A DNA stretch of 13,478 nt, from NCBI GenBank assembly GCA_963693365.1, contig CAVNZM010000079.1:1-13478 (forward strand). The letters are read 5' to 3'. The position numbers and the translations under genes were made by a program. Within the stretch, counting starts at the first letter, position 1; every line of letters starts with the position of its first letter. The notes under the pieces are model-generated. The model did no database searches and was not told the DNA's origin. It saw only the letters and a list, made by a program, of their open reading frames with translations. The stretch is from Amoebidium appalachense. Taxonomy: Eukaryota > Protista > Ichthyosporea. Shown piece after piece: positions 1 to 13,478 of the stretch.

Positions 1-82
1 TTTACAACCATTGCAGGTTCACTTTCGTCCAAGGGGATGTCCCCCTAGAGGCAACACACGTCCCGGAGTAGTTTTTCATAGA
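1..82 (+). repeat. Left arm of long-range inverted repeat (may extend beyond the window start)
   Basis: The reverse complement of 1-82 matches 13220-13300 except for one base in the A/T run (ctatgaaaa[a]ctactccggga...gcaatggttgtaaa). Confidence 0.95.
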
Positions 83-274
83 CTAATTTTTATTTGTATA
101 CACTGACCTTTTCATATTCTTCTAACGGTCCTTCTTCCAAAAGGATCATGTAGTGATACTACATCGGATGACTGGGTTGCTATACTTGGAAGACTACTTC
201 AATGTTCCTTTATTTATAAATATATAAATAAATATTTACAAAAGTGAATTTCATATGTCTTTTATTTGATTTTA

Positions 275-305
<31 letters not shown>

Positions 306-630
306 GATACCTACATATGCAAGAATGATACTGTAACATACGTATACATGTAGGTGCATGGTGTGTGGTGTGTGGGGTATGGAAAGTCGGTTTCTGTAGC
401 AACTCATCAACTCACCAATCAAATCGCGCGCATCCCGACAGTTTGAATAATGAAATTGCCGATGAAGTCATTGCAGTGATTTGATTGGATAGTCGGTGAG
501 TGCAACCCAACTCACTGATGGGAGCGCCTTCACAATTCGCTTTCAGCGCTACACAACTCTCGCGCTATGCACACACACACACAACACACACACACACACA
601 CACACTATTTGTAAGAATAAACACTGATGC

Positions 631-681
<51 letters not shown>

Positions 682-742
682 TGTGGGGGGGGGGGGGGGG
701 GGGGGGGCTGTGGTGTAGGAAAGGATGGTAGGTTCAACTGTA
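83..742 (+). repeat. ~650-bp segmental repeat, copy 1 (AT-rich block + ~230-bp core + CA/TG tracts + G run)
   Basis: Near-identical to 2150-2794 from ctaatttttatttgtatacac to ggtaggttcaactgta. Confidence 0.95.
570..707. repeat. (CA)n - 28-bp spacer - (TG)n - poly-G
   Basis: Seen directly. The spacer ctatttgtaagaataaacactgatgcactg recurs at ~908-937 and ~2670-2698. Confidence 0.95.
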
Positions 743-933
743 TCTGTATCTGGTTATTGGTTCACATTAACGAGAGTTTATTCTTAAGTCTTGGATCAAA
801 TCCCTGCACTATGCCTGGAACTCTCTGATCGGTTCTGGGGACATCATCATTTTTCCGTCATTTACACAGAGCACCAGAGGTGGTTCGGGCGGATTGGTTT
901 GCTCGTTCTATTTGTAAGAATAAACACTGATGC

Positions 934-935
<2 letters not shown>

Positions 936-1015
<80 letters not shown>

Positions 1016-1189
1016 TGTGGGTGTGTGCATGTGTGTGTGCGCGTGTGTATGTGTGTGTGTGTGTATGTGCGTGTGTGTGTGTGTTTGTGTGTATGTGTGT
1101 GTGTGGGTGTTTGTATGTGTGTTTAAGTGTTGTGTGTATGTGTGTATGTGCGTTTAAGTGTTGTGTGTATGTGTGTGTATGTCTGTGTT
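936..1189. repeat. (TG)n microsatellite decaying into degenerate TG-rich sequence
   Basis: Seen directly. Confidence 0.95.
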
Positions 1190-1393
1190 AACATAGTAAC
1201 GCGCATTGGCCGCTCCCATTGCTCCCGTGTTTTTATATTTTGCTGTGCTTTATTGTCGTTGCCTTTTACAACCATGGTTCTAGACCATATGCATGACCAA
1301 GAAAATTAATCACACAACCAATCAGACAATTGACAGCCCAACTGGCTGACAATTATTACGTCAATAGTTCAAAGCAATTGAAACAGAACACAC

Positions 1394-1810
1394 CTCCATC
1401 TCAACGGCAAAGTAGTTGCCAGTAGTGACCGACACCACGACTGGAACTTTATCACGACCCCTGAACATGGCGCGCACAAACTCGTTGTAGTTGCCATACC
1501 CCAACAGCCCAAAAATGGCGCGCCCAGAGATGGTCTCGGTGTTGTCATGCAGAAAGGGGTCCAGAAAGCGCAGCATCTTAGCAACCACATCGTCCCTTAC
1601 AGTACAGTGCATCCTCCCCACATGACTCTTGCCCGGAGCGTGCCCCGGAACATCCTGATTTGTTTGCTTACACCAAGCTCTGGACACAAGATCGAAAGCT
1701 ATCAAATTGACCATATATATGACAAAGAAAAACAAGGTTGCCAAAGATCATTGTAGCAGTGCCCAGCAGCTGCTCAAGCTCGGGGGTGATGGGGGGGGGG
1801 AACCGGCCTT
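1394..1810 (-). pseudogene. Disrupted paralogue of exon 1 of gene A (AntA-like domain fragment)
   Basis: TVRDDVVAKMLRFLDPF...RGRDKVP is 43/54 identical to gene A by my count. 1757-1810 encodes the upstream part (KAG..PITPELEQLLGT), separated by a ~155-bp insertion and a frameshifting C-run. It ends at a GAG|GTGTGT donor (1394/1393) equivalent to that of gene A. No start codon or exon 2 is visible. Confidence 0.85.
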
Positions 1811-2044
1811 GTGTGTGTGCGTGTGTGTGTGTGTGCATAGCGCTAGAGTTGTGTAGCGCTGAAAGCGAATTATGAAGGCGCTCCCATCAGTGAGTTGGGT
1901 TGCACTCACCGACTATCCAATCAAATCACTGCAATGACTTCATCGGCAATTTCATTATTCAAACTGTCGGGATGCGCGCGATTTGATTGGTGAGTTGATG
2001 AGTTGCTACAGAAACCGACTTTTCATACCCCACACACCACACAC
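1810..2044 (-). repeat. Inverted copy of the ~230-bp repeat core
   Basis: Reverse complement of ~361-595 and ~2421-2655. Confidence 0.95.
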
Positions 2045-2149
2045 ACATACATCTATATATATCATACACATATACATACAAGCGTACATATTTTTATACA
2101 TATGTATACTTATATACACATAATATATATATATACATTTCTTTGTATT

Positions 2150-2695
2150 CTAATTTTTATTTGTATACACTGACCTTTTCATATTCTTCTAACCTTCTTC
2201 CAAAAGGATCATGTAGTGATACTACATCGGATGACTGGGTTGCTATACTTGGAAGACTACTTCAATGTTCATTTAATATAAATATATAAATAAATATTTA
2301 CAAAAGTGAAGTTCATATGTCTTTTATTTGATTTTAATATATATATATATGTTTATATTTATATAGATACCTACATATGCAAGAATGATACTGTAACATA
2401 CGTATACATGTAGGTGCATGGTGTGTGGTGTGTGGGGTATGGAAAGTCGGTTTCTGTAGCAACTCATCAACTCACCAATCAAATCGCGCGCATCCCGACA
2501 GTTTGAATAATGAAATTGCCGATGAAGTCATTGCAGTGATTTGATTGGATAGTCGGTGAGTGCAACCCAACTCACTGATGGGAGCGCCTTCATAATTCGC
2601 TTTCAGCGCTACACAACTCTAGCGCTATGCACACACACACACACACACGCACACACACACACACACACACTATTTGTAAGAATAAACACTGATGC

Positions 2696-2744
<49 letters not shown>

Positions 2745-2794
2745 TTGGGGGGGGGGGGGCTGTGGTGTAGGAAAGGATGGTAGGTTCAACTGTA
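2150..2794 (+). repeat. ~650-bp segmental repeat, copy 2
   Basis: Direct repeat of 83-742 with few substitutions or indels. Confidence 0.95.
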
Positions 2795-3275
2795 CAAACA
2801 ATCGTTAGTGCAGCCAATGGGACTGCGGGGTTCGTGTCAAACCTTTGATGATCGATATAATATGGACCATCACGGTGGCTGCTGATCGGCACAGTCTCTG
2901 TAGTTTCGAATCTGCGCGATGCTGTACTGCACGATGACATCTCTTCTCCATTTCATCAGAAGTAATGGAAAATCGTTTGAAGTACGAAAAAAAAAATGGA
3001 GAATTCGACGTCGTCGACTGCTTTACCGTAGCTTATAACGGAATTCGGAGCACGGCAATAAAGACCCGGAAACTGATGCTGCATCGGAATCGTGCTCTGT
3101 TTGAAAAAGAAACCACGGTCTCGGGTGCACGTTAAACATTGGGCTTTTTATTACTTTCTACCTTATAAACATATATACTTATATTTTAAATATAAACATT
3201 AGTATGGATGTAAAAGAATATTATGTTTTTTTTTTTTTTTTTTTTTTTACACGCCTCGAGATAGAACTGAGAAGG

Positions 3276-4247
3276 ATGGGAACAAACGAACAGAGGGAAC
3301 AGGAGACGGTGATGGATGCCGAGAGGGGGCATGTGGCGAATATCGTGGATGTGGCGGAGGTCGTGGACGGGGCAGACAGGGATGGAGGGACGGGGGCAGA
3401 CGGGGAAATGGTCGAGGCGGACGGGGGCGGGGAGACCCAAATGCCTGAGGGACACGGGGAGGATCGTCCGTTGTGTAACGACTGTGATAACGAGGAGATG
3501 GGTGTAAAGGAGACGGAACACGAACAGGAGAGCACAGTGACAGAGGAACGGCGTGCCGCGCAAGAGGATAAACTGAAACGGCTACAAGATATTATCAGCA
3601 GTGCCCGAGGGTTCGAGCGGGCCTACCGCGATGAAATTTATGACAACCCCGTCTACGACGAACGCGGCGTCAACCGCATCCTTGTATTTTATCAGCAGAC
3701 ACTGGAGAGCCTCATCCTACTGGTCGACGGCGTGCGGGATAGCACGGACACGGATATCGTCCGCGCCAAAGGAAAACGGGTTGTCGACGAGATCCAGGGG
3801 CTTCTCGCCAAGGCCGACGCGCAGCACACAGCACCCCAAAAGCGCCCTGCTTCGGACACCCGCGCCGCCGACACCAGAAGTGCTAAGCGCACCAAGAGGA
3901 CGCCCACTCACAGGGAGCGGCTAGTTAGCAAATTCTTCGAGTGGCTCAAGGAATCGGCCCCCTGTGGTGCGGTCTATCTTCTTCGTCACCTCAGGGACCT
4001 GTTCCACAAGAAGGCTAGCAGTGAGAGCAGGACTTTCGCACGAGCGCCTCTGTCTACGGATGAAGTAGCTAGGTTTTTGGGCAAGCAGGTAACTGTGTAT
4101 TTTAGGGCTATAGACAAGATAGAGGTGATGCGCCATAAAAAAGGGGAAGTTTATGCTGTGAAATTCCCTAGGAACCGTTTAGGAAAGCCCGGCTATCCGT
4201 GCCATAAGGCAAGAGGGTACTTTCTCGGGAATCTGGTGTGTGCTTGA
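3276..4247 (+). CDS. Protein with acidic N-terminus, BAG-like domain, basic NLS-like linker and C-terminal winged-helix-like domain
   Basis: Long non-repetitive ORF. 3570-3818 (KLKRLQDI...QQTLESLILLVDGV..DIVRAKGKRVVDEIQGLLAKAD) fits the BAG consensus (L..LLLKLD.I.....VR..RK..V..IQ.LL..LD). The start is uncertain: ATG 3276 is preferred over 3204, which reads through a T-run, and an upstream exon is possible. Confidence 0.75.
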   Translation: MGTNEQREQETVMDAERGHVANIVDVAEVVDGADRDGGTGADGEMVEADGGGETQMPEGHGEDRPLCNDCDNEEMGVKETEHEQESTVTEERRAAQEDKLKRLQDIISSARGFERAYRDEIYDNPVYDERGVNRILVFYQQTLESLILLVDGVRDSTDTDIVRAKGKRVVDEIQGLLAKADAQHTAPQKRPASDTRAADTRSAKRTKRTPTHRERLVSKFFEWLKESAPCGAVYLLRHLRDLFHKKASSESRTFARAPLSTDEVARFLGKQVTVYFRAIDKIEVMRHKKGEVYAVKFPRNRLGKPGYPCHKARGYFLGNLVCA

Positions 4248-4396
4248 TAAGGCCAACGGGCTTGGCGAAGTGAAAACGTGGTTGTAAAAATGCATTAAAA
4301 CACCCCCTTCCGGTCCGGTCCGACCCCTTTGGACCGCAGTCTGGTCCGGTTCGGTCTGAACAGGAGTCCTCGCCCGGCAGAGTCCCCCCCCCCCCC

Positions 4397-4731
4397 CCCG
4401 TGTGTATGTGCTTTTGTGCCCCCATATCCCCCCCCCCGCCCGTGTGTATGTGCTTTTGTGCCCCCATATCCCCCCCCCCTCCCCCCCGCCCGTGTGTATG
4501 TTCTTTTGTGCCCCCATATCCCCCCCCCTCCCCCCCCGCCCGTGTGTATGTGCTTTTGTGCCCCCATATCCCCCCCCTCCCCCCGCCCGTGTGTATGTTC
4601 TTTGTGCCCCCATATCCCCCCCCCCTCCCCCCGCCCGTGTGTATGTTCTTTTGTGCCCCCATATCCCCCCCCTCCCCCCGCCCGTGTGTATGTTCTTTTG
4701 TGCCCCCATATCCCCCCCCCCTCCCCCCGCC

Positions 4732-4732
<1 letters not shown>
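4397..4732. repeat. C-rich minisatellite, 7 copies of ~42-50 bp
   Basis: Unit cccgtgtgtatgt(g/t)cttttgtgcccccatatc(C)n t(C)n g. Confidence 0.95.
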
Positions 4733-5164
<432 letters not shown>

Positions 5165-5261
5165 TATACGGATGATAGCGCTATTATATATTAGAATGGA
5201 AAAGTTGGCACTTTGGAGTTACATTGGGGTTGTGACAGGTGTGTGAGCACCGTAAAGCGGT

Positions 5262-5490
5262 GCTTCATTGGGTGTAGAAGGAATGCAGCATTCGATTGGA
5301 GAGGAGAATGGCATGCAGCATATGTGTAGAAAGTGCATGTAGCGCCGAACAAGCCGAACAAATCGACCCAATCATCTGGGACCAGTATTCTCTTGCAATC
5401 CTCTCCAATCGAATGCTGGATTCCATTCCTCTCCTCCTACAACCAATGAAGCGTACAACCAATGAAGCGCCGGACGCCTCCCTATATAAA
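5262..5490 (+). promoter_or_regulatory. Pol II promoter of gene A: CCAAT cluster, inverted repeat and TATA box
   Basis: CCAAT at ~5369, 5405, 5443 and 5459, plus ATTGG at ~5267 and 5295. TATATAAA at 5483-5490, about 90 bp before the Kozak-like accATGg at 5581. Confidence 0.7.
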
Positions 5491-5580
5491 CACAGCAAGC
5501 GCTGGACAGCCAGCACCTTTACGGTACACACACAGCACTCAACCCCCAAACCCAAAGCGCCAACTCTTCCACCAGTGACC

Positions 5581-7167
5581 ATGGCTTCCACCTACGCCAT
5601 CTACGAGCGCCTCAACATTGCCGGTGCCAAAGAGGCCGGCTTCCCTCCCATCTCTCCCGAGCTCGAGCTCCTGCTGGGCACCGTGGGCGACGACGTGGTG
5701 GCCAAGGTGCTGCGCTTCCTCGACCCGTTCCTGCTGGACAGCACCGAGACCATCTCCGGGCGCGCTATCTTCCGGCTGCTAGGGTATGGCCGCTACGAAG
5801 AGTTTGTGAGAGCCATGTTCAAGGGGCAGAAGGGTGTGCCTGGCTTTGTCCCGGTTGGCAACTACCGTGTTATTGACATAGAGGTATGAATCTCAGAATT
5901 CTTAAGTTTTGAATTAATTCCCGGCACTATGCCGTGAATTCTCTAATTGGCTATGGGGCATCATGCGACGTCATCACTTTTACGGATCAGGGCTGAAAAG
6001 TCATTTCGTCATTTTTGCGTCATCACTTTAGTCTCTACCATAACTCCAAAGTGTTAACGTCAAAACTTTTCAGGTTGAGTTTTGATTGGCGTTGTGACGT
6101 CATCACTTTCACGCTCCCAGAGCGGGAAAGTTTTGATTGGCTTTGTGACGTCATCGCTTAACTTCTGTTTCATGCAGAGCACTGGAGGTCGTCCGGGACA
6201 AGACCATCTGCTGAGTGCAAAGGGCTTCCGCCTTGCCTCGGCCGCCAACCATGGCATCCTGGGCCACGGAGTCCGAGTGTGGGCTGTTGACGTAGCCGAA
6301 GCATTTGCGCGCATGGCCGCCACGAACAAGGAGGAAGCTCTCTCCGCCCTGCACGCCACCCTTGCTGCGGCCGAAGCCCTTGCTGCCGAGACAGCCACCG
6401 AGCGCGACGCAGCCTTCGGCGCCAAGGAGGCCGCGGAGGCCGCCCAGGCCGAGGCACTCGCCACCCTCGCTGCCGCTCTCGCCCGCGTGAAGCTCGAACC
6501 ACTCACCCTCCCGACCCGCATGCCTCTCACAACCGGCGGCACGTACACGGACAACCATAAGTTCAAGCGCCTGACGCGCGCGTTCGCGTATGTGTGCGTG
6601 GACACGCTGTACGGCGAAGGCGTGCGCTGCGCCAGCACGTACACGGGCATGATCATGGCCACCACGGGCGTGTGCTTTGTGTTCCAGTCGGGGGAGATTT
6701 CCAACATCATCGCCACCACCGGGCTGCAGAAGGCCATGAAGGAGCGCATCCGGCTGTGGACCGGCGAGGAGCCCAAGTACTCGACCGACATGACCACGCA
6801 GCAGCTGTACACCTTTGTCTACAACTACACGCGCTGGTACGTCGAGTACTGCAAGGCGCCGGTGCTGCGCCAGTCGACCATCAACAACGCGGACACGGGC
6901 GCTGCCGAGTACGAGGTGCACGTCGAGCTGGCGTCGTGGCTGGAGGCCATCCAGGACAAGTTCCCCGACATCGAGCCGCTGGAGCTCGGGCGCACCGTCA
7001 GCCTCAACGAGCCGCTGGTGGAGCGCGGCGAGCAGCTCAAGGGGCAGACCCAGCTGGACGTGTATGTGCAGCGCGGGCGGCTGGGGCGGAAGCGCAAGGT
7101 CGCCCGCCTGCAGAAGCCCGAGGGCCCCGTTGATGTTGTGGTGATTGCGGACAGTGATAGTGAGTGA
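5581..7167 (+). CDS. Gene A, spliced join(5581..5883,6178..7167), 430 aa: AntA/antirepressor-like N-terminal DNA-binding domain, Ala-rich coil, unknown C-terminal domain, NLS and SIM
   Basis: Donor GAG|GTATGA at 5884, branch-like CTTAAC at ~6157, acceptor ttctgtttcatgcAG at 6177, phase 0. The join gives ISGRAIFRLLGY..YEEFV..NY..IE|STGGRPGQDHLLS..F..G..VR.W, resembling AntA-type domains (SAREL..L...F..W...DY...GGRP..DY.LT...G..VR.YF). GC3 bias is strong. Confidence 0.85.
5884..6177 (+). other. Spliceosomal GT-AG intron of gene A (294 bp), rich in CRE/CCAAT motifs
   Basis: Canonical donor, branch and acceptor. AT-richer than the flanking exons. Removal restores the frame and the domain. Confidence 0.85.
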
Positions 7168-7360
7168 AGTGTGAGTTGTGTAGCGCTGGTCGATTGGGGG
7201 TGTTAGTGTATAGCGCTAGAGTTGTGTGTAGCGTAGCTTTCGTAGCTTCGTAGTAGTGTAGCTTTCGAGTGTGTGTGTGTGTGGGTGTGTGTGCGTGTGT
7301 GTGTGTGTGGGTTTGTGTAGCGCTGGTGGCTCGGTTGTGTCAGCCTGTGTTGCGTTAGTG

Positions 7361-7478
7361 TAACCCTGACCAAAAACCAAAAGTGATGACACAACTCGGT
7401 GCAACCAGACCCAATTAAAAAAGTCCATATGTCATGGCTAACCCTGACCAAAAACCAAAAGTGATGACGCAACTCGGT
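7361..7478 (+). repeat. Two 40-bp direct repeats with 78-bp period
   Basis: taaccctgaccaaaaaccaaaagtgatgac(a/g)caactcggt at 7361-7400 and 7439-7478. Confidence 0.9.
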
Positions 7479-7504
7479 ACACACACACACAAACACACAC
7501 ACAC

Positions 7505-7595
<91 letters not shown>
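7479..7595. repeat. (CA)n microsatellite
   Basis: Seen directly. Confidence 0.95.
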
Positions 7596-7597
<2 letters not shown>

Positions 7598-8228
7598 CTT
7601 ACCGATGATAGCGCTATTATAAATTAGAATTGAGTTGTGTGTGTGTGTGTGCTTGCTCGGAATTGTGTCAGGCTGTGCAGTGCTAGAGCGCAGCGCCAGC
7701 GCGCCTGCCGGCGGGTGTTCTTTGTTATCAGAGTAGATATGTCATCATATGCGTTGACGTCATTTTGACGTCATTCGCTTACTTAAATAGACTTGGTTGG
7801 CGCTGGGGATGATGGGCCATCTGCATCATGTAGTTCTGCGCTGTACGTGGGAATAACCTGTGCAACATAAGCTCTCAATTGTAATTACAATAAATGCAAA
7901 AAATCTTGAATTGTATTTTTCATGGTGGGTGCATAAGCGTGAGACTTTCCATCATGGGTTCATCAATATGCAAATTGTTCTCTTGGGGCTGAGACTTCAT
8001 CCAATCGGTTTTCGGTAGAATTTGATTGGCCTAACCTGGATTTCCAAATGTTCTCTTGGAAGCCGTTATTTGGTGGGGGGATAGATGCGTAGATGGGTAA
8101 AACACGATTTAATTCAAGCAAAATCGCGAGAGAGAAAATGGATTGCTGCGCCAAAGAGTTCATGGTATATTTGTAAACATTTAGGCAGTCAAGGGCTCCG
8201 AAATGGCTTCAGTCCTTTTGCACTCACT

Positions 8229-8400
8229 CCCAATACTGAGATCACCAAAAAGCCAATCAAGCGTTACTGCCAATCGCGTGCACTCCAGGAACAAATGCAG
8301 CATCCAATTGTATCACCGGTTGTTTCGATTGGTCATTCAATAACCAATAAAAAAACATGTTCTCAATTGGCTCACCAGGTGGCGCAGCCAGCTATTTAAG
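8229..8400 (+). promoter_or_regulatory. Pol II promoter of gene B: dense CCAAT cluster and TATA-like box
   Basis: CCAAT/ATTGG at ~8230, 8253, 8270, 8305, 8328, 8344 and 8366. TATTTAA at 8393-8399. aaaATG at 8464. Tandem TGACGTCA further upstream at ~7756-7773. Confidence 0.7.
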
Positions 8401-8463
8401 TCAACATCTCATAGGCCTCTGCCATCATTCTACAACCACAGACACTCAGGTGACACATACAAA

Positions 8464-9548
8464 ATGTACATGTCACAGACACTGCACACCGCGATGGACA
8501 TCGGCGCTCCTGGCGCTGCGCCTGTCTCCCAGCCGGCCGTATTCAGCACCTTCACGTTTCCACCCACCCCACAACCCGACCTGGACATCATACAGAGTAC
8601 CGACTTCATTCCGCTGACGTCCGACGATTTTGCTGCTTTTGACAACCAACTAGGTGACGGCTCCATGCTCCATGCGCCCACCCCGACGACGGCTAAGAGC
8701 CACGGCCAGCACCACGTCTTCGACTTCGACATGGTCTGCGGCGAGACAATCCCCCCCTCTCCGGCGCGTCCTGTTCCCGCACGTCTGCATCTGCAAGCGG
8801 TCTCCTCTCACGCCCCCACGCTGCCACCCACCACAACCACGCCAGCAACAACATGGTTTGGCCGGCTCAGGTCTGCCGAGAACCAGGATTCCGATACGAG
8901 ACAATGGAAGCGCACGCGCGCTAACATCTCAATGACCAAAAAGCCACCTGGTGAAATCAAAGCCCTCGCCACTGCTGGTGATTGGAGGCGCCATCTTGCA
9001 CCCCTGCCTGTTTCACAGATGTTGGGCGAGGCGCTCGACAGACTTAGCCCGTTGTGCCTTGTACCGTTCATCAGCTGCACGCTCCCTTTTGCAGCTAGCA
9101 AAGAGCAGCTCTCCTACCTCGACGCTGGTAGCATCTGTGCGCTTCTCGGCTTCAGGGACATCGATGAGATACGCGATCGTCTCGATCAGGCCAAAATCGC
9201 AAACGCCCGTGATGTACCAGGCACAGAAGCGGTAGGAGGGCCCCCCCCCCCCCCCCCCACACACACACAAGGCTTCCACACACACACACACACACACACA
9301 AGGCTTCCACACACACACACACACACACACACAAGGCTTCCACACACACACACACACACACAAGGCTTCCACACACACACACACACACACACACAAGGCT
9401 TCCACACACACACACACACACACACACAGGGCTTCCACACACACACACACACACACAAGGCTTCCACACACACACACACACACACACACAAGGCTTCCAC
9501 ACACACACACACACACAAGGCTTCCACACACACACACACACACACAGG

Positions 9549-9611
<63 letters not shown>

Positions 9612-10540
9612 TTTTGAAGCTTCCACCGACACTTTATCGACACCCCTACTAAATGGTGGATCCGGGCACCATAGTGGTCGTGGCTACGGTGGCGTTTTGC
9701 GTGGGCATGTTCTTTCTCAGTGTCCTTGACTATCTCTTCCCCGTGTTCTCGGAACCGATTAAGGGGGACCCACCCCCGCCATACTCAATCCATGCTGATA
9801 CTTGGTGATTCCTACAGGGGTCCCCGCACTACTACAAGGAGGGCAACTTCATGCTGGTCTCGCCCGCTGCGTTTCTTCACCTGACCACCCAGGTCTTGTA
9901 CGAGTCCCCCCTGGCCCTCGATTTTCTGGGATGGTTTAACAGCGCCCGCAACAAGGAGCTGCACTTGCACGAAACCCGGCTCTATGAGAAGACCCGCGGC
10001 GCGCCCCCTTCCACCACCCCTCTGGATGCCACCCGCCACATTCGCGCTACCTTTGTCGGTTTCCTGGTGGCCACACTCAGCTCGACATCCGTGCTTGACG
10101 TCCACAGCCTGGTGACCATCCTTGAAAAGGTGGCCAATGTGCAAGTCACTTCACGCTTCAAGACCCGCAACATCTGCGCCCCGCACGCCGAGGCGCTGGT
10201 TTTCAAGGTGCTTGCCCAGCGCATCAATATAGACACGGGCGTTTCGATAGCGTCTGCGCTCGACATCAACACGTTGCACCTCTACACGTTTCTCTCGCGC
10301 GCCCTTGAGGCTCTGGATGTTGACGTACCCCATCCACACGGCGTCCCAGCCAGCAGCACCCACAAGGACCCCCAGCTGCGCGACCTGAGGAAGCTGGGTC
10401 GCTCCCTCGAGAAGGACTTTGCCGGCATACGCCAGTTGCCCCTGGAGCCCAAGTCCTTCTTCTATGCCATGCCGGAGCGCCCGGTCACCCCGGCCGGACA
10501 CGAAGTGTGTGCGTGCTTCAGGATGGATCGGAGTCTTTAG
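8464..10540 (+). CDS. Gene B, spliced join(8464..9231,9818..10540), 496 aa: disordered N-terminus, Bro-N-like domain, C-terminal domain shared with gene A
   Basis: Donor GCG|GTAGGA at 9232, acceptor ttcctacAG at 9817, phase 0, in frame with ORF 9851-10540. The join gives YLDAGSICALLGFRDIDEIRDRLDQ...MLVSPAAFLHL...SPLALDFLGWF, matching the Bro-N pattern (F.A.DVC..LGY.N...I...D...ISESGLY.L...S.P.A..F..WV). The donor is weaker than consensus. Confidence 0.75.
9232..9817 (+). other. Predicted GT-AG intron of gene B (586 bp) containing a CA minisatellite
   Basis: Removal excises the repeat tract and restores the frame. Branch-like GCTGAT at ~9794. Confidence 0.7.
9241..9609. repeat. Poly-C then ~10 units of aggcttcc(AC)n, then pure (CA)n
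   Basis: Seen directly. Confidence 0.95.
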
Positions 10541-10829
10541 GTTGGACGGACATGTACGGATGGATGCGTCGCACGAGTCCTGTGCACACGGGGCAGCGCC
10601 GTGCAAGCTTGCACGATTTGGAGTTGTTAGGGCACTTGTCCTGGGATACATACTTTTTTTTAGCTGGCTTGAGTGCGCTTGTACTGGTGGGTTTGGGCTT
10701 TGCTCCGTTTAGCTTCGGCATCGTAGGTGCAGCCGGTTTGGGCGCGCTTGTACTGGTGGGTTTGGGCTTTGCTGCTTTTAGGTTCGGCATCGTAGGTGCA
10801 GCCGGTTTGGGGTTTTGTGTTGGAGCCAT
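10518..10829 (-). CDS. Gene C: small basic Lys/Pro/Ala-rich protein (103 aa) with C4 cluster and RRIHPY motif
   Basis: gccATGg at 10829, TATATAAA at 10862-10855, an in-frame 69-bp tandem duplication (PKPAAPTMP.L..AKPKPTSTSA x2) and C-x6-C-x5-C-x2-C. An alternative ATG lies at 10847. Confidence 0.6.
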   Translation of the reverse strand: MAPTQNPKPAAPTMPNLKAAKPKPTSTSAPKPAAPTMPKLNGAKPKPTSTSALKPAKKKYVSQDKCPNNSKSCKLARRCPVCTGLVRRIHPYMSVQPKDSDPS

Positions 10830-10854
10830 GGCCTCTTCTGTTGGCATTTCAGTC

Positions 10855-11311
10855 TTTATATACACCTACATAATCATCAACAATAGCCGCTAAACATTGC
10901 GCGTTGTCTCGCGCGTGAGCTTTTGCAACCTTGTTTGTATTTGACAGGCCCGATGGCCCATGCCTACCTATCAAATGTGTAATAATCTTATCATGTCACG
11001 TGATAAAAAGCTGACCAATCAGATCGTTTGACATCTGATAATCACCCTTTGATCGCTGAGGAGAAAGGGGGGTTTATCGATCTTGTCTGATTAAATCGCA
11101 TTCCGTGGCGCGGCTTGCCCTGTAAATATTGTTTCAATAAACCCCACTGTTTTTGTCGCTTGTGGGAGATTTCCATGATGCAATGACATTTTTTAATTGA
11201 AGATTGGGTGACAGGCAAACGGTGTCACATGGACATCAACTCTCACCTCAATCGGTTTCGTTTGTTCACCTTTCGCTCACAGCGATTTCTCTTCACCCAC
11301 CCTTGCAAAAC
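10855..11311. promoter_or_regulatory. Divergent intergenic promoter region between genes C and D
   Basis: AT-richer spacer with a TATA box on the - strand, palindromic TCACGTGA at ~10996 and CCAATC at ~11015. Confidence 0.45.
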
Positions 11312-12490
11312 ATGAACGCCCCACTCCCCCACCCACTCCCCCCTCCCCTCCCTTCACCCCCAAAGCCCGTTGAAGGGTGTGAATGCACTCGTTGCACAGA
11401 CCTTCGCGTCTGTGACGGCTCTTCCGACGCGTGTGCCGTCTGCGGTTACCACAACACCCCGCATCTCAAGACGAAATCAAAACACTTCCCCGCCATCACC
11501 CATTTTGTTTGTGGCTGCGACCACTGCCTGACCCTTGCGGCAACAAGTGTTCCCCGTCTGTGTAGTTCGTGCTTCACCTCGCTGTCGACTCACTCTTCTC
11601 CCATGCCCGGCCTCCCCGGCTGCTGCGACACATGCCGTAGCGGCACCCACTGTGCCTTCCGCATCGCCCGTCGCACCCACAACTATATCAACACACAGCG
11701 TCGGCGGGCTTGGAATGCCGTCTACTCCCTGCTGACCACCATACCCGTCCCATGCACGTGCATACCCGACATCCCAGACCCCCTCCCCACCGCCCACCGC
11801 ATGGCCCCGCACAACCCTGCATGTGCCATGTGGCACGTTGGCTTCCCCGCTCCCGTGCCCGAATGTGCCTCCCCCGTCTGTGCATGCACACACTACCGCA
11901 ATGCGGAGGCCTTTCTCGCTCACATGTGTGCGGGTCGCCTGCGCCACCTTGTCACTGACATGTACACCCCCGCCCTCGAATACTGCCCCTTGTGCAGCTG
12001 CCGCCGCCGCCCAGCTTCGCCCGGCACACCCCAGGCCTACGTGGCCGCCGACCTCCCCCTCCGCTTCCATTCCTGTCCTTGTCCACACTGCGTGCACGTC
12101 TTTGCACGCCCTGCCACCGTGCTCGTGTGTGCCGACTGCCACACACTCGTCCTGCAGCATCAGCATGGTGTGGACGGCTGCGCGAGGAGGCTTGTTGGCC
12201 GTAGACGACAGCTGCGACCGGGTTTGGCCCCCCGAAGACTTGTTCCTGCCCCACAAGCCCACACAAACACCCATTTCTCTCCCCAAACCCCACCATGCAC
12301 ATCTCTTCCACCAAGCCCATACCCATCCCCAAGCCCGCTCACACCGCCTGTTAAAGATACTGTATGCAAGAATTTAGAAGTTGAAGATCCCAACTCCCCC
12401 CAGGGTGAGTGGTTGTGGATGCTTTTCCCCTCTGGGTGGCAAAATGTGTGGGTGCCGGCCACCCCGGGCACCCCGCAAAATAAATCGTGA
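11312..12490 (+). CDS. Gene D: Cys/His-rich putative multi-zinc-binding protein (392 aa) with Pro-rich ends
   Basis: Uninterrupted ORF starting aacATG at 11312, with many CxCxxC/CxxC motifs and a Trp-rich tail (GEWLWMLFPSGWQNVWVP). No family recognised. Confidence 0.7.
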   Translation: MNAPLPHPLPPPLPSPPKPVEGCECTRCTDLRVCDGSSDACAVCGYHNTPHLKTKSKHFPAITHFVCGCDHCLTLAATSVPRLCSSCFTSLSTHSSPMPGLPGCCDTCRSGTHCAFRIARRTHNYINTQRRRAWNAVYSLLTTIPVPCTCIPDIPDPLPTAHRMAPHNPACAMWHVGFPAPVPECASPVCACTHYRNAEAFLAHMCAGRLRHLVTDMYTPALEYCPLCSCRRRPASPGTPQAYVAADLPLRFHSCPCPHCVHVFARPATVLVCADCHTLVLQHQHGVDGCARRLVGRRRQLRPGLAPRRLVPAPQAHTNTHFSPQTPPCTSLPPSPYPSPSPLTPPVKDTVCKNLEVEDPNSPQGEWLWMLFPSGWQNVWVPATPGTPQNKS

Positions 12491-12512
12491 AGACTTGGCA
12501 TCTGTACATCTG

Positions 12513-12518
12513 TACACA

Positions 12519-12559
<41 letters not shown>

Positions 12560-13019
12560 ACACACATGCACACCACACACACACACCACACACACACACA
12601 CCACACACACACCACACACACACACCACACACATGCACACCACACACATGCACACACACACACACACACCACACACACACCACACACACACACCACACAC
12701 ACGCATACGCACCACACACACCACACACACCACACACACACACCACACACACCACACACACCACACACACCACACACACACACCACACACACCACACACA
12801 CCACACACACACACCACACACACCACACACACCACACACACCACACACACACACCACACACACCACACACACCACACACACACACCACACACACCACACA
12901 CACCACACACACCACACACACACACCACACACACACACACACACACCACACACACCACACACACCACACACACACACCACACACACCACACACACCACAC
13001 ACACCACACACACACACCA

Positions 13020-13050
<31 letters not shown>

Positions 13051-13140
13051 CCACACACACCACACACACACACCACACACACACAGTCACCACACACACA
13101 CACACACACACACCACACACACACACCACACACACGCATA
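12513..13140. repeat. Compound CA satellite built from C(CA)n units, mostly 9 and 13 bp
   Basis: accacacac / accacacacacac arrays with a few catg interruptions. Confidence 0.95.
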
Positions 13141-13219
13141 CGCACATGCATGTTTCAGATACGTCCAAGTGTGGTTATGTATTGACTTTTATTCAATCTT
13201 GCTGTCGTTGAGTCTCGCT

Positions 13220-13300
13220 TCTATGAAAACTACTCCGGGACGTGTGTTGCCTCTAGGGGGACATCCCCTTGGACGAAAGTGAACCTGCAATGGTTGTAAA
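13220..13300 (-). repeat. Right arm of long-range inverted repeat
   Basis: Reverse complement of 1-82. Confidence 0.95.
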
Positions 13301-13478
13301 CCACGGCAAGCCCCCAGTCATCAATTTATTGATCCGTGAGGTCCTTGTGCCCAAAAAACGGGGGAAGTCTTCGCCCCGTGAAAAAACAGCACGCATGTGT
13401 GGATCAATGGGGGTGTGTGTGGGTGTAGGTGGGTGGGTGAAAAGAAAATGTATAGCCGTAAAGGCTGTAGGTGCTCAA

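What the first reader, a model, noticed from the sequence alone, without database searches (positions are those of the whole stretch)
3276..4247. BAG domain fused to a putative winged-helix DNA-binding domain
Seen: a BAG-like three-helix pattern at 3570-3818, a basic linker (KRPA..KRTKRT), then FFEWLKE..VYLLRHLRDLF..LSTDEVARFL.. at 3915-4244, reminiscent of the C-terminal winged helix of D5-type primase-helicases. Known: BAG domains are Hsp70 nucleotide-exchange factors. The Asp, first Arg and Gln positions are kept, but RK has become GK. Inference: the protein may tether Hsp70 to DNA, an architecture I do not know from cellular BAG proteins.
Basis: partly seen in the sequence, partly recalled or inferred. 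Interest (0 to 1): 0.7.

Follow-up and report, generated by a model that had tools for sequence, protein, structure and literature searches.

The report
Worn host BAG domain in repeat
A single-reading-frame gene in repeat-rich protist DNA joins a real but damaged copy of a chaperone-helper (BAG) domain to an unidentified basic domain; it has changed two of four Hsp70-contact residues and its variants show no sign of purifying selection, so it is likely a captured, decaying gene of selfish DNA rather than a working Hsp70-to-DNA tether.

Summary
The 323-codon ORF (3276-4247) is real, and an independent run holds it in one contig. The BAG domain is genuine. Its only relatives among 1.84 billion proteins are two Amoebidium parasiticum BAG proteins (37-39% identical), which pass Pfam's BAG cut-off. 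The C-terminal domain has a coding signature and a low-confidence helix-helix-helix-strand-strand prediction, but no significant sequence or structure match, so the winged helix is neither shown nor excluded. Among sequence variants only 4 of 32 changes are synonymous (dN/dS about 2.4, CI 0.8-9). A neighbouring paralog pair shows clear purifying selection (17 synonymous of 23). All neighbours tested are orphan ORFs set among microsatellites and nested repeats. Best reading: a host BAG domain captured into a gene of an integrated selfish element, now likely Hsp70-impaired and drifting. Tethering Hsp70 to DNA is already known for human BAG-1M. Interest is modest.

The parts
3276..4247 (+). Single uninterrupted ORF, 323 aa (acidic N-terminus, BAG, basic linker, orphan basic domain). 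The start at ATG 3276 is inferred; an in-frame ATG at 3204 runs through a T23 tract.
   Evidence: one contig of run X4 spans it
3276..3545 (+). Acidic, probably disordered N-terminal region (28 D/E vs 5 K/R in residues 1-91); not homologous to the N-termini of the Amoebidium BAG proteins
3546..3821 (+). Degenerate BAG domain (residues 91-182). Hsp70-contact positions: Q141 (=BAG1 E212, changed; nt 3696-3698), D151 (=D222, kept), G166 (=R237, changed; nt 3771-3773), K167 (=K238, kept), Q174 (=Q245, kept)
   Evidence: three long helices in the model with BAG structures among the best but non-significant fold matches
3831..3914 (+). Basic linker, possible nuclear localisation signal (inferred from composition only)
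3915..4244 (+). Orphan basic domain (22 K/R vs 10 D/E); predicted helix-helix-helix-strand-strand at low confidence; candidate winged helix, unproven
   Evidence: no significant match
4092..4200 (+). Patch where a second version in runs X3, X9 and X16 differs at 15 of 109 bases (13 non-synonymous, 2 synonymous)
3138..3260 (+). Upstream region: reverse CCAAT (3138), TATAAA (3164, 3191), T23 tract (3226-3248) and an AG at 3259. Possible promoter with a 5' intron acceptor (inferred). Structurally variable between runs at 3132 and 3173.
4384..4732 (.). About 48-bp minisatellite (7.4 copies) directly downstream, followed by CA microsatellites

Best explanation
The gene joins a host-type BAG domain with two of its four canonical Hsp70 contacts changed to an orphan basic domain, and is likely a gene of integrated selfish DNA (a giant-repeat or virus-derived region) in an Amoebidium-like protist that is now drifting without constraint. 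Steps: (1) shown: the BAG is homologous to ichthyosporean BAG proteins and only the BAG proper was taken; (2) inferred: it was captured by a mobile element and fused to a basic, probably DNA-binding domain, where it would once have recruited or modulated Hsp70 at the element's DNA or protein complexes; (3) shown: the E212 and R237 positions are changed in every laid version; inferred: Hsp70 nucleotide exchange is weak or lost; (4) shown: variants carry no excess of synonymous changes; inferred: present copies are silent or functionless passengers.
For: Origin: only 2 hits at E<=0.001 among 1,835,955,588 representatives, both A. parasiticum BAG proteins, matching the BAG only. They keep an acid at the E212 site and R-K at R237/K238 and are 53% identical to each other vs 37-38% to this domain.

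Contacts: no variant row touches nt 3696-3698 or 3771-3773 although both haplotypes of 3677-3787 were laid.

Selection: 4 of 32 well-supported in-ORF variants are synonymous against 23-28% expected if neutral. P(<=4 of 32) is 6e-4 if dN/dS were 0.5 and 5e-9 if 0.2. Control: the paralogous gene pair 5581-5889(+) and 1361-1744(-) has 17 synonymous of 23 single-change codons, P 2e-6.

Context: two or more versions occur within single runs, and fragments of the gene are joined to other DNA in X16 and X19. The 6 neighbouring ORFs tested have no curated hit in the Pfam, PHROGs or NCBIfam scans run on them. The window has nested direct and inverted repeats and 9.7% CA/TG runs. Amoebidium is reported to carry methylation-silenced viral insertions and tandem clusters of intron-poor repeated genes (PMC11244446, sections 6, 7).
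Against: - The frame is open in all laid versions: no nonsense change among 39 in-ORF rows, and the only indel is in-frame. This is weak, since P(no stop in 32 neutral changes) is 0.37.
- dN/dS measured on polymorphisms or very recent copies is inflated, and most variants are of that kind. The contigs are unphased, and alleles cannot be told from paralogs.
- The point estimate above 1 (2.4, CI 0.83-9.4) also fits diversifying selection on a working gene.
- No element hallmark (transposase, recombinase, capsid, polymerase) was identified in the window, and no whole genome was available, so the element and the host are inferred.
- A fungal BAG lacking the E212 residue still bound some Hsp70s in two-hybrid tests (PMC6467101, passage), R237A mutants may keep residual binding (PMC3891853), and K165/K167/R168 could partly compensate.
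Confidence: 0.5

Rival explanations
1. A working, fast-evolving element protein: the basic domain binds DNA and the BAG bundle has been repurposed as an Hsp70-independent scaffold or as a decoy for partners of host BAG, under diversifying selection from host-element conflict.
For: Open frame in all versions with one in-frame deletion only; dN/dS point estimate 2.4 overall and 3.3 in the C-terminal domain; coding signature in all segments (z 4.4, 4.2 and 2.4); promoter-like motifs upstream.
Against: No CI excludes 1. Several changes look disruptive (W223R, L149Q, R154W), as drift would give.
Confidence: 0.2
2. One reading: an active BAG co-chaperone fused to an RFX/D5-type winged helix that tethers Hsp70 to DNA.
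For: Real BAG with D151, R163, K167 and Q174 kept. The C-terminal domain is basic, amphipathic (24 of 1000 shuffles reach its score) and predicted as three helices followed by strands in both models. A weak HTH_17 match covers LSTDEVARFLG (E 0.19, 12.5 vs 27 bits, on one of two post-hoc fragments). The top VIA row is a Crp/Fnr regulator (Z 3.4, not significant). BAG-1M shows that such tethering can work (PMC2672009).
Against: R237 and E212 positions changed; no purifying selection. No Pox_D5 or RFX hit in Pfam, where the P4 alpha control scores 63.9 bits on Pox_D5. BLASTP against the P4 alpha C-terminus gives E 0.42. These negatives do not exclude a remote winged helix.
Confidence: 0.15
3. An ordinary host gene: a lineage-specific, diverged BAG paralog, possibly the last exon of a longer spliced gene, that happens to lie in repeat-rich DNA.
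For: Closest relatives are host proteins. A T tract and AG upstream of the ATG look like a splice acceptor. Run X4 shows a single version only.
Against: 972 bases without an apparent intron in a lineage reported as intron-rich (7.2 exons per gene, PMC11244446 section 7, if the host is Amoebidium); no relative with the same C-terminal domain was found; several versions and scattered fragments; no purifying selection.
Confidence: 0.1
4. The C-terminal part is not a domain at all but read-through of a captured BAG fragment into unrelated DNA.
For: No homologue found in any search; GC3 falls from about 0.7 to 0.47-0.52 in residues 271-323; the coding score of 4089-4244 is not significant (75 of 1000 shuffles).
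Against: 110 open codons (P 0.003-0.009); coding signature for the whole domain (5 of 1000 shuffles) and amphipathic helices (24 of 1000); no other frame explains the variants (best 6 synonymous of 15).
Confidence: 0.05

Closest known systems
Amoebidium parasiticum BAG proteins P0002 and P0003 (EukProt EP00123)
   Same: BAG domain 37-39% identical over 85-94 residues, sharing the PV.DERG.V loop
   Different: They end just after the BAG, have unrelated N-termini (P0003 has repeats that resemble IQ motifs, by recall), and keep the acid and R-K Hsp70 contacts; this protein has Q141/G166 and an extra basic domain
Human BAG1 (BAG-1M/Hap46, BAG-1L) and BAG4/SODD
   Same: Same BAG fold and register; BAG-1M binds DNA and Hsc70 at once (PMC2672009, passages)
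   Different: BAG-1M binds DNA non-specifically through a short N-terminal basic motif, not a folded C-terminal domain, and keeps all four contacts
Host domains carried by Amoebidium giant-virus insertions (KDM4-like JmjC) and Plavaka-associated giant repeats (PMC11244446)
   Same: Host-derived domain, altered architecture, intron-poor genes in repeated DNA
   Different: No BAG is mentioned in that paper's text or 2 held supplements; no viral or Plavaka hallmark gene was identified in this window
BAG domain-containing protein of Fadolivirus (PMC8490762, passage)
   Same: Precedent for a BAG domain in a giant-virus genome
   Different: Not retrieved as a relative in any search here; its architecture was not examined
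RFX / D5-helicase C-terminal / phage P4 alpha winged helix (Pfam Pox_D5)
   Same: Size, basic charge and predicted helix-helix-helix-strand-strand order; a resemblance of the C-terminal RG-Y motif is recalled, not tested
   Different: No detectable sequence similarity; no helicase or primase in the ORF

Membership tests
BAG domain (PF02179) | Sequence homology to the family | tested here: met
   Direct score below cut-off (15.7-17.7 vs 23.4), but transitive: E 1.4e-5 and 2.6e-4 to two proteins that pass the cut-off; joint profile hits BAG4 and BAG1
BAG domain (PF02179) | Antiparallel three-helix bundle | tested here: inconclusive
   Three long helices at pLDDT 45-58; AtBAG1 is Foldseek's first row at E 0.26; VIA Z 10.5, rmsd 2.1-2.3, tied with unrelated bundles
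BAG domain (PF02179) | Four Hsp70 contacts E212, D222, R237, Q245 (PMC6013550, PMC6467101, passages) | tested here: not met
   2 of 4 kept (D151, Q174); Q141 and G166 replace E and R
BAG domain (PF02179) | Binds the Hsp70 ATPase domain and speeds nucleotide exchange | not tested
   No host Hsp70 sequence was in hand; no co-fold was run
RFX / D5 C-terminal winged helix | Profile match to Pox_D5 or RFX models | tested here: not met
   0 such families at E<=1 and E<=10, while the P4 alpha control gives Pox_D5 E 1.9e-17; HMMER's filters hide remote matches
RFX / D5 C-terminal winged helix | Winged-helix fold | tested here: inconclusive
   Single-sequence models, pLDDT 40; best Z 3.4; no Foldseek match at E<=0.001 in viral structures
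RFX / D5 C-terminal winged helix | Binds DNA | not testable with these tools
   Only composition (net basic)
Amoebidium giant repeats / endogenous viral elements | Hallmark genes (Plavaka transposase, tyrosine recombinase, capsid, polymerase B) nearby | tested here: inconclusive
   None among the window ORFs scanned; flanks beyond the 13.5-kb window are not available
Amoebidium giant repeats / endogenous viral elements | Hypermethylated and silent | not testable with these tools
   No methylation data

The most novel reading that the evidence does not exclude
A selfish element of an animal-related protist has built a sequence-specific DNA-binding protein (a new winged-helix-like family) with a captured BAG arm that still engages host Hsp70 through a rewired surface, steering the chaperone to the element's own DNA, and is diversifying under host-element conflict.
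Probability: 0.15. Interest if true: 0.7.

Novelty: new variant of a known kind. Interest (0 to 1): 0.3.

Why it matters
On the best reading it is one more case of a host regulatory domain captured by selfish DNA in an ichthyosporean, here a chaperone co-factor rather than a chromatin enzyme, caught after loss of its main binding residues. That widens the list of captured functions but changes little. If the protein were active, it would be a BAG joined to a folded DNA-binding domain, which I found in no database hit or paper searched, and a way for a mobile element to place Hsp70 on its DNA.

Tried and rejected
Homologue searches:
- Whole protein: 0 of 2684 candidates at E<=0.01, lengths 177-566 only.
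- C-terminal domain in longer proteins: 0 of 79 at E<=10. Shorter proteins were not searched.
- ESM Atlas: no usable hit for residues 90-323; only unnamed clusters at 0.77-0.80 for residues 210-323, a level shuffled sequences often reach.
- IMG/VR: nothing for the C-terminal domain, the BAG alignment, two neighbours or the three-gene alignment.
- JGI metagenomes: nothing for the C-terminal domain. The 2 loci for the BAG (L082, L083) are short chance matches in unrelated bacterial-type genes.
- Phage tblastn: 3 weak rows, E 0.6-6.
- PDB sequences: 0 for the BAG alone; 7 chance rows at E>1 for the C-terminal domain; 0 for the neighbour alignment.
- Neighbour 6310-7164: 0 of 8000 candidates.

Winged-helix profile: an attempt to build a D5/P4-type profile failed because the 80 loci returned were 92-100% identical to P4 alpha and the phage collection gave 4 records.

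Other checks:
- The C-terminal domain does not match the ORF at 9851 (E 2.5).
- An alternative coding frame for the 4092-4200 patch was considered (9 of 15 changes at codon position 1, P 0.03) and rejected: no frame is both open and enriched for synonymous changes.
- Rfam: 0 matches.
- Expression: no RNA holder listed, which is no evidence either way.
- No Hsp70 co-fold was run: no host Hsp70 was in hand, and this textbook pair tends to pass by likeness to solved structures.

Literature and earlier findings:
- BAG domain + giant virus: 1 paper.
- BAG domain + DNA-binding domain + winged helix: 2 papers, listing only, neither on such a fusion by title or abstract start.
- Amoebidium + BAG + chaperone: 0. 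BAG-1 + binds DNA + Hsp70 + basic: 0.
- Earlier findings of this scan: none on this locus or sequence; 8 unrelated ones.

Full report
OBSERVATION. The ORF at 3276-4247 (+) encodes 323 residues: an acidic N-terminus (residues 1-91, 28 D/E), a helical middle (92-185), a basic linker (186-213, 9 K/R) and a basic C-terminal domain (214-323, 22 K/R vs 10 D/E). An open frame of this length has probability about 1e-6 at this composition. Twenty of 24 listed public runs hold the stretch or part of it, under four organism labels and four studies. Run X4 carries 3255-4330 in a single contig with 5 differences and no gap, and X1 carries 3259-4380 in one piece. One of these could be the window's own source, but two runs under different labels agree, so the fusion is real DNA.

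THE BAG DOMAIN IS REAL. Pfam BAG scores 15.7 bits on the whole protein and 17.7 on the segment, below the 23.4 cut-off. A phmmer search of 1,835,955,588 representatives with residues 92-323 returned 2 proteins at E<=0.001 (1.4e-5, 2.6e-4), both matching the BAG part only. Both come from Amoebidium parasiticum and both pass the Pfam BAG cut-off. Homology spans residues 91-182 and nothing else. A profile of the three sequences finds BAG4/SODD (E 0.005, 0.007) and BAG1/BAG5 structures in 7 of its 9 PDB rows. The single-sequence model has three long helices at pLDDT 45-58. BAG structures lead the Foldseek list without significance (E 0.26) and tie with other three-helix bundles in VIA (Z 10.5).

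IT IS DEGENERATE. Human BAG1 binds Hsc70 through E212, D222, R237 and Q245 (PMC6013550 and PMC6467101, passages). The register was carried from solved BAG1 to P0003 and on to the window. The positions here are Q141, D151, G166 and Q174. R237A is the mutant used as Hsp70-binding-defective BAG-1M, with possible residual binding (PMC3891853, passages). Against over-reading: a fungal BAG without E212 still bound two Hsp70s in two-hybrid tests, and K165, K167 and R168 flank the lost Arg. No variant row touches either changed codon, although two versions of 3677-3787 were laid.

THE C-TERMINAL DOMAIN IS UNIDENTIFIED. It looks like protein: 110 open codons (P 0.003-0.009), a codon signature like the window's other ORFs (5 of 1000 stop-free shuffles reach it) and amphipathic helices (24 of 1000 shuffles). 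Both AlphaFold runs give three helices followed by short strands, the order of a winged helix, but at pLDDT 20-50, and the fold searches are uninformative (best Z 3.4; no E<=0.001). No sequence library gave a significant match. Pfam Pox_D5 detects the P4 alpha control at 63.9 bits but not this domain; the only hint is HTH_17 at E 0.19 on one of two fragments chosen after the fact. A resemblance to RFX/D5 wing motifs is my recall and comes from no call. The winged helix is plausible, neither shown nor excluded.

SELECTION. One search listed 40 variant rows from 4 runs: 1 outside the ORF, 7 low-depth rows that I set aside (1 synonymous, 6 not) and 32 counted. Of the 32, 4 are synonymous (1 of 3 N-terminal, 1 of 8 BAG, 2 of 21 C-terminal) against 23-28% expected under neutrality. 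P(<=4) is 0.03-0.12 under neutrality, 6e-4 for dN/dS 0.5 and 5e-9 for 0.2; the estimate is 2.4 (CI 0.83-9.4). A 109-base patch (4092-4200) differs at 15 sites in a second version, 13 non-synonymous. That patch is about as diverged as the control pair (14% vs 18%). The control, two paralogous neighbours in the window (5581-5889 + and 1361-1744 -), has 17 synonymous of 23 single-change codons and 26 of 44 differences at third positions (P 2e-6), so the method does detect constraint here. Caveats: contigs are unphased; changes sharing a codon were scored singly; one row (3466) is a difference of the window from all 4 runs; alleles and paralogs cannot be separated; polymorphism inflates dN/dS. No stop or frameshift appeared (one in-frame 3-base deletion), which neutrality allows (P 0.37).

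CONTEXT. The window is eukaryotic-type DNA with 9.7% CA/TG microsatellite, a minisatellite right after the gene and nested direct and inverted repeats. The six neighbouring ORFs tested have no curated family hit. Three of them share a short motif that I recall as Bro-N/MSV199-like, unconfirmed by any library. Several are preceded by CCAAT, CRE-like and TATA motifs. Runs X3, X9, X10 and X16 each hold two or more versions of parts of the gene, X4 only one, and in X16 and X19 pieces of it are joined to other DNA. No whole genome was available. The host is inferred to be an Amoebidium-like ichthyosporean from the only homologues. Amoebidium appalachense is reported to carry methylation-silenced giant-virus and adintovirus insertions and tandem clusters of repeated intron-poor genes, with captured host JmjC domains (PMC11244446; abstract, sections 6 and 7, passages of 8, and a search of its 2 held supplements; no mention of BAG). 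Supplementary tables not held as text could list this gene.

MECHANISM. Most likely (0.5): a mobile or virus-derived element captured the host BAG, fused it to a basic, probably DNA-binding domain, and the present copies have lost most Hsp70 binding and drift. Shown: BAG homology, changed contacts, lack of synonymous excess, repeat context. Inferred: the element, the host, the former function, loss of binding and silence.

COMPARISON AND NOVELTY. A BAG protein that holds DNA and Hsc70 together is known: BAG-1M does so through a basic motif (PMC2672009, passages). A BAG gene is reported in Fadolivirus (PMC8490762, passage). I found no protein with this two-domain arrangement and no paper on one in the searches made (the library lacks most subscription journals). 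It is a new variant of a known kind, host-domain capture by selfish DNA, with the exciting part unsupported. Interest 0.3.

Noticed in passing
window 5581-5889 (+), 1361-1744 (-), 8953-9240 (+): Three related orphan genes sharing an I..RAI..LLGY..Y.E motif (recalled as Bro-N/MSV199-like, unconfirmed); the first two are under clear purifying selection
   Followed up: partly
window 6310-7167 (+): Orphan ORF of 285 aa with strong coding bias (GC3 0.82 over the 6082-7167 frame), an alanine-rich N-terminal helix and a basic C-terminus; no relatives found
   Followed up: partly
window 1-82 and 13220-13300: 82-bp inverted repeat (98.8%) at the two ends of the window; could be part of longer terminal inverted repeats of an element
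   Followed up: no
window 83-742, 1810-2794: 660-bp direct repeat (95%) overlapping an 850-bp imperfect palindrome (1810-2655), rich in CCAAT motifs
   Followed up: no
window 5171-5186 and 7604-7619: Identical motif GATGATAGCGCTATTA with a palindromic core, each after a CA run; the same motif abuts a truncated copy of the BAG gene at 3619 in run X16, so it may mark an element end or recombination site
   Followed up: partly
window 11312-12490 (+): Cys/His-rich orphan ORF with many CxxC pairs, a possible multi-zinc-finger protein; no Pfam or NCBIfam hit
   Followed up: partly
window 9851-10540 (+): 229-aa orphan ORF (GC3 0.78); only a sub-threshold YonT match (17 vs 45 bits), probably chance
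   Followed up: partly
window 10653-10829 (-): Short Lys/Pro/Ala-rich ORF built on a 69-bp tandem duplication (10675-10811), histone-H1-like in composition
   Followed up: no

Follow-up and report, generated by a model that had tools for sequence, protein, structure and literature searches.

A probable spliceosomal intron at the wing loop of an AntA-like, virus-type gene in Amoebidium appalachense

Gene organization and copies

The window analysed here, a stretch of 13,478 nucleotides from Amoebidium appalachense, is eukaryote-like, (CA)n-rich DNA and carries a two-exon gene (Table 1) that is likely to come from a nuclear-transcribed large DNA virus or a virus-derived element and to be multi-copy now in a eukaryote. 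Four CCAAT boxes (5368, 5405, 5443 and 5459) and a TATA-like CTATATAA (5482) lie upstream of exon 1, where we infer a promoter role for the large inverted repeat; these motifs support the nuclear (Pol II) transcription that a preliminary description of this DNA had read from the presence of an intron. The stretch or part of it was present in 20 of the 24 sequencing runs listed, and the contigs show many diverged copies. Variants in exon 1 between copies fall largely at third codon positions (13 of 16 by hand count, among the positions listed), and in one variant copy the match runs through the donor to 5888 and then ends.

Two further genes of the window are related to the two-exon gene. In the decayed paralogue, similarity to exon 1 stops at the same codon and is followed by GTGTGT—that is, the donor is kept. 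The interruption of this copy (1604–1757, minus strand) is an insertion of ~150 nt that has, by eye, short inverted ends like those of a miniature transposon. The distant paralogue has a candidate phase-0 GT-AG intron (9232–9817) that is filled with (CA)n and is free of palindrome, CCAAT and CRE motifs; the N-terminal domain was not detected in this gene. Two TGACGTCA sites were seen upstream of the third gene of the window. Pfam and PHROG scans gave nothing significant for the exon halves, the read-through or the other open reading frames (ORFs) of the window, and no capsid, polymerase or packaging ATPase genes were found by these scans within the window.

Table 1 Positions of the two-exon gene, its intron and related features within the window
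Feature	Position	Strand	Description
Exon 1	5581..5883	+	101 codons; N-terminal helices, predicted helix-turn-helix, first wing strand; ends in NYRVIDIE
Likely U2-type phase-0 intron	5884..6177	+	294 nt; GTATGA ... CTTAAC ... TGCAG
Exon 2	6178..7167	+	Second wing strand and helices, Ala-rich linker, unnamed C-terminal domain, basic RKRK tail
Palindrome 1	5976..6001		Degenerate ACTTT...AAAGT; preceded by GACGTCATC
Palindrome 2	6025..6052		Degenerate ACTTT...AAAGT
Palindrome 3	6105..6131		Best wing-type palindrome, ACTTTCACGCTC-CCA-GAGCGGGAAAGT; centre varies between copies
Two units 51 bp apart	6078..6159		TTTTGATTGG-N4-GTGACGTCA, flanking palindrome 3
Upstream region	5197..5571		Large imperfect inverted repeat (375 bp), as if a promoter had been duplicated head to head
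Decayed exon 1 paralogue	1394..1796	-	70% identical over 70 aa, with a break at about 1604-1757
Distant paralogue	8464..10540	+	Exon 2 (9818-10540) with the C-terminal domain in common, E 0.001

Sequence evidence for splicing

The preliminary description had joined two ORFs by a phase-0 intron, and this is borne out by the splice signals, by a drop in GC3, by the restriction of indels to the intron and by the same intron position in a diverged relative, the locus L001. The donor reads GAG/GTATGA and the acceptor TTTCATGCAG/AGC, with a branch-like CTTAAC at 6157–6162. The branch-site consensus is YTRAY, and a copy variant at 6160 is still of this type. The stretch between the splice sites contains five in-frame stops, and its GC3 is 0.43, against 0.80 in exon 1 and 0.85 in exon 2; four consensus-like donors occur in 5701–6000, and only the one at 5884 coincides with the GC3 drop. 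All eight indels between copies that were listed for 5740–6400 are intronic, and none was exonic in a wider listing (0 of 12, with 12 of 13 listed). GT-AG ends, consensus donor, branch and acceptor, a non-coding signature and a position common to relatives are thus found together, as in introns of the U2 type, and these sequence features make the phase-0 GT-AG intron at 5884–6177 very probably real.

Contigs from six sequencing runs cover the site and none contains a 5883–6178 joint, so no intronless copy was seen, contigs being informative on presence and not on absence; two of the runs (X1 and X9), whose contigs include the intron, behave like DNA. Two further runs presumed to be RNA (X23 and X24) yielded no contigs over the site. 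In three tests of protein scores, the proposed splice pair ranked third, second and first of 49 pairs, and an in-frame AG at 6120 offers an alternative acceptor. As the protein scores do not single out the pair, the exact acceptor rests on the consensus signals. The DNA runs X3 and X8 each contain one contig that skips 149 nt within 6154–6304 with non-canonical ends and that possibly represents a paralogue with a diverged start of exon 2.

An AntA-like domain across the junction

A profile built from 68 AntA proteins of phages, whose query was confirmed to belong to PF08346, matched residues 55–147 of the X-linked exons, corresponding to about 5743–6313, in agreement with the ~5752–6306 estimated previously. 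The score of 10.1 bits (over 14–101 of 113) is weak in absolute terms, compared with 3.1 and 4.3 bits for the two halves, 5.8 bits for the read-through and at most 3.3 bits for 300 shuffles; the L001 protein reached 15.6 bits, above all 300 shuffles. The register is also equal, phage sequences reading DFCSFLSE-STGGRP where the window reads NYRVIDIE/STGGRP. Exon 2 starts with STGGRP and the profile match spans the junction, as expected from the earlier proposal that the domain is split just before GGRP. Collinear homology to phage AntA domains, with weak scores, thus runs across the splice junction.

In contrast to the AntA/AntB (PF08346) and MSV199 (PF10553) families, neither exon half nor the read-through has a Pfam match, and P0009, an uninterrupted relative described below, has none either. 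A narrow MSV199-type profile (60 sequences) did not match the linked exons, and the hhalign comparison with that profile was not significant (E 0.15). Of the AntA-type domain that the preliminary description had recognized, the likeness to an AntA winged helix is hence supported, whereas the Pfam scans of the halves and the read-through assign the gene to neither AntA nor MSV199, and our own MSV199-type profile does not match the linked exons. Atlas neighbours of P0009 include Rha, Bro-N, ORF6N, P22_AR_N and AntA clusters at 0.77–0.90, which we take as a lead only. A first structural model, built from family rows alone, had pLDDT <50 over most of the domain. An AF2 model of the P0009 domain that included AntA/MSV199 rows had a pLDDT of 78.7 and placed the junction in a loop between strands 38–42 and 55–61; among viral proteins it came closest to antirepressor, MSV199 and Bro proteins (E of 0.02 at best), and several winged-helix DNA-binding domains are among its weak PDB matches (Z ≤4.6). 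These fold matches are partly circular because the model was built with AntA/MSV199 rows. Collinear but weak evidence supports an AntA-like winged helix, and the gene product is predicted to bind DNA and to act in the manner of AntA-type regulators. In AriS, the AntA/AntB domain controls genes of its phage, according to the accessible part of the report (PMC9043618).

Relatives of the gene

A search among 1.84 billion protein representatives gave ten matches. P0009 (310 aa, Logan), which may derive from RNA or from an intronless gene, covers both exons without interruption, P0012 and P0013 stop close to the donor and P0007 begins close to the acceptor; judging from their ends, the latter three are probably single-exon gene calls. 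P0005 comes from a 183-kb scaffold labelled Daphnia sinensis (the locus L001), where its annotation runs through part of the intron, and P0011 is a close C-terminal fragment labelled Daphnia pulex; the two scaffolds may be Daphnia DNA, a virus or a co-sequenced organism. P0010, which matched only the intron read-through, was rejected as spurious. Protein searches in viral and metagenome contig collections found no relatives, and neither a search for longer relatives of exon 1 nor a profile search added any.

The L001 protein shares 49% amino-acid identity with that of the window over the matched stretches, and the L001 intron (454 nt, phase 0, GTGAGT...TACTAAC...CAG) lies at the same position. 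L001 is gene-dense and virus-like, with primase-like, TFIIS, F-box, KilA-N and endonuclease-like genes, and contains no capsid gene in the 21.7 kb examined. Given that the position and the motifs of the intron recur in this locus, the intron is likely older than this insertion and a property of the viral or element lineage, and the long residence in a eukaryote genome that had been suggested from the intron is not needed.

The C-terminal domain remains unnamed, as a fold search with a model of full-length P0009 found nothing at E 0.001 or better; the AntA and MSV199 genes differ from the gene described here in this respect. The domain recurs after the KilA-N gene of L001 (E 4e-5) as well as in the third gene of the window, which shows that modules have been shuffled. 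The KilA-N gene of L001 contains, at 13800–13950, an in-frame insert within its domain made up of two imperfect 66-bp repeats that bear CCAAT and CGTGAC motifs; this insert is an unspliced parallel to the intron and has no significant alignment to the intron of the window or to that of L001. L001 also has a tandem array of ~80-bp units at 3300–4300, each containing TGACGTCA.

Content of the intron

The content of the intron, which the preliminary description overlooked, is the more interesting part of the locus. In addition to its three palindromes (Table 1), it holds units that we take to be an inverted CCAAT box joined to a CRE-like site. The introns of the window and of L001 both contain TTTGATTGG-N4-GTGACGTCA units, the last two of which are 51 bp apart and each adjoin a palindrome, and in both introns CCAAT and TGACGTCA motifs are interleaved with the palindromes. 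The CCAAT/CRE composite falls within the intron in two of its three occurrences in the window (the third is upstream, at 5223) and in all four in L001. The pattern ACTTT-N14-19-AAAGT, chosen after both sets had been seen, is confined to the introns (three of three matches in the window and two of two in L001), and none of 1,000 shuffles reached either count. Alignment of the two introns scored 43, compared with at most 28 in 200 shuffles.

Indels between copies cluster at the palindrome centre, and summed contig depth (which is not copy number) peaks over 6085–6153 relative to the rest of the intron. In folding tests, the best palindrome of the window had a z of -4.4, and palindrome 1 was no better than shuffles. 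Introners occur as near-identical copies at unrelated insertion sites; the intron was seen at the orthologous site only, in two loci. Rfam gave 0 matches. Scans of the contig collections with the DNA pattern of the CCAAT/CRE unit yielded one match each, both by chance, in a phage ORF and in a bacterial gene (presumably dnaA-like). The segment 780–847, in a region of duplicated fragments, matches 5898–5964, near the 5′ end of the intron, at 81%.

Wing-loop palindromes in phages and giant viruses

In phage AntA genes and MSV199-type genes of giant viruses, the loop that links the two wing strands holds an in-frame DNA palindrome of variable length. The intron occupies this same wing loop in the two diverged relatives, with two to three such palindromes in each; the wing palindrome is thus intronic here and part of the coding sequence in the AntA and MSV199 genes. 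When viral contigs were scanned with the L001 palindrome, two of the ten matches fell in MSV199-type genes of giant viruses, in frame, where they are translated as VFRQPAEN and VFRQLAEN directly before GGRP, and the 22-mer of the locus L007 is identical to that of the L001 intron. This identical 22-mer belongs to L001; the best palindrome of the window itself had no close match among the loci scanned (≤18/28). We also take L004 to carry a gene resembling a giant-virus capsid gene.

In the analysis of palindromes and loops, four of 79 loci (L071 and L087–L089) were left out as partial. Giant-virus loops span 14–50 residues as delimited (56 of 60 distinct domains parsed), and their palindrome arms score 10.1 on average, whereas the mean is 5.4 in other windows and 5.0 when the codons are recoded synonymously. 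The loop beats every same-length window of its own domain in 41 of 56 giant-virus domains and 29 of 59 phage AntA domains. With no position prior, 31 of 42 best palindromes were centred on the loop, which accounts for 9% of residues; in the MAFFT alignment used for this position test, the tails of three exon-1 rows were misplaced. Among 80 phage loci, 34 of the 38 matches to ACTTT-N14-19-AAAGT lie at the wing.

Origin and possible role of the intron

We favour, with a probability of roughly 0.6 on the sequence comparisons above, a reading in which the intron is the intragenic palindrome site (operator) of this gene family, expanded and intronised, and may act as a regulatory element. Descent of the intron palindromes from the wing element is, for its part, quite probable. 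An intron at the spot of the wing-loop palindrome, with several such sites beside host-type motifs, would for that reason likely be a control element. The palindromes would be sites for the gene's own product or its paralogues, that is, putative self-operators. In a nuclear-transcribed lineage, the loop element may have expanded in frame, as in giant viruses, until host splice sites flanked the expanded loop and released the element from coding constraint, and a short exon-coded loop of ancestral length would have remained after the intron was gained. The array could then have become an intronic enhancer or autoregulatory switch, read by the viral protein together with host CCAAT- and CRE-binding factors, and possibly a replication origin as well.

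Alternatively, the intron could be real but ordinary, having been gained at a tolerant loop, with repeats that stem from an element dispersed in the host or by a virus (a small transposon or promoter fragment) and a likeness to wing loops that arose by convergence. Composite CCAAT/CRE motifs are common regulatory sequence, and the further composite at 5223, the recurrence of part of the 5′ end of the intron at 780–847 and the depth peak over the unit, which would fit a dispersed repeat too, agree with such an origin. We nonetheless regard it as unlikely, considering that in both loci the motif is found nowhere but in the intron (the upstream copy of the composite being the one exception), that the 22-mer of L001 is identical to an in-frame wing loop of a giant virus and that the intron position coincides with the loop. 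The palindromes could also be descendants of the wing loop that persist as relics, or that serve replication or recombination only, with no role in transcription. The degenerate palindrome copies of the window and the palindrome centre that varies between copies are what relics would show, and baculovirus hr arrays act as origins too (PMC13513840, in its accessible part); the unit and its 51-bp spacing are, however, kept between proteins that are only about half identical and introns that otherwise cannot be aligned, and we judge this account improbable. The absence of splicing—two separate ORFs, or a pseudogene broken by an insertion—is very improbable, given that, even if protein scores alone do not pick the junction and exon 2 of L001 is frameshifted near 10890–10906, canonical donor, branch and acceptor sites occur in two diverged genes with introns of different length, GC3 is high in both exons, copies of exon 1 differ mostly at third positions and have indels in the intron only, and P0009 is continuous.

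Comparison with known systems

Introns are known in mirusviruses, pandoraviruses, chloroviruses and endogenous giant viruses, and to find a spliceosomal intron in a gene of viral type is by now no surprise. As described in the accessible parts of the sources, those viral introns resemble the one proposed here in having GT-AG ends and interrupting genes of large DNA viruses, which is taken to indicate transcription in the nucleus, but are short and host-like, introners or endonuclease-carrying, with none described there as derived from the gene's own operator (PMC12768974, PMC13692296). Amoebidium harbours endogenous giant viruses and tandem giant repeats, and, like the endogenous viruses, the window represents many diverged copies of a virus-like gene in a protist genome; most endogenous viral genes are reported to be without introns in the accessible part of that work, unlike the gene here, which is likely intron-split (PMC11244446).

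The hrs of baculoviruses, enhancers and origins that contain both palindromes and CRE motifs, resemble the array described here in its repeated imperfect palindromes and interspersed CRE-like motifs, as far as the accessible part of the source goes (PMC13513840). The hr units there are ~70 bp long, contain an EcoRI palindrome of 30 bp and occur at sites across the genome, whereas the array here has a 51-bp spacing and another palindrome, lies inside the regulator's own gene and includes CCAAT boxes (PMC13513840). By this analogy, the array resembles the hr enhancers, and we infer that it may have an enhancer or origin role. The array differs from the intragenic operators of antirepressor-type genes in that it is eukaryotic, has been multiplied, is likely removed by splicing and occurs together with CCAAT and CRE-like motifs. 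A search of the openly available literature found nothing on an intronised antirepressor palindrome and nothing that links MSV199 with palindromes.

The favoured reading extends, tentatively and at somewhat less than even odds, to a route of intron birth in which a phage-type in-gene operator was amplified, passed to the host spliceosome and joined to CCAAT and CRE sites of the host, forming an hr-like enhancer or origin in an undescribed nuclear DNA virus lineage. Introns that can be traced to a specific ancestral coding element are rare, and this one, if the reading is true, would document intron gain by intronisation directly. It would also connect the palindromes inside phage antirepressor genes with hr-like enhancers of eukaryotic viruses and name a candidate binding site for the AntA/MSV199-like family, which is widespread but barely studied.

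Other features of the window

Several further features were noted around the gene. The ORF at 3204–4247 (plus strand) has a weak BAG-domain match (E 0.026) and is otherwise without a known family, and the ORF at 11315–12490 (plus strand) encodes a Cys/His-rich protein of 391 aa without a family match. A CCAAT-rich element occupies 130–700, 1810–2044 and 2193–2780 as a 300-bp direct duplication and a 235-bp inverted copy; the element ends in TAGCGCTA and (CA)n. On either side of the gene unit lies a copy of a 40-bp direct repeat (GATGATAGCGCTATTAT...TTAGAAT; 5170–5200 and 7594–7633), each directly 3′ of a (CA)n tract; the repeat possibly marks the boundary of a repeated unit. On the 3′ side of the gene, TAACCCTGACCAAAAACCAAAAGTGATGAC occurs twice, at 7361–7478 and 7755–7773.
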